In this document: positions 1 through 64,000 of the stretch, piece by piece
Layout: each line of letters opens with the position of its first letter
How positions within the stretch are numbered: position 1 is the stretch's first letter
Source of the DNA: Escherichia coli
GTDB lineage: Bacteria; Pseudomonadota; Gammaproteobacteria; Enterobacterales; Enterobacteriaceae
Direction: 5' to 3' (one strand)
NCBI RefSeq assembly: GCF_013315695.1
Contig: NZ_CP054353.1
DNA: 64,000 bases
Translations under genes and position numbers: made by a program
The notes under the pieces: generated by a model
What the model was told of the DNA's origin: nothing
The model's input: only the letters and a program-made list of their open reading frames with translations
Database searches by the model: none

Positions 1-155
1 CAGGTGCGCAATTGATGACATGGTTCGGCGTGGCTTGCGAGCTGCACCGTGACTGGCGTAATGATATTGAAGGACTGGCGACGTTGTTCTCTAACCACAT
101 TCCTGATTATCGTAATTTGATGACCAGTTATGACACGTTAACGAAGCAGAAATAA
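1..155 (+). CDS. ycaC: 3' end of a gene convergent with dmsC (position of isochorismatase-family ycaC)
   Basis: Frame is open from the window edge (codons from nt 3): ...GAQLMTWFGVACELHRDWRNDIEGLATLFSNHIPDYRNLMTSYDTLTKQK, stop TAA 153-155. Synteny with dmsABC-ycaC in E. coli. Confidence 0.6.
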   Translation, partial: GAQLMTWFGVACELHRDWRNDIEGLATLFSNHIPDYRNLMTSYDTLTKQK

Positions 156-160
156 AAGAG

Positions 161-182
161 AACCGGGGCCGAAACCCCGGTT
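161..182. terminator. Bidirectional hairpin between ycaC and dmsC
   Basis: aaccgggg-ccgaaa-ccccggtt, a perfect 8-bp stem flanked by A and T runs. Confidence 0.6.
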
Positions 183-190
183 GTTACTGA

Positions 191-1054
191 TTAGCTTGCG
201 ACGGCCATCCCCACGGTCATATGCAAACCATAGAATACGCCGCGACCGATTAATTCCCCTGCCAGAAGCAGAATGAATGATACGGAAAGTAGCGGAACCG
301 CAGGCTGATAACCTTTTAGCTGTGGTGCAATCCACAAGCACAGGGCAACGGCCAAAAGCACAATCCGCCAGGACATCAGCGCACCATAGTCCGGCACCAG
401 CGCTGCGGCCTGCTGCACAGAGCTATGAATAGTCGCCAGCTCTGCGCCCTGCATCACTGACATCACGCCACTCACTACCAGTGCCAGAACAGAAATGGCT
501 GGCAGCAGACGCATCGCCCAGCCATCGACGCCAGCCAGACTCAGCAACAGGTAACCCAGTAACGGGCCGCCCATAAACATCGTCAGGAAGAAGCCCGTCG
601 GTGTCCAGATGCTGTACCAGGTGGGTACTGTATCGATGCTGTTATACACACGCACCATCATCCAGACAAAGACTGCGCCAAGAACCATCGTCACCACCAG
701 CCAAAGCGTACGCAATGCCGGTGAAAGCTTTTTCAGCATTGCCAGCAACCAGCCGATGCCACCAACAGCAAAAAAGATCGAACCGCTGGCGATTTCGTTA
801 CTGAGTGCTGAAGCCCCTACCCGATTGAGCGAGTTAAAAGCGCGCATCGGTGAACCAAGATGAAGCATAGAGGCGATAAAGCCAATGCCCATCAGCACCC
901 ATAAACCCAACATGCAGGCAATAACACGCTGCTGGGCTTCTGCTCGCAGGTCGCCTTTGAGCAGCGCCAAAGCCAGAACGATAAAACCCCCCGCTACACA
1001 TTGCCCGAAGACCGTGAAGATCATCAGCGGCCATTCATGCCATCCACTTCCCAT
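191..1054 (-). CDS. dmsC: DMSO reductase membrane anchor subunit
   Basis: ORF 191..1117. The internal start MGSGWHEWPLMIFTVFGQC gives the 287-aa polytopic membrane protein typical of DmsC. It abuts the dmsB stop. Confidence 0.95.
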   Translation of the reverse strand: MGSGWHEWPLMIFTVFGQCVAGGFIVLALALLKGDLRAEAQQRVIACMLGLWVLMGIGFIASMLHLGSPMRAFNSLNRVGASALSNEIASGSIFFAVGGIGWLLAMLKKLSPALRTLWLVVTMVLGAVFVWMMVRVYNSIDTVPTWYSIWTPTGFFLTMFMGGPLLGYLLLSLAGVDGWAMRLLPAISVLALVVSGVMSVMQGAELATIHSSVQQAAALVPDYGALMSWRIVLLAVALCLWIAPQLKGYQPAVPLLSVSFILLLAGELIGRGVFYGLHMTVGMAVAS

Positions 1055-1055
1055 C

Positions 1056-1673
1056 TCACACCTCCTTCGGGTTTGCCAGATAGCCAGTGGTATCCCCGGT
1101 CGGGCGGCTGTTGGCATTGGGTTTGATCACAATATTCGGTTTGGTAAAGTGAGCTCGCGGCAACGGCGCAACGGCCGCCAGATCGCCATGTTTTTTACGC
1201 AGCTCGTCGATAGGGCCGAAATCCAGCGCCCGCAGCGGGCAAGATTCAACACAGATCGGCTTTTTCCCCTCCGCAACACGGTCATAACAACCATCGCATT
1301 TGGTCATATGGCCTTTCGTTTCGTTATATTGCGGTGCGCCATACGGGCAAGCCATATGGCAGTAGCGGCAGCCAATGCACACATCTTCATCGACCACAAC
1401 AAAACCATCTTCACGTTTATGCATCGCACCGCTCGGGCAGACTTTAGTACAAGCCGGATCTTCGCAGTGGTTACATGAAATCGACAGATAGTAGGCAAAC
1501 ACGTTCTGGTGCCAGACACCGTTATCTTCCTGCCAGTCGCCGCCAGCATATTCATAAATGCGGCGGAAACTGACTTCTGGCGTCAAATCTTTGTAGTCTT
1601 TACAGGCCAGCTCGCAGGTTTTGCAACCGGTGCAACGGCTGGAATCAATAAAAAATCCATACTGGGTTGTCAT
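1056..1673 (-). CDS. dmsB: DMSO reductase 4x[4Fe-4S] subunit
   Basis: 205 aa with four Cys clusters (CTGCKTCELAC, CNHCEDPAC, CIGCRYCHMAC, CDGC...C). Confidence 0.97.
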   Translation of the reverse strand: MTTQYGFFIDSSRCTGCKTCELACKDYKDLTPEVSFRRIYEYAGGDWQEDNGVWHQNVFAYYLSISCNHCEDPACTKVCPSGAMHKREDGFVVVDEDVCIGCRYCHMACPYGAPQYNETKGHMTKCDGCYDRVAEGKKPICVESCPLRALDFGPIDELRKKHGDLAAVAPLPRAHFTKPNIVIKPNANSRPTGDTTGYLANPKEV

Positions 1674-1683
1674 CGGTTACTCC

Positions 1684-4128
1684 TTACACCTTTTCAACCT
1701 GAACAAGGTTTGTATGTGACGGATTCCCCTTAGCGAGAGGAGACGGACGTTGAGTGGTCAGTACGTTGATACAACCGCCCTTATCGACACGTTTTGTATC
1801 CGGGTCATACCAGGCACCTTCACCCAGTGCGACCACACCCGGCATCATTCGTGGCGTCACTTTCGCCTCAATATGAACCTCACCACGATCGTTAAAAATC
1901 CTGACTTTATCGCCGTTGTTGATACCGCGTTTTTGCGCATCAAGCGGGTTGATCCACATTTCCTGACGGCAAGCTGCTTTCAGCACATCAACGTTGCCGT
2001 AAGTTGAGTGAACGCGAGATTTATAGTGGAAACCCGTAAGCTGCAGCGGATACTGTTTGTTCAGCGGATCCTGATAACTTTCAAAGCCCGGCGTGTAGAT
2101 CGGCAGTGGATCGATCACATCACCTTCTGGCAATTCCCAGGTCGCGGCAATGTCAGCCAGCGCCTGCGAATAAATCTCAATTTTCCCCGATGGCGTGGTC
2201 AGTGGATTTGCCTGCGGATCTTCACGGAAAGCTTTATAAGCAACGTGATGCCCTTGTGGGTCGCGCTTTTTAAAGATCCCCTGCTTACGGAACTCTTCAA
2301 ACGTTGGCAGTTCAGGAATCGCTTCCCGCGACTGGGCATACAGATGCCGCATCCACTCTTCCTGGGTACGGCCCTCAGTAAACTGTTGCTCAACGCCAAG
2401 ACGTTTTGCCAGTTCGCTGGTCATTTCATAGATGGTCTTACATTCAAAGCGTGGTTTAATCACCTGATCGTTGAAAATCACGTAAGACATATTCCCGCAG
2501 GATGCATCCAGCGCAAAGTCCATCTGTTCGGAAGCGGTGCAGTCAGGCAGCAGGATGTCAGCGTATTTCGCCGATGAGGTCATGTGGCAGTCGATAACCA
2601 CAATCAGCTCGCACTTCTTATCATCCTGAAGGATTTCATGGGTACGGTTGATTTCAGAATGCTGATTAATCAGGCAGTTACCGGCATAGTTCCAGATCAT
2701 TTTGATCGGCACATCCAGCTTATCTTTCCCGCGCACACCATCACGCAGCGCTGTCATTTCCGGGCCACGTTCAATGGCATCGGTCCACATAAACATCGAA
2801 ATGCTGGTCTGGATCGGGTTTTCGAGGGTCGGCATACGGACAAACGGTAAGCTGTATGAACCTTCACGCGCGCCGCTGTTGCCTCCGTTAATACCAACGT
2901 TACCGGTCAGAATCGCCAGCATCGAGATAGCACGGGTTGCGATTTCACCGTTAGCGTGACGCTGCGGGCCCCATCCCTGGCTGATAAACGCCGGTTTGGT
3001 ACTACCGATTTCACGAGCCAATTTGATGATTTTGTCTGCCGGAACACCAGTGATTTGCGAGGCCCATTCCGGCGTTTTAGCCACGCCATCTGGCCCTTCA
3101 CCCAGAATATAAGCTTTATAGTGACCATTTTTCGGCGCACTGGCTGGCAGTGTTTTCTCGTCGTAGCCAACGCAATATTTATCGAGGAATGCCTGATCCA
3201 CCAGGTTTTCGGTGATCATGACATACGCCAGACCGTTAACCAGTGCGGCATCTGTTCCCGGACGAATAGGGATCCACTCATCTTCGCGCCCGGCACCGGT
3301 GTCGGTATAGCGCGGATCGATGATGATCATGCGAGCATTAGATTTCTGGCGCGCCTGTTCAAGATAGTAAGTCACCCCACCGCCACTCATTCGCGTTTCG
3401 CCAGGGTTATTACCAAACAGCACTACCAGTTTACTGTTTTCGATATCCGACGGGCTGTTACCATCTGCCCAGCCGCCGTAGGTATAGTTCAAACCTTCCG
3501 CAATTTGCGCGGAAGAGTAGTCACCGTAATGGTTCAGATAACCGCCGCAGCAGTTCATCAGGCGAGCGACCAGGGTATTTCCCGGCGGCCAGGAGCGGGT
3601 CATGGTGCCGCCCAGCGTACCGGTACCATAGTTCAGATAGATAGACTCGTTGCCGTACTCTTTGATCAGGCGCTGCATATTGGTCGCGATGATGTCGTAG
3701 GCTTCTTCCCAGCTAATGCGCTCGAATTTGCCTTCACCGCGCGCCCCGACTCGTTTCATCGGATATTTCAGGCGGTCCGGATTGTAGACACGGCGACGCA
3801 TGGAACGCCCACGCAGACAGGCGCGCACCTGGTGCAGGCCGTCATAGTTGTCATCGCCGGTATTATCCGTTTCAACATATTTAATTTCACCGTCCACAAC
3901 GTGCATACGTAGCGGGCAGCGGCTACCACAGTTAACTGTACAGGCGCTCCAGATTACCTTTTCGTCTGACTTTGCCGGAAGGGCACTATCAACAGCGTGC
4001 GCAATCCGACTAAAAGGTAATGTTAATGCGCTGCTGGCCATTGCCAGGCCGCCGATCGCTGTCGTTTTTACCAAACCACGGCGACTCACCTCAGCAGCCA
4101 ATACCGCATCAGGGATTTTCGTTTTCAT
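1684..4128 (-). CDS. dmsA: DMSO reductase molybdopterin catalytic subunit with Tat signal
   Basis: 814 aa. N-terminal twin-arginine leader (SRRGLVKTTAIGGLAMASSALTLPFSRIAHA) and a molybdopterin oxidoreductase fold. Confidence 0.97.
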   Translation of the reverse strand: MKTKIPDAVLAAEVSRRGLVKTTAIGGLAMASSALTLPFSRIAHAVDSALPAKSDEKVIWSACTVNCGSRCPLRMHVVDGEIKYVETDNTGDDNYDGLHQVRACLRGRSMRRRVYNPDRLKYPMKRVGARGEGKFERISWEEAYDIIATNMQRLIKEYGNESIYLNYGTGTLGGTMTRSWPPGNTLVARLMNCCGGYLNHYGDYSSAQIAEGLNYTYGGWADGNSPSDIENSKLVVLFGNNPGETRMSGGGVTYYLEQARQKSNARMIIIDPRYTDTGAGREDEWIPIRPGTDAALVNGLAYVMITENLVDQAFLDKYCVGYDEKTLPASAPKNGHYKAYILGEGPDGVAKTPEWASQITGVPADKIIKLAREIGSTKPAFISQGWGPQRHANGEIATRAISMLAILTGNVGINGGNSGAREGSYSLPFVRMPTLENPIQTSISMFMWTDAIERGPEMTALRDGVRGKDKLDVPIKMIWNYAGNCLINQHSEINRTHEILQDDKKCELIVVIDCHMTSSAKYADILLPDCTASEQMDFALDASCGNMSYVIFNDQVIKPRFECKTIYEMTSELAKRLGVEQQFTEGRTQEEWMRHLYAQSREAIPELPTFEEFRKQGIFKKRDPQGHHVAYKAFREDPQANPLTTPSGKIEIYSQALADIAATWELPEGDVIDPLPIYTPGFESYQDPLNKQYPLQLTGFHYKSRVHSTYGNVDVLKAACRQEMWINPLDAQKRGINNGDKVRIFNDRGEVHIEAKVTPRMMPGVVALGEGAWYDPDTKRVDKGGCINVLTTQRPSPLAKGNPSHTNLVQVEKV

Positions 4129-4298
4129 AATGGCTCACTCAAGCTTGCTCACGATTGATTCCAGTAACAAACCGTATTGTGTAATTATTTCTATAGCAGG
4201 TCGCTATATAGGATTGTATATATCGAATAATTTGAAAATCAAAGAGATAGGTAGATTTTCACTCGAAAGTAGTATTACGTGTAAGTGAGGAGTAATTA

Positions 4299-4312
4299 TT
4301 GTTCGGTATCAA
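4299..4312. promoter_or_regulatory. FNR box of the dmsA promoter
   Basis: The minus strand reads TTGATaccgAACAA (TTGAT-N4-ATCAA consensus). It is centred ~177 nt upstream of the dmsA ATG, consistent with the FNR-activated dmsA promoter. Confidence 0.6.
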
Positions 4313-4322
4313 AGGGAGACAA

Positions 4323-4338
4323 AAAAAGCGCCCGCAGG
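4323..4338. repeat. attL core (aaaaagcgcccgcagg)
   Basis: The identical 16-mer is found at 43150-43165. The right copy retains the full serS terminator hairpin. Confidence 0.75.
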
Positions 4339-4427
4339 AGATTTAACACACCTTACTCCCCTTGATGATTTACTTATTTTTCAATGACTAAATCAAAACA
4401 AGGGGAGCAAATTAACGCAAATTACAA

Positions 4428-5435
4428 CTAGTCAATGGACAGTTTATGGACACTATCAGCCAGCGGATTAAAGCTAATCGCATCCTGTAAAAAGTCCGGT
4501 GAAAAATGCGCATACGTCATCGTTTGTTGAATCGTGGCGTGCCCAAGGATTCGCTGTAACGTAACGATATTTCCGCCGTTCATCATGAAATGCGTGGCGA
4601 ACGTGTGACGCATAACGTGAGTCGCCTGACCTTTGGGTAAATCCGGTTTCACCTCCTGAAGGATATCCCGAAAACGGATGTAATCAGCCTGGTACAATAG
4701 CCCGGTTTTTCGGGTTTTTATCAACGAAAGCACCGTATCAGAAACAGGAACCGCGCGGGATTTTCCATTCTTTGTGTTAAAGAACATTACGCGGTTACCA
4801 ACGATATGCTCACCACGTAAGCCAGCTGCTTCCCCCCACCTTGCGCCAGTGGAAAGACACAGAACAGCAACACGACGCGCATCCCCCTCGAGTCGTTCAA
4901 GCAGCCGATCAATCTCATCATCTGAAAGAAAGGCCATTTCTGTATTCCTGACCTTGAGCTTACGTATTCCACGCACCGGGTTTTCGTTATGGAAAACCTC
5001 CGCATCAATCAACGCAGTAAACATTGCAGACAAGGCGCACAAATCACGATTAACACTGGAGGGCATTAATCCGGCCTGTAATTTGTCTGAACGATACCCG
5101 AGCATAAACTTTCGCGTCATCTCACTGGCGCGGGGGTCCCTCATCTCACGGTTTATTTTTTCCAGCCTGACCCTGTAAGTATCCCCGTAAGGCTGATTCC
5201 GGCCATCAAGCACCCACCAGGCATCTATCAGTTCGGATAACCGACGCTGATCAGCTGGCTTGGCCTGCCACGGTTTATCGTGGAAATTCTGCAAAACATA
5301 CCTTTCAAACTCCTGTGCCTTTGACTTCAGGGTAAAAATCTTACGGATCCGCTTTCCTTCCGTCCCTTGCGGTCTTACATCAACCTTATAACGCCCGTCT
5401 TTGAGTTGCTTAATCGACATGATTAGCCCCTCCAA
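4428..5435 (-). CDS. int: Tyrosine integrase, P2/186 Int family
   Basis: 335 aa. The C-terminal catalytic region HVMRHTFATHFMMNGGNIVTLQRILGHATIQQTMTYAH matches the P2/186 Int signature (R..HxxR..Y). Confidence 0.93.
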   Translation of the reverse strand: MEGLIMSIKQLKDGRYKVDVRPQGTEGKRIRKIFTLKSKAQEFERYVLQNFHDKPWQAKPADQRRLSELIDAWWVLDGRNQPYGDTYRVRLEKINREMRDPRASEMTRKFMLGYRSDKLQAGLMPSSVNRDLCALSAMFTALIDAEVFHNENPVRGIRKLKVRNTEMAFLSDDEIDRLLERLEGDARRVAVLCLSTGARWGEAAGLRGEHIVGNRVMFFNTKNGKSRAVPVSDTVLSLIKTRKTGLLYQADYIRFRDILQEVKPDLPKGQATHVMRHTFATHFMMNGGNIVTLQRILGHATIQQTMTYAHFSPDFLQDAISFNPLADSVHKLSID

Positions 5436-5489
5436 CGGATGAATCAGCCGTACACTCTCTACGGGATGAAACCCGCTCGATGTACAGCG

Positions 5490-5831
5490 TTAGCCAGCAT
5501 TGCGACGAGATCGGGGTGATTTTTGGGTAATGCCGATTGAAACCTGATCGCCCTCCGACTGAATGGAGCCATCAAGAGAGAGAGCCGGAGCTATCTGACC
5601 GGCAGCAGGCATTGTCTTATCTTTTATTAGCCACATCATGTATTTTTCAAACCGATCAACTTGGAGAACCATCTCAACAATTTTGGCTCTGGCGCTTTTT
5701 TGCCCTGATTCATAGTTCCTTATGGCAGCTAAAGACAACCCCGTAATATCCGCAAATTCCTTTTGCGTTAGCCCTTCAGCCTTGCGTATTTGACGTAGCT
5801 TTTTTGCATAGTCTATTGACAAGATAACCAT
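5490..5831 (-). CDS. CI-type immunity repressor (XRE-family HTH)
   Basis: 113 aa with HTH LTQKEFADITGLSLAAIRNYESG. Located between int and the divergent early operon. Confidence 0.8.
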   Translation of the reverse strand: MVILSIDYAKKLRQIRKAEGLTQKEFADITGLSLAAIRNYESGQKSARAKIVEMVLQVDRFEKYMMWLIKDKTMPAAGQIAPALSLDGSIQSEGDQVSIGITQKSPRSRRNAG

Positions 5832-5852
5832 TTGAGTATTAACCTCTCGCGA

Positions 5853-5874
5853 AAGATACTCGTGCGAGTATCTT
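5853..5874. promoter_or_regulatory. Candidate immunity operator overlapping the early promoter
   Basis: Palindrome aagatactcg-tg-cgagtatctt with an extra half-site gagtat at 5834-5839. A TATAAA -10-like hexamer follows at 5876-5881. Confidence 0.5.
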
Positions 5875-5935
5875 TTATAAACCTAAACAAACCTTCATGA
5901 GGCGCGACAAGCGCACCAACGCAAGAGGATAGCAA

Positions 5936-6460
5936 ATGCGGAAGTCAATTGCCGATAAAGAGTTATCTGACACACAAGCCCTTCAGGAAAACGACAGCAT
6001 CACCGAATCCGTTGGCGCGGCAAACGACGATGAACACCAAGAGGAAAAGAAAAAACGCACCTACAAAAAAGGGGCAACCTTGCGACTAGATGGCCCGGTA
6101 GCCGGACTTTGCTCACTTGAAAAAGGGGCAGCCTATATCGGGTTGACAAAAGCTGCATTGCGCGTGGCGCTTCAGCGAAATCAGATGCCTGGACACAAGA
6201 CCCGTTCAAACCCTGAAGATGAAAATTCGGATGGCGTGTGGTGGTTTAACGCCAGAGAGTGGGACAAGCTGGCTGACGAACTACCAGAATGCGAGCCGCC
6301 AGAATGGCACAACTGGAAAAGCTACTGGACATACGACCGACAGAAAAGAAAGTTTTCCCCGGCAAACAAAGAAGACTGCCAGACCATCAATGGAAAGCGG
6401 GTTTACACAGGAAGAAAGTCAAAACTGGAGCAACACCAATACAGTGGAGGCAACCAGTGA
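5936..6460 (+). CDS. First early-operon protein; possible Cox/Apl-like DNA-binding regulator with an acidic N-terminal extension
   Basis: 174 aa, SD agagga upstream. HTH-like stretch GAAYIGLTKAALRVALQRNQMPG. The function is inferred only from its position. Confidence 0.5.
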   Translation: MRKSIADKELSDTQALQENDSITESVGAANDDEHQEEKKKRTYKKGATLRLDGPVAGLCSLEKGAAYIGLTKAALRVALQRNQMPGHKTRSNPEDENSDGVWWFNAREWDKLADELPECEPPEWHNWKSYWTYDRQKRKFSPANKEDCQTINGKRVYTGRKSKLEQHQYSGGNQ

Positions 6461-6544
6461 CATCAAAACAAACCGGCAACAGCGAAATCCCAGGAATGAG
6501 ATTTCGCCGCAGATGCTGTGGAAAATGGTTGTTATGCAAGCAGC

Positions 6545-6955
6545 CTACCAGGCTGATGGATGATCATCATCAATATCAAACACATTTCTGTAAAAACGAG
6601 AATGTTGCAAGGGATGAATAAGCGACCCCCAACAATCATAAATATCAGCCAGTTCGAACACATCGTATGAGAGATGTTGAGCAAACGATTCGGCACCTTC
6701 AAAAGACTCAAACACCTCATCATACAAGTGAATGTTTTCAGGATACGAAAGTGACAAGCAAAAACCAGACGTAGATTCCGTAACCAAGAAGACAAGGTGA
6801 TATTTATCATTCACCAGTGACTGAGCACATTTTTTTACAGAGCGAAGAATCACAGGGGAACGCGCGCCAATACGAAAGAGTTCTGCATGAGCACGGGCAT
6901 CAACAAAACTGTGAAACCCCTCACTTCTTGCAAGCTCACGTTCGGCAGCACGCAA
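6545..6955 (-). CDS. Hypothetical protein, reverse-oriented cargo
   Basis: 136-aa ORF with a TTG start and no internal Met, in an AT-rich block, antisense to the early operon. No recognisable motif. Confidence 0.4.
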   Translation of the reverse strand: MRAAERELARSEGFHSFVDARAHAELFRIGARSPVILRSVKKCAQSLVNDKYHLVFLVTESTSGFCLSLSYPENIHLYDEVFESFEGAESFAQHLSYDVFELADIYDCWGSLIHPLQHSRFYRNVFDIDDDHPSAW

Positions 6956-7000
6956 AACCCAAAATCACCGCCCAGATTCGGATGTAAGGATAATTTTCAT

Positions 7001-7264
7001 ATGAATAAAGAGAAATCTCCGGATTATTTTGTGAAACGATTACAGGATGCAACAGAGTCAATGTTGATTGCCCTGAATAATTACTCTTACGAAGAGGCCG
7101 TAACGGTACTTGAGTGGATAAAGGAAAAAATAACGGAAGACAGCATCGTCAAGATGCAGAGTATCAACATCTCCCGTGACAAAACATTTCCACTGCGAAT
7201 ACCGCCAAAACGACGACTGGTTTACTCGATACCAGTCTCAATGCAGTGCAAATTGCCGAAATAG
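7001..7264 (+). CDS. Hypothetical protein (87 aa)
   Basis: ATG preceded by taagga. The long upstream ORF extension 6887.. lacks an SD. Confidence 0.5.
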   Translation: MNKEKSPDYFVKRLQDATESMLIALNNYSYEEAVTVLEWIKEKITEDSIVKMQSINISRDKTFPLRIPPKRRLVYSIPVSMQCKLPK

Positions 7265-7416
7265 TTTATGAGAAAACATAAATACTCCTTTGTGTGGTTG
7301 GTTATCGTTACAACAGTTCGGGCAAGAATTGCAAGGCGTAACGAAATTACCACAAAACCATGCGCCGGGCATGGCTAAAAACCCGGCACAAATTCACAGC
7401 AGCAGTAGGGATTTTT

Positions 7417-7761
7417 ATGAAGAAACCGGGAAATTTTTCACAGCAGAATTTTCGAACAAGTGCCGAACGCCACGTTGCACGCCAGCACTTCCGCAAAAAT
7501 AGTGCGACCACAACCACTGAAATCCATGCCACACCAGACGGTCACCCGGTAAAACAAACCGGCAAGCACACCTGGACGATTGGCGACACTGGCATCGTTA
7601 TTCACAAAAGTTTTCGCAGCCCTGTTACTGGCAGATTTAATTTCACCCTGACTCGCGGGGATGATTACTTCGGACAGGACTTCACATTTTTTGAAGCCTT
7701 AAGAACGGCAGACAGATTAATCAGCGGCCTGCGTTTTCAATATCCGGGAAGCAAGCACTGA
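7417..7761 (+). CDS. Hypothetical early protein (114 aa)
   Basis: Internal ATG (MKKPGNF...) with an aggga SD 7 nt upstream, within ORF 7360..7761. Confidence 0.5.
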   Translation: MKKPGNFSQQNFRTSAERHVARQHFRKNSATTTTEIHATPDGHPVKQTGKHTWTIGDTGIVIHKSFRSPVTGRFNFTLTRGDDYFGQDFTFFEALRTADRLISGLRFQYPGSKH

Positions 7762-7779
7762 TAAATAAAGGATTCAGCC

Positions 7780-8022
7780 ATGATCGAAGCCTACAAAATA
7801 CTTATCAATAACGCGTTGCAACGTTATCACTTTGAACTCGCAAACCGGGGCGTAACTAAGGATGAAAGCCTTCGTAACTCACTGCGCGGCGCAATTATGG
7901 GGCTATACAACTGCGCACTGGGCAGCGATGACCGTGAAGCGCTGGAAGAATTAAAGTCGATTATGACAGAACTGTTTGAAGGTGAAATTGTTGAGCCTTA
8001 CTTCACAGGGGTAGCCGCATGA
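7780..8022 (+). CDS. Hypothetical early protein (80 aa)
   Basis: Clean ORF with SD aaggattcagcc-ATG. Confidence 0.6.
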   Translation: MIEAYKILINNALQRYHFELANRGVTKDESLRNSLRGAIMGLYNCALGSDDREALEELKSIMTELFEGEIVEPYFTGVAA

Positions 8023-8144
8023 GCATATTTCTTTCATGGGTAATTCTGATTATCTCCGTGCTTATGGCAATCGGCATTATGCGAATTATCTACACACTGA
8101 AGGATATCGAATTATTCTTTACCGGCGATAAACGCCGTAAATAA
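8019..8144 (+). CDS. Small single-TM protein (41 aa)
   Basis: ATGA overlap with the preceding stop. MSIFLSWVILIISVLMAIGIMRIIYTLKDIELFFTGDKRRK. Below the ORF-track size cutoff. Confidence 0.4.
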   Translation: MSIFLSWVILIISVLMAIGIMRIIYTLKDIELFFTGDKRRK

Positions 8145-8156
8145 AGCGAAAACCTT

Positions 8157-8252
8157 ATGAAGAATGTAAAAGCAATACTCACCATCGCCACTGTATGGGT
8201 GATATTTCAGGTGAGTGCGCTTATCTGGTTAGCCCTGAAGATCTGGGAATAA
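8157..8252 (+). CDS. Possible 31-aa hydrophobic peptide
   Basis: MKNVKAILTIATVWVIFQVSALIWLALKIWE. No clear SD. Confidence 0.25.
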   Translation: MKNVKAILTIATVWVIFQVSALIWLALKIWE

Positions 8253-8357
8253 CCTGAAGCCGAAAGCAGGCGCGGAATAACACCAGAAAACACACGAGCA
8301 ATTAATTAAGGCATTCATGCCTTCGGGTTCCCTTTGTCTTTTTTCAGGAGTCAACAA

Positions 8358-8588
8358 ATGAGAACAGCCGAATCACCCGGCAGAAAAATAACCGCCAGAC
8401 CAGCTAACCATCATGCACATATCAGCATTGCCGCAAGAAAAGCCGAGCGTGCGCATATCTGCGAATTGCTGCATGACCTGGTTAACACAGCGAGAGAGAA
8501 GCACACCTCCCCGGAGGAAACCTGTTCATCCATTGAACGACTGATTGCAATACTCGCCAACCCAGACGAACTGAAGGGGTGCGCATAA
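8358..8588 (+). CDS. Hypothetical early protein (76 aa)
   Basis: ATG with SD caggag. Its stop overlaps the next start (TAATG). Confidence 0.55.
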   Translation: MRTAESPGRKITARPANHHAHISIAARKAERAHICELLHDLVNTAREKHTSPEETCSSIERLIAILANPDELKGCA

Positions 8589-9169
8589 TGAACCATCTCA
8601 TGATTGACACCGAAACACTGGGTAACGGACCGGACGCAGCCATATTCACGATTGGGGCGGTGTTTTTCGACCCGTTCACCGGAAAGCTGGGCAAGCAGTT
8701 TGAGAAATTCATCGACCCGGTGGATTCAGAACGCAACGGCGGAACCGTCAATGCAGCCACCGCTGTATGGTGGGCCGGACAATCCGTGGAAGCCAGAGCC
8801 TGCCTGCGCAACGCAGATGGAACAGAGCTGGCAGCAGTGACCGAATTTCTGGCGTTCATTTCACGCAATATGCATGACGAAAGCCCGGGCAATTCACTGA
8901 ACATATGGTGTAAGGGCGCATCCTTCGATTTCCCGATCCTGAAATCCGCCATAACACGCACAGCCGGAGAAAAAAGCATCCCCTGGTGCTACTGGAACGA
9001 GCGCTGTATGCGCCCGCTTATCGCCATGGCTGAATCAACTGGATGGAAAATGCCAGGCAGATCAGGCAAAGAGACCATTGCTCACACCGCGCTGGGCGAC
9101 GCCGTTTACCAGGCAAAGGTCGTGTCAGAAATCTGGCAGCGCTTCACAACACCATTCCTGAACATATGA
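8588..9169 (+). CDS. DnaQ/DEDD-like 3'-5' exonuclease
   Basis: MNHLMIDTETLGN... (DxE exo I motif) and a C-terminal HTALGDAVYQA (exo III H-x4-D). Confidence 0.75.
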   Translation: MNHLMIDTETLGNGPDAAIFTIGAVFFDPFTGKLGKQFEKFIDPVDSERNGGTVNAATAVWWAGQSVEARACLRNADGTELAAVTEFLAFISRNMHDESPGNSLNIWCKGASFDFPILKSAITRTAGEKSIPWCYWNERCMRPLIAMAESTGWKMPGRSGKETIAHTALGDAVYQAKVVSEIWQRFTTPFLNI

Positions 9170-9178
9170 GGTGAAGCC

Positions 9179-9406
9179 ATGGTCGCCATCCTGAATGTGT
9201 GTTGCTGCCCCCCCCTGAACGTGGAAAGAAAAGCCCGCGCATCGCTGCGTTTATTCCGCGACGGCGTGCGGAATTTTTCACGCATAAAACCCCACGACTA
9301 CCTGGTAATAAGAATCGGTTTTCGCTGGCGATTGCTGAGCAAAAACAACGGGGCGTCATGGGATTTATTAACGCACGAAACCTATAACAAAGAGGCCGCG
9401 TTATGA
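9179..9406 (+). CDS. Hypothetical protein (75 aa)
   Basis: SD gaggtga 5 nt upstream. It fills the gap exactly and ends in an ATGA overlap with the methylase start. Confidence 0.5.
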   Translation: MVAILNVCCCPPLNVERKARASLRLFRDGVRNFSRIKPHDYLVIRIGFRWRLLSKNNGASWDLLTHETYNKEAAL

Positions 9407-10347
9407 GCAAAGAACTGTTATCCGGCACGCCGCTTAAATGGGTGGGCGGAAAAAGTCGCATCATGAACACACTGAAGGCGCATCTGCCAGAAGCAGACTG
9501 CCTGGTTGAGCCGTTTGTGGGTGGCGCATCGGTATTCATGAACACCAGTTACAAGCGTTACATCCTGGGTGATTCCAATGGTGCGCTGATTAATTTCTAC
9601 CGGCAAGCCAGGGACAACACCGACAGCCTGATCGACGAGGCGAAAACCCTGTTCCTGAACCACAACAACAGGGGTGACTATCTCATCATTCGCGAAACCT
9701 TTAACGCAGAGAATCATGCCTTCCTGAACAGCAGAACGGGAATAAGCGACCGCCGTGAACTGCGACTGGCCGCCATGTTTTTGTACCTGAACCGACACAG
9801 CTTTAACGGTTTGTTCCGCGTGAACGGAAAAGGCGATTTTAACGTGCCTTTCGGCTGCTACCGCAAGCCCTACTTCCCTGAGCGTGAAATCCGCGCATTT
9901 GCAGACAAGGCAAACAGCACCCGAACGCTGCTTATCCACGCAGATTTTAAGGATACGCTGAACTCTGCCAGTCACCTGTTCGGCATGGGCAACACGCTTT
10001 GCGTGTACTGCGATCCCCCTTACCTGCAATTCAGTGGCCGGGACAATTTTACCGCCTACGGAAAACCATTCGATGAAGACGAGCACGTTCGTCTGAGGGC
10101 AGCGCTCGACCGCCTTTCACAGGAAACGGGCGGCATGACCAGCATCACCATCTCCAATTCCGACACACCGGAAACACGACGCATTTATCGGGGTTACCGG
10201 ATGAACTGCATACAGGCACCACGAAGCGTTGGCGCAAGAACCCGGGAATCAGCACCGGAGGTTATCGCCACCCTGAGATGCATCACATCCGCCTTATCAA
10301 CGGTTCGCACTTCTGCGCCACGAACATGGAAGAAGTACGCGTGCTGA
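9403..10347 (+). CDS. Dam-family N6-adenine DNA methyltransferase
   Basis: 314 aa with the N-terminal LKWVGGK...EPFVGGASV (SAM-binding) motif and the DPPY catalytic motif. Confidence 0.9.
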   Translation: MSKELLSGTPLKWVGGKSRIMNTLKAHLPEADCLVEPFVGGASVFMNTSYKRYILGDSNGALINFYRQARDNTDSLIDEAKTLFLNHNNRGDYLIIRETFNAENHAFLNSRTGISDRRELRLAAMFLYLNRHSFNGLFRVNGKGDFNVPFGCYRKPYFPEREIRAFADKANSTRTLLIHADFKDTLNSASHLFGMGNTLCVYCDPPYLQFSGRDNFTAYGKPFDEDEHVRLRAALDRLSQETGGMTSITISNSDTPETRRIYRGYRMNCIQAPRSVGARTRESAPEVIATLRCITSALSTVRTSAPRTWKKYAC

Positions 10348-10375
10348 CAGCAACACGCAATACGGGAGGTAAAGC

Positions 10376-10726
10376 ATGGCAGTGATTTATATCGCCGGTC
10401 CCATGACCGGATGCAAAGACCACAACAGGACGGCATTTTGCGTGGAGGACCTGAAACTTCGGTGCGCCGGAAACATCGTTCTTAATCCTGCCGTACTGCC
10501 TGACGGATTAAGCCAGCAGCAGTACATGAGTATTTGTATTCCGATGCTCATGTGCGCCGATGCCATTTACTTACTGGATGGATGGGAAGAGTCCGCTGGC
10601 GCACGGGCTGAGTACGCAATGGCGCTCAAACTGAACATGCATGTGTCATTCCCGGAAAACCGGGCAGCCGGCGAAACCGTCGCGCAGCTGCTTCACAAAT
10701 CAAAAGCCGCACAGGCGACTGAGTAA
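10376..10726 (+). CDS. DUF4406-like (nucleoside 2-deoxyribosyltransferase-fold) protein
   Basis: MAVIYIAGPMTG...DAIYLLDGWEESAGARAEYAMA pattern is typical of this phage family. Confidence 0.6.
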   Translation: MAVIYIAGPMTGCKDHNRTAFCVEDLKLRCAGNIVLNPAVLPDGLSQQQYMSICIPMLMCADAIYLLDGWEESAGARAEYAMALKLNMHVSFPENRAAGETVAQLLHKSKAAQATE

Positions 10727-11164
10727 CCGACCGGAGATCGAAACATGATTGCGCGCAGAGCTACCAACCGTCTCACAGGCTTTATTCCAGGCAAGGTTGA
10801 TCATGCACTCCATCACGGGGCTGTCACTTTCCTCAACAAAGGAGAGGCGCGCAATCATGCATTCCGGGGTGAGCATGTGGCGCTGGCTAATCAGTCTTTG
10901 ATAGCTAAGCGCCTGCCATTCAGCCTTTTCAGCTCTGATAGAAAGAGAGGAAGCCATGACCTGCCACACCAGAAAGAGCACCACACTGGCGAAAACAAAC
11001 GTTGCGCTGTCGCAAAAAATGAATGCGGCAACAATCGCAAGGAAAGCGCTAATCCTCAGAACCAAGGAAGCGCGACGGTGGAGAAGGCTTGTCATGTGTT
11101 CAAGCCAGTAGCTGTACCACAGGTCAAAAAGAATTTCGTAATCAGAAGGGAGCTTATCACTCAT
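10700..11164 (-). CDS. Reverse-oriented 2-TM membrane protein (154 aa)
   Basis: ATG (MSDKLPSDYEIL...) with a ggggtg SD. Hydrophobic helices ISAFLAIVAAFIF and FVFASVVLFLVWQVMA. Convergent, with a 27-nt overlap on the preceding gene. Confidence 0.55.
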   Translation of the reverse strand: MSDKLPSDYEILFDLWYSYWLEHMTSLLHRRASLVLRISAFLAIVAAFIFCDSATFVFASVVLFLVWQVMASSLSIRAEKAEWQALSYQRLISQRHMLTPECMIARLSFVEESDSPVMECMINLAWNKACETVGSSARNHVSISGRLLSRLCGF

Positions 11165-11348
11165 CAGAAACACCCCGCGTATGCAGACAATCACCAGTTG
11201 CCAGGTGATATTAATTCGCAACATTCTAACCACATCAGCACGCAACACAAAAACCGCTTGCCAGCGCTCGTCGTGTCAGGTTACATTTCCGCTGCACCTC
11301 ATAAAACGGGTGCCGGGTTTCGCAGCCTGCTGACAACCAAAGCGCACA

Positions 11349-11368
11349 ACCGCGCCAGCGGTTTTTTT
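11349..11368 (+). terminator. Terminator-like hairpin plus T7 (copy 2 at 12178-12197)
   Basis: accgc-gcca-gcggt followed by ttttttt. It is nested inside a longer cgcacaa/ttgtgcg stem. Confidence 0.3.
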
Positions 11369-11380
11369 GTGCGTACTGTA

Positions 11381-11409
11381 TTGCCACGTCTTTTTCGCGT
11401 CAGAATTAT
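11381..11409 (+). promoter_or_regulatory. Sigma70-like promoter TTGCCA-17-AATTAT (copy 2 at 12210-12238)
   Basis: 5/6 match at -35, 17-nt spacer, 4/6 match at -10. It fires into the structured element. Confidence 0.35.
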
Positions 11410-11485
11410 GGCGGGGCGTACGGGGCCGACTTCGGTCGGGCCGGGTTCTTTGCTAGCCGGTACTGCGAACCTCGTACGTCTCGCC
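11410..11485 (+). ncRNA. Candidate structured RNA element (three-way junction), copy 1
   Basis: A 13-bp closing stem ggcggggcgtacg/cgtacgtctcgcc (2 G-U pairs) encloses a UUCG-tetraloop hairpin (ggccgac-ttcg-gtcgggcc) and a second hairpin (gggttc...gaacct). No convincing ORF. Confidence 0.3.
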
Positions 11486-11547
11486 ACCCACAGTTTCGCA
11501 GCTCTGGATGGTGAGTTTTCACAACTTACTAGCAAAGAGGCCACACC

Positions 11548-11769
11548 ATGGCAAACCGCAAGCAACAGCGCGCCCGCGCTGAGCGTCTTCACATCCGCAG
11601 CGAAATCAACCGCAGACTTTTCCGCGCAACACGCGTCGCGCAAATCATGCATATCAACATGCTGCATGAGCGCACGCACGCACTATCAAACCGTTACTGC
11701 GCTGCTGTCTTCAGCTATCTCGCCGAAGATCTGGCAGAACTGCAAAGCCTCATCAACCAGCACCGATAA
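11548..11769 (+). CDS. Hypothetical basic helical protein (73 aa), copy 1
   Basis: MANRKQQRARAERLHIRSEINRR..., SD agagg. Confidence 0.6.
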   Translation: MANRKQQRARAERLHIRSEINRRLFRATRVAQIMHINMLHERTHALSNRYCAAVFSYLAEDLAELQSLINQHR

Positions 11770-11837
11770 ACCACATCCGGAAGCTATCCCACACCTGCAC
11801 GCGGGAGGCTTCCGCACGTCTGTTACCGGAGGTTCTC

Positions 11838-12008
11838 ATGAAGAGCGTTAAGGGACTTTCAGATATTCAGGACTTCTTTAACTGGATGTGGGCGGTGGAT
11901 CCCCTGCTGGCTTCCCGCCTGAACAACTGGCACGACTATTACCGCCGCGCCTGTAAACAGGCTGCCCGCAGCGTCACCACATACGGGGCTTTCTCCTTCA
12001 CCGTTGAC
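11838..12008 (+). pseudogene. 5' fragment (57 codons) of the 138-aa gene, truncated at the duplication joint
   Basis: Identical to the start of 12667..13083 up to ...TTYG(A/D)FSFTV, then it runs into the repeated non-coding sequence. Confidence 0.7.
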
Positions 12009-12238
12009 TATGCAGACAATCACCAGTTGCCAGGTGATATTAATTCGCAACATTCTAACCACATCAGCACGCAACACAAAAACCGCTTGCCAGCGCTCGT
12101 CGTGTCGGGTTACATTTCCGCTGCACCTCATAAAACGGGTGCCGGGTTTCGCAGCCTGCCGACTAGCAAAGCGCACAACCGCGCCAGCGGTTTTTTTGTG
12201 CGTACTGTATTGCCACGTCTTTTTCGCGTCAGAATTAT

Positions 12239-12314
12239 GGCGGGGCGTACGGGGCCGACTTCGGTCGGGCCGGGTTCTTTGCTAGCCGGTACTGCGAACC
12301 TCGTACGTCTCGCC
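12239..12314 (+). ncRNA. Candidate structured RNA element, copy 2
   Basis: Identical to 11410-11485 (offset 829). Confidence 0.3.
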
Positions 12315-12376
12315 ACCCACAGTTTCGCAGCTCTGGATGGTGAGTTTTCACAACTTACTAGCAAAGAGGCCACACC

Positions 12377-12598
12377 ATGGCAAACCGCAAGCAACAGCGC
12401 GCCCGCGCTGAGCGTCTTCACATCCGCAGCGAAATCAACCGCAGACTTTTCCGCGCAACACGCGTCGCGCAAATCATGCATATCAACATGCTGCATGAGC
12501 GCACGCACGCACTATCAAACCGTTACTGCGCTGCTGTCTTCAGCTATCTCGCCGAAGATCTGGCAGAACTGCAAAGCCTCATCAACCAGCACCGATAA
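12377..12598 (+). CDS. Hypothetical basic helical protein (73 aa), copy 2
   Basis: Identical to 11548..11769. Confidence 0.6.
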   Translation: MANRKQQRARAERLHIRSEINRRLFRATRVAQIMHINMLHERTHALSNRYCAAVFSYLAEDLAELQSLINQHR

Positions 12599-12666
12599 AC
12601 CACATCCGGAAGCTATCCCACACCTGCACGCGGGAGGCTTCCGCACGTCTGTTACCGGAGGTTCTC

Positions 12667-13083
12667 ATGAAGAGCGTTAAGGGACTTTCAGATATTCAGG
12701 ACTTCTTTAACTGGATGTGGGCGGTGGATCCCCTGCTGGCTTCCCGCCTGAACAACTGGCACGACTATTACCGCCGCGCCTGTAAACAGGCTGCCCGCAG
12801 CGTCACCACATACGGGGATTTCTCCTTCACCGTGGACGGTCGTTACCGCGTGGACGTGAAAGGTGATGGTGATGGACTGGGTTTATTTCACATCAACGGC
12901 ACCGACAGTACCGCCATCAGCTGGTCGTCATCAGAGATGGCGCTGGTTCTGGAAATGACAACCCACAGCGTGGCCGTGAAAGGTATATACACCGCAGAAG
13001 GTTTTATCGGCGAATACCAGCGCCTTCTCGTGCTGTACCGCGCGGCGTTTCAGGTGGCAACTGCCGGGGAGTGCGACGCATGA
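12667..13083 (+). CDS. Hypothetical early protein (138 aa), intact copy
   Basis: SD ggaggt. The stop overlaps the gpA start (ATGA). Confidence 0.65.
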   Translation: MKSVKGLSDIQDFFNWMWAVDPLLASRLNNWHDYYRRACKQAARSVTTYGDFSFTVDGRYRVDVKGDGDGLGLFHINGTDSTAISWSSSEMALVLEMTTHSVAVKGIYTAEGFIGEYQRLLVLYRAAFQVATAGECDA

Positions 13084-15593
13084 GCGACCATAACGCACAA
13101 CTGGCGTACCCGTGGAACGCCCCGCTACCGGTTATCGATCCTGAAACGTTCGGCAGAGCACAGCCAACCGCATTACGCCAGGCCATTCAGAGCTACATCA
13201 ACGAGGACATTCGCATTGATGCCAGACTGGATGAAGAAACCGTCGCCTTTCTGACAACCACAGACGAAGGGAAGCGAATTAATTCGCACCTTCACCACAA
13301 CGAAGAGCGTCGGATCAGACTGGAAAAACTGGCGCGGCACAAACGCGAGAATCCGCCCACGGTGGTATCGGAAGCCATGGCAGAACTTCGCGCCCTGCCC
13401 TCGTTTCTTGGCAACGCGCTCATTCGTGATCTGGCGCGTTTAAACCGCAAACAGCAAAGCGCCCGCCATGAAGGCGTGAAAAACAACAATACACACGTGG
13501 CTGATAACTTTGTTCGCCGTGGACTGCGCACACGCCTGAAACGCATCGAACAGGTGAATGAATGCTTCGCCACGACGGCATTCAAAGCCACCGCAGCACG
13601 CCATCGCCTTGATGAATTACTCATGCTGCCACAACTCAACCGTGATCAAATTCAGCGCCTTGCCACACTAACGGCGGCGGCATTTTCCACCGAACTGGAA
13701 CGCATATGTGATGAAGTTACTGAGCGGACAGGAAAAGGCGACGATAACCTGTTTACCTGGTTGCTGACTTACCAGCAGCTGGCGCGCATGGCAATAAAAC
13801 TGGGCGTGAACCCACCATACTGGCCGTCACTCGAGATCAGACGTGACCGCCGCACGGCACCAGACCCTGAACTGGTACCGGGCGCGGTAATGCGTATCAC
13901 CTGCGCCACCTGGTGGAACAACCAGCTGCGCCACCTCGCTGATCTCTGGCGGGAGGAATTACTGCGTGCCGCCGGAAGAGTATCGCGCAAGGCATCCCCC
14001 TACATCAGCCATGAGTCACTCCAGGAATTCCGGGAGAAACGCCAGCGCACCCGTGATTTTCTCAAAAGCTGGGACATTGAAAACGAAGACGGTGAACGCC
14101 TGAGCCTGGAGGACGTGTACTGGTCAGGGCTGGGGAATCCGCGCAACCGCCGCAACGAGATGATGGCCTGCGTCAGAGGGATGGAACAGGTCGCCGAATC
14201 GCGTGGTGACTCCGCGTTCTTCGTGACAGTGACCTGCCCTTCCCGCTTTCACAGCGTAAACGAGGACGGCAGCCTGAACCCGAAATACAACGGTGCCACC
14301 GTGCGCGATGCCAGTGATTATCTGGTTTACGACGTCTTTGCAGCTGCAAGAAAAAAACTCAACAAAGAAGGCCTGAGCTGGTACGGGGTGCGCACCGTTG
14401 AGCCACACCATGACGGCACACCGCACTGGCACATGCTGGTATTCACCGCCCCGGACAATGAAGAACGCATCATTGAAATCATGCGTGACGCAGCAATCAA
14501 ATCAGATCGCGCAGAACTGGGGAATGATATTTCTCCGCGCTTCAAGTGCGAAAAAATCGACCCGGCAAAAGGCACACCGGCAAGCTACATCGCAACCTAT
14601 ATTGGCAAGAACCTGGACGCCAGCACCTTTCACGACAATGACCCGAAAACCGGCAAACCTTACGCCGATAAAGAATCGGGAAAAACCATGGCGGAAACCG
14701 TGGAAAACGCCATTGCCTGGGCGAGTCTCCACCGCATCCGGCAGTTCCAGTTCTTCGGTATCCCGCCCCGCCAGGTATGGCGTGAACTCCGCCGCCTTGC
14801 CGGACAAATGGAGCGTAACCCCGCATCACCGAAGCGCCTGGACCATGACGACATTGACGCCATTCTGGCCGCCGCTGACGTGGGGTGTTTTGCCACCTAC
14901 ATCAACCGTCAGGGCGGCGTGCTCATTCCACGCAACCTGTACCTGATCCGCACCGCATACGAAACCGCAGATGAGGCCAACGACTACGGCGAATTCCCGC
15001 AGCGCATCTACGGAATTTGTGCCCCGTCGCTCGGCGAGCGCTACACCATCTGCACCCATCCGGACGAGTGGAAACTGGTCAGAAAAGAAGCGAAAGCCGA
15101 CAACAGCACGGACGAGGATTTTGACGTTGGGGGCGGCTTCGCCGCACCTTGGACTCGTGGCAATAACTGTCGCCATGATGAAAAAACAGACACCGAAGAG
15201 GGTAAAAACCCACCACCGGAAACCAGGAAAGAACAAAAACTGGTCGTCCCGGAAGGTGATTTGGGCGAGTGGTTAAGGTCACTGACCCCCACAGAGCGAA
15301 AACAACTCACCAGGCAGCTGAAAGATGCGCCATCTGACACAAAAACCGTGAAAACCGGCGGCCCCACCACGCCCGATGACGTCATACATGTGCGTACCGC
15401 ATTGCCGCTGGCTGACGTCACCACCACCGTGATCAAGTCGGCACTGAGCACGACGGGCGAGGAGCTGCACAGTGGCGCGGCACTTTCCGTACACAGAGGT
15501 GCACGCGTTCGCCTGCCTGACGGGCGGATTGTGCACTGGGATGAGAAATCACGAAGCCTGGTGGCAGCAGATCAACCGGAGGTGAACCCATGA
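13080..15593 (+). CDS. gpA: Rolling-circle replication initiator endonuclease, P2 gpA family
   Basis: Motifs AYPWNAP, VEPHHDGTPHWHMLVF (HUH) and YIATYIGKN (catalytic Tyr pair) as in P2 A. Start MSDHNAQ is coupled to the upstream stop. Confidence 0.93.
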   Translation: MSDHNAQLAYPWNAPLPVIDPETFGRAQPTALRQAIQSYINEDIRIDARLDEETVAFLTTTDEGKRINSHLHHNEERRIRLEKLARHKRENPPTVVSEAMAELRALPSFLGNALIRDLARLNRKQQSARHEGVKNNNTHVADNFVRRGLRTRLKRIEQVNECFATTAFKATAARHRLDELLMLPQLNRDQIQRLATLTAAAFSTELERICDEVTERTGKGDDNLFTWLLTYQQLARMAIKLGVNPPYWPSLEIRRDRRTAPDPELVPGAVMRITCATWWNNQLRHLADLWREELLRAAGRVSRKASPYISHESLQEFREKRQRTRDFLKSWDIENEDGERLSLEDVYWSGLGNPRNRRNEMMACVRGMEQVAESRGDSAFFVTVTCPSRFHSVNEDGSLNPKYNGATVRDASDYLVYDVFAAARKKLNKEGLSWYGVRTVEPHHDGTPHWHMLVFTAPDNEERIIEIMRDAAIKSDRAELGNDISPRFKCEKIDPAKGTPASYIATYIGKNLDASTFHDNDPKTGKPYADKESGKTMAETVENAIAWASLHRIRQFQFFGIPPRQVWRELRRLAGQMERNPASPKRLDHDDIDAILAAADVGCFATYINRQGGVLIPRNLYLIRTAYETADEANDYGEFPQRIYGICAPSLGERYTICTHPDEWKLVRKEAKADNSTDEDFDVGGGFAAPWTRGNNCRHDEKTDTEEGKNPPPETRKEQKLVVPEGDLGEWLRSLTPTERKQLTRQLKDAPSDTKTVKTGGPTTPDDVIHVRTALPLADVTTTVIKSALSTTGEELHSGAALSVHRGARVRLPDGRIVHWDEKSRSLVAADQPEVNP

Positions 15594-15994
15594 CACGATT
15601 CCATTGCGTACTCCAGCGCCATGATTTCAGCACCATCATGAGTGGACGCATTCCGGCACTGACGCTGAGCGGCGTCAGTGTTCGGCCACAGCCAGGCGAC
15701 GAACTGGAGATCACGATCGCAAACCCCGATCGCAGCACAGATACCGTCATGACCGACATCCTGACTGCAAGAATCAACGCCGACAGAAGCGCATTCATCG
15801 TTGCCGTGCGTCCTCGTCGCGCCATATCAGAGCCTGAACCACTGACCCCCGTCGGAAAAATCATGCAGGCATACCACGAAAAACAGACCAGAAAACTCAA
15901 TGAAGAGCTGGCAAGAACGTTGGCCGTCGTTAACCGAAAAGCGGCAATTGCCCGCTATGTGCATTCAGCCGCCAACAGGCAATCACGCAGGTAA
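15590..15994 (+). CDS. Hypothetical protein (134 aa)
   Basis: ATGA overlap with the gpA stop. Confidence 0.6.
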   Translation: MTRFHCVLQRHDFSTIMSGRIPALTLSGVSVRPQPGDELEITIANPDRSTDTVMTDILTARINADRSAFIVAVRPRRAISEPEPLTPVGKIMQAYHEKQTRKLNEELARTLAVVNRKAAIARYVHSAANRQSRR

Positions 15995-16003
15995 CAAAAG
16001 ACC

Positions 16004-16213
16004 ATGAACATGACCAAAAACACCAAACTGAAGGAGCACACCATGAACGACATCAGGAAGATCAGCGACAAAGACCTGAAGAAAATGATTGAGTCGGCGC
16101 AGCAGCTGCTCTCACGACGAAATCCGGTTGTGGAAGAAACATGGTGGGAAAATTTACTGGCAGCGCTGACCGAACTCCGCGAACGCCGGAACAACGAAGG
16201 AGCTGCCAAATGA
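16004..16213 (+). CDS. Hypothetical protein (69 aa)
   Basis: Compact ORF in the operon. The exact start (M1, M3 or M14) is uncertain. Confidence 0.5.
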   Translation: MNMTKNTKLKEHTMNDIRKISDKDLKKMIESAQQLLSRRNPVVEETWWENLLAALTELRERRNNEGAAK

Positions 16214-16548
16214 AGACACCCAGAATGACCGGAAAGGAAATCATTTTACGCTACCTGAAAACGCACGCACGCTTCAGCGCACCAGAGCTGGTTGAAAAAC
16301 TGGGCGTGAAAAGGACCGTCATTAATCAGGCTGCCGGAAAGATGGTGCGCGAAGGGCTGCTGGTTGTGGATGGGTACACGGACAAGATAACGCATTACCG
16401 GAAGCCAACGAAAAAGGAGCTGCGGGAGCTGAAACGACGGGCAGAATGGCAACAGGAGCCGTCAGTAATTGAAGCCTGCAAGCGCAGCGAAATCATGAAG
16501 AGAATTCTGTTTATCTACGGCGCTGGCGAAGAGCTGCCCGTCATCTGA
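16210..16548 (+). CDS. Winged-helix DNA-binding protein (112 aa)
   Basis: MKTPRMTGKEIILRYLKTHARFSAPELVEKLGVKRTVINQAAGKMVREGLL is wHTH-like. ATGA overlap with the upstream gene. Confidence 0.55.
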   Translation: MKTPRMTGKEIILRYLKTHARFSAPELVEKLGVKRTVINQAAGKMVREGLLVVDGYTDKITHYRKPTKKELRELKRRAEWQQEPSVIEACKRSEIMKRILFIYGAGEELPVI

Positions 16549-16580
16549 ACCCAACAATAAAACCAACACGGGAGACAAAT

Positions 16581-16898
16581 ATGCCAACACAGGTTGCAAC
16601 AGAGGGACGACTGGCAGCAGACCCGAACACAAGGAGAACAGCCAAAGGTACCAGCGTCACAACAGCACAACTGGCGGTATCACTACCCTGCCATGGCGCA
16701 GAACAGCCAACCACAATGTGGCTTTACCTTATCGCGTTCGGGAAGCAACACGAAGAACTGGCAAAACACAGAAAAGGCGATCTGATCCTGGTGCACGGGA
16801 ACTTGCAGGTAAACAGGTATCAGGACAAGTACGAGCAACAGAAAGAGGGCTGGCAGCTGCTGACGCAAAGCATTATCAGCTCAAGAACCGGGCGATGA
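16581..16898 (+). CDS. Short SSB-like OB-fold protein
   Basis: 105 aa. The pattern GRLAADPNTRRTAKGTSVTTAQLAV...WLYLIAFGKQHEELAKHRKGDLILVHGNLQ is typical of ssDNA-binding OB folds. Confidence 0.6.
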   Translation: MPTQVATEGRLAADPNTRRTAKGTSVTTAQLAVSLPCHGAEQPTTMWLYLIAFGKQHEELAKHRKGDLILVHGNLQVNRYQDKYEQQKEGWQLLTQSIISSRTGR

Positions 16899-16908
16899 CT
16901 TCACGCAT

Positions 16909-16934
16909 GTTACCCTCAGCAGCGAGGGTAACAC
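16909..16934 (+). terminator. Early-operon terminator
   Basis: tgttaccctc-agcagc-gagggtaaca followed by a T-rich run. Confidence 0.55.
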
Positions 16935-16947
16935 AGGATTTCTTTTT

Positions 16948-17592
16948 TCAGTCAAACCGAAATCGGCCGCTTGTCGCGTATGCATAGGTGACCACCGCAC
17001 CCAGCGCATTCACACGCTTCTTCACATAAATCACATTACCATCCTGATAGTCACCGTATGGGTAGCAAATAAAGATTGTTTTTTGCAAATCAGGATCATC
17101 AACAAATGCCCCTGAACAACTTTTTGAGCTACCGCGACTGTACTCATAGGGAGCGGAATAGAATGAATCTTCACCCGGAAGAAAATATATCAGCGTAACC
17201 AGGAGGGTAAACAGAATCATCCAGGTAAGAAGGCACATACCCGAAAAAAACTTAAGATACGATGTAACCCCGGTAAATTTAGACCGATCAACCAGGTTCT
17301 TTTTCAACAGGCACAGTGAGACAAAAACCGAAAGCACCACAGACACTGAAACAAGGCAGTTTGTCGTGAACGAATAAAGGTAGGTAATTCTGTAAACATC
17401 GTTTCGCCACCAAATAAAAAGAAAAATCCCCCCCAAAACAGAAAGCGTGACAAAAGTTAAATAAGGATATGAGTAATTTTTCACAGTTCTCACCCGGCAA
17501 TACACCACTGATTCAGACAGATGATTATCATCACCACCCACCCCCAAAAATCGCAAGATAAAAAATGCACAAAAGCGCACGAAATTGCACAA
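16948..17592 (-). CDS. AT-rich cargo gene: 3-TM membrane protein with a ~75-aa soluble C-terminal domain
   Basis: 214-aa ORF. A GTG at 17483 with a ggtga SD is a more likely start. Lies next to cos, the position of old/tin in P2, on the strand opposite the phage operons. Confidence 0.6.
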   Translation of the reverse strand: MCNFVRFCAFFILRFLGVGGDDNHLSESVVYCRVRTVKNYSYPYLTFVTLSVLGGIFLFIWWRNDVYRITYLYSFTTNCLVSVSVVLSVFVSLCLLKKNLVDRSKFTGVTSYLKFFSGMCLLTWMILFTLLVTLIYFLPGEDSFYSAPYEYSRGSSKSCSGAFVDDPDLQKTIFICYPYGDYQDGNVIYVKKRVNALGAVVTYAYATSGRFRFD

Positions 17593-17688
17593 TTTTTCTT
17601 ATGTGTTTCATCCCCATTCAGCCCAGTAACGGCGCTGGCTGAGGCCGGTTTGCACGGTGCACGAAAAACGAGGCAATTGCAGCGCGCA

Positions 17689-17707
17689 GGCGACGAGGGA
17701 AGGGCGC
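17689..17707. other. Putative P2-type cos cohesive-end sequence
   Basis: GGCGACGAGGGAAGGGCGC resembles the 19-nt P2/186 cohesive ends (GGCGAGGCGGGGAAAGCAC, as remembered; 13/19). It lies just upstream of the portal operon, as in P2. Confidence 0.45.
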
Positions 17708-18038
17708 CCGAATTGAGGGGTGGAAGGCAGGTTGCTTTATTTGGGGTCGTATTGCGCGTGATACGCACGCAGTGAAGCCGGTTCTGAAAAAACCACACCG
17801 AAACAGAGTCAGAAAAACAGGCCGCCAGAATGCGTCTGGTTGAGTTTTACGGGGTCGGGATTAAATGCGGAAACATCACACCGCAGGCATGACGCGAAAA
17901 AGAGAAAAACCACAGCAAAACATAATGTTAAATGTTATTGATGAGTTGAGAAGCGAGAGGTGTATTGCGTTGACAGAGCTGGAGAGTCGGGGCATAAATT
18001 TTTTATGCCCCGGCGAAGCAGCCGACAAGCGAAGCGCG

Positions 18039-19082
18039 TCAGCTGGCGTTATCCTGAAGCAACGCATAGGGGTTAAAGCGCATTACCTCGCTTCCCAGCC
18101 ATTCATTGACATGCTTCATGGCCTCCATGACAGGTTGCAGCTCGTTGATGAAAAACACCCTCGCCGCTTTCTCAACGTCACCGAGCGCCGCGTTCCCGTC
18201 AGGCATTGCCCCCATCAGCTGAGGCGGTACACGGTGAGCCGCAAGGATATCGTCACGGGCGGTACCCTTGATGTTAAGGAATTCGTCCTTCGCGGTGATT
18301 TGCTGGAACGGCAGTATTTGCACACCATCCTTGCCGCCACCTGGCGCGTGCAGAAGGATATTGCGGAACGCCCCCTTGCCACGGGATTCCGTGAGGGTTT
18401 TCTTTACCGCCTCCACGCTTTCAGCGTTTGCCTGGGCGGCCCCGACATAGACAATGCACCCGGCATGTGAGCCGTTGTCATAGTAGAGCTTGCGGAACGT
18501 GTCCGCCGAGTTCGACAGGCTCACCGACAGCAGCCCACCGATATACTCCGGCATCCCGTAGATTTCCTGGTTGATATCAGGGTTCAGAACATGGCACACA
18601 GCCCCCTTCCGGAACGCGAATTCAGAACCATCATCATTGAGGTACCAGTACGTATCGAGATCACTGCCCCGCCGCGTGTATTTCGCCAGCGCCGGGCGGA
18701 GCGCAATGGGCTCACCGAACCTGTTACGGCGCACCTCAAGATAGGCATTACCGAACACAAACCAGTCGAGTGCAAACGCTGAAAACGCCTGGCGGGACAG
18801 GAGCGGATGAGGAACAAAGCACCCGTTCAGGGCGTTGCGCTTAAAATACAGGGCCGACTGGTGCCATGACGCACGACGGGAGGCGCGAGCAATGGCGTTC
18901 CAGTCCATGGGGGTGTCATAGTAGCGGCCATTATCGGCGCACGACATATTATCAAGAAGATCAAGACGGCTTGCTTCATAAGGACCGTCAAACGTGAAAG
19001 CACTGAGTGACGGCGCTGATTTCAGTGCATCGGCCAGTGAGCCCGTGCCGCGCTTTCCGGTGTATTTTTTACGTTTACTCAT
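18039..19082 (-). CDS. gpQ: Portal protein (P2 gpQ family)
   Basis: 347 aa, at the P2 Q position, transcribed together with the terminase. Confidence 0.9.
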   Translation of the reverse strand: MSKRKKYTGKRGTGSLADALKSAPSLSAFTFDGPYEASRLDLLDNMSCADNGRYYDTPMDWNAIARASRRASWHQSALYFKRNALNGCFVPHPLLSRQAFSAFALDWFVFGNAYLEVRRNRFGEPIALRPALAKYTRRGSDLDTYWYLNDDGSEFAFRKGAVCHVLNPDINQEIYGMPEYIGGLLSVSLSNSADTFRKLYYDNGSHAGCIVYVGAAQANAESVEAVKKTLTESRGKGAFRNILLHAPGGGKDGVQILPFQQITAKDEFLNIKGTARDDILAAHRVPPQLMGAMPDGNAALGDVEKAARVFFINELQPVMEAMKHVNEWLGSEVMRFNPYALLQDNAS

Positions 19083-19087
19083 TGTGT

Positions 19088-20821
19088 TCAGAACTCCATT
19101 GCAAAGCCACGATTATCCTCACGCTCTGCGCCGATTGGCTCATTGATAACAGCAAGCATGGTTGCCCAGGCGAGATCACCATGACTGACACCCCGGGAGC
19201 GGTCAGTGTCATAGGTGATATAGCCGCCGGGCGTCTGTATTTTTCGCACCGATGAAAATGCCTGTATCAGGTCGCGTTCGCTGCGGTCATACTCCCACCG
19301 TCCGGCGCGGACCACCTGAAGCATCTTCATGACCAGCGCCCGTTTGGACGCGATATTGAAGTTGTACGGAACAGCCAGGGGGAAGAGCTTTTTCACAATC
19401 TGATAAACCCCTTCGCCGTTACCACCGGTCACATCAATACCAATATGTTTCACGTTATATTTCTTCGTGTACTCCTCGATCAGGGCAGCTTGTTGTTCAA
19501 ACTCCATACCCTGAACCCTGACTGTCTCCACCGTGCGAAAACGCCCACCGGCAACAAGGGGTGGCACGCACACCGACAGCGCCCCGCAGTCCCCTTTCCC
19601 GCTGCTGCCGTTGGCATCATAGCCAAGCCAGACCTCCCGAACGCCCATCGGACGGGACGCAAAAGGTTTCCAGTCAGGCCATTCATCGTAACCATCCACG
19701 CCGCAGCCGATGAGCGCATTCAGGCTGAAGGCCGCCTCACCATCACGGACAAATTCGCACATGTACAGATTGCGAAATTCACTTTCTGTATTCTCATCGC
19801 GAATATCATCAATACTGGTGAACTGCCATCCGTTAGCGACAGCATCCTCGATAGTGACAATCTGCCGCCACGTTTTATCGGGAAAGAGCACGCCCCCCTT
19901 CAGGTGGGCATGTGAAACATCAAATTCATTGCGTTTTGAGCGCGGCCGCTCGCTGTTCCAGCGGTCCCCTGTCCAGAACTGATACGCCTCATGCGTCTCA
20001 CCTGACGGCGTAGAGAAGTAAGTGCGCGTAAGCCCTTTCAGCGTCGCCATTGCCCCGGCAACCTTCCTGAGGTTCACAAAGTTACTGACCCAGAAAAATT
20101 CGTCGAATTTCAGATGACCGGTATAGGACTGCGCGGTGGCAGCTGACGTACCGAGGAAGTGCAGCTCGGCACCGTTGGACAGCACAATTTTGTCGCCGCC
20201 TTTGAGCTCAACATCCACCTCCTGAGCAGCCTGCTGAATGAAATGCTTGAACTGATACGCCTGACGACGGGAGGCGGACAAAAATATCTGGTTGCGCTGA
20301 TACCCGGCGGAGACATCATCACGCAGTGCATCAAGGAGCGCCTCGCGCGCAAAATACCAGGTCGCACCAATCTGACGCGACTTCAGGATCATGCGGTTGC
20401 GGTGGTGGCGGTTTTCGTACCATTCGCGTTGATGCCAGGCCAGTGACGGCAGGATTTTTTCCCTGAGCGCAGCAATCTGTTCTTCGGTGAAGTGATTTTT
20501 CAGTCTGCGTTTACGGGGCTTTTTACCGGAAACGGCATGCTCTCCCTGACTGTCATTCAGTTTTTTCAGCTGGCGCGTGAGAAGGTCAATTTCCTTAAAA
20601 TCGCTGCCGCTTTTCTCTGTTTTTGTGGTGAGCTGGATGAGGCGCGCATCAATGGACTGGGTGACCCGCTGGATCGGGGGGGTGGCATCCCACTCATCGC
20701 GTTTTTTCCATGAGTAAATCGTGTTCTGGCTGATCCCCATCAGTTGCGAGATTTCCGCAGGCGTGTACCCTTGCCAGTAAAGTTGTCTCGCTCCTATGCG
20801 GACAAATGCATCCTGAATCAT
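19088..20821 (-). CDS. gpP: Terminase large (ATPase) subunit (P2 gpP family)
   Basis: 577 aa. The N-terminus ...LYWQGYTPAEISQLMGISQNTIYSWKKRDEWD is as in P2 P. Confidence 0.93.
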   Translation of the reverse strand: MIQDAFVRIGARQLYWQGYTPAEISQLMGISQNTIYSWKKRDEWDATPPIQRVTQSIDARLIQLTTKTEKSGSDFKEIDLLTRQLKKLNDSQGEHAVSGKKPRKRRLKNHFTEEQIAALREKILPSLAWHQREWYENRHHRNRMILKSRQIGATWYFAREALLDALRDDVSAGYQRNQIFLSASRRQAYQFKHFIQQAAQEVDVELKGGDKIVLSNGAELHFLGTSAATAQSYTGHLKFDEFFWVSNFVNLRKVAGAMATLKGLTRTYFSTPSGETHEAYQFWTGDRWNSERPRSKRNEFDVSHAHLKGGVLFPDKTWRQIVTIEDAVANGWQFTSIDDIRDENTESEFRNLYMCEFVRDGEAAFSLNALIGCGVDGYDEWPDWKPFASRPMGVREVWLGYDANGSSGKGDCGALSVCVPPLVAGGRFRTVETVRVQGMEFEQQAALIEEYTKKYNVKHIGIDVTGGNGEGVYQIVKKLFPLAVPYNFNIASKRALVMKMLQVVRAGRWEYDRSERDLIQAFSSVRKIQTPGGYITYDTDRSRGVSHGDLAWATMLAVINEPIGAEREDNRGFAMEF

Positions 20822-20887
20822 GCGCCCCCCTTCATTAGCTGAAACAAAGAGTAAACGCCCCGCCCTTTACCGGATATTCGGCGCCGT

Positions 20888-20905
20888 TGTAGCGGTGTTC
20901 TTACA
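20888..20905. promoter_or_regulatory. Ogr/Delta-type late activator box TGT-N12-ACA between the P and O operons
   Basis: tgtagcggtgttcttaca, with a -10-like CATGAT 44-49 bp to the right. Confidence 0.6.
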
Positions 20906-20977
20906 ACAACCCCGCCTTGAGATGCCATCCCCTCCCCCCGCATGATGGAATACACCATTCCGGAAAGGAGATTTTTC

Positions 20978-21814
20978 ATGGCATCCAAAAACGCGCCAGT
21001 ACGAAAAAAATTCCGCGTCGCCGTCTCGGGCACAACCATCGACGGACGTGAAATTTCAGGCCAGATGTTGCGTCAGGCCGCAGAGAACTACGACCCGGAC
21101 GTGTGGGGATCACGGGTGAACGTGGAGCATATGCTTTCACGAATGCCGTCCAGTGAATTCAGTGCTGTGGGGGATGTGATTTCACTCTCCACCAAAGAAA
21201 TCACGGAAGGCAAGCTGGCCGGTCGCACCGCACTGTATGCCGAAATAGAGCCAACCCACCGTATGACGGAGATGTTGCGAGACGGCAAGAAAATCTACTC
21301 AAGCATCGAGCTTGAACCCAACATTGATGCCGTTGGCGGACCTTACGTAACCGGCCTGGCAATGACCGACACCCCGGCAAGTCTCGGCACTGAACGACTG
21401 AAATTTGCCGCTCAACAGCGCGCCAGCATCATGCAGTTCAGCAACCGCGCCGGTGAAGTTGCCATGTTCACCGAATGCATGGAAGCGGAACTGGTGGCAT
21501 CCGTCCAGGACAGCAGCGAAGAAAGCCGGAAGTGGTTTTCGCGCGTCATGGCACTCATCAGCAAAACCCGTGACACGGACAGCGAGCAGTTCGCTCACGT
21601 GCGCGAAGCCGTCGAGAGCATTGCCACGGAACAGGCCGGCCTTCTGGATCGCTTCCATGCGATGGAAGAGCAACAGCGCAGTGATAAGGCATCAATGGAA
21701 GCCCTGACCCGCGAACTGACTGAACTGAAGGCGCAGCTGAAAACCGAAGACGCAGACAAGGAACAGCGCTTTGCTTCAACCGGTGGCAACAGCCACGCCC
21801 TGGCTGATTTTTAA
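20978..21814 (+). CDS. gpO: Capsid scaffold protein (P2 gpO family)
   Basis: Start MASKNAPVRKKFRVAVSGTTIDGREI with an aaggag SD. GLAMTDTPASLGTE is as in P2 O. Confidence 0.92.
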   Translation: MASKNAPVRKKFRVAVSGTTIDGREISGQMLRQAAENYDPDVWGSRVNVEHMLSRMPSSEFSAVGDVISLSTKEITEGKLAGRTALYAEIEPTHRMTEMLRDGKKIYSSIELEPNIDAVGGPYVTGLAMTDTPASLGTERLKFAAQQRASIMQFSNRAGEVAMFTECMEAELVASVQDSSEESRKWFSRVMALISKTRDTDSEQFAHVREAVESIATEQAGLLDRFHAMEEQQRSDKASMEALTRELTELKAQLKTEDADKEQRFASTGGNSHALADF

Positions 21815-21829
21815 CAGAGGAACAAAATC

Positions 21830-22924
21830 ATGGGAAACCGCTTAACGCTTTCTCGCGAAGGCCGCAGCAATCTTGAGGCCTATCTTGCACGCCAGGCAGA
21901 ACTGGCCGAAACCACCGTAGAACGACTGGGGAAAACCTTCAGCGTTGATCCGGCTGTTCATCAGAAGATGGAAAACGCCATCAAAGAGAGCGACGAGCTG
22001 CTGAAAAGAATCAACAGCATCGGAGTTGACGATCAGGAGGGTGAAAAAGTCCTGGTGAATACCAGCGGCCCCATCGCCAGCACCAACTCAACCAGTGACG
22101 GCGTGAAGCGACGCAATCCAGCTGACGTCTCTGATCTGGCATCACGTCGTTATCGCTGCGAACAGGTGAACTACGACACTTTCATCAGCTACGCACAGAT
22201 TGACGCGTGGAGCAGCCAGAAAAACTTCCAGCAACTGCTGAGTGCACAAATCACCCGACAGATTGCACTGGACCGTATCATGATTGGCTTTAACGGTGAG
22301 TCGCACGCCCTCATCTCCGATCGTTCTGCCAACCAGAAACTTCAGGACGTTAACACCGGGTGGCTGAAACACATCCGTGAACACGCCGCGACGCGTGTCG
22401 TGAAGGCAATGACGCTGACCCGTCGCGATCATGAAAACAAACTGGTTGCAAAAGGCGACTACGGCAACGCTGACGCGATGGTTAACGACATTCGCTCTTC
22501 CGTACTGGATGAGTGGCACAAGGACGCCCCGGATCTGGTTGTTGTCATGGGCCGCAACCTGTTCAACACGCTGCGTCTGCCTATGATTAACGCCATCAGC
22601 ACCACCAACCCGAACACGGAGCTGGTCGCTGGACAGCTGATTACAGCCTCCCGCACCATTGGCGCGCTGCCAACCTTCTTTGCGCCGTACTTCCCGGACG
22701 ATGCCATGCTGATCACGTCGTTCAGCAACCTTTCGGTGTACTTCCAGAAAGGGTCACTGCGTCGCTTCATCCGTGAAGAGCCGGAGTACAACCGCATCGC
22801 CACCTACCAGTCCATGAACGACTGCTACGTGGTGGAAGACTACGGCAAATGTGCGCTGATTGAGGGTATTTCTTTCGCCGGTGAAGATCCGGAAGACAAG
22901 GAAGAGCCAGAAGAACGGGCGTAA
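21830..22924 (+). CDS. gpN: Major capsid protein (P2 gpN family)
   Basis: 364 aa, in the position after the scaffold gene. Confidence 0.92.
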   Translation: MGNRLTLSREGRSNLEAYLARQAELAETTVERLGKTFSVDPAVHQKMENAIKESDELLKRINSIGVDDQEGEKVLVNTSGPIASTNSTSDGVKRRNPADVSDLASRRYRCEQVNYDTFISYAQIDAWSSQKNFQQLLSAQITRQIALDRIMIGFNGESHALISDRSANQKLQDVNTGWLKHIREHAATRVVKAMTLTRRDHENKLVAKGDYGNADAMVNDIRSSVLDEWHKDAPDLVVVMGRNLFNTLRLPMINAISTTNPNTELVAGQLITASRTIGALPTFFAPYFPDDAMLITSFSNLSVYFQKGSLRRFIREEPEYNRIATYQSMNDCYVVEDYGKCALIEGISFAGEDPEDKEEPEERA

Positions 22925-22973
22925 CGCATCATGGCGGGCACATGCGCCCGCCGGTTAATCAGGAGTCGAACAC

Positions 22974-23783
22974 ATGCTGACACCGGCACAACGATACCTT
23001 CAGCGCACGATGGCGCATCATAGGGCTGATCCATTCAATCGCGAAGAGCAGAGAACACGAACGGCACATGAACAGGTTCTTCACCAGTTACGCCTCGCAC
23101 AGTTGCAGCTGAAGGGCGTGCAGTCAAACATCGCGAAAGCGGAGCTGAAGAAGCACCTGATACCGAATTTTGAAGGCTGGATCGACGGCACACTGGCAGG
23201 CGACAGCGGACGCCAGGACGAAGTCATTACCACCATGATGGTGTGGGCCATTGACTGCCGGGATTATCCGCTGGCGCTGCGTATCGGTGAGTACGTTATT
23301 CGTCACCGGCTGGCACTGCCGGACAACTTCGGGCGCGATGCGGCGACCGTACTCACCGAAGAAATTGCCGAAGTTGTGCTGACAGAAGCCGCCACCAACA
23401 GCGAAACCGACTTATCCGGCTATATCCGTATGCTGGACGAGCTGGATGCACTGGTTCACGACCAGGACATGCCGGATCAGGTCCGTGCAAAACTGCATAA
23501 GGCGCGGGCATTTTCACGACGCGCATCAGGCAGCACGGAAGACCTGACTGTGTCGCTTGGTCTGCTGCGTGAAGCCATGCGCATCAATCCGGCTGCGGGC
23601 GTGAAACGTGAAATCGCCACGCTGGCCAGAAAAGTGTCAAAGGTTCAGCCGGAACAGGAAAAACCGGCAGAAGAGAAAAGTAAATCGAAAGCAACATCAG
23701 GGCGCAAAAAGCCGGCTACAAAAGCGACGGCCAGAAAAGCCACGAAAAAAACCGCCGCAAAAGCGGCGCGTAAGGCGACCTGA
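22974..23783 (+). CDS. gpM: Terminase small/endonuclease subunit (P2 gpM family)
   Basis: MLTPAQRYL... with a Lys-rich C-terminal tail, as in P2 M. Confidence 0.88.
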   Translation: MLTPAQRYLQRTMAHHRADPFNREEQRTRTAHEQVLHQLRLAQLQLKGVQSNIAKAELKKHLIPNFEGWIDGTLAGDSGRQDEVITTMMVWAIDCRDYPLALRIGEYVIRHRLALPDNFGRDAATVLTEEIAEVVLTEAATNSETDLSGYIRMLDELDALVHDQDMPDQVRAKLHKARAFSRRASGSTEDLTVSLGLLREAMRINPAAGVKREIATLARKVSKVQPEQEKPAEEKSKSKATSGRKKPATKATARKATKKTAAKAARKAT

Positions 23784-23891
23784 TAACACCGGACCCGACC
23801 TCGTCGGCAGGCGGCGCGACCGGTGATCTGATCGCTGACTCCCGGTCATTTTCACCAGTCGCCCACCGCCTGATCTACAGGAGAAGACACC

Positions 23892-24386
23892 ATGAGCATG
23901 GTAGCCAGACCCCGTGTGAACGACGCCACGGATGACACGACAGACACCGAAGACGGCGAAGCGCGCATCAGTACAGACGCGTTCTGGCCGGATATCGTGC
24001 TGAAGGAGCTGCGGCTTGCCATGCGTATCCCGGGGCGAACCACAACGTCACGTCTGCTGCATGCCGCCACCGAAGCTGTTGCTCATGTGACGGCAGAGCT
24101 TGACGCCTGGAAGCAGGAACAGGAGGCGGCGGGACGGTCGACACTGGCGGACGTTCCGGCAGCACACATCAACGGTGAGAGCGTGAACGTGCACCGGTAC
24201 CGCCGGGCGGTGTATGCACTGACCCGTGCGGGTGTTCTTGAGCGTTCCCGGGATGTGGACACCACCGACAAAGGTGATCGCCGTGCCGATGCCCTGGACA
24301 TGCAGATTGAAGATATGTGGCGCGATGCGCGATGGGCCATATCGGACATCCGGGGCGTGAAACGGATTTATGCGGAGCTGATTTAA
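23892..24386 (+). CDS. gpL: Head completion protein (P2 gpL family)
   Basis: LADVPAAHINGESV...WRDARWAIS resembles P2 L. Confidence 0.85.
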   Translation: MSMVARPRVNDATDDTTDTEDGEARISTDAFWPDIVLKELRLAMRIPGRTTTSRLLHAATEAVAHVTAELDAWKQEQEAAGRSTLADVPAAHINGESVNVHRYRRAVYALTRAGVLERSRDVDTTDKGDRRADALDMQIEDMWRDARWAISDIRGVKRIYAELI

Positions 24387-24586
24387 TGAAAGTGATAGCG
24401 CAGGATGGCGACACCGTTGATTTACTCTGCCAGCGTCATTACGGCATGACAAAAGGCGTGACGGAGCGCGTCCTGGCAGCCAATCCGGGGCTGAGCAGCA
24501 CCGTATTTCTGGCGACAGGTCAGGAAGTGGAGCTGCCGGAAATCACACAGGAAAAACAGCGCGAAACCGTTCAGTTGTGGGATTGA
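24386..24586 (+). CDS. gpX: Tail protein X (LysM-like)
   Basis: MKVIAQDGDTVDLLCQRHYG...VLAANPGL...VELP resembles P2 X. TAATG overlap with L. Confidence 0.88.
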   Translation: MKVIAQDGDTVDLLCQRHYGMTKGVTERVLAANPGLSSTVFLATGQEVELPEITQEKQRETVQLWD

Positions 24587-24588
24587 TT

Positions 24589-24879
24589 ATGTTTCAGAGA
24601 ATTTACGACCACATTACGTTTTTCACATCCGTCATGGTCACCGGTATAGGGGTTATGACGCTGAGCGAGAAGATGGCGCTGGCCGGGCTGATTCTGGGGG
24701 CTCTTTCTCTGCTGCGTGGATGGATGCACAGAACACGTATGGAGCAGGCACAGGAGCGCCGCAACGAGCTTATTGCACGCATAGCCGACCAGATGCAGCA
24801 ACGACCACTAAAAGGCAGCGAGAAACGCGCTCTGGAGGCGCTGAAAGCAGACGGAGATACTCATGGGAAACCAGGTTAA
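24589..24879 (+). CDS. Holin/pinholin-like 2-TM protein
   Basis: Two hydrophobic helices and a charged C-terminus, immediately before the endolysin gene. Confidence 0.65.
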   Translation: MFQRIYDHITFFTSVMVTGIGVMTLSEKMALAGLILGALSLLRGWMHRTRMEQAQERRNELIARIADQMQQRPLKGSEKRALEALKADGDTHGKPG

Positions 24880-25402
24880 ACGTTATACCGTTGCCGCCAT
24901 CGTGGCGCTGGGTTTTTCGCTGGCCCCCGGGGAACTGAGAACCTCACAGGAGGCACAGGAAAAAATAGCCACGTGGGAAGACTGCCGGGCCGTTCCGTAC
25001 AGGGATATCGCCGGGGTGAAAACCGTGGGCTGCGGCTCAACGGGAAACGTGCCCGACCGCCACCACACCCAACAGGAGGTTGCCGGTCGCTGGGTGAATG
25101 ATTTGCGACGGGCAGAGAACTGCATCAATCAGAACTTCAATGGCCGCGACATGCCACAGCGCCACTTCGAGGCAATGACGGATGCCGCCTTTAATCTGGG
25201 GTGCAAAGGTCTGATGTGGTTTAAGGGGCGTGACGGGAGAATGCACAGAACAACCATCTGGAAGTTCGCTCAGGGAAAGAACTGGAACGCAATGTGCGGC
25301 AGGCTGACGGATTTTGTGAACAGCGGCGGACGCTATTCACAGGGGCTGTTTAACCGACGGGACGACTTCCGGAAATGGTGTTCACAGGAGAACAAAACAT
25401 GA
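24863..25402 (+). CDS. GH24 lysozyme-type endolysin with an N-terminal signal-anchor (SAR-like)
   Basis: N-terminus YTVAAIVALGFSLAPG followed by WEDCRAVPYRDIAGVKTVGCGSTG (E-D-T catalytic pattern). Confidence 0.85.
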   Translation: MGNQVKRYTVAAIVALGFSLAPGELRTSQEAQEKIATWEDCRAVPYRDIAGVKTVGCGSTGNVPDRHHTQQEVAGRWVNDLRRAENCINQNFNGRDMPQRHFEAMTDAAFNLGCKGLMWFKGRDGRMHRTTIWKFAQGKNWNAMCGRLTDFVNSGGRYSQGLFNRRDDFRKWCSQENKT

Positions 25403-25842
25403 GAGTCACCGTCATCATTGTCTGGCTGGTTGTGACGCTTCTGTTATGTGGGCTGGTCGGCTGGGAAGCATACCGCAAGGGGCAGGAAAGTCTGGGGAGA
25501 CAACAAATGATGGATGTCATCGAGGACAACCGGGCCGCCATGCATGAAGTCCGCGAGGCATACAGCGATTTTTCGCGGGTGATTAACATCATCCGGATCC
25601 TGGACCAGCAACGCATCACCGAAGGAGAGCAACGACGTGAAGCTATGCAGAAGGCCGCACAGAATGATGCGTGTGCTGGCGCTCATCCTCCTGGCGCTGT
25701 CACTGAGCGGCTGCAACAGCACATCGCACACGTTGAAAACCAGACTCGTTTACGAGCCGGTGCCGGAAGTACTGACAAGGCAGACGCCGATCCCCTTTCT
25801 GGAGCGACCGGTGACCTGGTACCGGATAACCGAATGGAGTGA
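25399..25842 (+). CDS. i-spanin (Rz/LysB-like)
   Basis: N-terminal TM VIIVWLVVTLLLCGLVG plus a coiled-coil region. ATGA overlap with the endolysin stop. Confidence 0.75.
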   Translation: MRVTVIIVWLVVTLLLCGLVGWEAYRKGQESLGRQQMMDVIEDNRAAMHEVREAYSDFSRVINIIRILDQQRITEGEQRREAMQKAAQNDACAGAHPPGAVTERLQQHIAHVENQTRLRAGAGSTDKADADPLSGATGDLVPDNRME

Positions 25843-25948
25843 CCAGTTACTGGCTGCGCTGGATACATGCAACACAGACAAAGCCGCAATAGCCTGGCTG
25901 GACAAGCAGAGGGCAGAACGGGCGCAAGATGCACCCAATCAGGAGTAG
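25664..25948 (+). CDS. o-spanin lipoprotein (Rz1/LysC-like), partly embedded in the i-spanin gene
   Basis: Lipobox LLALSLSGC and a Pro-rich mature part. Confidence 0.7.
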   Translation: MMRVLALILLALSLSGCNSTSHTLKTRLVYEPVPEVLTRQTPIPFLERPVTWYRITEWSDQLLAALDTCNTDKAAIAWLDKQRAERAQDAPNQE

Positions 25949-25951
25949 ACG

Positions 25952-27889
25952 ATGAGCAAAAAACATTTTGAGTTGATTACCGCCATGAGCCGTACGGAGC
26001 TGGCTGAGAAAGTTAACGAACGTCTGGCGCTGGGCTGGCAGCTTCAGGGCGACGCACAGGTTGCGTCAGAGCCGGGCGTGCCGTGGTATTTGATGCAGGC
26101 CATGACCGGTGATCAGCCCGTCACCGACGAGCCGCAAATTGCTGTGGATGACGAAGGGAACACAATCAACGAACCGGAATACTACTTCGTCATTGCTCTG
26201 GCCGGGCAATCCAACGGCATGGCGTATGGCGAAGGTCTGCCGCTGCCTGAGACATACGATCGCCCCGATCAGCGCATTAAGCAACTGGCACGCCGCAGTA
26301 CTGTCACGCCGGGTGGTGCGTCCTGTAATTACAACGACATTATTCCTGCGGACCACTGCCTGCATGATGTTCAGGATTTGAGTAAGTTTTCACACCCGAA
26401 AGCCAGCGCAGCTCAGTATGGATGCGTGGGGCAGGGATTACATATCGCGAAGAAATTGTTGCCGTTTATTCCGGCGAATGCGGGCATTCTTCTGGTTCCG
26501 TGCTGTCGTGGTGGATCTGCGTTTACTACAGGGGGTGATGGCGCTTTCAGTGAAACAACCGGTGCAACAGAAGCATCGTCTCGTTGGGGGGTCGATAAAC
26601 CGTTATACAAGGATCTACTCACCCGAACAAAAGCCGCACTGAAAACCAACCCTAAAAACATTCTGCTTGCAGTGGTCTGGATGCAGGGCGAGTTTGACTT
26701 AAAACAAACAACGGCATATTCCAACCAGCCAGCGGCGTTTGATGCCATGGTGGCAAAATACCGCTCCGATCTGGCGGGCGTATCAGGTCAGTGCGTTGGT
26801 GGCTCTTCATCATCAGTACCCTGGATTTGTGGTGATACAACTTATTACTGGAAAGAGACATATCCAACCGAGTACGGTGTTGTCTATGGCGCATACAAAA
26901 ACAAGCAGGCTAAAAACATCTTCTTTGTGCCGTTTATGACGGATGAAAACGGTCAGAATGTTGGCACCAACGAGCCAGATGAAGATCCTGATATCACTGA
27001 AATCGACTATTACGGTTCTGGATGGCGCAAAGATAAAACCACATGGACAACGGCAGATCGTAAAACTCACTTTGGCTCATGGGCACGTCGGGGAATTATT
27101 TCAGATCGTCTTGCTACAGCAATAATTGAGCATGCAGGTAAAACGGAAGCACTTGTTTATGGCAGGGTAACGCTCAGTAAAGAGGAAGAGCGCCCGGAAG
27201 AGGAAGATGAACCCATTGTAAAACCCACAGCTGAACAGTCAGTTATACTTTACGACGCTAAAAATGCCTCAGATACCAATTTACAGGCGCTGAACTGGGA
27301 GTTGAAGGATGTCACCCCCTCTCTGATTCAGGAGGGAAGTAATAAGGCGTTGCGTCTTGAGAAAAGCAACAGTGCGAAACCATGGTCATTACTTCATAGT
27401 ATTGCAGCCGAAAAATCAGGACAACTTCTGGAAAAAGGCGGAGAAATTTCCGTTCGCTTCAAAATACCTGAAAACACCTCTCTTGATACAGGAAAAAATA
27501 AGTATGTGTTAGGGCTGTACTGGAAAATAGCGGGATGGCCAGGTGATGGCGGAGAAGGCTATCTGAGTTCTTTTCTTGTTCAGACAGATAAAGCAAACCT
27601 GGATGTTGTTTACCATTACAACAGTAATCAACTGAAAGATATTGGTACATTTGATGAGTTTGATCATGACTGGCATACGCTCGCATTCAGGTTTGAAGGC
27701 GGTAACAGCCTCAGCGTTACACCGGTGCTCGATGGTAAAGATGGTCAGGCGTTTGATCTTGTTAAGTGGACTAATTCAGCTAATGAGGCCAATAAGTTTA
27801 TTTTGACCGATATTACTGGCACAGCTGAAACGTATCCTGTCCTTATTGAGACAATCGAAGTTAAAGCAAACCAGGCAGCAGCGAAATAA
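25952..27889 (+). CDS. NanS-p-like sialate O-acetylesterase (DUF1737 + SASA/GQSN esterase + C-terminal lectin-like domain)
   Basis: 645 aa. N-terminal DUF1737-like MSKKHFELITAMSRTELAEKVNERLALGWQLQG, esterase block FVIALAGQSNGMAYGEG and VVWMQGEFD. Confidence 0.75.
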   Translation: MSKKHFELITAMSRTELAEKVNERLALGWQLQGDAQVASEPGVPWYLMQAMTGDQPVTDEPQIAVDDEGNTINEPEYYFVIALAGQSNGMAYGEGLPLPETYDRPDQRIKQLARRSTVTPGGASCNYNDIIPADHCLHDVQDLSKFSHPKASAAQYGCVGQGLHIAKKLLPFIPANAGILLVPCCRGGSAFTTGGDGAFSETTGATEASSRWGVDKPLYKDLLTRTKAALKTNPKNILLAVVWMQGEFDLKQTTAYSNQPAAFDAMVAKYRSDLAGVSGQCVGGSSSSVPWICGDTTYYWKETYPTEYGVVYGAYKNKQAKNIFFVPFMTDENGQNVGTNEPDEDPDITEIDYYGSGWRKDKTTWTTADRKTHFGSWARRGIISDRLATAIIEHAGKTEALVYGRVTLSKEEERPEEEDEPIVKPTAEQSVILYDAKNASDTNLQALNWELKDVTPSLIQEGSNKALRLEKSNSAKPWSLLHSIAAEKSGQLLEKGGEISVRFKIPENTSLDTGKNKYVLGLYWKIAGWPGDGGEGYLSSFLVQTDKANLDVVYHYNSNQLKDIGTFDEFDHDWHTLAFRFEGGNSLSVTPVLDGKDGQAFDLVKWTNSANEANKFILTDITGTAETYPVLIETIEVKANQAAAK

Positions 27890-27896
27890 TAAAAAA

Positions 27897-27919
27897 CCCC
27901 CTCCGGCATTCGGAGGGGG
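27897..27919. terminator. GC-rich hairpin after the esterase gene
   Basis: ccccctccg-gcatt-cggaggggg. The A6 run is upstream on the plus strand, so the T-tract is on the minus strand. Confidence 0.45.
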
Positions 27920-28189
27920 AGAGAAACTAACCATTAAAAACGAATATCTATAAGCATCTCAATTCTGGCGTTTTACACCATCACACGCAATGCAAAGGAG
28001 CAATGTATGAATTTATTTCAACAGTCCATGTTGTATTTCAGTGCTGCAGTATGCGTCATATGGGTGTGATAAGGCAGACAGAACTTCCGGAACAAAAAAC
28101 AAATAAGGCAGCAGTAAGAAAAGCAGCTGGCGGTACAACTAACCGATCCTGAAATAGCCTGCCATACACAACAAACAGACGGTGTTTTT

Positions 28190-28660
28190 ATGCTGAAAAT
28201 GAACTCATTACGCGAAGCACTGACCAGCAACTGCCGGTGGTGCAAAGCCAATCCGGAAAAATTCACGGTATTCACTGAGTCCGGAGGCATTGAGACCACC
28301 GCAGAAAGACCGTCATTTCTGTATCGCTACAACCTGGTCGTTTTCATCATGGATTTCACGGAAAGCATCGACAACATCATGCTGCCGGTAATGGCGTGGC
28401 TGTACCGCAACCAGCCTGACCTGCTGCTTAATCCGGAGAAGAACAAAAGCATTAAATTTTCGACGGCCATTAACGACGATGACAGCGCCGATATCCTGCT
28501 GGAAATCCCGGTATGGGAACGCGTGATTGTACGCCGCAACGATGACGGCACGGTAACGGCAGAGCATATCGGTGAGCCACCGATAAGCCGGGCACTGGAA
28601 GCATGGCGAGTGGTCTTTGAAGACATGACATGGAAAACCGCAGAAGAGGCCGGGGCATGA
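28190..28660 (+). CDS. gpR: Tail completion protein (P2 gpR family)
   Basis: MLKMNSLREALT... compared with P2 R MLKPDSLRRALT.... Confidence 0.88.
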   Translation: MLKMNSLREALTSNCRWCKANPEKFTVFTESGGIETTAERPSFLYRYNLVVFIMDFTESIDNIMLPVMAWLYRNQPDLLLNPEKNKSIKFSTAINDDDSADILLEIPVWERVIVRRNDDGTVTAEHIGEPPISRALEAWRVVFEDMTWKTAEEAGA

Positions 28661-29292
28661 GAGACGCTCACGAACTGGATGCCATCTTTCAGGATATTCT
28701 TTCCGGCCTGTCGGCTGCTGGCATTCAGCGCACAGCAATGAACGTGGGTAAGATTATCCGGCAGCAACAGGCCAGGCGCATCAGAAACCAGGTATCCCCG
28801 GAAGGCCAGCCCTGGGAGAAACGAAAACGCCGCATAATGCGTATACAAAAAGGCGTGAAGTTTATCTGGAAAGACGGACAGGTGAGAAACCTGAAAAACT
28901 GGAGCACATCCCGGGGACGGTTCGGGCAGAAAATTACCGGCTACGATACAGACACCGGGGGTATCCGGACGTTTTACAAAGCGGATATCGAAGATTACCT
29001 GGAAATTAACACTCTGCGTGTTGGCGCGAAAACAACTCGCCCTTCCCCCATGTTTGAAAAGCTGAGAACGCCGCGCTTCATGAAAATAACCCCGGCTCCT
29101 GACGGCGTAAGCGTTGGGTTTCAGGGGCGGGCCGCGCGTATTGCCAGGGTACATCAGTTCGGAGAAGTGAGCCTGGTATCACCCGGGAACGCCACGAAAT
29201 ACCCCGTGCGCGAGCTGCTGGGCCTGAACGGGAAAGACAAACAGCAAATCACAGAAACCGTGATAGCCGGACTGGGGAAAGCGACGAAATGA
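28657..29292 (+). CDS. gpS: Virion morphogenesis/tail completion protein (P2 gpS family)
   Basis: Start MRDAHELD via an ATGA overlap with R. Position and size match P2 S. Confidence 0.8.
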   Translation: MRDAHELDAIFQDILSGLSAAGIQRTAMNVGKIIRQQQARRIRNQVSPEGQPWEKRKRRIMRIQKGVKFIWKDGQVRNLKNWSTSRGRFGQKITGYDTDTGGIRTFYKADIEDYLEINTLRVGAKTTRPSPMFEKLRTPRFMKITPAPDGVSVGFQGRAARIARVHQFGEVSLVSPGNATKYPVRELLGLNGKDKQQITETVIAGLGKATK

Positions 29293-29870
29293 ACATCGAG
29301 CTTATGCGACTGCTGCACAACATTGTCCGCATTGGCGTGGTCACAGAAATCAACACCGACAACTGGGAGGTTCGCGTGCAGAGCGGCGGACTGACCACCA
29401 ACTGGATCAGATGGAACTGCGGGCGGGCCGGAAAATTCAGAATCTGGATCCCGCCATCACCGGGCGAACAGGTGCTTATCCTGTGCCCCGGCGGCAACCC
29501 GGAAACCGCCGTCAGCGCGGGTAGCCTGTACAGTAATGACAACCCACCGCCGGACTCGCTGGAAAACGAAATGGTCATCACCGCACCGGACGGTGCAGTG
29601 TTTCGCTATAACGCACAGGAAAGCGCGCTGACTGCAACAGGCATTAAAACCGCAACCATCACAGCGGAAACCCGCATCACGCTGGACACGCCAAGGGTGG
29701 AATGCACGCAGCACCTGAAGGCAAAAACATTCGAGCTGACCGAAGGCGGGAAGATGACCGGTAACATCACGCACACCGGAGGAAGCCTGACCTCCAACGG
29801 CATCACGGTACACAGCCACGTACACGGCGGAGTCAGAAGCGGCGGAGACACAAGCGGAGGTCCACAGTGA
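29289..29870 (+). CDS. gpV: Baseplate spike/assembly protein (P2 gpV family)
   Basis: 193 aa, with a C-terminal HSHVHGGV...GG motif typical of spike apex proteins. Confidence 0.88.
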   Translation: MNIELMRLLHNIVRIGVVTEINTDNWEVRVQSGGLTTNWIRWNCGRAGKFRIWIPPSPGEQVLILCPGGNPETAVSAGSLYSNDNPPPDSLENEMVITAPDGAVFRYNAQESALTATGIKTATITAETRITLDTPRVECTQHLKAKTFELTEGGKMTGNITHTGGSLTSNGITVHSHVHGGVRSGGDTSGGPQ

Positions 29871-30235
29871 GCATTGACTACACCGGCATGAATCCGCACG
29901 GCACGGGAACAATTTCAGGGCACGAACACCTGAAGAACGCCATCATGGACATCATCATGACACCTGTCGGAACACGCGTCATGAGACGGGACTATGGCAG
30001 CCTGGTTCCCGGACTCATCGACAGCCCGATGAATGATGTAACCCGCCTTCAGTGCATGAGTGCAGCTGTAATAGCAATCAGCCGCTGGGAGCCGCGCGTG
30101 GCCGTGAGCGCCGTTGATGTGGCATGGGATAAACAGGGGCGGGCCATGCTGTCCCTGAACTGCCTGATTGTAAACACCATGGAAAAACTGGAGTTTTCTG
30201 TAGAGATGGGAGGAAAGGCGGATGCCGGCCATTGA
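29867..30235 (+). CDS. gpW: Baseplate wedge protein (P2 gpW / gp25-like)
   Basis: 122 aa with the pattern GTRVMRRDYGS. Confidence 0.88.
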   Translation: MSIDYTGMNPHGTGTISGHEHLKNAIMDIIMTPVGTRVMRRDYGSLVPGLIDSPMNDVTRLQCMSAAVIAISRWEPRVAVSAVDVAWDKQGRAMLSLNCLIVNTMEKLEFSVEMGGKADAGH

Positions 30236-31118
30236 TTTATCTGAACTGCCAAAACCGAACGTTATCGAAACGCTGGATTACGAGGTGATACTGGCAGAAA
30301 CGAAAGCATTCATCACCGGTCTTTACCCGGCAGAAATGCAGGCAGCCGTCACTGCCGCAATGACGCTGGAATCAGAACCCCTGAACATTATTGCCCAGGG
30401 CATGGCTTTTCGTGAGCTCATTATTCGCCAGAGAATCAATGACGCCGCAGGTGCCGTTTTGCTGAGCCATGCGGTATCCACAGACCTGGATCATGTTGCC
30501 GCGAACCTGAACACCATTCGCCTTGTCACCACACCTGCAACAGATACCCGTGACGCCATCATGGAAAGTGATACCGCTCTGCGTCTTCGGGCACAGTCTG
30601 CCTTTGACGGACTGAGTGTTGCCGGACCGGCAGGTGCATATGAGTATTTTGCCCGAAGTGTGAGCGGAAGCATTGCCGATGTAAGGGCGACGAGCCCATC
30701 CCCCGCCCAGGTCACCGTGGCAGTATTGTCCACTGACGGCGACGGCAGAGCTTCCGAAGACTTGATCGAAAAAGTCAGAACCGCACTGAGCGCGGAGGAC
30801 GTCCGCCCGGTGGGAGACCGTCTTACCGTAAAGAGCGCTGAAATCATTAACTACCAAATCAACGCCAGACTCTATTTTTATCCGGGACCGGAATCAGAGC
30901 CGATACTGAATGCGGCAAAAAACAACCTGGAAGCCTGGATCAGGGAGCAAAGAAAGATAGGCCGTGACGTTGCGCTTTCGGCCATCATGGCGGTACTGCA
31001 TGTTCAGGGGGTTCAGCGGGTGGAGCTGATTGAGCCAAAGCAAAACATTACCGTCAGTGATGTGCAGTCAGCCTATTGCACGTCATTCAATGTAAGCACC
31101 GGGGGAACCAATGAATAA
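30222..31118 (+). CDS. gpJ: Baseplate protein (P2 gpJ family)
   Basis: 298 aa, in the conserved order. Confidence 0.88.
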   Translation: MPAIDLSELPKPNVIETLDYEVILAETKAFITGLYPAEMQAAVTAAMTLESEPLNIIAQGMAFRELIIRQRINDAAGAVLLSHAVSTDLDHVAANLNTIRLVTTPATDTRDAIMESDTALRLRAQSAFDGLSVAGPAGAYEYFARSVSGSIADVRATSPSPAQVTVAVLSTDGDGRASEDLIEKVRTALSAEDVRPVGDRLTVKSAEIINYQINARLYFYPGPESEPILNAAKNNLEAWIREQRKIGRDVALSAIMAVLHVQGVQRVELIEPKQNITVSDVQSAYCTSFNVSTGGTNE

Positions 31119-31644
31119 GACATCATTGCTGCCCCCTTCCGCCACAGAATTCATACGCAAAGCAGAGCGTGGCGGTGAACGGTTAATGGCGCTGCCCGTC
31201 GGTATTCGCCATCTCTGGGATCCTGACTCATGCCCCGTGCAGCTGCTGCCTTATCTGGCATGGGCGTTGTCGGTTGACAGATGGGATCAGAACTGGCCGG
31301 AGGAAACCAAGCGGCAGGTCATTCGCGATTCATGGGATATTCACCGGCATAAAGGCACCATCAAAGCCATTCGCCGGGTTGTTGAGCCGTTTGGTTATGT
31401 GATCAGGGTAACCGAATGGTGGGAAACCAACGAAACACCAGGAACATTCCGGCTGGATATCGGCGTACTGGATATCGGGATCACCGAAGAGATGTACAGG
31501 GAAGTCGAACGCCTGGTGGCCGACGCGCGCCCGGTCAGTCGCCACCTGATCGGCCTGAACATCATTCAGGACGTACCGGGTTACATGTACACCGGCGGCA
31601 TCGCCTACGACGGCGACATCATTACAATTTATCCGGCAGAGTAG
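31111..31644 (+). CDS. gpI: Baseplate/tail protein (P2 gpI family)
   Basis: 177 aa, with LLPYLAWALSVD as in P2 I. Confidence 0.88.
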   Translation: MNKTSLLPPSATEFIRKAERGGERLMALPVGIRHLWDPDSCPVQLLPYLAWALSVDRWDQNWPEETKRQVIRDSWDIHRHKGTIKAIRRVVEPFGYVIRVTEWWETNETPGTFRLDIGVLDIGITEEMYREVERLVADARPVSRHLIGLNIIQDVPGYMYTGGIAYDGDIITIYPAE

Positions 31645-31650
31645 AGCACT

Positions 31651-34632
31651 ATGAGCGTGAAATTTAAAACTGTGATCACTAAAAGCGGCGCAGCAAAAAT
31701 CGCCGCAGCGACCAGCGCATCAGGAAAAAAAGTCAACATCACGCACATGGCCGTTGGTGATGGTGACGGTAATTTACCTACCCCCTCCTCATCCCAGAAA
31801 AAACTTATTCGTGAGGTCTGGCGCGGCACACCAAATAAGGTCGTTCAGGACAGCAAAAAACCAAACCAGATTATTGCTGAGCTGGTCATCCCTCCTGATG
31901 CCGGTGGATTCTGGATGCGTGAAATTGGGTTGTTTGATGACTCGGGAACGCTGATCGCTGTTGCCAATATGGCCGAAAGCTACAAACCGCTGCTGTCTGA
32001 AGGTTCCGGCAGGGCGATGACATGCCGCATGGTTATTGTCATCAGCGATGTAAGCGCGGTGAAGGTGTCTGTGGACACCACGACGATTATGGCAACCCAG
32101 GATTACGTTGATGATAAAATCGCTGAGCATGAGCAGTCGCGCCGACATCCCGATGCCACCCTGACCCAGAAAGGCTTCACCCAACTGGACAGCTCGGTAA
32201 ACAGTAGCAGTGAGGCGAAAGCTGCAACACCAAAAGCAGTAAAAACACTGAACGATACAAAGGCCCCGCTGAACAGCCCTAAGCTGACCGGAACACCGAC
32301 TGCCCCCACGGCAGCAAAAGGGGTCAACAACACCCAGATAGCGACAACCGCTTACGTGATGGCAGCAATCGCTAATTTAGTGGACTCATCACCGGACGCC
32401 CTGAATACGCTGAACGAGCTGGCGCAGGCGCTGGGAGATGACCCAAACTTTTCTGCCACCATGACAAAGGCACTGGCCGGAAAGCAACCCCTTGACGCCA
32501 CGCTGACAGCAATAGCAGCACTGGCTACAGCAGCTGATAAACTGCCTTACTTCACCGGAAGCGACAAGGCAGCACTGACAGCGCTGACGAAAGTTGGCCG
32601 GGACATTCTCGGGAAGGCATCCGTCAGTGAGGTCATTACATACCTGGGCCTCACTAACACCATCACGCAGGCATCGGGCGCACTTCAGAAAGCACAGAAC
32701 GGTAAAGACATCCCGAATAAAGCAACTTTTCTGACGAACATTGGCGTTACCAGCCAGACATTCATGAAGCACAACGGAGAACTGCCCGAAGATGCGGACC
32801 TGAATACCTATGGCCCGGTTGCGGCAACACTGGGAACATGGGGAAAAGCCTCATCAACCAATGCAACGATCGCTAAAAATTTCCCGGAAGAGAGCGCTGT
32901 GGGGATACTGGAAGTCCTTACTGGCGGATCATTTAACGGAACGCAAAGGTACACCTGCCGCAGCGGGAATATTTATGTTCGGACCCTGACCGCCAGATGG
33001 AACGGTACAAACGGACCATGGGGAGTGTGGCGAAACGTACAGATGGCGACCAGGCCACTTAGCACAACCATTGATCTGAATACCCTGGGGAATGCAGGTG
33101 ATATCGGCATATGGAGGAACAGTAACGCCAGTATTGCTTCATTCACCAGAAACTACCCCGAAGAAGGCAATAATGCCCAGGGGATTCTCGAGCTTATGGA
33201 AGGGGGTGCGTATGGGCGAACCCAGCGCTACACGACCATTCTCGGGAACGTGTATATTCGCACCCTTACAACAACATGGGACGCGTCCGCGCCGAAATGG
33301 GGAGGGTGGCACAGAGTCGGACATCAGTCTGACGGGGCATATCGTGATGATGACCTGAACACCATGAAAACGCCGGGCATTTACAGTGTGACCAACAAGG
33401 CAAAAAACGGCCCCATGAAGAGCGGAAATGAAAATTTGCTGGGGATCCTTGAAGTCATAAGGCGACTGGATGGCAGAACCTTTGTGCAGCGTTACACCAC
33501 AGCCGGAACGGCGACACTGACCCGGGGGCGATCTTTTGAAAGAACCTTCAGCGGTGACGCCTGGACAGAATGGCGGGAAATCTATAACTCATTCAGTCTT
33601 GCCCAGAGTCTGGGGATGGGTCGTGCGGTAGCAAGACTATCCAGCCTGGACTGGCAGACCTACGACTTTGTACCTGGCAGTTTGATCACCGTTCGGCTGG
33701 ATGACATGACCAACATTCCTGACAGCATGGACTGGGGGGTTATCGATGGCAACATAATAAATATTGCCGTTGGCCCGAGTGAGGATTCAGGTTCTGGCAG
33801 GTCAGTAATGGTATGGCGCGGTACAGTAAGTAAAGCGAACTACCGTTTCTTTATGGCACGAATTGCCGGGAATCCGGGAAATCGCACGATCACAACAAGA
33901 CGAGTACCAATTATTGATGAAGCCCAGACGTGGGGGGCAAAACAGATATTCAGTTCTGGCCTTTCAGGTGAGTTATCCGGCAACGCATCAACTGCAACAA
34001 AACTTAAAACCGCTCGCAAGATTAACGGCGTTGCGTTTGATGGTTCGGCAAATATTGAAGCGTTTCCCCCCGGCGTTCCACTGCCGTGGCCATCAGATAC
34101 ACCACCTGCTGGCTATGCCATTATGCAGGGGCAAACCTTCGACAAGGCAAAATACCCGAAACTTGCCATTGCCTACCCGTCAGGAAAGCTTCCTGATATG
34201 CGGGGATGGACAATCAAGGGGAAACCCGCCAGCGGTCGGGCGGTATTATCGCAGGAGCAGGACGGTATTAAATCGCATACCCATACGGCCAGCGTGTCAA
34301 AGACCGATCTGGGTTCGAAAACGACCAGTTCATTTAATTATGGAACCAAAACAACCAGCACAGGCGGGAGACACGAGCATGATGTTCCGCTCAAGTATCA
34401 GAACGGTGGCGGTGTAAACTTTGACTGGCTGGACGGAGCATCAAACAGTGGTGTTATTGCATACGGTAAAGTACCTGCCGCCGGTGAACACACCCACACC
34501 GTGGCAATCGGGGAGCACACTCATACCGTCCCATTGGGATCACACGGGCACGGCGTGACCGTTAACGCCACAGGCAACACGGAAAACACCGTGAAAAACA
34601 TTGCGTTTAACTACATCGTGAGGCTTGCATAA
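31651..34632 (+). CDS. gpH: Tail fiber protein (P2 gpH family, long variant)
   Basis: 993 aa. Conserved N-terminus ([20 protein letters not shown]...) and a C-terminal HxH-repeat receptor-binding tip ([25 protein letters not shown]). Confidence 0.92.
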
Positions 34633-35378
34633 TGACCTTTACAATGGAAGACGAAGCCAGAATGCTTCACGTATTTCATATTCACCCGGAAACCAGCGAA
34701 CTGACTGGAGAAAGCGACGTATATATCCCACCGTATACCGGGTTGCCCGCAGGCTGTACGACGACCGAGCCGCCACATATCCCGGAAGGGTTCGTGGCGC
34801 TTTTTGATGACGTGCGCCAGCGCTGGGAGCTTGCAGAAGATCACCGGGGAAAAGTGGTGTGGAATACGGCATCCGGGGATGAGATCGCAATTACGGAAAT
34901 CGGACCGCTACCTGAAAATACAACAACGGCAGCCCCGTCAACAGCCGCAGACAAGTTTATTGATGGCGAGTGGAGAGAAGATCGCAGTCTGGCAATCAGC
35001 ATAAAAAATAACGAGATAAACGAATGGCGAAGCACCATGGAAGCCGCGAATTACGTTTTCACGTTCAATGGTCGTAGCTGGGATTACGGAAAAGAAACCC
35101 AGTCCCGGCTGGATCCATCAGTGACAGCCGCAAAGTCCGGGTTATTACCGGAGGGATTTTTCTGGACGGATGCCGATAACAACGATATCCCGGTTACCGC
35201 AGATGAATTGATCGCACTGAGCAATGCTGCATCTGCTGCAATGTTTACCAAGGGAATGGAAATACATATCCGGCAACGGGAAATGAAAAAAGCCATAGAG
35301 GAATTACAGGACCCCGGCGAAATCATGGCATACCCGGTGGGATGGAAAACAGATACCGGAGACGGTGCCGGTGAGTGA
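34632..35378 (+). CDS. gpG: Tail fiber assembly chaperone (gpG/Tfa-like, extended)
   Basis: 248 aa with a Tfa-like N-terminus (IPPYTGLPAGCTTTEPP). Overlaps the H stop. Confidence 0.8.
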   Translation: MTFTMEDEARMLHVFHIHPETSELTGESDVYIPPYTGLPAGCTTTEPPHIPEGFVALFDDVRQRWELAEDHRGKVVWNTASGDEIAITEIGPLPENTTTAAPSTAADKFIDGEWREDRSLAISIKNNEINEWRSTMEAANYVFTFNGRSWDYGKETQSRLDPSVTAAKSGLLPEGFFWTDADNNDIPVTADELIALSNAASAAMFTKGMEIHIRQREMKKAIEELQDPGEIMAYPVGWKTDTGDGAGE

Positions 35379-35383
35379 AAGTT

Positions 35384-35408
35384 AAAACGCCCGACTGACG
35401 GGCGTTTT
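35384..35408. terminator. Bidirectional terminator between convergent G and U
   Basis: aaaacgcccg-actga-cgggcgtttt, perfect 10-bp arms. Confidence 0.8.
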
Positions 35409-35410
35409 AA

Positions 35411-35878
35411 TTATCTTACCAGCGCCAGCGCAGAACTGATGCCGGACTTAATATTATTTGTCAGATCTCCCAGAGATGAAGACTGAAGACGTTCGCGGAG
35501 ATCTTCATTCACACGCTGAAAGGTCACCGTAAACTCAATCTTCCGCGCCTTGCCATAGCGATCAAGCTCTGAACGCGTGGTATTCAGAGCGGTAATAACG
35601 TACATACCGTAAATCTGCCCGACACCATCAATCAGCGGCCATGGACGTCCAGCATACGCCTGAGTTGTCAGCGCGGTAAGTGAGACTTCACCGCCTGTAA
35701 TTTCCGGGTAGAGAAGACCGGAAAGCGTGATGGTATCGTCACCCGCGCCGATATACTGCCAGCTGGCCGAGCGATTGATTCGCTCATTCTTCACGTGGCG
35801 CCAGTTACGGGACTGCTGTATTTGTTGGTGTGGCAGCGTGCTTAACTGAAAAACAAACATGCCGTAAATCATCATCAT
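35411..35878 (-). CDS. gpU: Tail protein (P2 gpU family)
   Basis: MMMIYGMFVFQLSTLPHQQIQ... compared with P2 U MMMVLGLFVFMLRTVPYQELQ. aggag SD. Confidence 0.9.
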   Translation of the reverse strand: MMMIYGMFVFQLSTLPHQQIQQSRNWRHVKNERINRSASWQYIGAGDDTITLSGLLYPEITGGEVSLTALTTQAYAGRPWPLIDGVGQIYGMYVITALNTTRSELDRYGKARKIEFTVTFQRVNEDLRERLQSSSLGDLTNNIKSGISSALALVR

Positions 35879-35889
35879 AATCACCACTC

Positions 35890-38748
35890 CTAATCACGAT
35901 CGCGGAAGCTGTTCATCCCGGCGGATTGTCTGCGAATTTCTTCCCGTACAGCCTCCCCCACCATTCTGGCAAGGTCGCGCGGGTTCTGCGTCGCCACGTT
36001 GTGAAGATGAACGTGGATTTCCCCACCGAACACAGACGACGGTTCAGGAGAGCGCGAAGCCTCCCGGGTAGCCGGGGAGACTGGCGCCCACTGCTTAACC
36101 TCCACGGAACGGGAAGCATCCCGGGAGACCTCCGGAGGCACAGGCGAAACCGGAGGCATAACCGGTAGTCCTGGCGCAACAGTCGGCTCATTCCACTGCC
36201 CGCGAACAGCCAGCGCACGGGGGAGGTTTTTAAACACGATATCGCCGGGACCGATACGCTTGCGGGCTTCATGAAGCATGCCCGACGTATTACCCTCGAT
36301 ACCTTTAAGCCTGCGAAGAACGGCGCTGTTACCGCTGGTTATGCCGGGGGGATTGCTGGTTTTACCGTCATTCTGTGGATTACCATTCCCGTTGTTATTA
36401 TTGCTGACAGGAGCGGCCGGAGTGGGTACCCAGGACTTCTGAACCATTTTTTTCTGAACAGGGTCCCACTCCCACATAACCGGAGCCTTTGCAACTGCCT
36501 CAGCACGATTTTTCGCCCGCTCAACTTCAGAAGGGAGCACGCCGAGTTTTTCCAGCACCCATGCCAGGCCGTCCATCAACGCCTGAAGAGGAGTAAGCGC
36601 AAGCGATATCGCCCCGCTGAGCACGCGACCAAAAGTTTCCCCGACCGAGGCACACCGTTCAAGAGATTCATGGCTGGTCTGAACAGGTGTGAGTAACCGC
36701 CTGAACCAGTCATACACCGTGGACACCGCACCCGATACCAGATCAAACAGCGGCGCAAACTGAGCAACACCTTCACGAACAGGCGCAAGGCCAGCCCACA
36801 GCGCCCGGAATGTTCCGAGCATAAAAGCCTTAACCTGTTCCCAGTGACGCCATATGAGCAGCGCTCCACCGGCAAGGGCAGCAACCACGAGACCAACAGG
36901 ACTGAGAAGACCGGCAAGCGCCCCGCCCAGCACTGAAACCGCACCGGATACCATCCCCCACAGTGCCGGAAGGCCAGACAGGCGAAGGGCAAGACCACCA
37001 ACGCCAGTTGCAACAGAGGAAAACCCGCCACCAAGAAGCGCAGAGCCAAGCTGAAGTTTTGCAAAAATACCGGTCAGCACCCCGGAGGTCAGGGACAACG
37101 CCCCAAGGGCTGTCGTGGCCGCAAGAACACCACCGGCAACAATCGCCAGAGTACGCACCAGTTGCGGATTATCCTGAACCCATCCTCTGAGCCGTTCACC
37201 CCATGATACCGCTACCTGAACAAGTTCGCGGAGGTCATCGGTGACAAGGGCAACGACATCACTGCGTATACCGGAGAAGACACCAGACAGGCGATCGGCA
37301 TCACCGCCAAGGTTATCCCGCAGAACATCACCCATACGCCGGGCGGTTCCCTGCACCTGCCCCATACGGTCAGACACCGTTGCCAGCGAGCGGAGAAAAT
37401 CCGGGATCTGATCAACGGCCAGATCTTCGATGGGTGTGCCGAACAGCGCTATCGCCGCATTGGCTCGTTCCGCAGGATCCTGAATCTTCAGCAGCCCGGC
37501 AGCCGTTCGCTGCATTGCCTCGCGAGCAGCCGCGCCTCCGCTGGCAATCGCTGACAACATTTTTTCCGCATTAAGGCCAATCAGCCCATAAGCCTCAACG
37601 CTTGCTTTGGACATATCCGAGCCACGAATACTGAATTCCTTGACGGCATCGCCGGTTTTATCCAGGGCGAATTTCCCCTGCTGCGCCATGCTGACAAGCA
37701 GCGTCATGGTTTCAGAGCCGGAGAGCCCCATATTGCGGAAATGCGTGGAATACTCATGCAGAATTTCAGGAAGTTCGCCGCGCATTTCGGCGGACATTTT
37801 CTGCATGCCTGCCGCCATCAGGTCCACGGCCTCACCTGCATTTGCAGCGAGACCGTTTTTCAGCATGATGCCGGCCGCCTGAACCTGTTCAGCCACATTA
37901 CCGCCGGTGACCTGAGCAAGATCGATTGCCTGCCGTGTCACCCTCTCTAGTTCTTCAGTCCCTACAGTACCCAGTGCGCCAAGCGTGCTTTGCGCCGCAG
38001 CTGCCGCTTCGGAAATCATCGCGATATCCGTAGCCGCACCTGACGCACGGATGTTCTGAATCATACGGCTGTAGCGCTGGCCGTCTTCTGCGCTGCCTCC
38101 ACTCTGTGCCGCAATGAGCGCACCCTGCCGTTGCTCTTCAACAACAGGTGCAACCGCACGTCCGGCGGCGTACAGACCAGCACTGCCCGCTGCCATGGCA
38201 AGCGCACCGCGCTGGCTGAGTTTACCGGCGATATCCTGAACACGATCGTAACGTTGTTGTGCCTGCGTGACGCGCGCAAGCTGAGCCTGCTGGCGCTCAA
38301 GCTGATCGTTGTATTCCTGCGTTCGCCTGATTGCTTCTTCAGTGGTGCGGTTACTTCCGTCCGCCCGTATACCGTGAGACTCCAGCTCACGACCGGCTTC
38401 CCGTAGCCGGGACTGGTGAAGGGCGTAAACGGTATTAAGACGCTCAATCTTTGCAGTCAGTGAGCGGATAGCTTCCTGCTGTTTTTCCGTCAGTGTCGTG
38501 CCAGTACGCTGGACCTCCAGGAGGCGCTGAAGTCGCCCACGCGCCTCGTTCAGGCTGTTTTCAGTCGAGGCAACCTGCTGACGGGCACGGGAAAACGCAT
38601 CACTGCTTCGCTGGAGTGACTTAAGAGCGTTCTGCGTGGAGGAAAGAGATTCGGAAAGCGCGCCGGTCATTTCCCGGGCGCGCCTGACGGGTTGGGTGAG
38701 ACGGTCGACCGCAGTGAGGGCTACACGTATCTGGAGATTATTACTCAT
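35890..38748 (-). CDS. gpT: Tail tape measure protein (P2 gpT family)
   Basis: About 952 aa from MSNNLQIRVALTAV. Long coiled-coil and Ala/Gly-rich TM-like segments. Confidence 0.92.
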   Translation of the reverse strand: MSNNLQIRVALTAVDRLTQPVRRAREMTGALSESLSSTQNALKSLQRSSDAFSRARQQVASTENSLNEARGRLQRLLEVQRTGTTLTEKQQEAIRSLTAKIERLNTVYALHQSRLREAGRELESHGIRADGSNRTTEEAIRRTQEYNDQLERQQAQLARVTQAQQRYDRVQDIAGKLSQRGALAMAAGSAGLYAAGRAVAPVVEEQRQGALIAAQSGGSAEDGQRYSRMIQNIRASGAATDIAMISEAAAAAQSTLGALGTVGTEELERVTRQAIDLAQVTGGNVAEQVQAAGIMLKNGLAANAGEAVDLMAAGMQKMSAEMRGELPEILHEYSTHFRNMGLSGSETMTLLVSMAQQGKFALDKTGDAVKEFSIRGSDMSKASVEAYGLIGLNAEKMLSAIASGGAAAREAMQRTAAGLLKIQDPAERANAAIALFGTPIEDLAVDQIPDFLRSLATVSDRMGQVQGTARRMGDVLRDNLGGDADRLSGVFSGIRSDVVALVTDDLRELVQVAVSWGERLRGWVQDNPQLVRTLAIVAGGVLAATTALGALSLTSGVLTGIFAKLQLGSALLGGGFSSVATGVGGLALRLSGLPALWGMVSGAVSVLGGALAGLLSPVGLVVAALAGGALLIWRHWEQVKAFMLGTFRALWAGLAPVREGVAQFAPLFDLVSGAVSTVYDWFRRLLTPVQTSHESLERCASVGETFGRVLSGAISLALTPLQALMDGLAWVLEKLGVLPSEVERAKNRAEAVAKAPVMWEWDPVQKKMVQKSWVPTPAAPVSNNNNGNGNPQNDGKTSNPPGITSGNSAVLRRLKGIEGNTSGMLHEARKRIGPGDIVFKNLPRALAVRGQWNEPTVAPGLPVMPPVSPVPPEVSRDASRSVEVKQWAPVSPATREASRSPEPSSVFGGEIHVHLHNVATQNPRDLARMVGEAVREEIRRQSAGMNSFRDRD

Positions 38749-39288
38749 CGTTATGATTCCCGGATCTGGCAGCCGCCCGCTCTCGCCAGGCAACAACCTC
38801 ACCAGGACTCATACCGAATATCTCTGCGGGCGACCAGTTAAAGACAACAGCGATATCAGCGACAAGCTCTTCGATATCGTCAAACAGGAGACGAATTACA
38901 TCACACCTGTATTCGTCTTTTTCTTGCCGGGCAAGGCCTTCGGCGAGAAAAAATACGTTGCCGCCGTGGAAAGCGCCCCGAAATCCTCCGTGCGCATGGT
39001 CGACAGTTCCGCTTCAGTAAGGCGGGGCTCTGTAACACGGCTGAGATAAACGCACATCGCGTTAAAGTTCAGGCTGTACAGGTGAGCCAGAGACAGACCA
39101 CGCAGTGAACCACTCTGACGGGCACGTTCGCCAATCTTCACATGTGTAATAACCTGTTCACCACGGACAACCGGAACGGTTAACTCAATGGGCTCACCGT
39201 TATAGGCAACCTCATTACCATCAGCAACATCAAAGTTGTCGACGTTATCAGCACCGGCAACCAGTACTTCGTTTTGTTTTTTTGACAT
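38741..39288 (-). CDS. gpE+E' produced by a programmed -1 frameshift
   Basis: Slippery T TTT TTC (complement of 38947-38953) in the 0-frame tat ttt ttc. The -1 frame continues ...LAEGLARQEKDEY...FNWSPAEIFGMSPGEVVAWRERAAARSGNHNDE* and ends overlapping the T start (gATGAGTAA). Confidence 0.75.
38896..39288 (-). CDS. gpE: Tail assembly chaperone (P2 gpE family)
   Basis: 130 aa, located between the tube and tape-measure genes. Confidence 0.85.
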   Translation of the reverse strand: MSKKQNEVLVAGADNVDNFDVADGNEVAYNGEPIELTVPVVRGEQVITHVKIGERARQSGSLRGLSLAHLYSLNFNAMCVYLSRVTEPRLTEAELSTMRTEDFGALSTAATYFFSPKALPGKKKTNTGVM

Positions 39289-39333
39289 TGTGAAATTCTC
39301 CTGGCGGCCACACGACCGCCGTCAGTCAGTTAA

Positions 39334-39846
39334 TCAGCCAAGTCCCAGCATGGAGCGGGTGCGATCAGGCAGCACATCCTTGCCATCAACGCGCCAGATG
39401 AAGTTCAGCACGTCGATTTCAATAACATCGCTGTTATCAACGCTGAGCTTGTACCAGGTGCATTTCATCGCGTAGGTGTGTTCGGTATCTTCACCCTGTT
39501 TGGCCTCGCCCTTGTCGATTTCGACAATGCGACCACGGGCTTCAATATCGACGTACTCAATCCCTTCTTCGGAATAGTATTCACCCGAGAAGCGCACGCG
39601 TACCGCATCAATGCCAGCGGCATATTTGGCAAAGATGTGACGATCCATACCGCCAACCGCAAAGGAGAGATCCAGCGCACCATCATCAAGACCGAGATCC
39701 ACCGCCGCAGAGCCTGGCATACCCGCACCACGATATGCTTCCGTCTTGCGGGTCAGTTTCGGTGGGGTGAAGGAGGTCACCTTACCCAGTTTGTTGTCAC
39801 CGTCCACAAAGACGGTAAACACACGAAGTTTTTTTGGTACGGCCAT
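39334..39846 (-). CDS. gpFII: Tail tube protein (P2 gpFII family)
   Basis: 170 aa, immediately after the sheath gene. Confidence 0.9.
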   Translation of the reverse strand: MAVPKKLRVFTVFVDGDNKLGKVTSFTPPKLTRKTEAYRGAGMPGSAAVDLGLDDGALDLSFAVGGMDRHIFAKYAAGIDAVRVRFSGEYYSEEGIEYVDIEARGRIVEIDKGEAKQGEDTEHTYAMKCTWYKLSVDNSDVIEIDVLNFIWRVDGKDVLPDRTRSMLGLG

Positions 39847-41039
39847 CAGCTACCTCCCAGAGATGCAAAAGCAGAGCCAAAGAACTCGTCGGTAAACGTC
39901 TGATAGAGTTCCATGCATTCCATCGGTGGTACGGGCGTGTATTTGTAGCGAATGCGCACAATGCCCTGACGAAGACTGGTCGTGTTGTTGTCGACAATAT
40001 CGAACCAGCATTCCGCCCCAATGAGTTTTCCGGCCGTGACCAGGGAATCCAGTTTCGCCTTGATGGCACTTACTGCATCTTTCGCATTGGAAGGTGTCAG
40101 AGGCGAATCCACCACCTGAAGCTGCGCCTCTGCGATACTGTCAGCCAGTTGTTGCGCCGTGCGGGTGTACACCTCAAAGATATACTCCGCTGTTTCCGGC
40201 GTACGGTTCCCCCAGAAACGGAAGGAGCCGTCACCCTGGTGAATAATCGTGGTCACCTCACTGCTGTTCAGCGTGTTGGCATCGCTGTTTTCATCCTGAA
40301 GCGACCAGGAAACCGACGCAGAGATCCCGAGAACATTCTTCACAGGGATGTTTGAAAGAGAGCGATGCCAGCCCTGTTCGTGGTCGATTCGGGCACGAAG
40401 ACCGCACGCATACGCCGCAGCCGGGAAAGTTTCACTTTTACCGGACACGGGGTTGAACGCCGTGAAATCAGGCCACAGGAGCATGATTTCACGCCCGGAA
40501 ATCTTTTTGCGGAATGCAATGGCATCGGACGGTTTTGTGCATGCCGGACAGCCGGAATACGCAAAAGCTCGCATTTTGCCCGCAATCGTCACCAGTGCCG
40601 CCGTAACGGCATCGGACTCAAGACCGGGCGCTGCCAGGATACGCGGACGACAGCCAATCCCCTCCATCTGTTCAGCGACCAGAAGGGCCTGCATCCCCGT
40701 GTAACTGCCATCAGACTCCACAGTACCAATAACAAGCTGGTCCTGTGTCTTCTGGTCTTCCGCCTCCTTCGCTTCGGCAACACGCACGACGATAACGCGC
40801 GTGCTGACCTGATCGGAGATAGCCTTAAGGGATTTGTAGAGCGTCCCCTTTGTGCCAGCCTTACCCAGAACATTATTGACTCGTGTTAACAGCACCGGCG
40901 TGTCAAGCGGGAACTGCTCTTCGTCAGCATCATCTGCAACAGCAATAAGCCCAATGACGCTGGAATCAACGTCATTAATTGCCGTCACCAGATCGGTGTT
41001 TTCCCTGACGCGCACACCGTGAAATCGTGTTTCAGCCAT
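39846..41039 (-). CDS. gpFI: Contractile tail sheath protein (P2 gpFI family)
   Basis: MAETRFHGVRV... aligns with P2 FI (HHGVQV..., PRILAAPGL, GWHRSLSN). The ORF could also start at 41051. Confidence 0.92.
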   Translation of the reverse strand: MAETRFHGVRVRENTDLVTAINDVDSSVIGLIAVADDADEEQFPLDTPVLLTRVNNVLGKAGTKGTLYKSLKAISDQVSTRVIVVRVAEAKEAEDQKTQDQLVIGTVESDGSYTGMQALLVAEQMEGIGCRPRILAAPGLESDAVTAALVTIAGKMRAFAYSGCPACTKPSDAIAFRKKISGREIMLLWPDFTAFNPVSGKSETFPAAAYACGLRARIDHEQGWHRSLSNIPVKNVLGISASVSWSLQDENSDANTLNSSEVTTIIHQGDGSFRFWGNRTPETAEYIFEVYTRTAQQLADSIAEAQLQVVDSPLTPSNAKDAVSAIKAKLDSLVTAGKLIGAECWFDIVDNNTTSLRQGIVRIRYKYTPVPPMECMELYQTFTDEFFGSAFASLGGS

Positions 41040-41114
41040 ACGATTCACCATCAGTTGTGTTTATGTTCGCCGGAATCATCCATGACTGGCGCGCAGATCT
41101 CACGCGTTGGGGGG

Positions 41115-41132
41115 TGTGAGGGGGTTCTTACA
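41115..41132. promoter_or_regulatory. Ogr/Delta-type late activator box TGT-N12-ACA shared by divergent FI and D
   Basis: tgtgagggggttcttaca, with GATGAT -10-like hexamers at mirrored offsets (41167-41172 on the plus strand; complement of 41075-41080). Confidence 0.6.
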
Positions 41133-41191
41133 ACAGAACCGAACGGAAACGACCGGAACTGCGTGGGATGATACGTATACGGGAGGGCTGC

Positions 41192-42337
41192 ATGAACATC
41201 ACTGAATCACTGACACTTCACATCAACAGTGCACTGGATACCGCAGAAGACACAGTGCGGGTACCGGATTTCAGTATCACACTGGAAGGGCGGGATGCCA
41301 GCCTGAAAAACATCACGCAGCGCATCATGCGTCTCACCATGACAGACAACAGGGGATTTGAGGCCGACAGGGTGACACTGGAAATCGACGACGCTGACGG
41401 TGAGGTGGTTCTTCCGGAACGCGGCACCCGATTATCGCTGACCATGGGATGGAAAGGGGGAAGCCTGACAAACAAAGGGACGTTTGTTGTGGATGAAGTG
41501 GCGCACGACGGACCACCGGATAAGCTCACCATCTCCGCGAACAGCGCGGATTTTCGCGAAGAGTTTAACGTGAAACGCGAAGTCTCCTGGCATGACGTGA
41601 CGGTGGAGCGCGTGGTGTCTGCCATTGCCCACCGTTACGGACTGAAGGCACAAATCAGCGAGATGTTGATGGATATTGAAATCGACCATGCAGACCAGAC
41701 AGAGGAAAGTGATATGTCATTCCTCACTCGCATGGCCGACATGCTGGGTGCAATAGCCACCGTAAAAAACGGGTGTCTGCTGTTCATTCTGCCGGGAGGC
41801 GGCGTCACCGCCAGCGGTCGCGCCCTCCCCTCATTCGCCCTGACCCGCTCTGACGGAGACGGCCACCGCTTTCGCATTGCTGACAGAAACGCCTATACCG
41901 GAGTGAAGGCCCACTGGCTGGATTTAAAGTTCGGTCAGAAGAAGGCCGTGAACGTGAAAAAGCGAAACGCGCAAACCACGAAGAAGCCGGAGAAAAGCAG
42001 TGCGCGGGAAGGTGGTTACATGGAAGGCGCAGAGGGTAACGTGTATGTACTGAGAAAAACCTACCCGAACGAAGAAGCCGCGCGTCGTGCAGCTGCCGCA
42101 CGCTGGCAGCAACTTCAGCGGGGCGCAGCGGAATTCAGTATCACGCTGGCGCGCGGACGTGCTGACCTGTATCCGGAGATGCACGGCACGGTATCCGGAT
42201 TCAAGAGCGACATTGACAACCAGGACTGGATTATTTCGCGCATTGAGCACGTCATCGACGACAGCGGCTTCACCACCAGACTGGAGCTGGAAGCAAAAAT
42301 CGCAGACTGGATAGCAGAGAGTAACACGACTGGCTAG
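41192..42337 (+). CDS. gpD: Tail protein / late control protein D (P2 gpD family)
   Basis: About 381 aa from MNITESL with a gggaggg SD. Confidence 0.9.
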   Translation: MNITESLTLHINSALDTAEDTVRVPDFSITLEGRDASLKNITQRIMRLTMTDNRGFEADRVTLEIDDADGEVVLPERGTRLSLTMGWKGGSLTNKGTFVVDEVAHDGPPDKLTISANSADFREEFNVKREVSWHDVTVERVVSAIAHRYGLKAQISEMLMDIEIDHADQTEESDMSFLTRMADMLGAIATVKNGCLLFILPGGGVTASGRALPSFALTRSDGDGHRFRIADRNAYTGVKAHWLDLKFGQKKAVNVKKRNAQTTKKPEKSSAREGGYMEGAEGNVYVLRKTYPNEEAARRAAAARWQQLQRGAAEFSITLARGRADLYPEMHGTVSGFKSDIDNQDWIISRIEHVIDDSGFTTRLELEAKIADWIAESNTTG

Positions 42338-42378
42338 AATGAGCGCGAGCCCACCCCGTTTCAGCCAGGGGGACCATC

Positions 42379-42681
42379 ATGCATCCTTGCCCATACTGCG
42401 GAGCAAGCACCCGCACCAGAACAAGCCGCAACGCCAACGACACAGGAACAATCAGGGAGAAATACTATCAGTGCAACAACATTGAATGCAGCGCAACCTT
42501 TGTGACGCACGAGTTTGTCGTGAGAACCGTATGCCGTCCGCAACCCACCGAAGAACGGGGAATCATCCCCACAGACGCTTTCAAATCATGCCACCGGGGA
42601 AGGGAACAACTCAGCCTCCCCCTGGGCGATTGCTCCTCCCAGTCAAAAACTGTACATTACGCGCGGGTGCCTTTCGGCTGA
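42379..42681 (+). CDS. ogr: Ogr/Delta zinc-finger late transcription activator
   Basis: MHPCPYCGASTRTRTSR...YYQCNNIECSATFVTHE compared with P2 Ogr CPLC...YHQCQNVNCSATF. Confidence 0.9.
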   Translation: MHPCPYCGASTRTRTSRNANDTGTIREKYYQCNNIECSATFVTHEFVVRTVCRPQPTEERGIIPTDAFKSCHRGREQLSLPLGDCSSQSKTVHYARVPFG

Positions 42682-42812
42682 CGGCTGGAAGGATTACCTG
42701 AAGGCCGGATGTGGAAAGGCCCCGAGTCAAACATATTGTTTAACCCGAGGCCCTAACCATCCAACCGTGACAAGTGGAAGGTTAGCGCCTCTTTGAAAAA
42801 GGAGCAAGCGCT

Positions 42813-42953
42813 ATGCCGCAAAAAACGATCATCGTGAGCATTTTATGCTTAACCATGTTGTTGACCGTCTGGATGATACACCGTTCGCCGTGTGAATTCA
42901 GACTTAACATCATGTGGTCAGAATTTGCGGCGTTCTTGCAGTGTAAACCGTAA
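42813..42953 (+). CDS. Hok/Gef-family type I toxin (46 aa)
   Basis: MPQKTIIVSILCLTMLLTVWMIHRSPCEFRLNIMWSEFAAFLQCKP has a TM helix plus the R-S-x-C-E-x-R ... E-x-AAF pattern of Hok. aaggag SD. Below the ORF-track cutoff. Confidence 0.7.
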   Translation: MPQKTIIVSILCLTMLLTVWMIHRSPCEFRLNIMWSEFAAFLQCKP

Positions 42954-43048
42954 GAAACCGCAGCGGGGGTGAAAGCCCCCGCTATCCGGTTGTTAAAGGT
43001 TCAGTCGAAAGTCGCACCCTTGCATGCAAGTCACAAAGAAAAAACAAA

Positions 43049-43078
43049 GCCCGTAGCGTAAAAACTGCGGGCTTTTTT
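43049..43078 (+). terminator. Intrinsic terminator at the end of the hok-like transcript
   Basis: gcccgtag-cgtaaaaa-ctgcgggc followed by tttttt. Confidence 0.65.
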
Positions 43079-43149
43079 GTTTCAAAGATGGACGTTATAT
43101 GGACACCTGAAAATAAATTCCTTTTATTTTCAATTAATTAACATAATGC

Positions 43150-43165
43150 AAAAAGCGCCCGCAGG
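43150..43165. repeat. attR core inside the serS terminator
   Basis: aaaaagcgcccgcagg, which continues as the hairpin gcgcccgcaggcgc plus ttttt (terminator for minus-strand serS). Confidence 0.75.
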
Positions 43166-43193
43166 CGCTTTTTAGATTCAGAAAAATTGGGTA

Positions 43194-44507
<1,314 letters not shown>

Positions 44508-44576
44508 TTAAATGGGAGATGTGGCCACAGCCTGCGACCACAGGGATACAGTAACAACATTACCGCAACGATAACA

Positions 44577-45920
44577 TTAACGGTAGCGTTTTATGGGGCT
44601 ATTTTGATCCTGTTCAGCCAGCCAGGCGAGCTTTTCGCCAATCTTGCCTTCAAGGCCCCTGTTTGTCGGGAAATAATAGCGTGTTTGTGCTATTTCCGGC
44701 GGGAAATAAACCTCACCGGCAGCATAAGCGTTTGCTTCATCATGAGCGTAACGATATTCCTGCCCGTAGCCCATTTCCTTCATTAATTTCGTCGGCGCAT
44801 TACGCAAATGAACCGGCACGTCATAATCCGGACGTTCGCGAGCATCGGCCAGCGCGGCTTTAAACGCGGTGTAGACAGCGTTGCTTTTTGGCGCGCAGGC
44901 GAGGTAAACAATCGCCTGAGCAATGGCGCGTTCACCTTCCGCCGGGCCAACGCGAGTAAAGCAATCCCAGGCCGCAATTGCCACCTGCATCGCTCGTGGA
45001 TCAGCATTACCCACATCTTCCGACGCTATCGCCAGACAGCGACGCGCGACATATAACGGATCGCCTCCGGCAGTAATAATTCGCGCATACCAGTACAGCG
45101 CCGCATCGGGTGCGCTACCACGTACCGACTTATGCAGTGCGGAAATGAGATCGTAAAAGCGATCGCCTTTGTTATCAAAGCGGGCGCTACGTTCACCGGC
45201 GATTTCGGTCAGTAATTCAGGTTTCAGGACCCGCTTACCGCTATCATCGACTTCGGCCATATCCGCCATCATTTCCAGCGTATTTAACGCCCGGCGCGCG
45301 TCGCCATTCACCAGTTCAGCAATGGCGCGTCGTGTTTCATCTGGCAGAACAATATCCTGACCACCATAGCCACGGGTCTTGTCTTCCATCGCCTGAGTTA
45401 GTACTTGCTCAATATCCTTTGTACTGAGGGATTTCAGCAGATAGACACGGGCACGGGAAAGCAGTGCCGAATTAAGCTCAAATGACGGGTTTTCAGTGGT
45501 TGCGCCAATAAAAGTGATGGTGCCGTCTTCAATATGTGGCAGAAATGCATCCTGCTGGCTTTTGTTGAAACGGTGAACTTCGTCAACAAAAAGAATAGTG
45601 CGGCGACCTGCATTGCGGTTTTGCCGAGCGCGCTCAATCGCCTCGCGAATCTCTTTCACGCCAGAGGTGACAGCAGAAATACGTTCCACATCAGCGTTCG
45701 CATAGCGGGCAATCACTTCAGCGAGGGTTGTTTTGCCGGTACCCGGTGGCCCCCAGAGGATCATAGAATGCAAATGCCCGGCTTCGATAGCGCGCGGCAA
45801 CGGCTTCCCCGCAGCCAGCAAATGTTGCTGGCCGATATACTGTGCTAAATTTTCTGGCCGCATACGCGCGGCCAGAGGTTGAAAAGTATTATCCGAAAAA
45901 TCGAGCGACAGATTGCTCAC
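44577..45920 (-). CDS. rarA: Replication-associated recombination protein A (AAA+ ATPase)
   Basis: 447 aa with Walker [10 protein letters not shown]. Confidence 0.97.
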
Positions 45921-45930
45921 TCAGGTGCCT

Positions 45931-46542
45931 CTACTTACGTTGATCATCTACCGTGACGCCTTGCGGCGGGGTGAAGGTAAATTTCGCTGCATCCACAGCC
46001 CCATTTTGCTGGGATTTCAGCTGATAACTGCTGCGCTGATCGTCCTGCTCCACCGCGCTAAACTGATGGATTGTGCCATCACGTCCCACGTTAATGGTGA
46101 ACTGCTTCAGATTGCCATTGCTGGCTTTCGGCGTCAGGACAAAGTCATCGCCATTCTGTTTGATATTGTACTGCTGCCAGTCGCTGGACTGGTTGCGGGC
46201 AATCAGCATAAACGGCGTATTACCGGTGGCATCTTTCAGCCAGGTTGCCGTAGCTTGCTCAACGAACGGGTTATAGAACCACAGTGTTTTACCGTCAGAA
46301 ACCAGAATGCTTTCGTCAGGTTGAGTCATATGCCAGTTGAATAAGTTTGGACGTTTCACCCACAGATCGCCCTGACCTTCCTGCACCGCCGCGCCGCTAC
46401 CGTCAGTCACTTTTTGTGTGAAGCTGGCGTGGAAGCTGCTGACTTTATCCAGGCGGCTTTTCAGATCGCTTGCGGCATCAGCCCAAACGCTGCTTGCTAC
46501 TAAGCTTGAGAGTAATGCACAGGTGATAGCAATTTTTTTCAT
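45931..46542 (-). CDS. lolA: Outer-membrane lipoprotein carrier protein
   Basis: [21 protein letters not shown] signal peptide, 203 aa. Confidence 0.97.
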
Positions 46543-46652
46543 CATTATTCCTCAAATTACGTCACTCCCGACCGGGAGCTCCCTCTACTCTCTATTCCAG
46601 GCTAATAATCAGCTTGAGGAAAGAAGAAAATACTGAATTTTCAGTTGATAGA

Positions 46653-46690
46653 GTGCCGGATGCGACGCTACCGCGCCTTTTCCGGCATAC
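46653..46690. repeat. REP (BIME) element
   Basis: gtgccggatgcgacgctaccgcgccttttccggcatac, a canonical REP-type imperfect palindrome. Confidence 0.7.
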
Positions 46691-46700
46691 GATGCATTAA

Positions 46701-49700
46701 TTAGTCAAACGGCGGTGGGGCCAGCACTTCACGATTACCGTTGTGCCCCTGTTCGCTGACAATCCCCTGCGCTTCCATCTGTTCGATAATACGCGCTGCA
46801 CGGTTATAACCAATGCGGAACTGACGCTGTACGCCAGAAATTGATGCTTTGCGTTTTTCAGTGACAAACTGCACCGCCTGATCGAACAACGGATCCAGTT
46901 CTTCAGCGCCATCGAAACCGCCCGCGCCACCTTCGCTTTCACTGTCGGAGGTGATGCCATCAACATACTGTGGGCGGCCACGCGCTTTCCAGTCCTGCAC
47001 CACGGCATGAACTTCCTGATCGCGAACAAAAGCACCATGAACACGTACCGGCAACGTGGAGTTCGGCCCAGAGTAAAGCATATCCCCCATACCCAGCAGT
47101 GATTCCGCGCCAGCCTGATCAAGAATGGTACGTGAGTCAATCTTACTGGATACGGTAAAGGCGATACGGGTCGGAATATTCGCTTTAATCAGACCAGTAA
47201 TAACATCAACCGATGGACGCTGCGTTGCCAGTACGAGGTGGATACCCGCGGCACGGGCTTTTTGCGCCAGACGTGCTATCAGCTCTTCCACTTTTTTACC
47301 TACCGTCATCATCAGGTCGGCAAATTCGTCCACCAACACCACAATGTACGGTTCTTTTTTCAGCACCGGATGCTGGGCATCCATACTGTCACCCGGCTTC
47401 CAGTACGGGTCTGGAATCGGACGCATCATCCTATCGGCTTCAGCAATTTTTTCGTTATAACCCGCCAGATTACGCACACCCAGCGCAGACATCAGTTTAT
47501 AACGACGCTCCATCTCGTTAACACACCAGCGCAGCGCGTTGGCGGCATCTTTCATATCAGTAACGACTTCCGTTAACAGATGCGGAATGCCTTCATAAAC
47601 CGAAAGCTCCAGCATTTTCGGGTCGATCATGATGAAACGAACATCTTCTGGCTGTGCTTTATAAAGCATGCTCAGGATCATCGCGTTCACACCGACAGAC
47701 TTACCGGAACCGGTAGTCCCCGCAACCAACAAGTGCGGCATTTTTGCCAGATCGGCAACCACCGGCTCACCGGCGATATCTTTACCCAGCACCACGGTTA
47801 ATGGCGACGGATTATCGCGGAATTTGGCGTTATCCAAAACTTCGCGCAGATAAACGGTTTGTCGTTTTTTATTCGGTAACTCCAGACCTACATAGGGTTT
47901 GCCAGGAATAACTTCAACGACACGCACCGCCACCGTCGAAAGTGAACGGGCAAGGTCCCGTGACAAGTTAGAAATGCGCGCCGCTTTTACGCCAGGTGCC
48001 AGGTTAAGTTCAAAGCGAGTGATAACTGGCCCCGGAGAGTAATTGACGACATCGGCTTTAATACGGAAATCAGCCAGACGCGCTTCCACCAGACGCGCCA
48101 TTTGTTCAAGCGCAAAGGTATCTACCGGCTCCACTTCGCTCGGCGGAGGTGTCAACAAATCCAGAGAAGGCAGCGGCGTCGTCGGTTTATGCAACGGACG
48201 GCTGTCGCCATTACGCATCAACAGCGGATGAAGCAGGGTATCCTGCGGCTGTGGCGCAACTGGCTGTTGTGGCTGCTGATACTGCGGCTGCGGCGCAACT
48301 GGCTGTTGTGGCTGCTGATATTGCTGCTGCGGCGCAACCGGTTGTTGTGGCTGCTGATACTGCGGCTGCGGCGCAACTGGCTGTTGCGGCTGCTGATATT
48401 GCGGCTGTGGTGCAACCGGCTGTTGCGGCTGCTGATATTGCTGCTGCGGTGCAACCGGCTGTTGCGGCTGCTGATATTGCTGCTGCGGTGCAACCGGCTG
48501 TTGCGGCTGCTGATACTGCGGCTGCGGCGCAACTGGTTGCTGCGGCTGCTGATACTGTTGCTGCGGTGCAATCGGTTGTTGCGGCTGCTGTACAGGTTCA
48601 ACAATTGGCGTAAACAGCGGTTCGTGTGGACCATCATCCAGCAATGCTTTCATTGGCGAAAATTCAAAATCATCCAGAGTGAACGGATTCGCCCCAGCCG
48701 GTTGTTCGCCGGAATAACGTTGTTGTTGAGTTTGAGCAAACTGACGAGCCAGTTCAGCCTCTGCCGCAGCATCTGCATCTTCTGCGTTCACGGGCACATC
48801 ATGTTGATACTGTTCGCCGTAGCGTTGCTGCTGTGTCTGGGCGAATTGACGCGCCAGTTCATCCTGCTGCATCGCATCGATTTCATCATCGTTATACTGA
48901 TCGCCAGAATCATACTGATTGCGCTGGGCTTCACGGGCTTTTTCTTCTGCCGCACGCTGTGAGGGCAGCTTAATACCGTAAGACGCCAGTTCACGACGAG
49001 TTGGCACGCGGATGCGTTTCGGTCGTGGCAACTGGGGGCCAATCCCCTCTTTGACCTGTGGACGCGGTCCACCGCTATTTGCCAGACTGAAGACTGGCGC
49101 GGCAACGGTTGCGGCAGCCCCCGTCGCCAGTGTCGCTTTTTTCACGCCAGATGCCAGCGGAGAAACGGCGGCAGCGGCTTCCACTGGAGGTACTGCTGCA
49201 ACAGAAGGTGCTTTTAGCGAAGATTTGATCGGTTCTGGTTCTTTAACAGGTTCTGGAATCGGTTGATACCAGGCCGCAAGTTGTTCACGTTCACGGGCAC
49301 GCTTCTCTTCCACTTCTTCAAAATAGTAAAGCGGCGGACGCGCGGGTTTTGTCTCTTCTACAACGGGTTCAGGCTCCACAACAGGCTGCTGTTCAACGGG
49401 TTGCGGCTGTTGGTACAACGGCTCCTGAGCGGCTGGCTGCTGATAAGTTTGCTCCGTCTGGTATGTAGACTGTGGAGCAAAAGTGGATTGCTGCTCTTCG
49501 GCTTGCCAGGCGTTACCTGCCACCGATTGTTCTGGCGCAGGGGCGTAATACGGCTGTTGCGCAGACTGTTCCGGCGCAGGAGCGTAGTAAGGTTGTTGCG
49601 CAGATTGTTCAGCTGCAGGTGCATAATACGGCTGCTGTGGCTGTACTGGTTGTTGCAGCGGCTCATTATATTGCACTGCAGGCTGCGCATATTGTGGCTG

Positions 49701-50849
49701 CTGTGGGTAACCTTCCGGTGCAGGAGCAATAACCGGCTCTCCCGTTTGTGGCCCCGGTACAGGCTGCCAGGCTACTGTAGGTTGTGCAGGTGGAACATCA
49801 ACAGAGGCAACAGGCGGCGTCTGAGTCACAGGTTCAACCGGCGCAGCCCAGCTTTGTGTCGCCGTGGTAGCAGCAGCTGCTACAGCAACAGGTTCGGTAA
49901 TTGGCGCACCGTTTAATAATGGATCGTACTCGTCATATTCTGGCTGCGTTGCACGATTGCCCGAAAAGAGGACGTCGTCAGGGTCGGCAGCCACACCGCG
50001 TGCAGTGTAGGTAATCTCTTCGTCATCATCCATCCGCTTACCGGAGAACAACGCAGCGTCTGTTTGCCGCCCCATCGGATTAATGAATTTTTCCGCCAAC
50101 CGTTTACGACGCGCTAGCGCGCCGCGAAGAATACGGGCACGGCGTGATTCATGCTGTTTGCCGTGACTTTCATCTTCTTCATATTCTTCGTCGTCTTCAT
50201 ACTCATCTTCATCGACCCAGGTATCATCGCGACGGGTACGATTACTGGCGAAGGTAAGAATATTTAAAATCCAGCCGCCGAGTTTTTCAGCAATGGTCAC
50301 CCATGACCAACCGGTGAACAGCGTCAGGCCCGCTGCCCAAACGCAGAGCAGTGCAATAGTTCCCCCGCTACTGTGTAGCAGTGGTTGTAGCGTAGTGCTC
50401 AGTAAGCTGCCAATGACGCCACCGGAGGCAAAATACCAGATATCGTCAGCGTTGATTGCCGCCAGACCACAGGAGGTAAGGATGAGCGCCAAAACGCCAA
50501 TGATGCGTAGCGAAACGGCAAAATAATCAATGTATTCGTCGCTGGACTGATGACGCCAGGCAAACCAACAACCGCCGACAATAATGACGGGAATGGTGTA
50601 AGCCATCACGCCAAAAATAAAGAACAGCGTATCTGCCAGCCATGCACCGGGCATCCCACCTAAATTATGGATAGGTTCATGCCAGGCCGTTTGCGACCAG
50701 CTGGGGTCCGAAGGGTTAAAGCTTAGTAAGGCAGCCATCAACCAGACGGCAAACAGGACAATAAGGATCAGCAACGCCTCCAGAAGGCGGCGGCCGCTAC
50801 TTAACTTTGTCAATGTGACTTCTTTGTCTTCAGTGTATTCCTGGCTCAA
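46701..50849 (-). CDS. ftsK: DNA translocase FtsK (long-linker allele, 1382 aa)
   Basis: N-terminal 4-TM domain, a Pro/Gln-rich linker, the C-terminal motor with Walker A GTTGSGKS, and the gamma domain. Confidence 0.98.
48244..48594. repeat. In-frame 39-bp tandem repeat x9 inside the ftsK linker
   Basis: Encodes nine units of [10 protein letters not shown](P/Q)QY. Confidence 0.9.
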
Positions 50850-50983
50850 GAAAGGCTCTCCAGGTTACAGGCTTTTCCTGCCCGATGCTAAAACGGACAA
50901 CAGTACCAGGTTACCCCAGTACTGTTGCTGTATGGATTAACAGGAGTGTAATCAAAATACGCCGATTTTGCACCTGTTCCGTG

Positions 50984-51478
50984 TTAGCGCGTCTTAATAA
51001 CCAGACGATTACTCTGCTTGACTTCTTCCATAACAACGTATGTCCGTGTGTCATTGACGCCAGGCAGACGCAGCAGGGTTTCCCCCAGCAACTTACGGTA
51101 AGCTGACATATCCGGCACGCGTGTTTTCAACAGGTAGTCGAAATCACCGGACACTAAATGACACTCCTGAATTTCTTCAAGTTTTTGTACAGCGGTATTG
51201 AATTGTTCAAACACATCCGGTGCGCCACGATTCAGAGTAATCTCAACGAATACCAGAAGTGATGCATCCAGATAATGGGGGTTCAGCAGCGCCGTATAGC
51301 CCTGAATAAACCCTTGTCTTTCCAGCCGACGCACACGCTCAAGGCACGGCGTTGGGGAAAGTCCCACACGTTTAGAAAGCTCGACGTTAGAAATACGCCC
51401 ATCCTTTTGCAACTCATTAAGAATGTTACGATCGATACGGTCGAGATCTTTGCCAGGGCGCTTCTTGCTATCTACCAT
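50984..51478 (-). CDS. lrp: Leucine-responsive regulatory protein
   Basis: MVDSKKRPGKDLDRIDRNILNELQKDGRISNVELSKRVGLS..., 164 aa. Confidence 0.98.
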   Translation of the reverse strand: MVDSKKRPGKDLDRIDRNILNELQKDGRISNVELSKRVGLSPTPCLERVRRLERQGFIQGYTALLNPHYLDASLLVFVEITLNRGAPDVFEQFNTAVQKLEEIQECHLVSGDFDYLLKTRVPDMSAYRKLLGETLLRLPGVNDTRTYVVMEEVKQSNRLVIKTR

Positions 51479-51905
51479 TATTATTGTCTCTCTGTATTCC
51501 TTCCCTACTCCTGTCTGACCCTGAAACATCACTGTTCAGAGTCGCTACCCGTCACGATAGACCGAAATCATGAAGATTCACGGCGCGCAATGCCTGGGTC
51601 TACGGTGAGAAGACCGTTGCCTTGTGGCAGCTATCGACATCACGAATGGCGTCTGTCCACGCCATACGTAGATTTCACTAGCACGGTAAACATGGTATTT
51701 ACATGCATGATTATGCGCATATAAGAATACTGTTTTTTTTCTTCCTAGAATGTTTTCGCAAAACACCAGGGGATTGTCAAAGCAAAACATCGATTTTTAG
51801 TACAACATGCCAGATATTCATTAACAGGGGCGTTTATTCATCATTTAATCGGCTTATAAAGCGGGAAATTTAAGTAGCAGAGGTGATAATGACGGGAGAA
51901 TTTGA

Positions 51906-52988
<1,083 letters not shown>

Positions 52989-53110
52989 TTTTACAAATCA
53001 GTAACAAAAGTAAAGAAGGCGACACCATGCGACTATGGGTCGCCTTTATTTTTTCCTCGTTGTAACATTGCTCTGCAAATAATTCTGATAACTCACCTGC
53101 TAAGCGTGCA

Positions 53111-54877
53111 ATGAATAAATCCCGTCAAAAAGAGTTAACCCGCTGGTTAAAACAGCAAAGCGTCATCTCCCAACGTTGGCTGAATATTTCTCGTCTGCTG
53201 GGCTTTGTGAGCGGCATATTGATCATTGCCCAGGCCTGGTTCATGGCGCGAATTCTGCAACATATGATTATGGAGAATATTCCCCGTGAAGCCCTGCTGC
53301 TTCCCTTTACGTTACTGGTTCTGACCTTTGTACTGCGCGCATGGGTGGTCTGGTTACGCGAACGGGTGGGTTATCACGCCGGGCAGCATATCCGCTTTGC
53401 CATCCGCCGTCAGGTTCTCGACCGTCTGCAACAAGCAGGGCCAGCGTGGATTCAGGGTAAACCGGCGGGGAGCTGGGCGACGCTGGTACTCGAGCAAATT
53501 GACGATATGCATGATTACTATGCACGCTACCTGCCGCAAATGGCGCTGGCAGTGTCGGTGCCGTTGCTGATTGTGGTGGCTATCTTCCCCTCTAACTGGG
53601 CTGCGGCGCTCATTCTGCTGGGCACTGCTCCGTTAATTCCGTTGTTTATGGCGCTGGTTGGAATGGGGGCTGCCGATGCTAACCGACGTAACTTTCTCGC
53701 TCTTGCTCGCTTAAGTGGGCATTTTCTCGATCGCCTGCGCGGCATGGAAACATTGCGTATTTTTGGTCGTGGTGAAGCTGAAATTGAAAGTATTCGTTCT
53801 GCTTCGGAAGATTTCCGCCAACGGACAATGGAAGTGCTACGGCTGGCGTTTTTATCCTCCGGCATTCTCGAATTTTTTACCTCGCTGTCAATTGCTCTGG
53901 TGGCGGTCTACTTTGGTTTTTCCTACCTCGGCGAGCTGGATTTTGGTCACTACGATACTGGCGTGACGCTGGCTGCGGGTTTTCTGGCCCTGATCCTTGC
54001 GCCAGAGTTTTTCCAGCCATTACGCGATCTCGGTACGTTTTATCATGCTAAAGCCCAGGCTGTTGGTGCAGCTGACAGTTTGAAAACGTTTATGGAAACC
54101 CCGCTCGCCCATCCGCAGCGCGGTGAGGCGGAATTAGCATCGACCGAGCCGGTGACCATTGAAGCCGAGGATCTGTTTATCACGTCGCCGGAAGGTAAAA
54201 CGCTGGCCGGACCGCTGAATTTTACTTTGCCAGCAGGCCAACGAGCAGTGTTGGTTGGTCGCAGCGGTTCAGGTAAAAGTTCACTGTTGAACGCGCTTTC
54301 TGGTTTTCTCTCATATCAGGGATCGCTACGAATCAACGGGATAGAATTACGCGATTTATCACCGGAATCATGGCGTAAGCATCTCTCCTGGGTTGGGCAA
54401 AACCCACAATTACCGGCAGCAACACTACGGGATAACGTACTACTGGCACGACCTGATGCCAGCGAACACGAGTTACAAACAGCGCTGGATAACGCTTGGG
54501 TCAGTGAGTTTCTACCGCTCCTGCCACAAGGCGTTGATACGCCTGTTGGCGACCAGGCTGCCCGCCTTTCCGTGGGGCAGGCACAGCGCGTGGCGGTGGC
54601 CCGTGCGTTACTAAATCCCTGTTCGCTATTACTGTTGGATGAACCCGCTGCCAGCCTTGATGCTCACAGTGAACAGCGCGTAATGGAGGCGCTGAATGCC
54701 GCCTCTCTGCGCCAGACAACGTTAATGGTCACCCACCAGTTAGAAGATCTTGCTGACTGGGATGTCATTTGGGTAATGCAGGATGGTCAGATTATTGAGC
54801 AAGGACGTTACGCGGAATTAAGCGTGGCTGGTGGTCCTTTCGCCACATTGCTGGCCCATCGTCAGGAGGAGATTTAA
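53111..54877 (+). CDS. cydD: Glutathione/cysteine ABC exporter subunit CydD
   Basis: 588 aa, TMD plus NBD (GRSGSGKSS). Confidence 0.97.
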   Translation: MNKSRQKELTRWLKQQSVISQRWLNISRLLGFVSGILIIAQAWFMARILQHMIMENIPREALLLPFTLLVLTFVLRAWVVWLRERVGYHAGQHIRFAIRRQVLDRLQQAGPAWIQGKPAGSWATLVLEQIDDMHDYYARYLPQMALAVSVPLLIVVAIFPSNWAAALILLGTAPLIPLFMALVGMGAADANRRNFLALARLSGHFLDRLRGMETLRIFGRGEAEIESIRSASEDFRQRTMEVLRLAFLSSGILEFFTSLSIALVAVYFGFSYLGELDFGHYDTGVTLAAGFLALILAPEFFQPLRDLGTFYHAKAQAVGAADSLKTFMETPLAHPQRGEAELASTEPVTIEAEDLFITSPEGKTLAGPLNFTLPAGQRAVLVGRSGSGKSSLLNALSGFLSYQGSLRINGIELRDLSPESWRKHLSWVGQNPQLPAATLRDNVLLARPDASEHELQTALDNAWVSEFLPLLPQGVDTPVGDQAARLSVGQAQRVAVARALLNPCSLLLLDEPAASLDAHSEQRVMEALNAASLRQTTLMVTHQLEDLADWDVIWVMQDGQIIEQGRYAELSVAGGPFATLLAHRQEEI

Positions 54878-56599
54878 ATGCGCGCTTTGCTACCCTATCT
54901 GGCACTGTATAAACGTCATAAATGGATGTTAAGTCTTGGTATTGTGCTGGCAATTGTCACGCTGCTCGCCAGTATCGGTCTGTTGACACTTTCCGGCTGG
55001 TTCCTCTCCGCCTCAGCGGTAGCGGGGGTTGCCGGACTGTACAGCTTCAACTATATGCTACCCGCTGCGGGCGTGCGTGGCGCAGCAATCACCCGTACTG
55101 CCGGGCGCTATTTTGAACGTCTGGTAAGTCACGACGCGACTTTCCGCGTGTTGCAGCATCTGCGCATTTATACCTTCAGCAAATTGCTGCCCCTCTCCCC
55201 TGCCGGACTGGCGCGCTATCGTCAGGGCGAATTGCTCAACCGCGTGGTGGCGGATGTTGATACGCTCGATCATCTTTACCTGCGCGTTATCTCGCCGCTG
55301 GTGGGCGCTTTTGTGGTGATTATGGTGGTGACAATCGGGTTAAGTTTCCTTGATTTCACCCTCGCCTTTACGCTGGGCGGCATTATGTTACTGACGCTTT
55401 TCCTTATGCCACCACTGTTTTATCGTGCGGGAAAAAGCACCGGGCAAAATCTGACTCATCTTCGCGGGCAGTATCGCCAACAACTGACGGCCTGGCTGCA
55501 AGGGCAAGCTGAGCTGACCATTTTTGGTGCCAGCGATCGTTATCGCACGCAGTTAGAGAATACCGAAATTCAGTGGCTGGAAGCGCAACGTCGTCAATCT
55601 GAACTCACCGCATTGTCGCAAGCGATAATGCTGCTCATTGGCGCGTTAGCGGTGATCCTGATGCTGTGGATGGCGTCTGGCGGCGTTGGCGGCAATGCTC
55701 AACCCGGCGCGTTAATTGCCCTGTTTGTCTTCTGCGCGTTAGCCGCGTTTGAAGCACTGGCACCAGTAACGGGTGCATTTCAGCATCTGGGGCAAGTCAT
55801 TGCCTCTGCCGTACGGATCACTGACTTAACGGATCAAAAACCGGAGGTCACCTTCCCTGATACCCAAACTCGTGTTGCCGATCGCGTTTCGCTGACGTTA
55901 CGGGATGTTCAGTTCACTTATCCGGAGCAATCCCAACAGGCACTTGAAGGGATTTCTCTTCAGGTAAACGCCGGAGAACATATAGCGATTCTCGGGCGAA
56001 CCGGATGCGGCAAATCAACATTGTTACAACTGCTGACCCGCGCATGGGACCCGCAACAGGGCGAGATTTTGCTTAACGATAGCCCCATAGCCAGCCTGAA
56101 TGAAGCGACTCTACGACAGACCATCAGCGTTGTGCCACAGCGAGTGCATCTGTTTAGCGCCACGCTGCGTGATAATCTGTTACTCGCCTCACCTGGCAGT
56201 AGTGATGAGGCTCTGGCGGAGATCTTACGTCGCGTTGGTCTGGAGAAGCTGCTCGAGGATGCAGGTCTCAACAGTTGGTTAGGTGAAGGCGGACGCCAGC
56301 TCTCCGGTGGTGAACTGCGCCGTCTGGCTATCGCCCGTGCGCTGTTACATGATGCGCCGCTGGTATTGCTGGATGAACCTACAGAAGGCTTAGATGCCAC
56401 AACCGAAAGTCAGATCCTTGAATTGCTTGCAGAAATGATGTGCGAGAAAACGGTGTTAATGGTCACCCATCGACTTCGCGGACTCTCTCGTTTCCAACAA
56501 ATAATAGTGATGGACAACGGGCAAATTATTGAGCAAGGTACTCACGCAGAACTGCTTGCCAGACAGGGGCGTTATTACCAGTTTAAGCAGGGTTTGTAA
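54878..56599 (+). CDS. cydC: Glutathione/cysteine ABC exporter subunit CydC
   Basis: 573 aa, TMD plus NBD (GRTGCGKST). Abuts cydD. Confidence 0.97.
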   Translation: MRALLPYLALYKRHKWMLSLGIVLAIVTLLASIGLLTLSGWFLSASAVAGVAGLYSFNYMLPAAGVRGAAITRTAGRYFERLVSHDATFRVLQHLRIYTFSKLLPLSPAGLARYRQGELLNRVVADVDTLDHLYLRVISPLVGAFVVIMVVTIGLSFLDFTLAFTLGGIMLLTLFLMPPLFYRAGKSTGQNLTHLRGQYRQQLTAWLQGQAELTIFGASDRYRTQLENTEIQWLEAQRRQSELTALSQAIMLLIGALAVILMLWMASGGVGGNAQPGALIALFVFCALAAFEALAPVTGAFQHLGQVIASAVRITDLTDQKPEVTFPDTQTRVADRVSLTLRDVQFTYPEQSQQALEGISLQVNAGEHIAILGRTGCGKSTLLQLLTRAWDPQQGEILLNDSPIASLNEATLRQTISVVPQRVHLFSATLRDNLLLASPGSSDEALAEILRRVGLEKLLEDAGLNSWLGEGGRQLSGGELRRLAIARALLHDAPLVLLDEPTEGLDATTESQILELLAEMMCEKTVLMVTHRLRGLSRFQQIIVMDNGQIIEQGTHAELLARQGRYYQFKQGL

Positions 56600-56640
56600 G
56601 CTATTATTGAACGATCCGACTTGCGTGGAGTTTTGCGGTC

Positions 56641-57345
56641 ATGCGCCTGGTTCAGCTTTCTCGCCATTCAATAGCCTTCCCTTCCCCGGAAGGCGCATTA
56701 CGTGAGCCTAACGGCCTGCTGGCACTGGGGGGCGATCTTAGCCCTGCGCGCCTGTTAATGGCTTATCAGCGTGGTATTTTCCCGTGGTTTTCTCCAGGCG
56801 ACCCCATCCTCTGGTGGTCGCCCGATCCTCGCGCGGTACTATGGCCTGAATCATTGCATATCAGCCGTAGTATGAAACGATTTCATAAACGCTCGCCCTA
56901 TCGTGTCACGATGAATTACGCCTTTGGTCAGGTCATTGAAGGCTGTGCCAGCGATCGCGAAGAAGGAACCTGGATCACGCGTGGCGTGGTCGAAGCCTAC
57001 CATCGTCTTCACGAACTCGGTCATGCCCACTCCATCGAAGTCTGGTGTGAAGATGAGCTTGTTGGCGGTATGTACGGTGTGGCCCAGGGAACACTATTTT
57101 GTGGCGAGTCCATGTTCAGCCGGATGGAAAATGCGTCTAAAACGGCGCTTCTGGTATTCTGTGAGGAATTTATCGGTCATGGCGGTAAACTTATCGACTG
57201 CCAGGTCCTTAACGATCACACAGCGTCGCTTGGTGCCTGCGAAATTCCCCGCCGGGATTACCTCAATTATCTCAATCAAATGCGCCTCGGACGATTGCCG
57301 AATAATTTCTGGGTACCACGGTGCTTGTTTTCACCACAAGAATGA
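56641..57345 (+). CDS. aat: Leucyl/phenylalanyl-tRNA--protein transferase
   Basis: 234 aa, [31 protein letters not shown]... Confidence 0.97.
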
Positions 57346-57625
57346 ATGTTTTCGGCACATTTCTCCCCAGAGTGTTATAATTGCGGTCGCAGAGTTGGTT
57401 ACGCTCATTACCCCGCTGCCGATAAGGAATTTTCGCGTCAGGTAACGCCTATCGTTTATCTCACCGCTCCCTTATACGTTGCGCTTTTGGTGCGGCTTAG
57501 CCGTGTGTTTTCGGAGTAATGTGCCGAACCTGTTTGTTGCGATTTAGCGCGCAAATCTTTACTTATTTACAGAACTTCGGCATTATCTTGCCGGTTCAAA
57601 TTACGGTAGTGATACCCCAGAGGAT

Positions 57626-57847
<222 letters not shown>

Positions 57848-58100
57848 TTGTTTTACCGCCTGATGGGCGAAGAGAAAGAACGAGTAAAAGGTCGGTTTAA
57901 CCGGCCTTTTTATTTTGTGATATGTAGGAAGTACTTTGGAAGTATAAGTCCATAACTTGTCTCGATGTAGATATACTGCACAACTTGTTTACAGTATGAG
58001 CAAACAATAATTATCATTAAAATTCTTCTTGACCGTTTTACTCCAACTCCCTATAGTAGCGCCCCGTTGCCCCCCATGAGGTCAGGCAGCAAAACAATTT

Positions 58101-58188
58101 GGTGAGGTGTCCGAGTGGCTGAAGGAGCACGCCTGGAAAGTGTGTATACGGCAACGTATCGGGGGTTCGAATCCCCCCCTCACCGCCA
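58101..58188 (+). tRNA. serW: tRNA-Ser (anticodon GGA)
   Basis: GGTGAGGTGTCCGAGTGGCTGAAGGAGCACGCCTGGAAAGTGTG...GGTTCGAATCCCCCCCTCACCGCCA. It has a long variable arm, a T-loop and a CCA end. Confidence 0.97.
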
Positions 58189-58202
58189 TATTCAAAGAAG
58201 AG

Positions 58203-58228
58203 CTCGTACGAAAGTACGAGTTTTTTTT
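58203..58228 (+). terminator. serW intrinsic terminator
   Basis: ctcgtac-gaaa-gtacgag plus T8. Confidence 0.85.
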
Positions 58229-58230
58229 CG

Positions 58231-58318
58231 CATTTTATCTGCCTGTACGGCAGTGAACGGTATAAAAATCGAGTTTTTCTTTCGGTTGGCTTTCTAAGCT
58301 GCCTGTACGGCAGTGAAC
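58231..58318 (-). CRISPR. Orphan type I-F mini-array: 2 repeats, 1 spacer
   Basis: Minus-strand repeat GTTCACTGCCGTACAGGCAGCTTAGAAA is perfect at 58291-58318. The copy at 58231-58258 is degenerate in its last 8 nt. The spacer is 32 nt (58259-58290). No cas genes in the window. Confidence 0.8.
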
Positions 58319-58529
58319 TCAAATACTACACGTTTAGCTCGTTGTTGATAAAGAAAAATCATCTCATTTTCCTGCCGCACCCTTTTTTATTCTTACCTTC
58401 CAGCACCATTAATTATCAACAACTTACCTTCACATCCAAAAATAGGGTTTTCACCGTTCCACCCTACAAACAAAAAGTCCGTAACCTCTTTCGAGATTAC
58501 GGACTTCACCAACCTACCTAACAATTAGA

Positions 58530-60806
58530 TTAATGCGCTGCTTCCGCCTTGTGCTTTTGTGCACTCTGGAATCCGTAAGTCAGCTCATTTTTCTCTTTAT
58601 CCAGCGCAACCGTCACCTGACCGCCGTCCACCAGCGAACCAAACAACAGTTCGTTGGCGAGCGGTTTTTTCAGGTTGTCCTGGATGACACGCGCCATCGG
58701 ACGTGCGCCCATTGCCCGGTCGTAACCTTTCTCGGCCAGCCAGTTACGCGCTTCCTGGCTCACTTCCAGAGAAACACCTTTCTGATCCAGCTGAACCTGC
58801 AACTCGACGATGAATTTATCCACTACCTGATGGATCACGTCGGTGGAGAGATGATCGAACCAGATAATGTTGTCGAGACGGTTACGAAACTCCGGCGTAA
58901 AGATCTTCTTGATCTCTTCCATCGCATCGGTGCTGTTGTCCTGGTGGATAAGACCAATCGATTTACGCTCAGTTTCTCGTACCCCAGCGTTGGTGGTCAT
59001 CACCAATACCACGTTACGGAAGTCCGCTTTGCGTCCGTTGTTATCGGTCAGCGTACCGTTGTCCATCACCTGCAACAGAATATTGAACACGTCCGGATGC
59101 GCTTTCTCGATTTCGTCCAGCAGCAGTACCGCGTGCGGATGCTTGATTACCGCATCGGTCAGCAGCCCCCCCTGATCAAAACCAACGTATCCCGGAGGCG
59201 CACCAATCAGACGGCTGACGGTATGGCGTTCCATATACTCGGACATATCAAAGCGCAGAAGCTCAATGCCCAAAGCTTTCGAAAGCTGTACCGTCACCTC
59301 TGTTTTCCCGACCCCGGTAGGGCCGGCAAACAGGAACGAACCGACCGGTTTATGTTCGTGACCTAAACCTGCACGCGCCATCTTAATGGCTTCAGTCAGC
59401 GCCTCAATGGCTTTATCCTGACCGAAGACCAGCATTTTCAGGCGATCGCCGAGGTTTTTCAGGGTATCGCGGTCACTCTGAGAAACACTCTTCTCTGGAA
59501 TGCGTGCAATACGGGCCACCACGGACTCAATATCCGCCACATTAACGGTTTTCTTGCGTTTGCTGACCGGCATCAGACGCGCGCGAGCGCCCGCTTCGTC
59601 GATAACATCAATCGCTTTATCCGGCAGATGACGATCGTTAATGTATTTCACCGCCAACTCTACCGCCGCACGCACCGCTTTTGCGGTATAACGCACGTCG
59701 TGGTGCGCTTCATACTTCGGTTTCAGGCCATTGATGATTTGAACAGTTTCTTCGATCGACGGTTCAGTAATATCAATTTTCTGGAAGCGACGCGCCAGAG
59801 CACGGTCTTTCTCGAAAATGTTGCTGAACTCCTGATAGGTTGTCGAACCAATTACGCGAATTTTACCGCTGGAGAGCAGCGGTTTGATCAGGTTAGCCGC
59901 ATCGACCTGGCCACCAGACGCTGCACCCGCACCGATAATGGTGTGGATCTCATCAATAAACAGGATGCTGTTAGTGTCCTGCTCCAGCTGCTTGAGCAAC
60001 GCTTTAAAACGTTTTTCAAAGTCGCCGCGATATTTTGTGCCCGCTAACAGAGAACCGATATCGAGAGAGTAAATCGTACAGTCAGCCATCACTTCCGGCA
60101 CATCGCCCTGAACAATTCGCCAGGCAAGACCTTCCGCAATCGCGGTTTTACCGACACCAGACTCCCCCACCAGCAGCGGGTTGTTTTTACGGCGACGGCA
60201 GAGAACCTGAATAGCACGCTCCAGCTCCTTCTCACGACCAATCAGTGGGTCGATTCCGCCCACTCGCGCAAGCTGATTCAGGTTCGTCGTGAAATTCTCC
60301 ATACGTTCCTCCCCACCAGCTTGTTCTTCGCTGTTTGGCTGGCTGCCAGGATCAGAAGACTGTGTCGGCTCGTCTTTACGCGTGCCATGAGAGATAAAGT
60401 TCACCACATCGAGACGGCTGACTTCATGTTTACGCAACAGATATGCCGCCTGCGACTCCTGTTCGCTAAAGATAGCGACCAGAACGTTTGCACCGGTAAC
60501 CTCATTGCGACCGGAGGACTGGACATGGAAGACCGCACGTTGCAGTACACGCTGAAAACTCAGCGTCGGCTGTGTGTCGCGCTCCTCTTCACTGGCAGGC
60601 AGAACGGGTGTGGTTTGTTCAATAAAGGCTTCCAGTTCCTGACGGAGCGCAACCAAATCCACAGAACACGCTTCCAGCGCCTCCCGGGCAGATGGGTTAC
60701 TGAGCAGCGCCAGTAACAAGTGCTCGACGGTCATAAACTCATGACGGTGCTCGCGCGCTCTGGCGAAAGCCATATTTAAACTGAGTTCCAGTTCTTGATT
60801 GAGCAT
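58530..60806 (-). CDS. clpA: ATP-dependent Clp protease ATPase subunit ClpA
   Basis: [24 protein letters not shown]..., 758 aa, with two AAA+ modules. Confidence 0.98.
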
Positions 60807-60836
60807 AGGCACCTCCCCCAATTTTTATGCCTGCAT

Positions 60837-61157
60837 TCAGGCTTTTTCTAGCGTACACAGCAATGGATGCTCATTCTCCCTCGCGTACTTGTTCACCATC
60901 GCCACTTTGGTTTCTGCAACCTCGGCGGTAAAGACTCCGCAAATGGCCTTCCCCTGGTAGTGAACAGCGAGCATCAATTGCGTTGCACGTTCTACATCAT
61001 AAGAAAAGAATTTTTGTAACACGTCAATAACAAACTCCATCGGAGTGTAATCATCATTGACTAATATCACTTTATACATAGATGGCGGTTTTAGCGCGTC
61101 GCGAACTTTTTCTTCCGCCAGTTGATCAAAGTCCAGCCAGTCGTTCGTTTTACCCAT
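60837..61157 (-). CDS. clpS: ClpA adaptor ClpS
   Basis: 106 aa, [43 protein letters not shown]... Confidence 0.98.
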
Positions 61158-61330
61158 TGTCAGTTATCATCTTCGGTTACGGTTATCGGCAGAACGCCCT
61201 GCCGCTGACAAGAGCTTATTTGCCTGACCAATCTACTCCACATGATAGATAACTATCATTTATAACATCTCATTGATTAGTCTTTATTTTTCATTGTGTT
61301 ACAAATAACAGCTCTGTCAAAAACAGCGAA

Positions 61331-61727
61331 ATTAACTACACCATTAACTACACCGTTTCACGAACAATATCGAACAACCACGAACAAAGATCAACACGCT
61401 TTAACCGTTATCATTTTCCGGCTATCCGTTATGAAGCTGGTGGATGTTCCCCGATATGGGGATCCCCACCTACCGGAATTTTTGCCAGGTTAAATGTTAA
61501 CCTCTGCCCTGTTAACATTTTTACCAAAAAGGTAGTTAACATTTTTTGCACGCAACCAGATGAATCATAAAGAAAAAATCAACAACAACGCTTCATCAGG
61601 CAGTTAACATGTTAACTACTACGAAACGGTAATTTTTTCTCTGCGTGAGAGGGGGCGCGGTGTCCAGCTTATTCGTTGTTCGTGGCTAACCACTCCCCCC
61701 CCATGCCGGATTTTTTTTCCGGTTAAC
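61331..61727. repeat. Iteron-like field of three short repeat families
   Basis: ATTAACTACACC x2 (61331, 61344). CGAACAA x3 at exact 10-bp phase (61361, 61371, 61381) plus one inverted copy (61676-61682). GTTAAC x6 (61496, 61511, 61535, 61603, 61611, 61722). Confidence 0.8.
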
Positions 61728-61748
61728 TGTTAATCAGGCTGGTGGGTT

Positions 61749-62037
61749 TTACATACCCTTGATCACCGTAATGATGATCCAGATCTGCACATTTCCACCA
61801 ATGGTGGAAAAGCCCACAGCAGGCCGCCCAGCCTCCACCAATGGGGTAAAAGCATCAACCGTAACGAAAGTCGTTATGGTTGCCACCGATACCCCAAATT
61901 TGGGTATCACGAGTAAGCCCCAAAATCTGGGTGTTACTCTTACCACCCAAACTACGGGTAGTTTCCGTAGTTTCATGGTCGAGTTGCAGATCTGCAACTC
62001 CCCCATTAACCACAGGCGAATTTCCGCCTTCGGTCAT
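61749..62037 (-). pseudogene. Small ORF split by a frameshift (60-aa plus ~38-aa parts)
   Basis: MTEGGNSPVVNGGVADLQLDH...GNHNDFRYG* continues in the +1 frame as VTVDAFTPLVEAGRPAVGFSTIGGNVQIWIIITVIKGM*. It contains the 20-bp palindrome at 61981-62000. Confidence 0.3.
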
Positions 62038-62293
62038 TCCTTAATCATCTGCGTAATCATAATGATTATTCAGCAAGCGCAATTTTGCGCTTTGCTTAAA
62101 GTTCAGCGAGTTACCGCGCCGACTTCCTCAAATTGAGGTTTCCGAAAATATCAGCGGGTTAGCGATTAAGCTGATCATTAATTAAACTGCGAAAATTTCG
62201 TAGTTTGTGACTGTCTTTCAGGCAGCTTGTTAACAGTCCTCAGAAGCGAGGGATGTAGCCACCCATTTTTGGTCCGTCGGGAATATCAACCAG

Positions 62294-62575
62294 TTACCGC
62301 CGCAACCGCTCCGGCTTCTTCCAGTGGTACGTTATTTTCTCCTTCTCCCGATACATCTCCACGCGGCGACGGTAGGCCAGCAACTCAAGAACTCTGGTTC
62401 GTATGTTGCGCATATCCACGCCATTAAGTTCTATACCATCACGGCGCATCACCTCCGCAACAACACGCGCATAATTTTCAGCGGTCACGCTGTCCGGCTG
62501 CGTGGCCTGTTCGTCAACCTGCTGGCTGATTCCGGCAACGCGGCGGATTAATCCCAGTATTTCGGCTTCTGTCAT
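62294..62575 (-). CDS. Hypothetical protein (93 aa) adjacent to cos-1
   Basis: Clean ORF MTEAEILGLIRRVAG...; its start lies 65 nt from the cos-1 cohesive-end sequence. Confidence 0.55.
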   Translation of the reverse strand: MTEAEILGLIRRVAGISQQVDEQATQPDSVTAENYARVVAEVMRRDGIELNGVDMRNIRTRVLELLAYRRRVEMYREKEKITYHWKKPERLRR

Positions 62576-62609
62576 TGTGCCCCCATCGTTCTGATAGTCT
62601 GGTGTCGTC

Positions 62610-62835
62610 GGGTCCTTCCTGGAATTATGGCCCGTTACGGGGCGGCGACCTCGCGGTTTTTCGCTATTTATGAGATTTTTTGAGGGGGTGGTTGTTGTTT
62701 AATTGTTTGGTATATCTAATTGATAAGTAAGGTAAAAATAAAATAAATACAACAACCTTACGATGTATTTTGATGTCATTAATGTGAAAAAATTCAATGA
62801 TATCAAATGGTTTTGTAAAAACACATGGTTGTTGT
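62610..62835 (+). other. Lambda-type cos site 1 (cosQ-cosN-cosB-like)
   Basis: gggtccttcctggaattatggcccgttacg|GGGCGGCGACCT(62640-62651)|cgcggtttttcgctatttatgag, followed by GGTTGTTGT at 62690(+), 62749(-) and 62827(+). Confidence 0.7.
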
Positions 62836-63028
62836 ATCGCGTATTTGATGGCGTAACAGAAAGTGATTTTTAACTTTACCGCTCTGTAACTACGGATTAT
62901 TCCATGCTGGCACGGAGAACGGCTACGGCATGACGCCACCCAGCCTATACAGCACAGTAAAGCCGATAAATTGTTAATCACGCGCAGCAATGCGTGTGAT
63001 TTTTGCACACTTCCGGTTAACGGGTACG

Positions 63029-63206
63029 ATGTCCGGTTTTAGTGTCTGTTTTTTGCGCATGTCCGGTTCATAGAAAGCATGTTTTTATATTTTTCATATG
63101 GTTAACTTGCAGAGAAACCGGACATGGATCCCGGAAAATTTTCATAAATAGTGAAAACGCGCGAGGTCGCCGCCCCGTAACGGGTCCATATGCCGGAAAG
63201 GACCCG
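63029..63206 (-). other. Lambda-type cos site 2 (cosQ-cosN-cosB-like), opposite orientation
   Basis: The minus strand reads cgggtcctttccggcatatggacccgttacg|GGGCGGCGACCT(63175-63164)|cgcgcgttttcactatttatgaaaattttccgg. Then ATGTCCGGTT motifs follow at 63116-63125 (inverted), 63059-63068 and 63029-63038. Confidence 0.75.
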
Positions 63207-63207
63207 T

Positions 63208-63233
63208 AAAAAAAAGCCGGATTTCTCCGGCCT
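63208..63233 (-). terminator. Intrinsic terminator between the 137-aa gene and cos-2
   Basis: The minus strand reads ggccggag-aaa-tccggc plus T8. Confidence 0.7.
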
Positions 63234-63237
63234 TGTC

Positions 63238-63651
63238 TCAGATGGTTTTCAGTATGCGATCGATGTCGCCGTCATCGCCCTGGTTTCTGCCATCGTACGC
63301 CATGCCAGCTGATACGGCTTGCGGGCTGTGCATGTCCATAAAGTTTTCAAAGGCTGCGGTAAGCTCTGGTGCAACCTTTGGGCGCTCCTGCTCTATGGTC
63401 ATGTTCAGGATTTCACGAGCATTATCGACGCTAATACATGGCACGTTTGCCATTGCACGTAACAGCGGCTGATAGTCGTTATGTTCATGAAGCGCCATAA
63501 TCGCATCAGCGCGCGGCTTGTCCTGTTCTTCCAGTTTGTTGAGTTGATATACGGCCTCGTAGGTTGATAAACCTCTGTCAGCCATTGCCCGCGCTTCTGC
63601 TTTAAATTTACTCGCCAGCGGTAGCGCCATGATGCTTTCATTCGTTGCCAT
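63238..63651 (-). CDS. Hypothetical helical protein (137 aa), last gene before cos-2
   Basis: Clean ORF MATNESIMALPLASKFKAEARAMADRGL... No recognisable motif. Confidence 0.6.
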   Translation of the reverse strand: MATNESIMALPLASKFKAEARAMADRGLSTYEAVYQLNKLEEQDKPRADAIMALHEHNDYQPLLRAMANVPCISVDNAREILNMTIEQERPKVAPELTAAFENFMDMHSPQAVSAGMAYDGRNQGDDGDIDRILKTI

Positions 63652-63663
63652 CGTTTCCCCTGC

Positions 63664-63999
63664 TTATCGCGCCAGCGGCTGAACGGATACGCCAGAACCC
63701 GCAAAGGCGGCGCATTTTTTCGCGTCAGTGTCGGCGCTCTCAGGCCAGTTTACGGCGGCGATATTAAATATCCCCGTCTTGTAACACTGTGCTGATTTCT
63801 GCTTTGACGTGTCCACGGGGTACGAAGTCAGATAAACAGCCTTGCCAGATTCCTGACCATCCCACGGCTTAAACTCGCCATTGTCCGCCAGCATCAGCGG
63901 GGTAAATTCCTGAATAACGCCAGCATCAGCGGCAAAATGTACCAGCGTCGTGGATACCTGCTGACTGCCTGCAAATAACTCAATGTATGGAGTGTCCAT
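63664..63999 (-). CDS. Head decoration protein, lambda gpD family
   Basis: 111 aa. TPLML, WDG, YKTGIF, WPE and KK..AFAG blocks align with remembered lambda gpD (TPLML..WDG..YKSGTF..WPE..KKRTAFAG). The start is 1 nt from the window edge. Confidence 0.75.
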   Translation of the reverse strand: MDTPYIELFAGSQQVSTTLVHFAADAGVIQEFTPLMLADNGEFKPWDGQESGKAVYLTSYPVDTSKQKSAQCYKTGIFNIAAVNWPESADTDAKKCAAFAGSGVSVQPLAR

Positions 64000-64000
64000 A

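Follow-up and report, generated by a model that had tools for sequence, protein, structure and literature searches.

The stretch of DNA analysed here, hereafter called the window, comprises 64,000 nucleotides of one strand of the Escherichia coli contig NZ_CP054353.1 (assembly GCF_013315695.1). It contains a P2-like (Xuanwuvirus/P88-type) prophage inserted beside dmsA, and the isolated phages nearest to this prophage are of the P88 type (Xuanwuvirus, Peduoviridae). Leftward genes for an integrase and a helix-turn-helix (HTH) repressor are followed by a rightward gene for Cox and then by a rightward early operon encoding a 3'-5' exonuclease, a Dam methylase, and a DUF4406 protein. Between the DUF4406 gene and replication gene A, Rfam identifies the isrK RNA and the C4 antisense RNA, both of which recur 829 nt further to the right; each isrK/C4 pair is followed by a gene for a 73-aa "derepression" protein (PF25738). 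On the opposite strand of this region, the original prediction had placed a gene for a 154-aa membrane protein with two hydrophobic helices, antisense to and convergent with the early operon, its 3' end overlapping a DUF4406-like gene by 27 nt and its start codon lying close to a tandem duplication. Each element of this description stood up to analysis: the list of open reading frames (ORFs) contains the 154-aa minus-strand frame, Kyte-Doolittle hydropathy finds two hydrophobic segments in it, the overlap is of the length claimed, the overlapped gene belongs to DUF4406 by its Pfam match, and the ATG at 11164 is 16 bp from the left edge (11180) of an 829-bp duplication. We refer to this gene, with its two predicted transmembrane (TM) segments, as the 2-TM gene; the features of the region are collected in Table 1.

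Table 1. Features of the prophage region around the 2-TM gene, with positions numbered from the first letter of the window.
Feature	Position	Strand	Basis and remarks
Integrase gene	4428-5435	minus	
HTH repressor gene	5490-5831	minus	
Cox gene	5936-6460	plus	
DUF4406 gene	10376-10726	plus	Pfam PF14359, E 1e-32
Terminator-like hairpin with T-rich tail over the stop codon, weak and doubtful	10695-10720	minus	Pattern scan
2-TM gene, 154 aa, phrog_6315, SLATT-like, helical hairpin, predicted N-in/C-in	10700-11164	minus	ORF, profile match, dN/dS, homologues, AlphaFold2
Convergent 3'-end overlap of 2-TM and DUF4406 genes, 27 nt	10700-10726		
368-aa opposite-strand ORF through isrK and C4, not a gene	10745-11851	plus	dN/dS approximately 1.0
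TM segment 2, aa 55-75, followed by R77 and K80	10940-11002	minus	Kyte-Doolittle windows; within AlphaFold2 helix 54-93
TM segment 1, aa 32-51, after H28-R29-R30	11012-11071	minus	Kyte-Doolittle 19-residue windows >2.0; within AlphaFold2 helix 8-50
Shine-Dalgarno-like GGGGTG, 6 nt before the ATG	11171-11176	minus	Read from sequence
Duplication copy 1, 829 bp	11180-12008		Holds the leftward promoter candidate, isrK, C4, derepression gene, and first 57 codons of orf138
Leftward sigma-70-like promoter candidate, TTGTGT-16-TAGAAT	11223-11250	minus	Own scan, 8/12 matches; below promoter tool threshold
isrK, copy 1	11294-11368		Rfam
C4 antisense RNA, copy 1	11404-11491		Rfam
Derepression gene, 73 aa, copy 1	11548-11769		Pfam PF25738
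Duplication copy 2	12009-12837		Holds an intact second leftward promoter candidate at 12052-12079
Replication gene A	13071-15593		

As a strand test, the window was compared with two E. coli alleles of approximately 80% nucleotide identity (L005 and L006), and dN/dS was calculated by the Nei-Gojobori method. In the minus frame dN/dS was 0.20 to 0.22, compared to 0.90 to 1.07 in the plus frame, which is open for 368 codons opposite the 2-TM gene and through isrK and C4. Substitutions in the minus frame numbered 48, 26 to 30, and 16 at third, first, and second codon positions, respectively, third positions accounting for 48 of the 90 differences from L005. The second codon positions of the 368-aa ORF coincide with those of the 2-TM gene, the classic layout when a true gene gives rise to a spurious open frame on the other strand, and the part of the ORF product that faces the TM region is hydrophilic and of low complexity. 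Its sole family matches, all of them weak, are to Phage_ASH and to phrog regulator families and cover aa 164 to 287, i.e., translated isrK/C4. Given the dN/dS contrast, the low-complexity product, and the confinement of its matches to the RNA-encoding stretch, we take the minus-strand gene to be real and reject the plus ORF. The original prediction had named homologues that prove to be antisense artefacts as one outcome that would undo it; the dN/dS of 0.20, the strong match to phrog_6315 described below, and minus-frame homologues in other genera speak against such an artefact and indicate that the minus-strand ORF is a genuine protein-coding gene under purifying selection.

RefSeq start calls for the 2-TM gene vary, giving products of 154, 174, or 215 aa. 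We place the start at the 11164 ATG, since alignments with distant homologues begin at its methionine and each homologue has a Shine-Dalgarno-like site in front, reading GGAGG, GAGGA, or AGGA at the same spacing as the GGGGTG of the window. The same observations rule out the two longer RefSeq starts, as well as an in-frame upstream GTG at 11248 that would yield 182 aa.

The 2-TM protein matches phrog_6315, a phage protein family of unassigned function, with an E-value of 8.2e-66 over aa 6 to 154 and profile positions 2 to 149 of 152; all 18 aligned relatives match the same profile. HMMER, run exhaustively over the 1.8 billion cluster representatives of a 50%-identity library, returned only 22 clusters at E ≤ 1e-3, most of 152 to 167 aa and colinear from end to end, with a few fragments or mis-called longer ORFs. 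The colinear homologues, 24 to 39% identical to the 2-TM protein, come from Enterobacterales, Pseudomonas, and other Proteobacteria, and profile searches added members from Salmonella, Pantoea, Rahnella, Erwinia, Citrobacter, Pseudomonas, Methylococcus, and Aromatoleum. Pfam scans of the protein and its relatives gave only sub-threshold matches to DUF6239, DUF6136, and DUF6249, and literature searches on STM2734, on SLATT together with prophage or superinfection exclusion, and on Hailong/HalA returned nothing on the phrog_6315 family. Among 5426 E. coli genomes, the gene is carried by 24, complete genomes in which RefSeq annotates it, with a second allele in 12 more, and some part of the flanking 2.9-kb region is present in 1277. 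The E. coli alleles are mosaic, codons 16 to 105 being only 53 to 78% identical at the nucleotide level and both ends plus the upstream region 98 to 100% identical.

The two hydrophobic segments are separated by a short loop of 3 to 5 residues, CDSAT. AlphaFold2, run with the family alignment, modeled the protein confidently (pLDDT 87, pTM 0.78) as a hairpin of two helices of approximately 40 residues each (8 to 50 and 54 to 93) followed by three short helices. The hydrophobic stretches form the turn-proximal half of this hairpin, with Arg or Lys at positions 29, 30, 77, and 80 on their flanks; by the positive-inside rule, these flanking charges predict an N-in/C-in arrangement, in which both termini would be cytoplasmic and the CDSAT loop periplasmic. 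The conserved positions of the family (F13, Y17, E22, R31, A81, Q84, Y88, L91, D114/S115, and A125) all fall outside the hydrophobic segments. Besides the TM segments, the protein consists of a conserved N-terminal helix with the motif F..L.YSY.LE, a stretch with the motif Q..RY..L after TM segment 2, and a small helical domain at the C terminus with E.DS and NPA.N.A.

Two adjacent TM helices with flanking helices, as given here by both the AlphaFold2 model and hydropathy, constitute the architecture of SLATT proteins, and this resemblance to SLATT, distant as it is, was unexpected. In the NCBIfam scans, SLATT_4 was matched by 8 relatives from a first set of 18 and by 2 from a further set of 10 at 12 to 21 bits (E 2e-4 to 0.1), below the curated membership cutoff of 55 bits (NF033632/PF18186), and the best E-value for the Pfam version of SLATT_4 was 0.11. 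These matches were always colinear, aligning residues 24 to 103, approximately, with positions 25 to 112 of the 154 in the model. They also depended on residue order: none of 10 reversed sequences matched any SLATT model, compared to 9 of the same 10 in the forward direction. SLATT_1 was matched by two family members, and the other TM families in the same scan by one member each. Weak matches of relatives to the PADLOC models of CBASS "2TM" effectors reached 1.3e-4 at best. A Foldseek search of viral models (BFVD) returned SLATT-annotated proteins as the best match and as 5 of the top 10, with a best E-value of 1.9e-3 and low TM-scores of 0.33 to 0.46. One family member (P0045) is named a SLATT-domain protein in UniRef, an assignment that our own scans did not reproduce. 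The window protein itself matched no SLATT model in the HMM scans and no PADLOC model, and PDB searches retrieved generic helical hairpins only, with no solved SLATT-like structure among them. Because it has no match of its own, its relatives score below threshold, and the PDB hairpins are generic, we describe the protein as SLATT-like without assigning it to the family. Altogether, these signals, independent of one another but weak, suggest that the 2-TM protein is distantly related to SLATT effectors.

The closest comparison is with SLATT_4 (PF18186/NF033632), listed as a type I CBASS effector (PMC11381338), and with the SLATT_5 effectors of DRT10/UG17; SLATT proteins are predicted pore-forming effectors (DRT10 preprint, 10.64898/2026.04.29.721553). 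Like these, the 2-TM protein falls in a range of approximately 150 to 190 aa and combines two adjacent TM helices with flanking cytoplasmic helices, the latter by prediction, and its family shares with them the weak, colinear, order-specific HMM matches, the PADLOC "2TM effector" matches, and the top-ranking viral models in Foldseek. Unlike them, its gene stands alone and antisense within the early operon of a phage and is not part of a defence operon, the family scores lie far under the curated cutoffs, and the window protein is without a match. A neighbouring gene for a CD-NTase, SLOG, TIR, or reverse-transcriptase protein is a defining genomic feature of SLATT proteins. No CD-NTase/SMODS, SLOG, TIR, or reverse-transcriptase gene was found near the 2-TM gene in the window or in loci L003 to L015, and the usual activation logic of SLATT proteins is thus missing. 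The weak similarity to SLATT and CBASS "2TM" effectors would fit an effector of the abortive-infection type.

Upstream of the start codon, our scan finds a weak sigma-70-like promoter candidate, from which the 2-TM gene may be transcribed leftward. Its predicted -10 element occupies 11228 to 11223, and the candidate stands back-to-back with a rightward isrK promoter-like site at 11258 to 11287. It is kept in locus L008, with a -10 of TATAAT, though the L008 protein is only 39% identical and the 5' untranslated region (UTR) there cannot be aligned. In junction alignments of P88 and P88_4B11, both of which lack the 2-TM gene, the -10 and spacer of the candidate are missing. The Fels-2 and Erwinia loci yielded no comparable promoter, and in the Yersinia locus the sole match, 4 nt from the start codon, is implausible. 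At the other end of the gene, the candidate intrinsic terminator at 10720 to 10705 is doubtful, its predicted fold of -7.2 kcal/mol being no better than that of shuffled sequences.

The original prediction also held that the upstream promoter region is part of the duplicated unit. This was borne out: the candidate at 11250 to 11223 is repeated intact at 12079 to 12052, and the left edge of the duplication lies in what is probably the 5' UTR, past the predicted -10 and before the ATG. The second copy of the candidate faces a truncated orf138 fragment and the copy-1 derepression gene, with no 2-TM gene downstream. In the window, the two copies are offset by 829 nt and carry 6 mismatches. Since the E. 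coli strains G6/7 and G8, whose genomes are complete, share this junction, the duplication is a genuine polymorphism rather than an assembly error confined to the window; in those strains, 43 differences separate the copies, concentrated in the isrK and C4 RNAs. Among the matches listed, every other complete genome spanning the region is unduplicated, appearing as two blast pieces that span approximately 2.07 kb. What the duplication chiefly repeats is the isrK/C4/derepression module. A functional tie between the 2-TM gene and the duplication is not supported, as only the 5' UTR and promoter candidate of the gene are copied and most carriers of the gene are without the duplication. An obligatory link of the gene to isrK/C4 was rejected, the RNAs adjoining the gene only in E. 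coli loci and being absent from the Yersinia, Fels-2, and Erwinia loci (L003, L004, and L010).

The strongest clue to the biology of the 2-TM gene is its genomic context. All loci examined carry the gene antisense to the early lytic operon of a temperate phage, a placement that is notably conserved: it is seen in E. coli P2-like prophages with either of the two alleles, in one Erwinia P2-like prophage, in Yersinia phage vB_YenM_42.18, in Fels-2, and in one Pseudomonas prophage. In two lambdoid prophages, the gene lies directly beside, and convergent with, the S24-HTH repressor gene (cI), 330 to 450 bp away. Lambda carries rexAB in the slot beside cI, and we take the lambdoid position of the 2-TM gene to be this same slot. 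Neighbouring genes differ across loci. P88 and P88_4B11 align collinearly with the window yet have no 2-TM gene, their early genes abutting the isrK module directly at the same junction, so that the gene shows the presence/absence polymorphism between collinear phages that marks a moron. This pattern shows that the gene is gained or lost as a cassette, and it is typical of an accessory gene with its own promoter.

Lambda bor and P2 old, tin, and fun are morons or lysogenic-conversion genes transcribed independently of, or against, the lytic operons. The 2-TM gene resembles them in its presence or absence among close relatives, in its candidate promoter of its own, and in its position at a module boundary. 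It differs from the P2 accessory genes in lying at neither of the P2 defence hotspots, being placed in the middle of the early/replication region with its 3' end overlapping a convergent early gene. Two such hotspots are described by Rousset et al. 2022 (PMC9122126); by a term search, that article does not use "early operon", and its one mention of SLATT concerns an RT-SLATT system of a P4 satellite.

A second group of comparable proteins consists of membrane proteins expressed in the lysogen or acting in exclusion and abortive infection, i.e., lambda RexB, SieB of P22 and lambda, T4 Imm, and HK97 gp15. Like these, the 2-TM protein is a small predicted inner-membrane protein, encoded by a temperate phage near its immunity/early region. 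Unlike Rex, it comes from a single gene without a RexA-like partner, and this gene is not co-transcribed with cI but runs convergent to cI and to the early genes. Pfam scans of the window protein and its relatives found no SieB or Rex family at E ≤ 1, and no known exclusion family was matched.

From these observations, which support in part the original reading of a lysogen-expressed exclusion or abortive-infection factor, we propose that the 2-TM gene is an accessory ("moron") gene of the P2-like prophage, expressed in the lysogen and encoding a SLATT-like membrane effector that acts in abortive infection or exclusion. We give this reading a probability of somewhat less than one half (approximately 0.45). 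Lysogen expression is itself a prediction; the antisense orientation, kept in P2-like, lambdoid, and Pseudomonas prophages alike, lends it indirect support, as does the position beside cI in the two lambdoid loci. The leftward promoter candidate lies where the Pe early operon meets the derepression-orf138-A unit controlled by isrK/C4; because of this position, the gene may be on while Pe is repressed in the lysogen and may be damped by head-on transcription after induction. The protein would then act as a distant, stand-alone relative of the SLATT 2TM effectors that oligomerises in the inner membrane, the least certain step of the scheme. On superinfection, it could bring about abortive infection, by permeabilising or depolarising the membrane, or exclusion, by keeping incoming phage DNA from entering, and the lysogen population might thereby be protected. 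The 2-TM gene is a plausible prophage accessory defence gene and a candidate for experiment, rather than a demonstrated new mechanism.

We also put forward, with distinctly greater reserve, a broader proposal for the family, which we regard as conceivable but on balance unlikely. According to it, phrog_6315 would be a sensor-less SLATT-like branch carried antisense in the early operons of unrelated temperate phages (P2-like, lambdoid, and Pseudomonas), providing single-gene abortive infection or exclusion that is set off by a trigger other than a dedicated nucleotide-synthesising partner. Its product would be made during prophage repression only, and head-on transcription would turn it off on induction. 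If the accessory-gene reading and this proposal were true, the 2-TM gene would represent a compact, single-gene prophage module for defence or exclusion that is related to SLATT and has no sensor. The gating of SLATT proteins is an open question (10.64898/2026.04.29.721553), for which the 2-TM protein would offer a minimal system. A third slot for accessory genes, inside the early operon, would also be added to the two known P2 defence hotspots.

The gene may instead serve the life cycle of its own phage, as a membrane-anchored modulator of replication, lysis timing, or lysis-lysogeny that is made at a low level or by antisense read-through. Its location inside the replication/early region and beside regulatory RNAs would suit such a role, and the conserved motifs in the predicted cytoplasmic parts suggest a conserved partner; that no known defence family was matched above threshold points the same way. 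However, all phage types examined have the gene running against the lytic operon, its neighbours vary, and it is dispensable for the lytic cycle because close relatives such as P88 do without it. We consider a life-cycle role unlikely.

More improbable is an addiction or toxin module, in which a SLATT-like toxin, held in check by antisense transcription or by isrK/C4, would stabilise the prophage or kill cells that lose it. The membrane hairpin does resemble pore-forming effectors, and in E. coli Xuanwuvirus-like loci the gene adjoins isrK/C4 in a back-to-back promoter layout. Such a module would have no conserved RNA partner, though, as shown by the loci without isrK/C4, nor does any antitoxin ORF lie conserved beside the gene. 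The product, at 154 aa and with a structured cytoplasmic domain, is also unlike type I toxins, which are hydrophobic and shorter than approximately 60 aa.

We attach still less weight to an anti-defence decoy, a SLATT-like subunit that would co-assemble with the SLATT effectors of host CBASS or DRT systems and poison them. A SLATT-like protein without a sensor partner could play this part, and the TM hairpin is the most variable, mosaic portion between alleles, as expected of an interaction surface in a conflict. Yet counter-defence genes are normally early genes read in the lytic direction, to which the 2-TM gene is antisense, and the similarity to SLATT is too weak to predict hetero-oligomerisation.

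Effectively excluded is the idea that the minus-strand ORF is non-coding and the 368-aa plus ORF, of a kind called Ash-like or a transcriptional regulator elsewhere, is the real gene: the length of the overlapping plus frame, its weak Phage_ASH and regulator matches, and early-strand coding sequences annotated on top of the 2-TM gene homologue in vB_YenM_42.18 (gp08) and Fels-2 (STM2733.1) are already contradicted by the dN/dS contrast, by tblastn and HMM homology across genera in the minus frame, and by the nature of the plus-frame product and the confinement of its matches to isrK/C4. Those early-strand calls, which affect at least these two reference phage genomes, are likely to be artefacts of annotation, as are the "Ash-like" and "transcriptional regulator" calls placed over isrK/C4.

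The 2-TM gene, a minus-strand ORF of the phrog_6315 family encoding 154 aa, is mosaic between E. coli alleles. Its ends and its upstream region are 98-100% identical in nucleotide sequence, and codons 16-105, which include both TM helices, are 53-78% identical. This mosaic pattern suggests that the membrane hairpin has been exchanged by recombination or has diversified. In 12 complete E. coli genomes, O103:H2 12009 and O145 RM9872 among them, the same position upstream of isrK is filled by a second allele whose protein is 39% identical. Both alleles are present in strains JNEC-KY204 and DETEC-S792, each at its own chromosomal site, presumably in different prophages.

Family members also lie beneath annotated genes of the early strand. 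The calls gp08 of Yersinia phage vB_YenM_42.18 and STM2733.1 of Fels-2 cover a conserved antisense ORF of 152-156 aa belonging to the family, and both are probably spurious, wrong-strand CDS calls. In one lambdoid locus from a metagenome, the family member has a same-strand gene of 161 aa just upstream. This gene has no Pfam match and may be a lineage-specific partner.

The tandem duplication next to the 2-TM gene has an identical junction in E. coli G6/7 and G8, where 43 differences, concentrated in the isrK and C4 RNAs, separate one copy from the other; through this divergence, the duplication in these strains is a tandem pair of heterotypic sRNA modules. In the window, the copies differ at only 6 sites, 3 of them inside isrK (11331, 11335, and 11337). 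The duplication has also produced a chimeric ORF, composed of orf138 codons 1-57 and an out-of-frame read across the second isrK/C4 copy, which almost certainly does not encode a functional protein. 'Phage_ASH' and 'transcriptional regulator' calls across isrK/C4, family names that the annotation of P88_4B11 gp51 carries for such an ORF, are probably RNA genes mis-annotated as protein, and this mis-annotation may be widespread.

Coordinates of features in the window and in comparison loci (L001 and L012; L003, Yersinia phage vB_YenM_42.18; L004, Fels-2; L015, lambdoid)
Feature	Location	Strand	Detail
2-TM gene, variable centre	window 10850-11120		
Second allele, example	NC_013353.1 1958620-1959087		
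gp08 call (221 aa) over the family ORF	L003 3809-4474	-	
STM2733.1 call over the family ORF	L004 3908-4312	-	
161-aa gene	L015 5040-5525	+	
829-bp tandem duplication	window 11180-12837; L001 3881-5538		isrK, C4 RNA, 73-aa derepression gene (PF25738)
ORFs translated over isrK/C4	window 10745-11851 (+); L012 3510-4127		weak family matches
280-aa chimeric ORF	window 11838-12680	+	
STnc130 sRNA	window 4219-4353	+	126 bits; between dmsA and prophage integrase
tRNA, 85 nt	window 58101-58185	+	
Single CRISPR-DR4 repeat match	window 58291-58318	-	50 bits

Elsewhere in the window, the sRNA STnc130 lies on or close to the attachment junction of the prophage. The CRISPR-DR4 match, located approximately 100 nt past the tRNA, may represent a solitary repeat or a degenerate array.

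Follow-up and report, generated by a model that had tools for sequence, protein, structure and literature searches.

Why should a prophage carry the same 829 base pairs twice, head to tail, just ahead of its replication gene? The question is raised by a stretch of Escherichia coli DNA of 64,000 nucleotides (hereafter the window), in which an earlier note, made from the sequence alone, had pointed out a near-perfect tandem duplication, taken to be recent or else maintained by gene conversion. RNA-based phage immunity, as exerted by P1 c4 or P4 CI, is textbook knowledge, yet only a few alleles of it are known. The answer proposed here is that the repeat unit is probably a complete antisense-RNA immunity cassette of the P4 type, belonging to a P2-like (P88/Xuanwuvirus-like) prophage, and that two such cassettes stand in tandem.

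The repeat and the prophage that carries it

Direct comparison of the sequence with itself at an offset of 829 (coordinates in Table 1) retrieves the duplication as first described: the copies lie head to tail and differ at six positions (copy 1/copy 2: 11278 A/G, 11331 T/C, 11335 A/T, 11337 C/G, 11989 C/A and 12005 T/G), being 99.3% identical over 829 bp. A repeat search of the window returns the same pair at spacing 829, and beyond either end of the repeat the identity between copies falls at once to noise level. Tandem Repeats Finder reported no 829-bp repeat; as this period exceeds the limit of the program, whose longest period was 500, its silence is no evidence against the repeat. So long and so exact a repeat cannot be the outcome of chance. 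Microhomology is absent at the joint. Each unit comprises, as the note had it, 368 nt ahead of a 73-aa open reading frame, followed by the first 57 codons of a 138-aa frame. In copy 1 the latter is truncated, the protein reading ...FSFTV up to the joint and DYADNH beyond it, while copy 2 runs on into the full gene. Both the 73-aa gene and the non-coding element are indeed doubled upstream of replication gene A (Phage_GPA).

The presence of gpA, a C repressor and a tyrosine integrase, together with a sub-threshold match to Cox, places the element among P2-like phages (Peduoviridae), and its closest phages are P88-like Xuanwuvirus. A run of large open reading frames downstream of A is consistent with a P2-like late region.

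Table 1. Features of the duplicated locus and of its prophage, in window coordinates
Feature	Position	Strand	Basis or remark
Integrase	4428-5435	-	Pfam Phage_integrase/Int_N
Prophage repressor C (HTH)	5490-5831	-	Pfam HTH_3
Cox	5936-6460	+	Pfam Phage_Cox, below threshold (25.3 bits vs 27.5)
Divergent gene	10700-11164	-	phrog_6315; likely ATG 16 nt left of the duplication boundary
Repeat copy 1, 829 bp	11180-12008	+	Offset-829 comparison and repeat search
Putative isrK promoter, copy 1 (TTGCCA-18-TACATT)	11258-11287	+	Consensus match only
IsrK/seqA-like RNA, copy 1	11294-11368	+	Rfam RF01394, 65.9 bits vs gathering score 50
C4/CI-type antisense RNA, copy 1	11404-11491	+	Rfam RF01695, 82.8 bits vs gathering score 45
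Downstream target (operator) region, copy 1	11495-11540	+	Complementarity and covariation with C4; layout as P4 seqC
73-aa P4-epsilon-like 'derepression' gene, copy 1	11548-11769	+	Pfam PF25738, phrog_3688
Truncated 138-aa gene, first 57 codons (copy 1), Ala51 (11989 C)	11838-12008	+	ORF comparison
Repeat copy 2, 829 bp, running on into the intact 138-aa gene	12009-12837	+	Offset-829 comparison and repeat search
Putative isrK promoter, copy 2	12087-12116	+	Consensus match only
IsrK/seqA-like RNA, copy 2	12123-12197	+	Rfam RF01394, 64.3 bits vs gathering score 50
C4/CI-type antisense RNA, copy 2, same as copy 1	12233-12320	+	a' 12274-12285, b' 12292-12298
Downstream target region, copy 2	12324-12369	+	b2 12324-12330, a2 12358-12369
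73-aa epsilon-like gene, copy 2, protein identical to copy 1	12377-12598	+	ORF comparison
Intact 138-aa gene	12667-13083	+	phrog_3237 (PHROGs match)
Replication endonuclease A, P2 gpA family	13080-15593	+	Pfam Phage_GPA, E 2e-108; RefSeq annotation in relatives

Two known RNA genes in each unit

The 368 nt had been described as non-coding, structured sequence. Such sequence is there, but it is not anonymous, as it consists of two RNA genes known to Rfam, isrK and C4. The first copy of IsrK displays, in order, a 5' hairpin, a b1 box (11319-11325, TTCGCAG), an a1 box (11334-11342, CAACCAAAG) and a putative intrinsic terminator (11348-11363 followed by T7). The three clustered substitutions that had been noticed before a hairpin are found 11-17 nt upstream of this hairpin and T-run. 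The second copy has its b1 box at 12148-12154 and its a1 box at 12163-12171 (CTAGCAAAG), then a putative terminator at 12177-12192. The terminators come from a terminator scan, as hairpin plus T7, and are consensus matches only. The predicted start of the putative promoter of copy 1 coincides with the 5' end of isrK (about 11294), the promoter-like site ending 7 nt upstream, and its position is that of the promoter-like TTGCCT/TATAGT found ahead of the isrK hairpin of P4. Conservation among E. coli modules starts at about 11228-11245. A second promoter-like site (11381-11409) was not adopted, as its start would fall inside the 5' stem of C4.

In both copies the matches to the isrK and C4 families are full-length (for C4, positions 1-87 of 87, at 82.8 bits each), and the minimum free energy fold of C4 is the family structure (z = -4.8). 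In copy 1 the a' recognition box occupies a 12-nt hairpin loop (11445-11456, GUUCUUUGCUAG) and the b' box a single-stranded junction (11463-11469); a' CUUUGCUAG with b' CUGCGAA makes up the C4 specificity of the window. Immediately downstream, the operator of copy 1 is made of a b2 box (11495-11501, TTCGCAG) and an a2 box (11529-11540, CTAGCAAAGAGG), the latter containing AAGAGG, the Shine-Dalgarno sequence of the 73-aa gene, 7 nt before its ATG at 11548. In RefSeq the RNA genes of the cassette are hidden under 'hypothetical' or 'ash family' ORFs, an annotation that can now be corrected. Open reading frames crossing the RNA region on the plus strand (10745-11851, 368 aa; 11838-12680, 280 aa) or lying over C4 on the minus strand (11299-11679; 11859-12176) have no family match and are regarded as non-genes.

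Boxes that vary together

If the boxes are partners, they should be seen to change together. In an alignment of 31 cassettes, 26 of them distinct, the distinct relatives display 13 a-types and 6 b-types. Between C4 and the downstream boxes a2/b2, 93.3% of the cells are paired, against 38-52% in slid controls; both sides have changed in 11 of 19 pairs, and covariation reaches 0.598 against 0.122 after shuffling. Between C4 and the IsrK boxes a1/b1 the figures are 98.3% (slid controls 27-48%), 11 of 16 pairs and 0.668 against 0.138. Mean duplex energies are about -29 to -30 kcal/mol for cognate and about -17 to -18 kcal/mol for non-cognate partners. Diversity of the cassettes is 0.354 in the boxes and 0.078 outside of them.

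It could be argued that the boxes are DNA sites, read by A, C or Cox as iterons or operators, without any RNA pairing, and that the duplication doubles protein-binding sites. They are, after all, short, repeated and inverted motifs near gene A, and DNA repeats would covary too if one protein read them all. However, a' and b' coincide exactly with the unpaired parts, loop and junction, of the 82.8-bit covariance match to C4, and the imperfect pairs are G-U wobbles, seen only in the orientation expected of RNA from the plus strand (for example in 5 of the 26 distinct sequences at one a-box pair in each target set), where DNA would have mismatches. Furthermore, a protein reader would have to exist in as many variants as there are specificities (13 x 6), when flanking genes are near-identical between cassette types, and for P4 and P1 the homologous boxes are established as targets of RNA (PMC4825925; PMC3632133; PMC8198154). 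This makes protein-binding sites a very improbable account of the boxes, and leads back to RNA pairing.

The proteins next to the boxes

The 73-aa protein is a borderline member of PF25738 (28.2 bits for a gathering score of 27, E 1.6e-6), a family to which P4 epsilon itself matches with 170 bits; aligned by BLASTP with P4 epsilon, it shows 32% identity over 50 aa (E 8e-8). A protein-pattern scan of the genome contigs with this protein gave two loci. The 138-aa protein has no match in Pfam, NCBIfam or the PDB, and a single-sequence AlphaFold model of it is unusable (mean pLDDT 39.8). Compared with NCBIfam, four local proteins fell into no family, and the PDB sequence search with the 73-aa and 138-aa proteins gave chance-level matches only (E about 0.4-1). 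Downstream of C4, Pfam, PHROGs and NCBIfam showed no match to the Icd or Ant families.

An old duplication

The module made of isrK, C4, the 73-aa gene, the 138-aa gene and A is found in 1,277 of 5,426 complete E. coli genomes, as well as in phage P88. A survey of relatives for copy number, as the earlier note had suggested, shows that P88 and most E. coli prophages have a single copy while four genomes are duplicated, that is, four of the approximately 1,277 that bear the module and four of the 24 (among 5,426) where the left flank, on the side of the divergent gene, is matched.

Near-identical 829-bp repeats are a classic problem of short-read assembly, and the note had feared an artefact in which the assembler expanded one cassette into two. 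Assemblers do break there, as two IMG/VR contigs end inside or beside the unit (L012/L031; L040). Against this, the joint is present over 141 nt out of 141 in three finished E. coli chromosomes (STEC2018-607, G6/7 and G8) and in a 187-kb metagenome contig (OAUP01000013.1), while a fourth chromosome, G1/2, has the joint with a 79-bp deletion that starts 13 nt past it, which takes out the -35 element of the isrK promoter of its copy 2. An IMG/VR contig has the same joint. In STEC2018-607 and the G strains the two copies of each genome are about 95% identical. Since they differ at some 35-40 positions, collapse of one locus is ruled out there. In the window, too, the copies are distinct, at six positions, those at the right end being the same in these other joint-bearing genomes. 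An artefact is therefore extremely improbable. With head-to-tail copies and a unique novel joint seen in independent assemblies, the locus has the features of a tandem segmental duplication, and, on these sequence comparisons, the 829-bp repeat is real and inherited.

The same observations bear on age. The suggestion of a recent event finds no support, as the joint and the Ala51 marker of copy 1 (11989 C) occur in other genomes, including those where the copies have diverged; indeed that marker is common to all duplicated loci. A joint shared by independent assemblies, with copies some 5% apart in two lineages, means that the duplication is old, and the other alternative of the note, gene conversion, is favoured by the data. 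As judged from the sequences compared here, the near-identity of the copies in the window reflects homogenisation.

A probable chimeric cassette

Copy 1 may keep a trace of this history. Its b1 box is cognate to the C4 of the window, whereas its a1 box is not, with two mismatches in nine; in copy 2 both boxes are cognate. Predicted duplexes with this C4 are worth -20.9 kcal/mol for IsrK copy 1 and -32.5 kcal/mol for IsrK copy 2. The clustered substitutions cannot be put down to random drift, as they sit at the a1 box of IsrK and the three bases of copy 1 are exactly those of a natural allele, L018, with whose C4 the duplex of IsrK copy 1 reaches -29.9 kcal/mol. In predicted folds, the IsrK boxes of the cognate copy 2 leader pair in cis with the C4 region; those of the mismatched copy 1 leader do not.

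Among the 35 single-copy cassettes examined, there is none whose IsrK boxes fail to match the C4 beside them, and the only chimeric cassettes seen are copy 1 of the window and copy 2 of L012, both in tandem loci (2 of 9 tandem-locus cassettes vs 0 of 35; Fisher p about 0.04). The chimera of the window is absent from the other complete E. coli genomes, the best match reaching 98.3% (1,125 module-bearing genomes). The RNA region of copy 2 (12119-12380) is identical to that of copy 2 in G6/7 and of the single-copy locus L011. Swapping of cassettes is indicated by single-copy relatives with 0-5 differences in their flanks, which carry three different cassettes. Copy 1 may be read as a chimera in which IsrK would have kept an a1 box of another natural specificity, whereas the rest would have taken on the sequence of copy 2; gene conversion over about 11338-11988 is the simplest way to such a state. 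In this homogenising event one copy may have converted the other, or an incoming phage may have supplied the replacement.

All this could still be thought to result from a tandem duplication that is both recent and neutral and has since picked up a few point mutations at random, their positions having no significance. The copies are 99.3% identical, the joint lacks homology, as a sporadic illegitimate event would have it, and the arrangement is rare in E. coli. Yet, without homology as a guide, an independent recent event would have had to fall on the very two nucleotides joined in five other sources, and the copies of other carriers of this joint are about 5% apart. Neither would such an event account for an Ala51 in copy 1 shared by all duplicated loci, nor for three clustered differences that reproduce the L018 a1 box, among the most variable of covarying boxes. 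We consider it improbable, and retain an old duplication with later exchange between cassettes.

How the cassette may work

The following scenario is built on homologous systems. The promoter of each unit would make IsrK, a short RNA that ends at the intrinsic terminator and carries b1 and a1. Read-through past IsrK would yield C4, a stable antisense RNA exposing a' in its hairpin loop and b' in its single-stranded junction; by analogy, C4 would be processed by RNase P and act as a repressor in trans. Its targets would be the b2 and a2 boxes of the leader that precedes the 73-aa epsilon-like gene: pairing over the Shine-Dalgarno sequence within a2 would block translation and, by polarity, keep transcription from reaching the 138-aa gene and replication gene A. 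The prophage would be held quiet in this way beside the protein repressor C, and in this scheme RNA cassettes and repressor together give the prophage a two-part immunity. IsrK, having the same two boxes, would compete for C4 in cis or in trans, as a decoy or as an activator of the Gifsy-1 kind. It is from P4, P1 and Gifsy-1 that we infer that the epsilon-like gene is repressed, that the effect is polar on A and that the 73-aa protein acts as an anti-repressor.

As for the duplication, it probably arose once, by illegitimate recombination, since the joint, at which codon 57 of the 138-aa frame meets a site 16 nt ahead of the divergent gene, has no homology. It has been inherited ever since, each copy probably swapping its specificity boxes later by recombination, and some lysogens therefore hold two different locks. 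In the window, which carries two identical C4 RNAs and operators, the net effect would be a doubled dose of C4 and epsilon, two successive locks ahead of gene A, and one IsrK that pairs weakly with C4.

One lock or two

Was the duplication selected? Two RNA immunity specificities would broaden the exclusion of related phages or satellites, and the window would then represent a derived, same-specificity state. Heterospecific pairs do exist, b3/a1 with b1/a3 in STEC2018-607 and b2/a4 with b1/a1 in G6/7, G8 and G1/2. Moreover, both epsilon ORFs are intact wherever two copies can be read (the window, STEC2018-607, G6/7, G1/2), and the joint persists on backbones that are 95.6-98.7% identical to that of the window. 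However, in the window and in L032 both cassettes have one specificity, and therefore dual specificity is not kept everywhere; the arrangement is also rare, and the duplication could be a neutral passenger. Selection for two specificities is a tentative proposal, and it is an extension of the cassette explanation, no exclusive rival to it.

A wider and equally speculative view is that the RNA immunity of P2-like prophages is a hypervariable 'barcode' of two boxes, with at least 13 a-types and 6 b-types freely recombined, of which the duplication would be the dual-lock state. Because each box is present in three places (IsrK, C4 and operator), any switch of box type requires chimeric steps. If the view holds, a dual lock would not only let one lysogen hold two immunity specificities but also shelter mismatched intermediates, through which every change of specificity has to pass. 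Cross-talk of the boxes with P4-like satellites, a helper-satellite RNA warfare, is a possibility; in IMG/VR, where satellites are poorly represented, the C4 specificity of the window occurs in P2-like contexts only, with none that is P4-like.

The same RNA device fronts the replication gene in a very common family of E. coli P2-like prophages, which about one in four complete genomes carries. On a backbone that is otherwise near-identical, its two recognition boxes vary the most, covarying in three places, and one lineage has the whole lock duplicated, sometimes with two different keys. This makes the locus a natural and easily engineered system for asking how antisense-RNA specificities diversify without loss of function, whether stacked cassettes broaden the superinfection immunity of a prophage, and whether the epsilon-like protein triggers induction of these phages.

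Comparison with known systems

P88-like phages of the P2 family (Xuanwuvirus) and single-copy E. coli prophages have the same module, but with one cassette. In the literature we found no account of an isrK-C4 module in P2-like phages nor of a tandem cassette, an absence that is no proof of novelty.

The isrK - orf45 (STnc1160) - anrP locus of the Salmonella prophage Gifsy-1 is among the closest known systems. There, IsrK is made from a promoter of its own and its terminator leaks; transcripts that run past it form a translationally silent mRNA, which short IsrK opens in trans, leading to the anti-repressor and to prophage induction (PMC4825925). The predicted pairing of IsrK boxes with the C4 region in cis, in the leader of copy 2, resembles this arrangement, while Gifsy-1 differs from the window in being a lambdoid prophage with AnrP as anti-repressor and a downstream circuit around a Q-like antiterminator. 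We know of no tandem duplication described at the Gifsy-1 isrK locus.

Heteroimmunity between P1 and P7 rests on different c4 RNAs and target boxes, and is paralleled by the many box alleles among relatives of the window, although their diversity (13 x 6) far exceeds the classical pair. According to PMC8198154 (citing Citron & Schuster 1990), processing of the controlled transcript releases the C4-family RNA out of its leader, and P1 c4 blocks translation of the first ORF, hence the anti-repressor, as a second layer of immunity beside a protein repressor. By contrast with P1/P7 immI, the window has no icd or ant homologue, the controlled protein being epsilon-like, and its cassettes belong to a chromosomally integrated P2-like phage.

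In P4, immunity acts through premature (Rho-dependent) termination of transcription. The immunity region of satellite phage P4 (P_LE - seqA - CI RNA - seqC - ... - epsilon - alpha) is a close parallel, with the same Rfam families in the same order, isrK (= seqA) then C4 (= CI) (equivalences from PMC4825925 and PMC3632133). It likewise has two recognition boxes repeated upstream and downstream; b2 and a2 stand about 27 nt apart, the a-box overlapping the Shine-Dalgarno sequence of the first ORF that follows. Further on come epsilon (here a homologue) and then a replication gene. The differences are equally clear. The element of the window is a full P2-like phage of the helper type and no satellite: the satellite gene set (alpha primase, sid, delta, psu) was not found, and its replication gene is the HUH endonuclease A (Phage_GPA) where P4 has the alpha primase, of which there is no homologue in the window locus or in the related loci probed. 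The gene between epsilon and the replication gene, considered as a possible relative of P4 orf151, showed no relationship to it when compared. The epsilon-like gene lies directly 3' of C4, 57 nt away, with no kil/eta region. Being a P2-like phage, the element would, by analogy, work like the P4 immunity region yet be no P4-like satellite; and, unlike P4, it carries the entire cassette twice.

The duplicated unit and its genes

An 829-bp unit lies twice, head to tail, at 11180-12008 and 12009-12837. Shifting the window by 829 nt against itself shows the copies to differ at exactly six positions (copy 1/copy 2: 11278 A/G, 11331 T/C, 11335 A/T, 11337 C/G, 11989 C/A and 12005 T/G), and similarity drops immediately beyond either end of the pair. 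This bears out the extent and the roughly six substitutions reported in the earlier note, and the anatomy it described (the table of features) is likewise exact, down to the truncated 138-aa gene, which reads ...FSFTV up to the joint and DYADNH beyond it. The joint has no microhomology. TRF did not report the pair in the window, because its maximum period is 500, against 829 here.

The unit carries two RNA genes, isrK and the C4 antisense RNA, and the predicted C4 fold reproduces the family structure (z = -4.8). The hairpin noticed earlier after the clustered substitutions is the putative isrK terminator. The 73-aa protein is borderline in Pfam PF25738, 'Derepression protein family' (28.2 bits, gathering score 27), and clear in pairwise comparison with epsilon of phage P4 (32% identity over 50 residues, E 8e-8): by sequence it is an epsilon homologue. 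The 138-aa protein belongs to phrog_3237, a family of unassigned function. Downstream of the repeat comes a P2-type replication endonuclease, A (Phage_GPA, E 2e-108); upstream are a tyrosine integrase, an HTH repressor (C) and a Cox-like protein, and the closest phages are P88-like Xuanwuvirus. All this places the unit in a P2-like prophage.

Features of the window (boxes are those of copy 1)
Feature	Position	Strand	Remarks
isrK	11294-11368 and 12123-12197	+	Rfam, full length; 65.9 and 64.3 bits (gathering score 50)
C4 antisense RNA	11404-11491 and 12233-12320	+	Rfam, full length; 82.8 bits (gathering score 45)
Putative promoter, sigma-70-like, TTGCCA-18-TACATT	11258-11287	+	ends 7 nt upstream of isrK 5' end
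isrK 3' end	11348-11363	+	hairpin and T7
b1, within IsrK	11319-11325	+	UUCGCAG
a1, within IsrK	11334-11342	+	CAACCAAAG
C4 loop a'	11445-11456	+	GUUCUUUGCUAG
C4 junction b'	11463-11469	+	CUGCGAA
b2	11495-11501	+	UUCGCAG
a2	11529-11540	+	CUAGCAAAGAGG; takes in Shine-Dalgarno of 73-aa gene
73-aa ORF	11548-11769 and 12377-12598	+	preceded by 368 nt of the unit
138-aa gene, truncated	11838-12008	+	57 codons, copy 1
138-aa gene, full length	12667-13083	+	
Second promoter-like site, TTGCCA-17-AATTAT	11381-11409 and 12210-12238	+	just before or overlapping C4 5' end
Divergent 154-aa gene	10700-11164	-	phrog_6315; start 16 nt outside repeat
Long open frame	10745-11851 and 11838-12680	+	368 and 280 codons
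STnc130 sRNA	4219-4353	+	126 bits; about 75 nt beyond 3' end of integrase gene (4428-5435, -)
Candidate orphan CRISPR remnant	58240-58318		adjoins tRNA-Ser(GGA), 58101-58188

Several neighbouring features deserve a word. The second promoter-like site is conserved, and its predicted start would fall within the C4 stem. Between the early operon and the cassette, the divergent gene, with a weak sub-threshold match to DUF6239, looks like a moron-type insertion. The unusually long plus-strand frame runs through promoter, isrK and C4 and crosses the 73-aa gene out of frame; it has no family match, is unannotated in relatives, and probably reflects chance and the antisense of the divergent gene. In RefSeq annotation isrK/C4 is covered by ORFs named 'hypothetical protein' or 'ash family protein' in two relative loci (L003, 3360-3728, and L045, 2100-2468, both minus strand), in many further E. 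coli module matches and in the P4 record (8168-8584, minus strand). The obsolete P4 'cI protein' ORF, which overlaps the CI/C4 RNA, gives a match to Pfam PF10554 (Phage_ASH), a family that seems at least partly built from a translated RNA gene. Farther away, STnc130 presumably lies at or near the prophage attachment site, and the CRISPR remnant, one full repeat (Rfam CRISPR-DR4, 58291-58318) with a partial copy (58240-58259) about 31 nt apart, sits between the tRNA and a 763-aa minus-strand ORF.

Recognition boxes that co-evolve

The boxes of C4, of IsrK and of the downstream operator form a base-pairing scheme whose three sites co-evolve, with a2 overlapping the ribosome-binding site of the 73-aa gene. 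The evidence comes from 31 aligned cassettes, 26 of them distinct: the window's two copies, phage P88, both copies of STEC2018-607, copy 1 of G6/7 (a genome whose copy 2 is identical to the window's copy 2), 23 IMG/VR loci, one Salmonella locus and one record titled Vagococcus. Between C4 and the downstream boxes 93.3% of cells are paired (slid controls 38-52%), 11 of 19 pairs have changed on both sides, and covariation is 0.598 against 0.122 after shuffling; between C4 and the IsrK boxes the values are 98.3% (slid controls 27-48%), 11 of 16, and 0.668 against 0.138. That the boxes might act as sites on DNA conflicts with these data: where Watson-Crick pairing is lost, the pairs are G-U wobbles oriented as plus-strand RNA would have them, the RNA genes match covariance models, and constant proteins flank the variable boxes.

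The repertoire comprises 13 a-types and 6 b-types in 19 combinations, with a nucleotide diversity of 0.354 in the boxes against 0.078 elsewhere. Predicted duplex energies average about -29 to -30 kcal/mol for cognate and -17 to -18 for non-cognate partners. Single-copy E. coli relatives with flanks nearly identical to the window's (0-5 of 480 nt differ on the left, 0 of 463 on the right) carry three different cassettes, so that boxes are exchanged on a constant backbone. Conversely, the window's exact C4 boxes recur in P2-like phages of IMG/VR (L035-L041) with an A protein only 32-53% identical and an epsilon-like protein 62-80% identical; hence RNA specificity travels as a module among distant backbones. 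The record titled Vagococcus sp. WN89Y (NZ_JBQPOM010000071.1) holds an enterobacterial-type cassette 89% identical to the window's RNA region, and that assembly is likely contaminated or mislabelled.

A single, old duplication

The isrK-C4 module is present in 1,277 of 5,426 complete E. coli genomes, nearly always as a single copy; only 24 match the window's left flank, on the side of the divergent gene. At 100% identity (141-nt probe, complete genomes) the joint recurs in STEC2018-607, G6/7 and G8, and G1/2 has it with a 79-bp deletion in copy 2. Its exact pattern is also found in one metagenome contig (OAUP01000013.1) and in one IMG/VR contig ending 109 nt left of the joint. As to the survey of relatives for one copy or more that was proposed earlier, the 35 other cassettes examined are all single. 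An assembly artefact is excluded for the lineage, since independent finished genomes carry distinguishable copies, and is improbable for the window itself. The truncated gene has Ala51 (11989 C) at every duplicated locus with a readable copy-1 end, while the full-length gene has Asp there in all loci but one. An identical joint without homology, together with this common marker, indicates that the duplication arose once and was inherited.

Box specificities of the two copies by carrier
Carrier	Copy 1	Copy 2	Identity between copies
STEC2018-607	b3/a1	b1/a3	about 95-97%
G6/7, G8, G1/2	b2/a4	b1/a1	about 95%
Metagenome contig	b2/a4	b2/a4	same specificity
Window	b1/a1 (foreign IsrK a1 box)	b1/a1	99.3%

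Both epsilon-like ORFs are intact in all loci where both copies can be read. The copies being unlike in other carriers, the duplication is old relative to the spread of the prophage lineage and the window's high identity is a secondary state; the 'recent' event, one of two alternatives that the earlier note drew from this identity, is not supported.

The G1/2 deletion (about 4082-4100 in its locus, window 12022-12100) takes out the -35 of the putative isrK promoter, and copy 2 is there probably transcribed by read-through from copy 1 alone. Two viral contigs stop inside or adjoining the unit (IMG/VR 2651869785_000020, 7496-7826, and the end of contig L012/L031), and in one of them the 73-aa gene matches that of the window at 100% identity. 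Assemblies seem to break at the duplication, whose frequency is therefore probably underestimated in draft data.

A chimeric first copy

The three clustered substitutions lie within and just ahead of the IsrK a1 box, which reads CUAGCAAAG in copy 2, cognate to the C4 loop, and CAACCAAAG in copy 1. With the neighbouring T at 11331, the latter is exactly the state of a natural allele (L018), whose own C4 loop, CUUUGGUUG, matches it. This makes copy 1 a chimera, with IsrK of the L018 type and with C4 and operator the same as in copy 2. A recent neutral duplication followed by random mutations conflicts with this exact match, as it does with a joint and marker common to other loci. The copies are identical over 11338-11988 and differ to either side, a pattern that a conversion tract would leave; the gene conversion envisaged earlier fits, as would a single crossover in the conserved IsrK-C4 spacer.

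The combination is absent from the other complete E. coli genomes (1,125 with the segment), where the best match, at 98.3%, is of copy 2 type. Only one other mismatched cassette came to light: in the IMG/VR tandem locus (L012), copy 2 combines IsrK of the G6/7 copy 1 type with C4 and operator of another (L005). Chimeras thus make up 2 of 9 tandem-locus cassettes against 0 of 35 single-copy ones (Fisher's exact about 0.04, in a small, non-independent sample). The window's C4 would pair less stably with IsrK of copy 1 than with that of copy 2 (predicted -20.9 against -32.5 kcal/mol). In predicted MFE structures of the read-through leader, the IsrK boxes of copy 2 pair in cis with the C4 a'/b' region, whereas copy 1 takes the canonical C4 fold; these structures being improbable, the difference is only a lead.

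Putative function and comparison with known systems

By analogy with P4, P1 and Gifsy-1, C4 would be processed out of a read-through transcript and block translation of the epsilon-like gene, with polarity on the 138-aa gene and A; IsrK would titrate or re-fold C4, and the epsilon-like protein may inactivate the prophage C repressor, leading to induction. The window's duplication would then double the dosage of a single C4 species and of the epsilon-like gene and put two locks in series ahead of A, besides supplying one weak IsrK decoy; heterospecific carriers would gain two immunity specificities. The duplication may also be a neutral passenger, in keeping with its rarity: of the 24 complete genomes sharing this left flank, only 4 have it.

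The cassette type is already known. In the literature searched, we found no description of its position ahead of gene A in P2-like phages, of the breadth of its two-box repertoire, or of its tandem, sometimes heterospecific arrangement. IsrK corresponds to P4 seqA and C4 to P4 CI, and the term 'IsrK-C4 immunity system' is in use (PMC4825925; PMC3632133). In P1, C4 RNA completes repression of the anti-repressor Ant (PMC8198154), and in Gifsy-1 short IsrK switches on anti-repressor translation from its own read-through mRNA, promoting induction (PMC4825925). In P4 the two Rfam families recur in this order (isrK 8615-8692, C4 8420-8507, minus strand), followed by epsilon and a replication gene, as the epsilon-like gene and A follow here. 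On inspection by eye, box pairs complementary to the P4 CI loop CCUGUGAA and junction AUUCUCAC lie upstream, within isrK/seqA, and downstream, in seqC, with the second seqC box overlapping the first ORF's AGGAGG; the window follows the same plan.

Follow-up and report, generated by a model that had tools for sequence, protein, structure and literature searches.

We identified the structured element at 11409-11486 of the 64,000-nucleotide stretch of Escherichia coli DNA analyzed here (the window) as what is very probably the gene for an antisense "immunity" RNA of the C4/CI class, which is carried by a P2-family prophage and would silence the anti-repressor gene located downstream of it. In an Rfam scan the C4 antisense RNA family RF01695 was matched at 11404-11491 and again at 12233-12320, each time with 82.8 bits against a gathering cut-off of 45 and over model positions 1-87 of 87, while the same model scored 74.9 bits on the CI RNA of P4 and 80.5 bits on P88. 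Relatives of this RNA are c4 of phages P1/P7, CI of the satellite phage P4 and STnc1160 of Gifsy-1. A sequence-only reading of the region had been unable to assign the element to a known family, which the full-length match at nearly twice the gathering score now corrects, and the hairpin upstream was found to belong to a named family as well (isrK, RF01394). A tRNA-like element was also considered and rejected, as ARAGORN gave only a tRNA-Ser at 58101-58188 in the window and the Rfam tRNA model had no match at 11404-11491. The features of the locus are as follows.

11180-12008, plus strand: tandem duplication copy 1 (isrK promoter, chimeric isrK, C4, 73-aa gene, 5' third of the 138-aa gene)
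11258-11287, plus strand: isrK promoter, copy 1 (TTGCCA-18-TACATT, predicted start ~11294)
11294-11368, plus strand: isrK-like (P4 seqA-like) small RNA, copy 1 (RF01394, 65.9 bits, gathering 50)
11318-11325, plus strand: upstream target a1, copy 1 (TTTCGCAG, in the isrK hairpin-2 loop)
11334-11342, plus strand: b1 position of copy 1 isrK (CAACCAAAG, of a type foreign to the adjacent C4)
11409-11486, plus strand: C4/CI-type antisense RNA, copy 1 (from RF01695, fold, covariation and complementarity)
11447-11456, plus strand: C4 recognition loop b' (UCUUUGCUAG, hairpin-2 loop)
11463-11469, plus strand: C4 recognition strand a' (CUGCGAA, 3' junction strand)
11493-11502, plus strand: downstream target a2, copy 1 (GTTTCGCAGC, of which TTCGCAG pairs with a')
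11529-11538, plus strand: downstream target b2, copy 1 (CTAGCAAAGA, overlapping the Shine-Dalgarno sequence AAGAGG at 11535-11540)
11548-11769, plus strand: 73-aa gene, homologue of the P4 epsilon derepression protein, first gene under putative C4 control
11838-12008, plus strand: 138-aa gene, truncated 5' copy (from the duplication)
12009-12837, plus strand: tandem duplication copy 2 (parental-like, running on into the intact 138-aa gene and gene A)
12087-12116, plus strand: isrK promoter, copy 2 (promoter scan)
12123-12197, plus strand: isrK-like RNA, copy 2 (RF01394, 64.3 bits)
12147-12154, plus strand: upstream target a1, copy 2 (cognate)
12163-12171, plus strand: upstream target b1, copy 2 (CTAGCAAAG, cognate)
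12238-12315, plus strand: C4/CI-type antisense RNA, copy 2 (RF01695, sequence identical to copy 1)
12322-12331 and 12358-12367, plus strand: downstream targets a2 and b2, copy 2 (complementary to C4 copy 2)
12377-12598, plus strand: 73-aa gene, copy 2 (from the duplication)
12667-13083, plus strand: 138-aa gene, phrog_3237, its end overlapping the start of gene A
13071-15593, plus strand: P2-type replication gene A, a rolling-circle endonuclease (Pfam Phage_GPA, E 2e-108)

The C4 RNA of copy 1 was folded into a 17-bp closing stem (11409-11425 with 11470-11486), a UUCG-capped 5-bp hairpin at 11426-11439 and a second hairpin of 5 bp at 11440-11461, giving a stem-bounded length of 78 nt. The minimum free energy was -47.7 kcal/mol (z = -4.8, none of 200 shuffles being as stable) and the structure at that energy corresponded to the Rfam consensus, with a long closing stem, two adjacent hairpins and an unpaired 3' junction strand. 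The overall architecture and the UUCG hairpin had been correctly drawn in the sequence-only reading, which made the closing stem 13 bp and the second hairpin 6-7 bp. A covariation alignment, which that reading had proposed along with the Rfam scan and folding, showed that all 27 pairs were kept in 31 distinct homologues (100% of pair cells, compared with 33-46% for slid controls) and that four C4 pairs carried compensatory double changes; within the closing stem 11412 covaries with 11483, as CG (n = 13) or UA (n = 12). The Rfam match, the stability of the fold and the stem covariation together bear out the earlier view of a functional structured RNA and not spacer DNA.

The isrK-like RNA is encoded on the same strand with its Rfam match 35 nt 5' of the C4 match, and it has the three hairpins of the family, the last being an intrinsic terminator. 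That terminator, at 11348-11368 (scan match 11348-11363, followed by the T run), is highly conserved among homologues and lies within a nested hairpin, CGCACAA/CCGC-GCCA-GCGG/T-run/TTGTGCG, at 11343-11373, which had already been taken for a terminator from the sequence and which forms the 3' end of the isrK match.

The two single-stranded segments of C4 have complements on both sides of the RNA. The motif GTTTCGCAGC, seen earlier as a repeat flanking the element at 11317-11326 and 11493-11502, is complementary to a' (CUGCGAA), and CTAGCAAAG is complementary to the hairpin-2 loop (CUUUGCUAG); the flanking repeats were therefore meaningful, being antisense target sites. The exact complements extend over 10 nt for b'-b2 (11529-38), 9 nt for b'-b1 of copy 2 (12163-71) and 7 nt for a' with a1 (11319-25) and a2 (11495-501). 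In the window TTTCGCAGC occurs five times where 1.2 would be expected, with four of the five in the two module copies and the fifth, at 7612, within chance expectation, while the five occurrences of CTAGCAAAG (0.34 expected) are all inside the module. No further trans targets were found in the window, the b-site 9-mer being confined to the module. The b2 site overlaps AAGAGG 7 nt 5' of the ATG at 11548, an arrangement common to all homologues and to P4.

Upstream, both a1 and b1 of the copy 2 isrK are cognate to C4, and in copy 1 a1 is cognate while b1 is foreign; CAACCAAAG, which is found at the latter position, is cognate to the loops of two other loci (L014/L032). This mismatch to its own C4 indicates that upstream pairing is dispensable in at least copy 1. 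When duplex energies were compared with those of shuffled targets, 0.4% of shuffles were as good for b' with the leader, 12% were as good for a' with the leader (7 nt at a single locus, not significant), and copy 1 isrK with b' was at chance. Since the single-locus energies are partly non-significant, the claim of pairing rests on comparative data.

For this comparison we used 55 distinct homologous 311-nt regions obtained from an IMG/VR scan. The scaffold was conserved and variation was concentrated in six recognition patches which changed together. The longest pairing was 9.5 nt for cognate versus 5.4 for non-cognate combinations of b'-b2, 7.4 versus 4.4 for a'-a2, 7.9 versus 4.6 for b'-b1 and 7.25 versus 4.2 for a'-a1. 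The downstream sites a2/b2 matched their own C4 in all 55 sequences and the upstream sites a1/b1 in isrK matched the cognate C4 in 52, with 24 loop combinations built from 6 a-types and about 15 b-types. The same co-varying patches were found in P4-like satellites, with 3 a-types and 8 b-types. The module was carried by 1277 of 5426 complete E. coli genomes, most with one copy per prophage; a scan of genome contigs for the 73-aa protein gave only two loci, one of them on a probably contaminated 'Vagococcus' contig.

The prophage is complete and of the P2 family (P88/Xuanwuvirus-like), with P2-type C, Cox and gene A, and its C-type repressor, encoded at 5490-5831, is 48% identical to P2 C. The 73-aa protein matched Pfam PF25738 'Derepression' (E 1.6e-6, 28.2 bits against a cut-off of 27), was 32% identical to P4 epsilon (E 8e-8) and corresponds to phrog_3688, by which the controlled operon is predicted to encode an anti-repressor or derepression function. 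The 138-aa protein showed no similarity to P4 ORF151. No NCBIfam matches were obtained for the 73-aa, 138-aa and 154-aa proteins, PHROGs gave families of unknown function only, and a PDB sequence search with the 73-aa protein returned nothing meaningful (best E 0.56). No intrinsic terminator was found on the plus strand between C4 copy 2 and gene A, which is the putative last gene of the C4-controlled transcription unit. A literature search on such a module in P2-like phages, P88 included, yielded nothing specific.

From these data and by analogy with the systems described below we propose the following circuit. Transcription from the promoter at 11258-11287 would give a short, terminated isrK-like RNA and, by read-through of the terminator, a longer transcript from which a C4 of ~78 nt (11409-11486) would be excised, with RNase P acting at the 5' end. 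The folded RNA would expose b' and a', which would pair with a2 and b2 on the mRNA just downstream. As b2 overlaps the ribosome binding site of the 73-aa epsilon-like anti-repressor gene, its translation would be blocked, and polarity or premature termination may then switch off transcription of the 138-aa gene and gene A and keep the prophage quiet. The a1/b1 sites of the isrK RNA would constitute a second partner for C4, either as a cis target like P4 seqA or as a trans decoy which titrates C4 and turns the anti-repressor on, like IsrK in Gifsy-1. Of the roles listed in the sequence-only reading, regulator or decoy came nearest, with C4 as the antisense regulator and the isrK RNA upstream as a possible decoy.

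P4 has the same pair of Rfam families in the same order and orientation (isrK 60.8 bits, C4 74.9 bits) and likewise a seqA/IsrK - CI (seqB) - seqC - epsilon layout, in which epsilon is followed by alpha in P4. In both, the recognition segments are the loop of hairpin 2 and the junction strand on the 3' side, upstream targets are situated in the linker and the hairpin-2 loop of IsrK, the downstream targets include b2 on the Shine-Dalgarno sequence of the first ORF, and an epsilon-family gene precedes a replication gene. Among P4-like satellites, as in the window's group, the recognition patches are hypervariable and change in concert. The element in the window differs in being a complete P2-family helper-type phage and not a satellite with an alpha primase, in having an isrK-to-C4 spacing of 40 nt (35 nt between Rfam matches) compared with ~110 nt in P4, and in having an epsilon homologue which is first after C4 and shorter (73 aa versus 95 aa). 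The recognition sequences also differ, and ORF151 and the 138-aa gene are unrelated. In PMC3632133 IsrK is equated with P4 seqA and C4 with the CI RNA, under the name "IsrK-C4 immunity system".

The window shares its RNA family with P1/P7, RF01695 being named after c4. The c4 of P1 is a ~77-nt RNA whose two exposed segments base-pair with a/b sites present in duplicate, one set on either side of it; b2 covers the ribosome binding site of the small first ORF icd (73 aa), polarity acts on the anti-repressor, and the system forms a secondary immunity layer on top of the protein repressor. In the window the first ORF is also of 73 aa with b2 on its ribosome binding site, and the RNA would form a second layer beside a protein repressor. 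Unlike in P1, the first gene is of the epsilon family and not Icd, there is no Ant homologue, the genes under putative control include a replication gene, and the locus has, like P4 and Gifsy-1, a terminated RNA of the IsrK type 5' of C4. The order P51 - a1 b1 - c4 RNA - a2 b2 - icd - ant is given for the immI region of P1/P7 by Citron & Schuster 1990, as cited in PMC3632133. For N15 a small processed RNA that controls an antirepressor is similarly cited there (Ravin et al. 1999); as far as that account goes, this RNA belongs to the same structural class and adds a second level of immunity by gating an anti-repressor operon, but N15 is another type of replicon and its anti-repressor genes differ.

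In Gifsy-1 the isrK promoter drives both a short terminated IsrK and a read-through transcript, a stable processed C4-like RNA complementary to IsrK is located downstream, and an anti-repressor is under its translational control (PMC4825925), all of which resembles the circuit proposed for the window. Gifsy-1 is by contrast a lambdoid prophage with an unrelated anti-repressor, AnrP, and control there is exerted via a small upstream ORF and translational coupling, where none is evident here and b2 lies directly on the Shine-Dalgarno sequence.

It is quite possible, if short of probable, that the module is chiefly an induction switch in which short IsrK acts in trans to open the leader or to titrate C4, as with IsrK-orf45-anrP of Gifsy-1. 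The match of a1/b1 to the cognate C4 in 52 of the 55 sequences indicates that IsrK-C4 pairing is under selection, both terminator and promoter of isrK are highly conserved, and over-expression of IsrK raises anrP translation more than 100-fold and induces the Gifsy-1 prophage (PMC4825925). However, no small upstream ORF like orf45 was evident at the locus, and the P4 seqA region is needed to establish immunity and an IsrK-like RNA is required for growth of S. Typhi (PMC3632133), results which suggest a role for IsrK in repression. An induction switch is in any case compatible with C4-mediated silencing of the anti-repressor and would be the other face of one circuit.

The sequence-only reading gave the element a promoter of its own, TTGCCA-17-AATTAT at 11381-11409, but we consider it unlikely that C4 is a separate small-RNA gene which is expressed from this sigma-70 site and not processed from isrK read-through. 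This site scores 9 of 12 in the promoter scan and its -10 sequence AATTAT, directly 5' of C4, is kept in 53 of 55 distinct homologues, but the Rfam C4 model itself has a conserved 5' flank (uuuuAuGG) at the position of AATTAT, and the -35 sequence is TTGCCA in just 25 homologues, with TCGCCA in 25 and TCGTCA in 3. The last base of the -10 element, 11409, is also where the closing stem begins, so that an RNA initiated 5-9 nt further on (~11414-11418) would lack nucleotides of the 5' strand of that stem, including the covarying 11412. It is the isrK promoter upstream that is conserved, with a -35 invariant in 55/55 and a -10 present in 53/55 distinct homologues despite a variable spacer. Three occurrences of TTGCCA had been correctly noted and the one at 11381 correctly placed, while the others are at 11198 and 11258 and not at 11199 and 11257. 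In P1 and P4, RNA of the C4 type is cut from a longer transcript, with RNase P at the 5' end. The C4 homologue of Gifsy-1, STnc1160, is complementary to IsrK and is lost on deletion of the isrK promoter (PMC4825925). Given the conserved promoter upstream, the mature C4 is probably produced by processing of read-through transcripts from the isrK promoter.

The element is indeed present a second time at +829, as had been noticed, yet this copy is not independent, as it results from a tandem duplication of 829 bp whose halves span 11180-12008 and 12009-12837, and as such it adds no independent support. We consider it very unlikely that misassembly, or a recent duplication with no bearing on function, accounts for the second copy. 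The copies are adjacent and 99.3% identical (6 of 829 positions differ), and most E. coli genomes with the module have one per prophage; against this, the complete genome of E. coli G6/7 (L001) contains the identical junction, CACCGTTGAC|TATGCAGACA, and E. coli G8 has the same uninterrupted 2401-bp match, three of the six differences are clustered in the b1 site, and copy 1 of G6/7 is of a wholly different specificity type, which places two types in tandem. At all six differing sites copy 2 agrees with the single-copy relative STEC17-183 (L002), from which five other differences are common to both copies. The shared junction, the divergence of the copies and the type difference in G6/7 indicate a genuine duplication, of sufficient age for recombination to have made its copies diverge; it is possible that the duplication has no selective meaning.

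Protein coding with an incidental RNA-like fold is scarcely credible, even though there are open frames of 126 aa (minus strand, 11299-11679) and 368 aa (plus strand, 10745-11851) and RefSeq relatives carry CDS annotations, including minus-strand PGAP 'hypothetical proteins' across isrK/C4, as the patches a1, b' and a2 differ among homologues by indels of 1, 2 and 17 nt that would shift any frame, substitutions are compensatory in stems and loop-target pairs and not codon-patterned, and the 368-aa frame runs across the 73-aa gene and a genuine gene on the minus strand.

The module represents a common and already described system, both of whose RNAs are named by a routine Rfam scan and whose mechanism has been elucidated in P1, P7, P4, N15 and Gifsy-1; in RefSeq the module is unannotated or lies under spurious "hypothetical protein" CDSs in about a quarter of complete E. 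coli genomes. By-products of the analysis are a large set of natural specificity variants, with loops and targets co-varying perfectly, which could serve as an orthogonal set of RNA repressor/target pairs, an epsilon homologue under putative C4 control in a helper-type phage, and the existence of heterotypic tandem modules.

More tentatively, and on balance we hold it somewhat improbable, P88-like P2-family helper-type phages and P4-like satellites may share one IsrK-C4-epsilon cassette, in which the loops would be a rapidly recombining combinatorial address code, the epsilon homologue the helper's RNA-gated anti-repressor against the P2 C-type repressor, and tandem or chimeric modules the intermediates. 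The copy 1 IsrK with its foreign b1 and the two-type tandem of G6/7 are candidates for such intermediates. If a shared cassette is the case, the genes for immunity and derepression would have passed to P4 from a helper-type phage or in the opposite direction, which conflicts with a publication in which delta alone among P4-specific genes was considered to have clear P2-like homologues (PMC8628076). Tandem or chimeric modules would then be a source of new immunity specificities or, through decoys, of cross-talk between phages and satellites that reside in the same host.

Scanning the full 64-kb window against Rfam assigned the duplicated three-way-junction element, which the sequence-only reading had been unable to place in any known family, to the C4 antisense RNAs (RF01695), with a full-model match of 82.8 bits (gathering score 45), and its neighbour to isrK (RF01394, gathering score 50). 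The earlier failure to name a family reflected a lack of tools only. The RNA is typical of its family, which is known and has a worked-out mechanism, and the adjoining RNA is its known partner. ARAGORN found no tRNA at the C4 element. The features of the module are as follows.

11294-11368 and 12123-12197: isrK-like RNA, copies 1 and 2 (65.9 and 64.3 bits)
11404-11491 and 12233-12320: C4 RNA matches, copies 1 and 2 (elements 11409-11486 and 12238-12315, + strand)
11447-11456: C4 recognition segment b', the loop of hairpin 2, UCUUUGCUAG
11463-11469: C4 recognition segment a', CUGCGAA, between hairpin 2 and the closing stem
11319-11325 and 11495-11501: target sites a1 (in isrK) and a2, TTCGCAG, exact complement of a'
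11529-11538: downstream target site b2, CTAGCAAAGA, exact complement of b'
12163-12171: additional CTAGCAAAG in the copy 2 isrK RNA
11548-11769: 73-aa gene

Folding confirmed the GC-rich element with a closing stem and two internal hairpins, but the stem is 17 bp long (11409-11425 paired with 11470-11486) and not 13 bp as had been proposed; the minimum free energy was -47.7 kcal/mol (z = -4.8), and 0 of 200 shuffled sequences folded as well. Both recognition segments are exposed in this fold. The motif GTTTCGCAGC does flank the element on both sides (11317-11326 and 11493-11502), and a complement search showed that each occurrence contains the exact complement of a', while b2 overlaps the Shine-Dalgarno sequence AAGAGG of the 73-aa ORF (start 11548). 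All five occurrences of CTAGCAAAG in the window (0.34 expected) are inside the module. This layout is that of P1 immI (a1 b1 - c4 - a2 b2) and of P4 (seqA - CI - seqC). The search also found that C4 GAACCUC (11467-11473) is complementary to GAGGUUC in the Shine-Dalgarno region of a 138-aa ORF (11829-11835 and 12658-12664), which may be coincidental as the segment lies partly in the closing stem.

For comparison, 82 related loci were retrieved using the 73-aa protein as query. The 311-nt isrK-C4-leader region was kept in all of them at 83-99% identity (55 distinct sequences). The C4 scaffold is conserved: all 27 of its pairs were paired in every one of 31 distinct C4 sequences (slid controls, only 33-46% paired), with double changes at four pairs, e.g., 11412:11483, CG in 13 and UA in 12 sequences. 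The earlier view of the element as a functional RNA, not spacer, was right. Sequence differences clustered at six patches (a1, b1, b', a', a2 and b2), which change together, as the longest pairing was higher for cognate than for non-cognate combinations in all four site classes.

Longest pairing between C4 segments and target sites
b'-b2: cognate 9.5, non-cognate 5.4
a'-a2: cognate 7.4, non-cognate 4.4
b'-b1: cognate 7.9, non-cognate 4.6
a'-a1: cognate 7.25, non-cognate 4.2

Downstream sites were cognate to their own C4 in 55/55 distinct sequences and upstream sites in all except three, across 6 a-types and about 15 b-types in 24 combinations. Among the lines of evidence in the analysis, intermolecular covariation of this kind makes the strongest case that the pairings are functional. 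It also answers the check named in the sequence-only reading, whether homologues carry compensatory changes. A conserved protein frame through the region was ruled out because indels of 1, 2 and 17 nt occur within the patches. RefSeq/GenBank records carry minus-strand 'hypothetical protein' CDSs across isrK/C4 in E. coli G6/7 (3600-3968), STEC17-183 (3001-3648) and phage P88 (5033-5221), with no ncRNA features over isrK/C4 in these three; given the frame-breaking indels in homologues, these PGAP calls are probably spurious. Two other loci stood out. In IMGVR_UViG_2582580934_000004 (about 236-340) a 17-nt insertion duplicates C4 hairpin 2 and gives two unlike b' loops, UUCUUUGCUCU and UUCUUGUGUAG, so that this C4 may be a dual-specificity RNA. 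A contig labelled as Gram-positive (NZ_JBQPOM010000071.1, 'Vagococcus sp. WN89Y') contains this P2-like module of enterobacteria (88.7% nucleotide identity), likely through contamination or mis-binning.

TTGCCA does occur three times, two of the coordinates needing correction by one (to 11198 and 11258). A promoter private to the C4 element was not supported. TTGCCA-17-AATTAT at 11381-11409 is present as sequence and scored 9/12 in a promoter consensus scan, but its -35 is kept in only 25/55 sequences, and its -10 reaches one base into the closing stem, so that transcription starting at the usual distance would leave out covarying stem positions. AATTAT falls on the 5' flank that the Rfam C4 model shows as conserved. 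An upstream promoter, TTGCCA-18-TACATT (11258-11287), has a predicted start at about 11294, exactly where the isrK match begins; the -35 of this promoter never varies (55/55) and its -10 hardly does (53/55), despite a heavily variable spacer. We therefore infer that transcripts reading through isrK are the most likely source from which the C4 RNA is excised, on the pattern of P4, P1 and Gifsy-1. The nested hairpin noted at 11343-11373, also found by a terminator scan, is indeed a terminator, the intrinsic one of the isrK-like RNA that RF01394 matches. An outer stem, CGCACAA/UUGUGCG (11343-11349 with 11367-11373), encloses this terminator and sequesters its U-tract. It lies outside the Rfam isrK structure; in P4 (about 8625-8660, minus strand) GCGACA/UGUCGC stands in the equivalent place, with pairing kept and sequence different, and the stem may represent a conformer linked to read-through or processing.

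The second copy at +829 exists but is not an independent occurrence, and the weight placed on the element being present twice does not hold: it lies in the second unit of an 829-bp tandem duplication (11180-12008/12009-12837). The copies differ at six positions (11278, 11331, 11335, 11337, 11989 and 12005), three of which turn the copy 1 b1 site into CAACCAAAG, cognate to C4 loops of other phages (L014 and L032 of the comparison set) and not to its own C4. E. coli G6/7 (NZ_CP060061.1) has the identical junction, CACCGTTGAC|TATGCAGACA, and its tandem modules (3551-3861 and 4380-4690) are of unlike specificity types, each internally consistent: the first with a' UGUGGAAA and b' CUUCGUUUG, the second of the window's type. 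In STEC17-183, a close relative, the module is present once and the junction is absent. The full-length E. coli matches, too, nearly all cover no more than the 1572 bp of a single-copy locus. From the identical junction, the diverged copies and the mostly single-copy relatives, the duplication is real, inherited, rare and since patched by recombination.

The 73-aa product is a member of Pfam PF25738 ('Derepression') with 32% identity to P4 epsilon (E 8e-8). Its gene is followed by that of the 138-aa protein of unknown function, the first copy of which is truncated by the right end of the duplication, and then by a P2-type replication gene A (Phage_GPA, E 2e-108); a terminator scan found no + strand intrinsic terminators between C4 copy 2 and gene A. 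The prophage left end carries an integrase, a P2 C-type repressor (48% identity to P2 C) and a Cox-like gene, and in a near-identical relative the prophage sits between dmsA and serS with a full P2-type morphogenesis set. The module was found in only 9 of 50,697 phage records (P88/Xuanwuvirus-like coliphages and one related Citrobacter phage) and in 1277 of 5426 complete E. coli genomes, mostly unannotated. A 154-aa minus-strand gene (10700-11164; phrog_6315, unknown function, weak DUF6239 match) is inserted so as to separate the isrK promoter from early-operon genes; just upstream of its start codon is the left breakpoint of the duplication (11180). Two open frames through the module, which a gene caller might report, are artefacts: 368 aa (10745-11851, +) overlaps a real minus-strand gene and the RNAs, and 280 aa (11838-12680, +) is the truncated 138-aa gene read across the duplication junction. 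Elsewhere in the window, a full-length STnc130 sRNA match (126 bits, 4219-4353) lies between dmsA and the integrase gene, and tRNA-Ser(GGA) (58101-58188) is followed by two 28-nt type I-F CRISPR repeats (CTGCCTGTACGGCAGTGAAC core) with one spacer (58231-58318); Rfam calls one repeat CRISPR-DR4, and this looks like the vestigial E. coli I-F array.

The P4 genome has Rfam matches in the same order on its minus strand (isrK 8615-8692, C4 8420-8507) and the same site geometry, with GTGAGAA in the IsrK hairpin-2 loop and repeated just past CI, and with one TTCACAGG in the linker of IsrK and another on the AGGAGG that belongs to the first ORF downstream. Equivalent co-varying hypervariable patches (3 a-types, 8 b-types) were seen in 80 P4-like satellites. 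UGUGGAAA, one of the P88-like a' types, and the P4-like type UUUCCAC are mirror images; the former therefore has the sequence of the P4-like target GTGGAAA. C4 of a helper with this type could pair with a satellite CI of the UUUCCAC type, or chance alone may account for the match, the sequence space being small. IsrK and C4 have been described as structural homologues of P4 seqA and CI RNA, forming an "IsrK-C4 immunity system" with relatives in P1, P7, N15 and lambdoid prophages (Barquist et al., PMC3632133). In Gifsy-1 the downstream mRNA arises by IsrK read-through, the C4-like STnc1160 needs the isrK promoter and is complementary to IsrK, and IsrK in trans activates translation of the anti-repressor (Hershko-Shalev et al., PMC4825925).

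By homology, the isrK promoter would be transcribed constitutively in the lysogen, and partial read-through followed by RNase P processing would yield a C4 RNA of ~78 nt. Its pairing at a2/b2 would block anti-repressor translation and, through polarity or premature termination, gene A expression as well. IsrK would be a second pairing partner, as cis target or trans decoy, and the 73-aa protein would inactivate the P2 C-type repressor. The comparison also brought out, with classification unaffected, many natural specificity types, chimeric and heterotypic tandem modules, and an epsilon homologue under predicted C4 control in a helper-type phage.

What the first reader, a model, noticed from the sequence alone, without database searches (positions are those of the whole stretch)
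16948..17688. Low-GC membrane-protein cargo at the cos-proximal (old/tin-equivalent) hotspot
In P2 the segment between the replication genes and cos carries the anti-phage genes old and tin. In P2-like phages it is a known variable locus for defence cargo. Here that slot holds one markedly AT-rich, opposite-strand gene. The gene encodes three predicted TM helices (YLTFVTLSVLGGIFLFIWW, CLVSVSVVLSVFVSLCLL, MCLLTWMILFTLLVTLIYFL) and a ~75-aa Tyr/Gly/Asp-rich soluble tail (…YPYGDYQDGNVIYVKKRVNALGAVVTYAYATSGRFRFD). It lies between the early-operon terminator (16909-16934) and the putative cos (17689-17707). I recognise no family. A single-gene membrane effector here is a plausible uncharacterised exclusion or abortive-infection determinant.
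Basis: partly seen in the sequence, partly recalled or inferred. Interest (0 to 1): 0.6.

Follow-up and report, generated by a model that had tools for sequence, protein, structure and literature searches.

The report
Uncharacterised membrane gene in P2 hotspot
A P2-like prophage carries, in its known slot for anti-phage cargo next to cos, a real but uncharacterised 178-residue inner-membrane protein with a folded periplasmic domain; relatives sit in several kinds of temperate phage and in 17% of complete E. coli genomes, and its function (most plausibly blocking phage entry at the envelope) is untested.

Summary
The gene is real but shorter than reported. The CDS is 16948-17484 (-), 178 aa, with a GTG start. 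It is not 16948-17688. GC is 0.42 against 0.55 in the flanks. It lies between the early-operon terminator and the cos region of a P2-like prophage, on the same strand and in the same slot as P2 old/tin. It belongs to a small family with no known function (PHROG 1416; 56 clusters at 50% identity), seen here only in Enterobacterales. It has no Pfam, NCBIfam, PADLOC or PDB match. AlphaFold2 (pLDDT 93.5) gives three TM helices capped by a five-stranded, weakly OB-like beta domain. Charge distribution and two near-invariant cysteines place that domain in the periplasm, and it is the best-conserved part. The gene moves as a single-gene module. I found it in the gpA-gpQ slot of five P2-like lineages, in the xis-exo region of lambdoid phages (434, O157 CP-933K; 915 of 5426 E. 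coli genomes), in a Q-holin slot in Providencia, and at a fixed, GC-ameliorated chromosomal locus in Enterobacter. Envelope-level phage exclusion is the best guess (about 0.37). An abortive-infection effector is less likely. A non-phage envelope role remains open. Nothing has been tested experimentally.

The parts
16948..17484 (-). CDS, 178 aa plus stop, GTG start (MKNYSYPYL...RFRFD). Identical to RefSeq WP_000801013.1.
   Evidence: ORF listing. PGAP annotation of a 100%-identical copy. The start is fixed by the conserved N-terminus in homologues.
17182..17484 (-). Membrane region, residues 1-101. Three TM helices (6-29, 38-61, 73-101). Short periplasmic loop 1 with a beta strand (34-36). Lys/Arg-rich cytoplasmic loop 2 (61-81).
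   Evidence: AlphaFold2 model, pLDDT 93.5. Family-wide charge counts: loop 2 averages +4.3/-0.9.
16951..17181 (-). C-terminal domain, residues 102-178. Five-stranded beta domain with conserved motifs LPG, SCSG, DPDL, ICYP and KRSNxLG, and two near-invariant cysteines (C123 at 17116-17118, C140 at 17065-17067). Predicted to be periplasmic.
   Evidence: Exactly two Cys in this domain in 24 of 25 members. Identity to the window protein is 45-66% here against 16-50% in the TM region for 12 of the 13 compared homologues (the Providencia copy: 24% against 20%). Weak OB-fold matches only.
17428..17434 (-). G7 homopolymer inside codons L17-G18-G19. It is the site of the only frameshifts seen among near-identical copies.
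   Evidence: G8 in one copy of NZ_CP116067 and G9 in NZ_CP075652. The best-matching copy is exact across the 76-bp stretch holding the tract in 18 of the 21 genomes that carry it (25 copies in all).
17485..17565 (-). Leader and putative promoter of the gene. It contains a -10-like element (GATGATAAT, about 17522-17532) that aligns with TG-n-TAAATT-like elements 55-62 nt upstream of the start in most homologous loci.
   Evidence: Alignment A4 of eight upstream regions. This is inference. The consensus promoter scan found nothing here.
17566..17592 (-). Three direct repeats with a 10-bp period (TTGTGCA / TCGTGCG / TTGTGCA), plus a further copy at 17658-17664. This is P2-type backbone, not cargo. 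In P2 the equivalent (A/T)ATGCA repeats lie just upstream of, and overlap, the likely -35 of the old-tin promoter.
   Evidence: Also present in phiT5282H, which carries IetAS instead. Old-tin transcript starts as annotated in NC_001895.
17689..17707 (.). Putative cohesive-end (cos) sequence GGCGACGAGGGAAGGGCGC.
   Evidence: It aligns with P2 cosR (GGCGAGGCGGGGAAAGCAC) and with the equivalent conserved block in other P2-like loci. Cleavage is not shown.
16908..16948 (+). Hairpin (10-bp stem, 16908-16933) followed by a U-run. Intrinsic terminator of the early operon. On the minus strand the same hairpin follows the gene's stop codon but has no U-run.
   Evidence: -18.7 and -20.3 kcal/mol, z = -4.2 and -4.5.

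Best explanation
The gene is a self-contained, horizontally mobile accessory ('moron') module of temperate phages. I infer that it is expressed from the prophage, from a promoter next to cos. It encodes an inner-membrane protein with a three-helix anchor and a small, disulfide-stabilised beta domain sitting on the periplasmic face.

My most likely mechanism is superinfection or heterotypic exclusion at the envelope. The conserved periplasmic face would bind either a conserved host inner-membrane or periplasmic factor that incoming phages need for genome delivery, or the phage's own trans-periplasmic delivery apparatus. Entry of foreign phage DNA would then be blocked without killing the cell.

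Shown: the gene model, the locus, the mobility between phage slots, and the absence of any conserved partner gene. Predicted: the architecture, the topology and the pattern of conservation. Inferred: expression in lysogens, anti-phage activity, the step that is blocked and the target.
For: Locus: the gene occupies the gpA-cos-gpQ hotspot, on the same strand and with the same cos-proximal geometry as P2 old/tin. A relative with the same flanks carries IetA/IetS there.

Recurrence: family members occupy the same slot in four further P2-like lineages, in E. coli, Salmonella, Klebsiella and Enterobacter, each with different neighbouring cargo.

Mobility: the same single gene also sits on the opposite strand within the xis-exo region of lambdoid phages 434, mEp332 and 2B8, and in a Q-holin slot of a Providencia prophage. 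No partner gene is conserved across these contexts.

Retention: the lambdoid allele is present in 915 of 5426 complete E. coli genomes. In an O157:H7 cryptic prophage it is intact even though int is frameshifted and bet is truncated.

Architecture: the model is confident (pLDDT 93.5, pTM 0.83). Positive-inside charges put the N-terminus and loop 2 in the cytoplasm and the C-domain outside. Two near-invariant Cys fit an oxidising compartment. Only about 28 residues are cytoplasmic, and conservation is concentrated in loop 1 and the C-domain. Any activity must therefore be exerted at the membrane or in the periplasm.

Precedent: P22 SieA is a prophage-expressed, 162-164-aa, three-TM inner-membrane protein that blocks DNA injection (PMC10883804).

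Base rate: 3 of 8 further P2-hotspot systems gave defence, and 6 of 8 unknown P4-hotspot loci did (PMC13586616).
Against: There is no experimental evidence of any kind. No hit to PADLOC, Pfam or NCBIfam. No homology to SieA (hhalign probability 1.6%). No significant structural neighbour.

The periplasmic domain appears to be under strong purifying selection rather than diversifying. That is unusual for an arms-race interface, although it fits a conserved host target.

In Enterobacter the gene is a GC-ameliorated chromosomal resident at a fixed locus among GGDEF/EAL and LysR genes, and it is single and non-prophage in Citrobacter and Pseudescherichia. This suggests a function that is not tied to phages.

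Machine-learning screens score only 15-32% of unknown P2-hotspot proteins as antiviral. Expression in lysogens is not shown, and the promoter call is weak.
Confidence: 0.37

Rival explanations
1. The gene is an envelope 'lysogenic-conversion' or housekeeping-type factor that is not aimed at phages. The periplasmic domain would bind or neutralise something else at the inner-membrane surface, such as a periplasm-acting bacteriocin, a T6SS or contact-dependent effector, a lysozyme-like enzyme or a cell-wall intermediate. It could also modulate a host membrane complex. Phages would carry it because it raises the fitness of the lysogen.
For: Chromosomal, GC-ameliorated copies (GC 0.50-0.535 against 0.505-0.56 in the flanks) sit at the same GGDEF-adjacent locus in four Enterobacter species. 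Single non-prophage copies occur in Citrobacter and Pseudescherichia. The periplasmic domain is strongly conserved. The gene is retained intact in a decayed O157 prophage. No defence-model hit. P2 hotspots also hold non-defence cargo such as ParM/StbB and toxin-antitoxin genes.
Against: No toxin or effector gene is adjacent in any context examined. No similarity to any known immunity or inhibitor family in Pfam. The phage-borne copies repeatedly land in slots that are enriched for anti-phage genes.
Confidence: 0.3
2. The gene is an abortive-infection effector. The three-helix bundle would oligomerise into a pore or otherwise depolarise the inner membrane when a periplasmic or membrane cue of infection is sensed, killing the cell before phage release.
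For: Transmembrane proteins in known defence systems are usually regarded as suicide effectors (Rousset 2022). The gene has the hotspot location, and a single-gene module could in principle combine sensor (periplasmic domain) and effector (TM bundle).
Against: No sensor or partner gene is conserved. Cytoplasmic mass is almost nil, so cytoplasmic infection cues cannot be read. The TM helices are the least conserved part. The gene persists in 17% of complete E. coli genomes, in cryptic prophages and as a stable chromosomal gene. Four genomes carry two copies.
Confidence: 0.12
3. The protein serves the carrier phage's own life cycle at the envelope, for example by modulating lysis timing or holin action, or by helping its own DNA entry or exit, rather than acting on competitors.
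For: In Providencia the homologue lies directly upstream of the holin-endolysin-spanin cassette in the late operon. In P2-like phages it is co-directional with the late P-Q operon.
Against: It is absent from most P2-like and lambdoid phages, including P2 and lambda, and occupies variable accessory slots. Two strong hairpins at the place of P2's annotated tQ terminator separate it from Q. It also exists outside prophages.
Confidence: 0.06

Closest known systems
P2 old and tin (cos-proximal lysogenic-conversion genes of phage P2)
   Same: Same slot between the replication gene A region and cos. Same strand relative to A, Q and P. Transcribed away from cos, from a promoter that lies about 150 bp from the cohesive end next to the same 10-bp-period repeats. 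AT-rich accessory cargo.
   Different: No sequence relationship. By the P2 record's own annotation, Old is an AAA family ATPase and exonuclease; that Old and Tin are cytoplasmic proteins is my own knowledge, not tested here. This protein is an integral inner-membrane protein whose conserved part faces the periplasm.
P22 SieA (superinfection exclusion A)
   Same: A prophage-encoded single gene for a protein of about 165-178 aa, with three predicted TM helices and no signal peptide, located in the inner membrane. SieA blocks DNA injection (PMC10883804). It is the best functional analogy.
   Different: No detectable homology (hhalign probability 1.6%). The conserved SieA motif FxRYPxEAxxFNK is predicted to be cytoplasmic and is absent here. 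This family instead has a 77-residue, two-cysteine beta domain outside the membrane. SieA sits in the immI region of P22-like phages.
Short-form NfeD proteins (such as E. coli YbbJ and B. subtilis YuaF). Recalled from my own knowledge as a lead.
   Same: The overall architecture is about 150-175 aa, with three N-terminal TM helices followed by a small five-stranded OB-type beta barrel. An 'NfeD-like C-terminal domain' protein appears among the weak Foldseek matches (rank 18).
   Different: No member of the family hits Pfam NfeD. No SPFH/stomatin partner gene lies next to it in any locus. The predicted topology is opposite, with the domain outside and carrying a conserved Cys pair.
PHROG 1416 (phage protein family of unknown function)
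   Same: The C-terminal 90 residues match the whole 90-position profile at E = 1e-49.
   Different: The PHROG profile covers only TM3 and the beta domain. Full-length members have 165-190 residues and three TM helices. Short entries look like truncated or frameshifted gene calls. The profile adds no functional information.

Membership tests
Cargo of the P2-like gpA-gpQ (cos-proximal) hotspot (Rousset et al. 2022) | Lies between the replication endonuclease gpA region and the portal gpQ, adjacent to cos | tested here: met
   A at 13071-15593, the gene at 16948-17484, the cos-like site at 17689-17707 and Q at 18039-19082. WP_000801013 is listed in Table S5 of that paper.
Cargo of the P2-like gpA-gpQ (cos-proximal) hotspot (Rousset et al. 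2022) | Content of the slot varies between related phages while the flanks are conserved | tested here: met
   The same flanking cos-side sequence holds IetA/IetS in phiT5282H. Other P2-like loci add ParM/StbB, YafO or an AAA_16 pair. Only 21-28 of 5426 E. coli genomes have this allele.
Cargo of the P2-like gpA-gpQ (cos-proximal) hotspot (Rousset et al. 2022) | Confers anti-phage activity | not testable with these tools
   This needs plating assays. No published test was found.
Known anti-phage defence systems (PADLOC-DB 2.0.0) | Significant match to a defence-protein HMM | tested here: not met
   0 families at E <= 1.
P22 SieA superinfection-exclusion family | Sequence or profile homology to SieA, including the conserved C-terminal FxRYPxEAxxFNK motif | tested here: not met
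   hhalign of the family profile against P22 SieA gave probability 1.6%. The motif is absent from the alignment. tblastn against 50,697 phage records hit only 434, 2B8 and mEp332.
P22 SieA superinfection-exclusion family | Small inner-membrane protein with three TM helices, encoded by a prophage as a single gene | tested here: inconclusive
   The three TM helices and single-gene mobility are supported. Membrane localisation and expression from the prophage are predicted, not shown.
NfeD (short form) | Pfam NfeD (PF01957) match and an adjacent SPFH/stomatin gene | tested here: not met
   No NfeD hit for any of 25 members. No Band_7/SPFH neighbour in any context.
PHROG 1416 | Significant match to the family profile | tested here: met
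   E = 1.2e-49, residues 125-214 of the long ORF against positions 1-90 of 90.
Abortive-infection TM effector modules | A conserved sensor or partner gene, or a cytoplasmic sensing domain, coupled to the TM effector | tested here: not met
   No partner is conserved across the loci examined. Only about 28 residues are cytoplasmic.

The most novel reading that the evidence does not exclude
This may be the founding member of an unrecognised class of single-gene, periplasm-facing phage-entry blockers: a three-helix anchor plus a disulfide-bonded OB-like cap. On this reading temperate phages captured it from an Enterobacter-type chromosomal gene and then passed it from the P2 hotspot into lambdoid phages. 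The 434 and O157 copies still carry decayed P2 cos-side repeats upstream. It would act on a conserved host factor, so that one small protein protects 17% of complete E. coli genomes, including O157:H7 and O104:H4 strains, against a broad set of phages.
Probability: 0.28. Interest if true: 0.65.

Novelty: new variant of a known kind. Interest (0 to 1): 0.45.

Why it matters
If it does block phage entry, it would be a new and very compact single-gene exclusion family. It has a confidently predicted fold and no relative among characterised proteins. Its lambdoid allele is present in 17% of complete E. coli genomes, including O157:H7 and O104:H4 strains. That bears on phage-therapy host range and on how prophages shape susceptibility. 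The chromosomal Enterobacter copies would make it a clear case of a host envelope gene recruited as phage cargo. If it is not anti-phage, it remains a widespread conserved periplasmic module of unknown function that can be studied easily: it is one gene of 537 bp. At present it is an unannotated 'hypothetical' already listed in a published hotspot table, so the finding is a candidate rather than a discovery.

Tried and rejected
Sequence and structure searches with no useful result:
- Pfam, NCBIfam and PADLOC gave nothing meaningful for the protein or for 25 family members.
- A profile search of all PDB sequences returned only TM noise.
- Foldseek against PDB and BFVD found nothing at E <= 0.001. 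The weak hits are OB folds.
- The AFDB library was unavailable.
- The first AlphaFold2 run, with a shallow alignment, was poor (pLDDT 65) and was replaced.

Gene-model and partner ideas rejected:
- The TTG start at 17592, and any extension to 17688, because the upstream 36 codons are not conserved.
- The 56-aa 'membrane protein' ORF annotated upstream of the gene in 434 and mEp332 as a partner. It overlies the decayed P2-type repeats and promoter and has no counterpart elsewhere.
- Short (80-125 aa) family hits as a one-TM variant. They look like fragments or frameshift products.
- The 3074-aa repeat protein P0092. It is repeat noise with no informative domain.

Leads from memory that were not supported:
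- An Ogr-type late promoter (TGT-N12-ACA) in the repeats. The match is imperfect, and the element is shared with P2's old-tin promoter region.
- An MliC/PliC-like 'SxSGA' motif. No Pfam MliC hit.
- NfeD, as described above.

Other:
- The genome scan with the diverse alignment A2 failed for lack of a conserved stretch and was rerun with A3.
- Literature searches for the RefSeq accessions, mEp332, phrog_1416 and the EDL933/Sakai locus tags gave nothing on function. The supplements of DefensePredictor and Vassallo 2022 do not list the protein.
- Rfam found nothing in 16400-18200.

Full report
**1. What is in the sequence**

The minus strand carries an ORF that ends at 16948. Its longest form starts at TTG 17592 and has 214 aa. 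RefSeq annotates a 100%-identical copy in E. coli MSB1_4I as a 537-nt CDS, WP_000801013.1. This corresponds to window 16948-17484 with a GTG start. Homologues at 22-58% identity all begin at the same point with MK(N/K)xSYPYL, and the upstream 36 codons are not conserved. The gene is therefore 178 aa, not the roughly 246 codons implied by 16948-17688.

Its GC content is 0.42 against 0.55 for the +/-4 kb flanks.

The surroundings are a P2-like prophage, in this order:
- replication endonuclease A, 13071-15593
- small early genes, a MarR-like gene and an SSB-like gene, 16581-16898
- a strong hairpin with a U-run, 16908-16948
- the gene
- a cos-like 19-mer, 17689-17707
- portal Q (18039-19082) and terminase P (19088-20821), both on the minus strand

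The P2 reference has the same layout, with tin and old on the minus strand and the old-tin transcript starting about 150 bp from cosR. 'Opposite strand' is therefore true only with respect to the early operon. The gene runs the same way as P, Q, old and tin.

**2. Where the cargo ends**

Window 17565-17701 is 73% identical to Enterobacter phage phiT5282H. That phage has IetA/IetS in the same slot. An alignment of the window, P2, phiT5282H and two other P2-like loci shows three conserved features:
- the cos block
- a lone TGCA motif
- three direct repeats with a 10-bp period (window 17566-17592: TTGTGCA, TCGTGCG, TTGTGCA)

The sequences diverge after these repeats. In P2 the equivalent repeats run into the likely -35 of the old-tin promoter (transcript starts as annotated). 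The cargo is thus about 16935-17565, and 17566-17707 is backbone.

Downstream of the repeats, most homologous loci share a -10-like element of the form TG-n-TAAATT, 55-62 nt before the start codon. This includes phage 434 and a chromosomal Citrobacter copy. The window has GATGATAAT at the aligned position. This is my best guess for the gene's own promoter. The generic scan did not call one, so expression remains an inference.

**3. The protein**

There is no Pfam, NCBIfam or PADLOC match. PHROG 1416 (unknown function) matches the C-terminal 90 residues at E = 1e-49.

An exhaustive profile search of 1.84 billion cluster representatives found only 56 relatives. The full-length ones examined have 152-202 residues and the same layout. 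None has a functional name.

With a 25-sequence alignment, AlphaFold2 gives pLDDT 93.5 and pTM 0.83. The model has:
- helices 6-29, 38-61 and 73-101
- a short strand (34-36) in loop 1
- a five-stranded domain (105-171)

Across the family, loop 2 carries +4.3/-0.9 charges on average, the N-terminus +1.7/-0.2 and loop 1 +1.8/-1.0. By the positive-inside rule this places the N-terminus and loop 2 in the cytoplasm, and loop 1 and the C-domain in the periplasm. The model agrees in placing a loop-1 strand (34-36) alongside the C-domain strands. The C-domain has exactly two cysteines in 24 of 25 members. C140 is invariant and C123 nearly so. This fits a periplasmic disulfide.

Conservation is concentrated outside the membrane. 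The C-domain is 45-66% identical to the window protein where the TM region is 16-50%, for 12 of the 13 compared homologues; the distant Providencia copy is the exception at 24% against 20%. Only about 28 residues are cytoplasmic.

**4. Where relatives live**

(a) The same gpA-gpQ slot, in the same orientation, in other P2-like prophages:
- E. coli, 58% identity, with ParM/StbB
- Salmonella, 52%, with YafO or small ORFs
- Klebsiella michiganensis, with an AAA_16 pair
- Enterobacter hormaechei

(b) Lambdoid phages 434, mEp332 and 2B8, between xis and exo, on the strand opposite to the pL operon. This allele is in 915 of 5426 complete E. coli genomes, including O157:H7 and O104:H4. In O157:H7 Xuzhou21 it is intact inside a prophage at the ybhC site whose int is frameshifted and whose bet is truncated.

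(c) A lambdoid prophage of Providencia, between the antiterminator Q and the holin.

(d) Non-prophage chromosomal sites:
- Four Enterobacter species carry it at the same place, next to a GGDEF gene. Its GC content equals that of the flanks.
- Citrobacter and Pseudescherichia copies are single genes among housekeeping genes.
- The Klebsiella sp. R390 copy likewise has no phage-gene matches in its flanks.

No neighbouring gene is shared across these contexts. The 434 copy still has a decayed version of the P2 repeats, followed by a promoter region almost identical to that of one P2-like allele. This suggests transfer from a P2 hotspot into lambdoid phages.

**5. What it most likely does**

The shown facts are these: an accessory module that hops between three different accessory slots of temperate phages, that sits in a slot documented to hold anti-phage genes (PMC9122126), and whose product can act only at the membrane or in the periplasm.

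The best analogy is P22 SieA. It is a 162-164-aa, three-TM inner-membrane protein that blocks DNA injection (PMC10883804). There is no homology to it, and its conserved motif is on the other side of the membrane.

I therefore favour envelope-level exclusion of incoming phages, at confidence of about 0.37. A conserved host target would be the simplest way to reconcile this with the strong purifying selection on the periplasmic domain.

The main rival, at about 0.30, is an envelope function unrelated to phages. The ameliorated, fixed-locus Enterobacter copies support it.

A classical abortive-infection effector is less likely, at about 0.12. There is no sensor, almost no cytoplasmic part, the TM helices are the least conserved part, and the gene is stably carried in many genomes, sometimes in two copies.

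A role in the carrier phage's own cycle is unlikely, at about 0.06.

**6. Prior knowledge and novelty**

WP_000801013 already appears, as 'hypothetical', in the list of P2 hotspot loci in Rousset et al. 2022, Table S5. It was not among the systems tested there. I found no paper on the gene.

It is a sequence- and fold-distinct family within a known category (prophage accessory envelope proteins and hotspot cargo). I rate it a new variant of a known kind. It is of moderate interest as a cheap and widely distributed candidate, not as a surprise.

Noticed in passing
window 17566-17592 and 17658-17664 (minus strand): Three direct repeats of TTGTGCA-like heptamers with an exact 10-bp period, plus a fourth copy nearer cos. 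They are conserved in P2 (as ATGCA repeats abutting the likely -35 of the old-tin promoter), in phiT5282H and in other P2-like loci whatever the cargo. They survive in decayed form upstream of the 434 and mEp332 homologue. They could be a regulator or terminase binding array at the hotspot boundary. They also mark the direction of transfer, from P2-like to lambdoid phages.
   Followed up: partly
window 17973-18043: A 71-bp element just 3' of the portal stop codon is 95-99% identical in about 370 complete E. coli genomes and in P88-like phages, although most of those portal genes are only about 72% identical to this one. It folds into two strong hairpins (z = -4.0) at the position of P2's annotated tQ terminator. 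In ETEC6, STEC17-183 and SCU-106 an unrelated 167-175-aa plus-strand gene is inserted between this element and Q, so there is a second cargo sub-slot between cos and Q. The element is a possible recombination anchor.
   Followed up: partly
window 17428-17434: A G7 tract sits in codons 17-19 of the gene. The only indels seen among near-identical copies are G8 (second copy in NZ_CP116067) and G9 (NZ_CP075652). Both are frameshifts and both copies are unannotated. In 18 of the 21 genomes that carry the allele, the best-matching copy is exact across the tract. This could be slippage-prone decay or on/off switching, or it could be homopolymer assembly error. Other alleles lack the tract.
   Followed up: partly
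E. coli genomes NZ_CP075697, NZ_CP116067, NZ_AP045180, NZ_LR898874: Four complete genomes carry two copies of this allele at two places each (25 places in 21 genomes in all).
   Followed up: no
L013-L016 (Enterobacter spp.), about 8001-8510 of each locus: A family member is a GC-ameliorated chromosomal gene at one conserved site, convergent with a 594-aa HAMP-GGDEF gene and near an EAL-GGDEF gene, a LysR regulator and tqsA. This may be the ancestral, non-phage home of the family.
   Followed up: partly
L007 (Enterobacter phage phiT5282H) 666-3949: The genes annotated as 'FtsH' and 'hypothetical protein' in the same hotspot match the IetA and IetS defence models (E = 2e-88 and 2e-41). This is a known system in the slot of a close backbone relative.
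   Followed up: yes
window 17521-17775 (+) and 17865-18470 (+): An 84-aa ORF spanning the cos region is annotated as a hypothetical protein by PGAP in one genome (WP_447310369.1, L002). A 201-aa ORF overlaps the portal gene on the other strand. Both look spurious: they run across backbone or cos sequence, or antisense to Q.
   Followed up: no
L003 4755-4925 (phage 434) and L004 1632-1802 (mEp332): The 56-aa 'putative membrane protein' annotated upstream of the homologue overlies the decayed P2-type repeats and the promoter region. It has no counterpart in other loci and is probably not a gene.
   Followed up: yes
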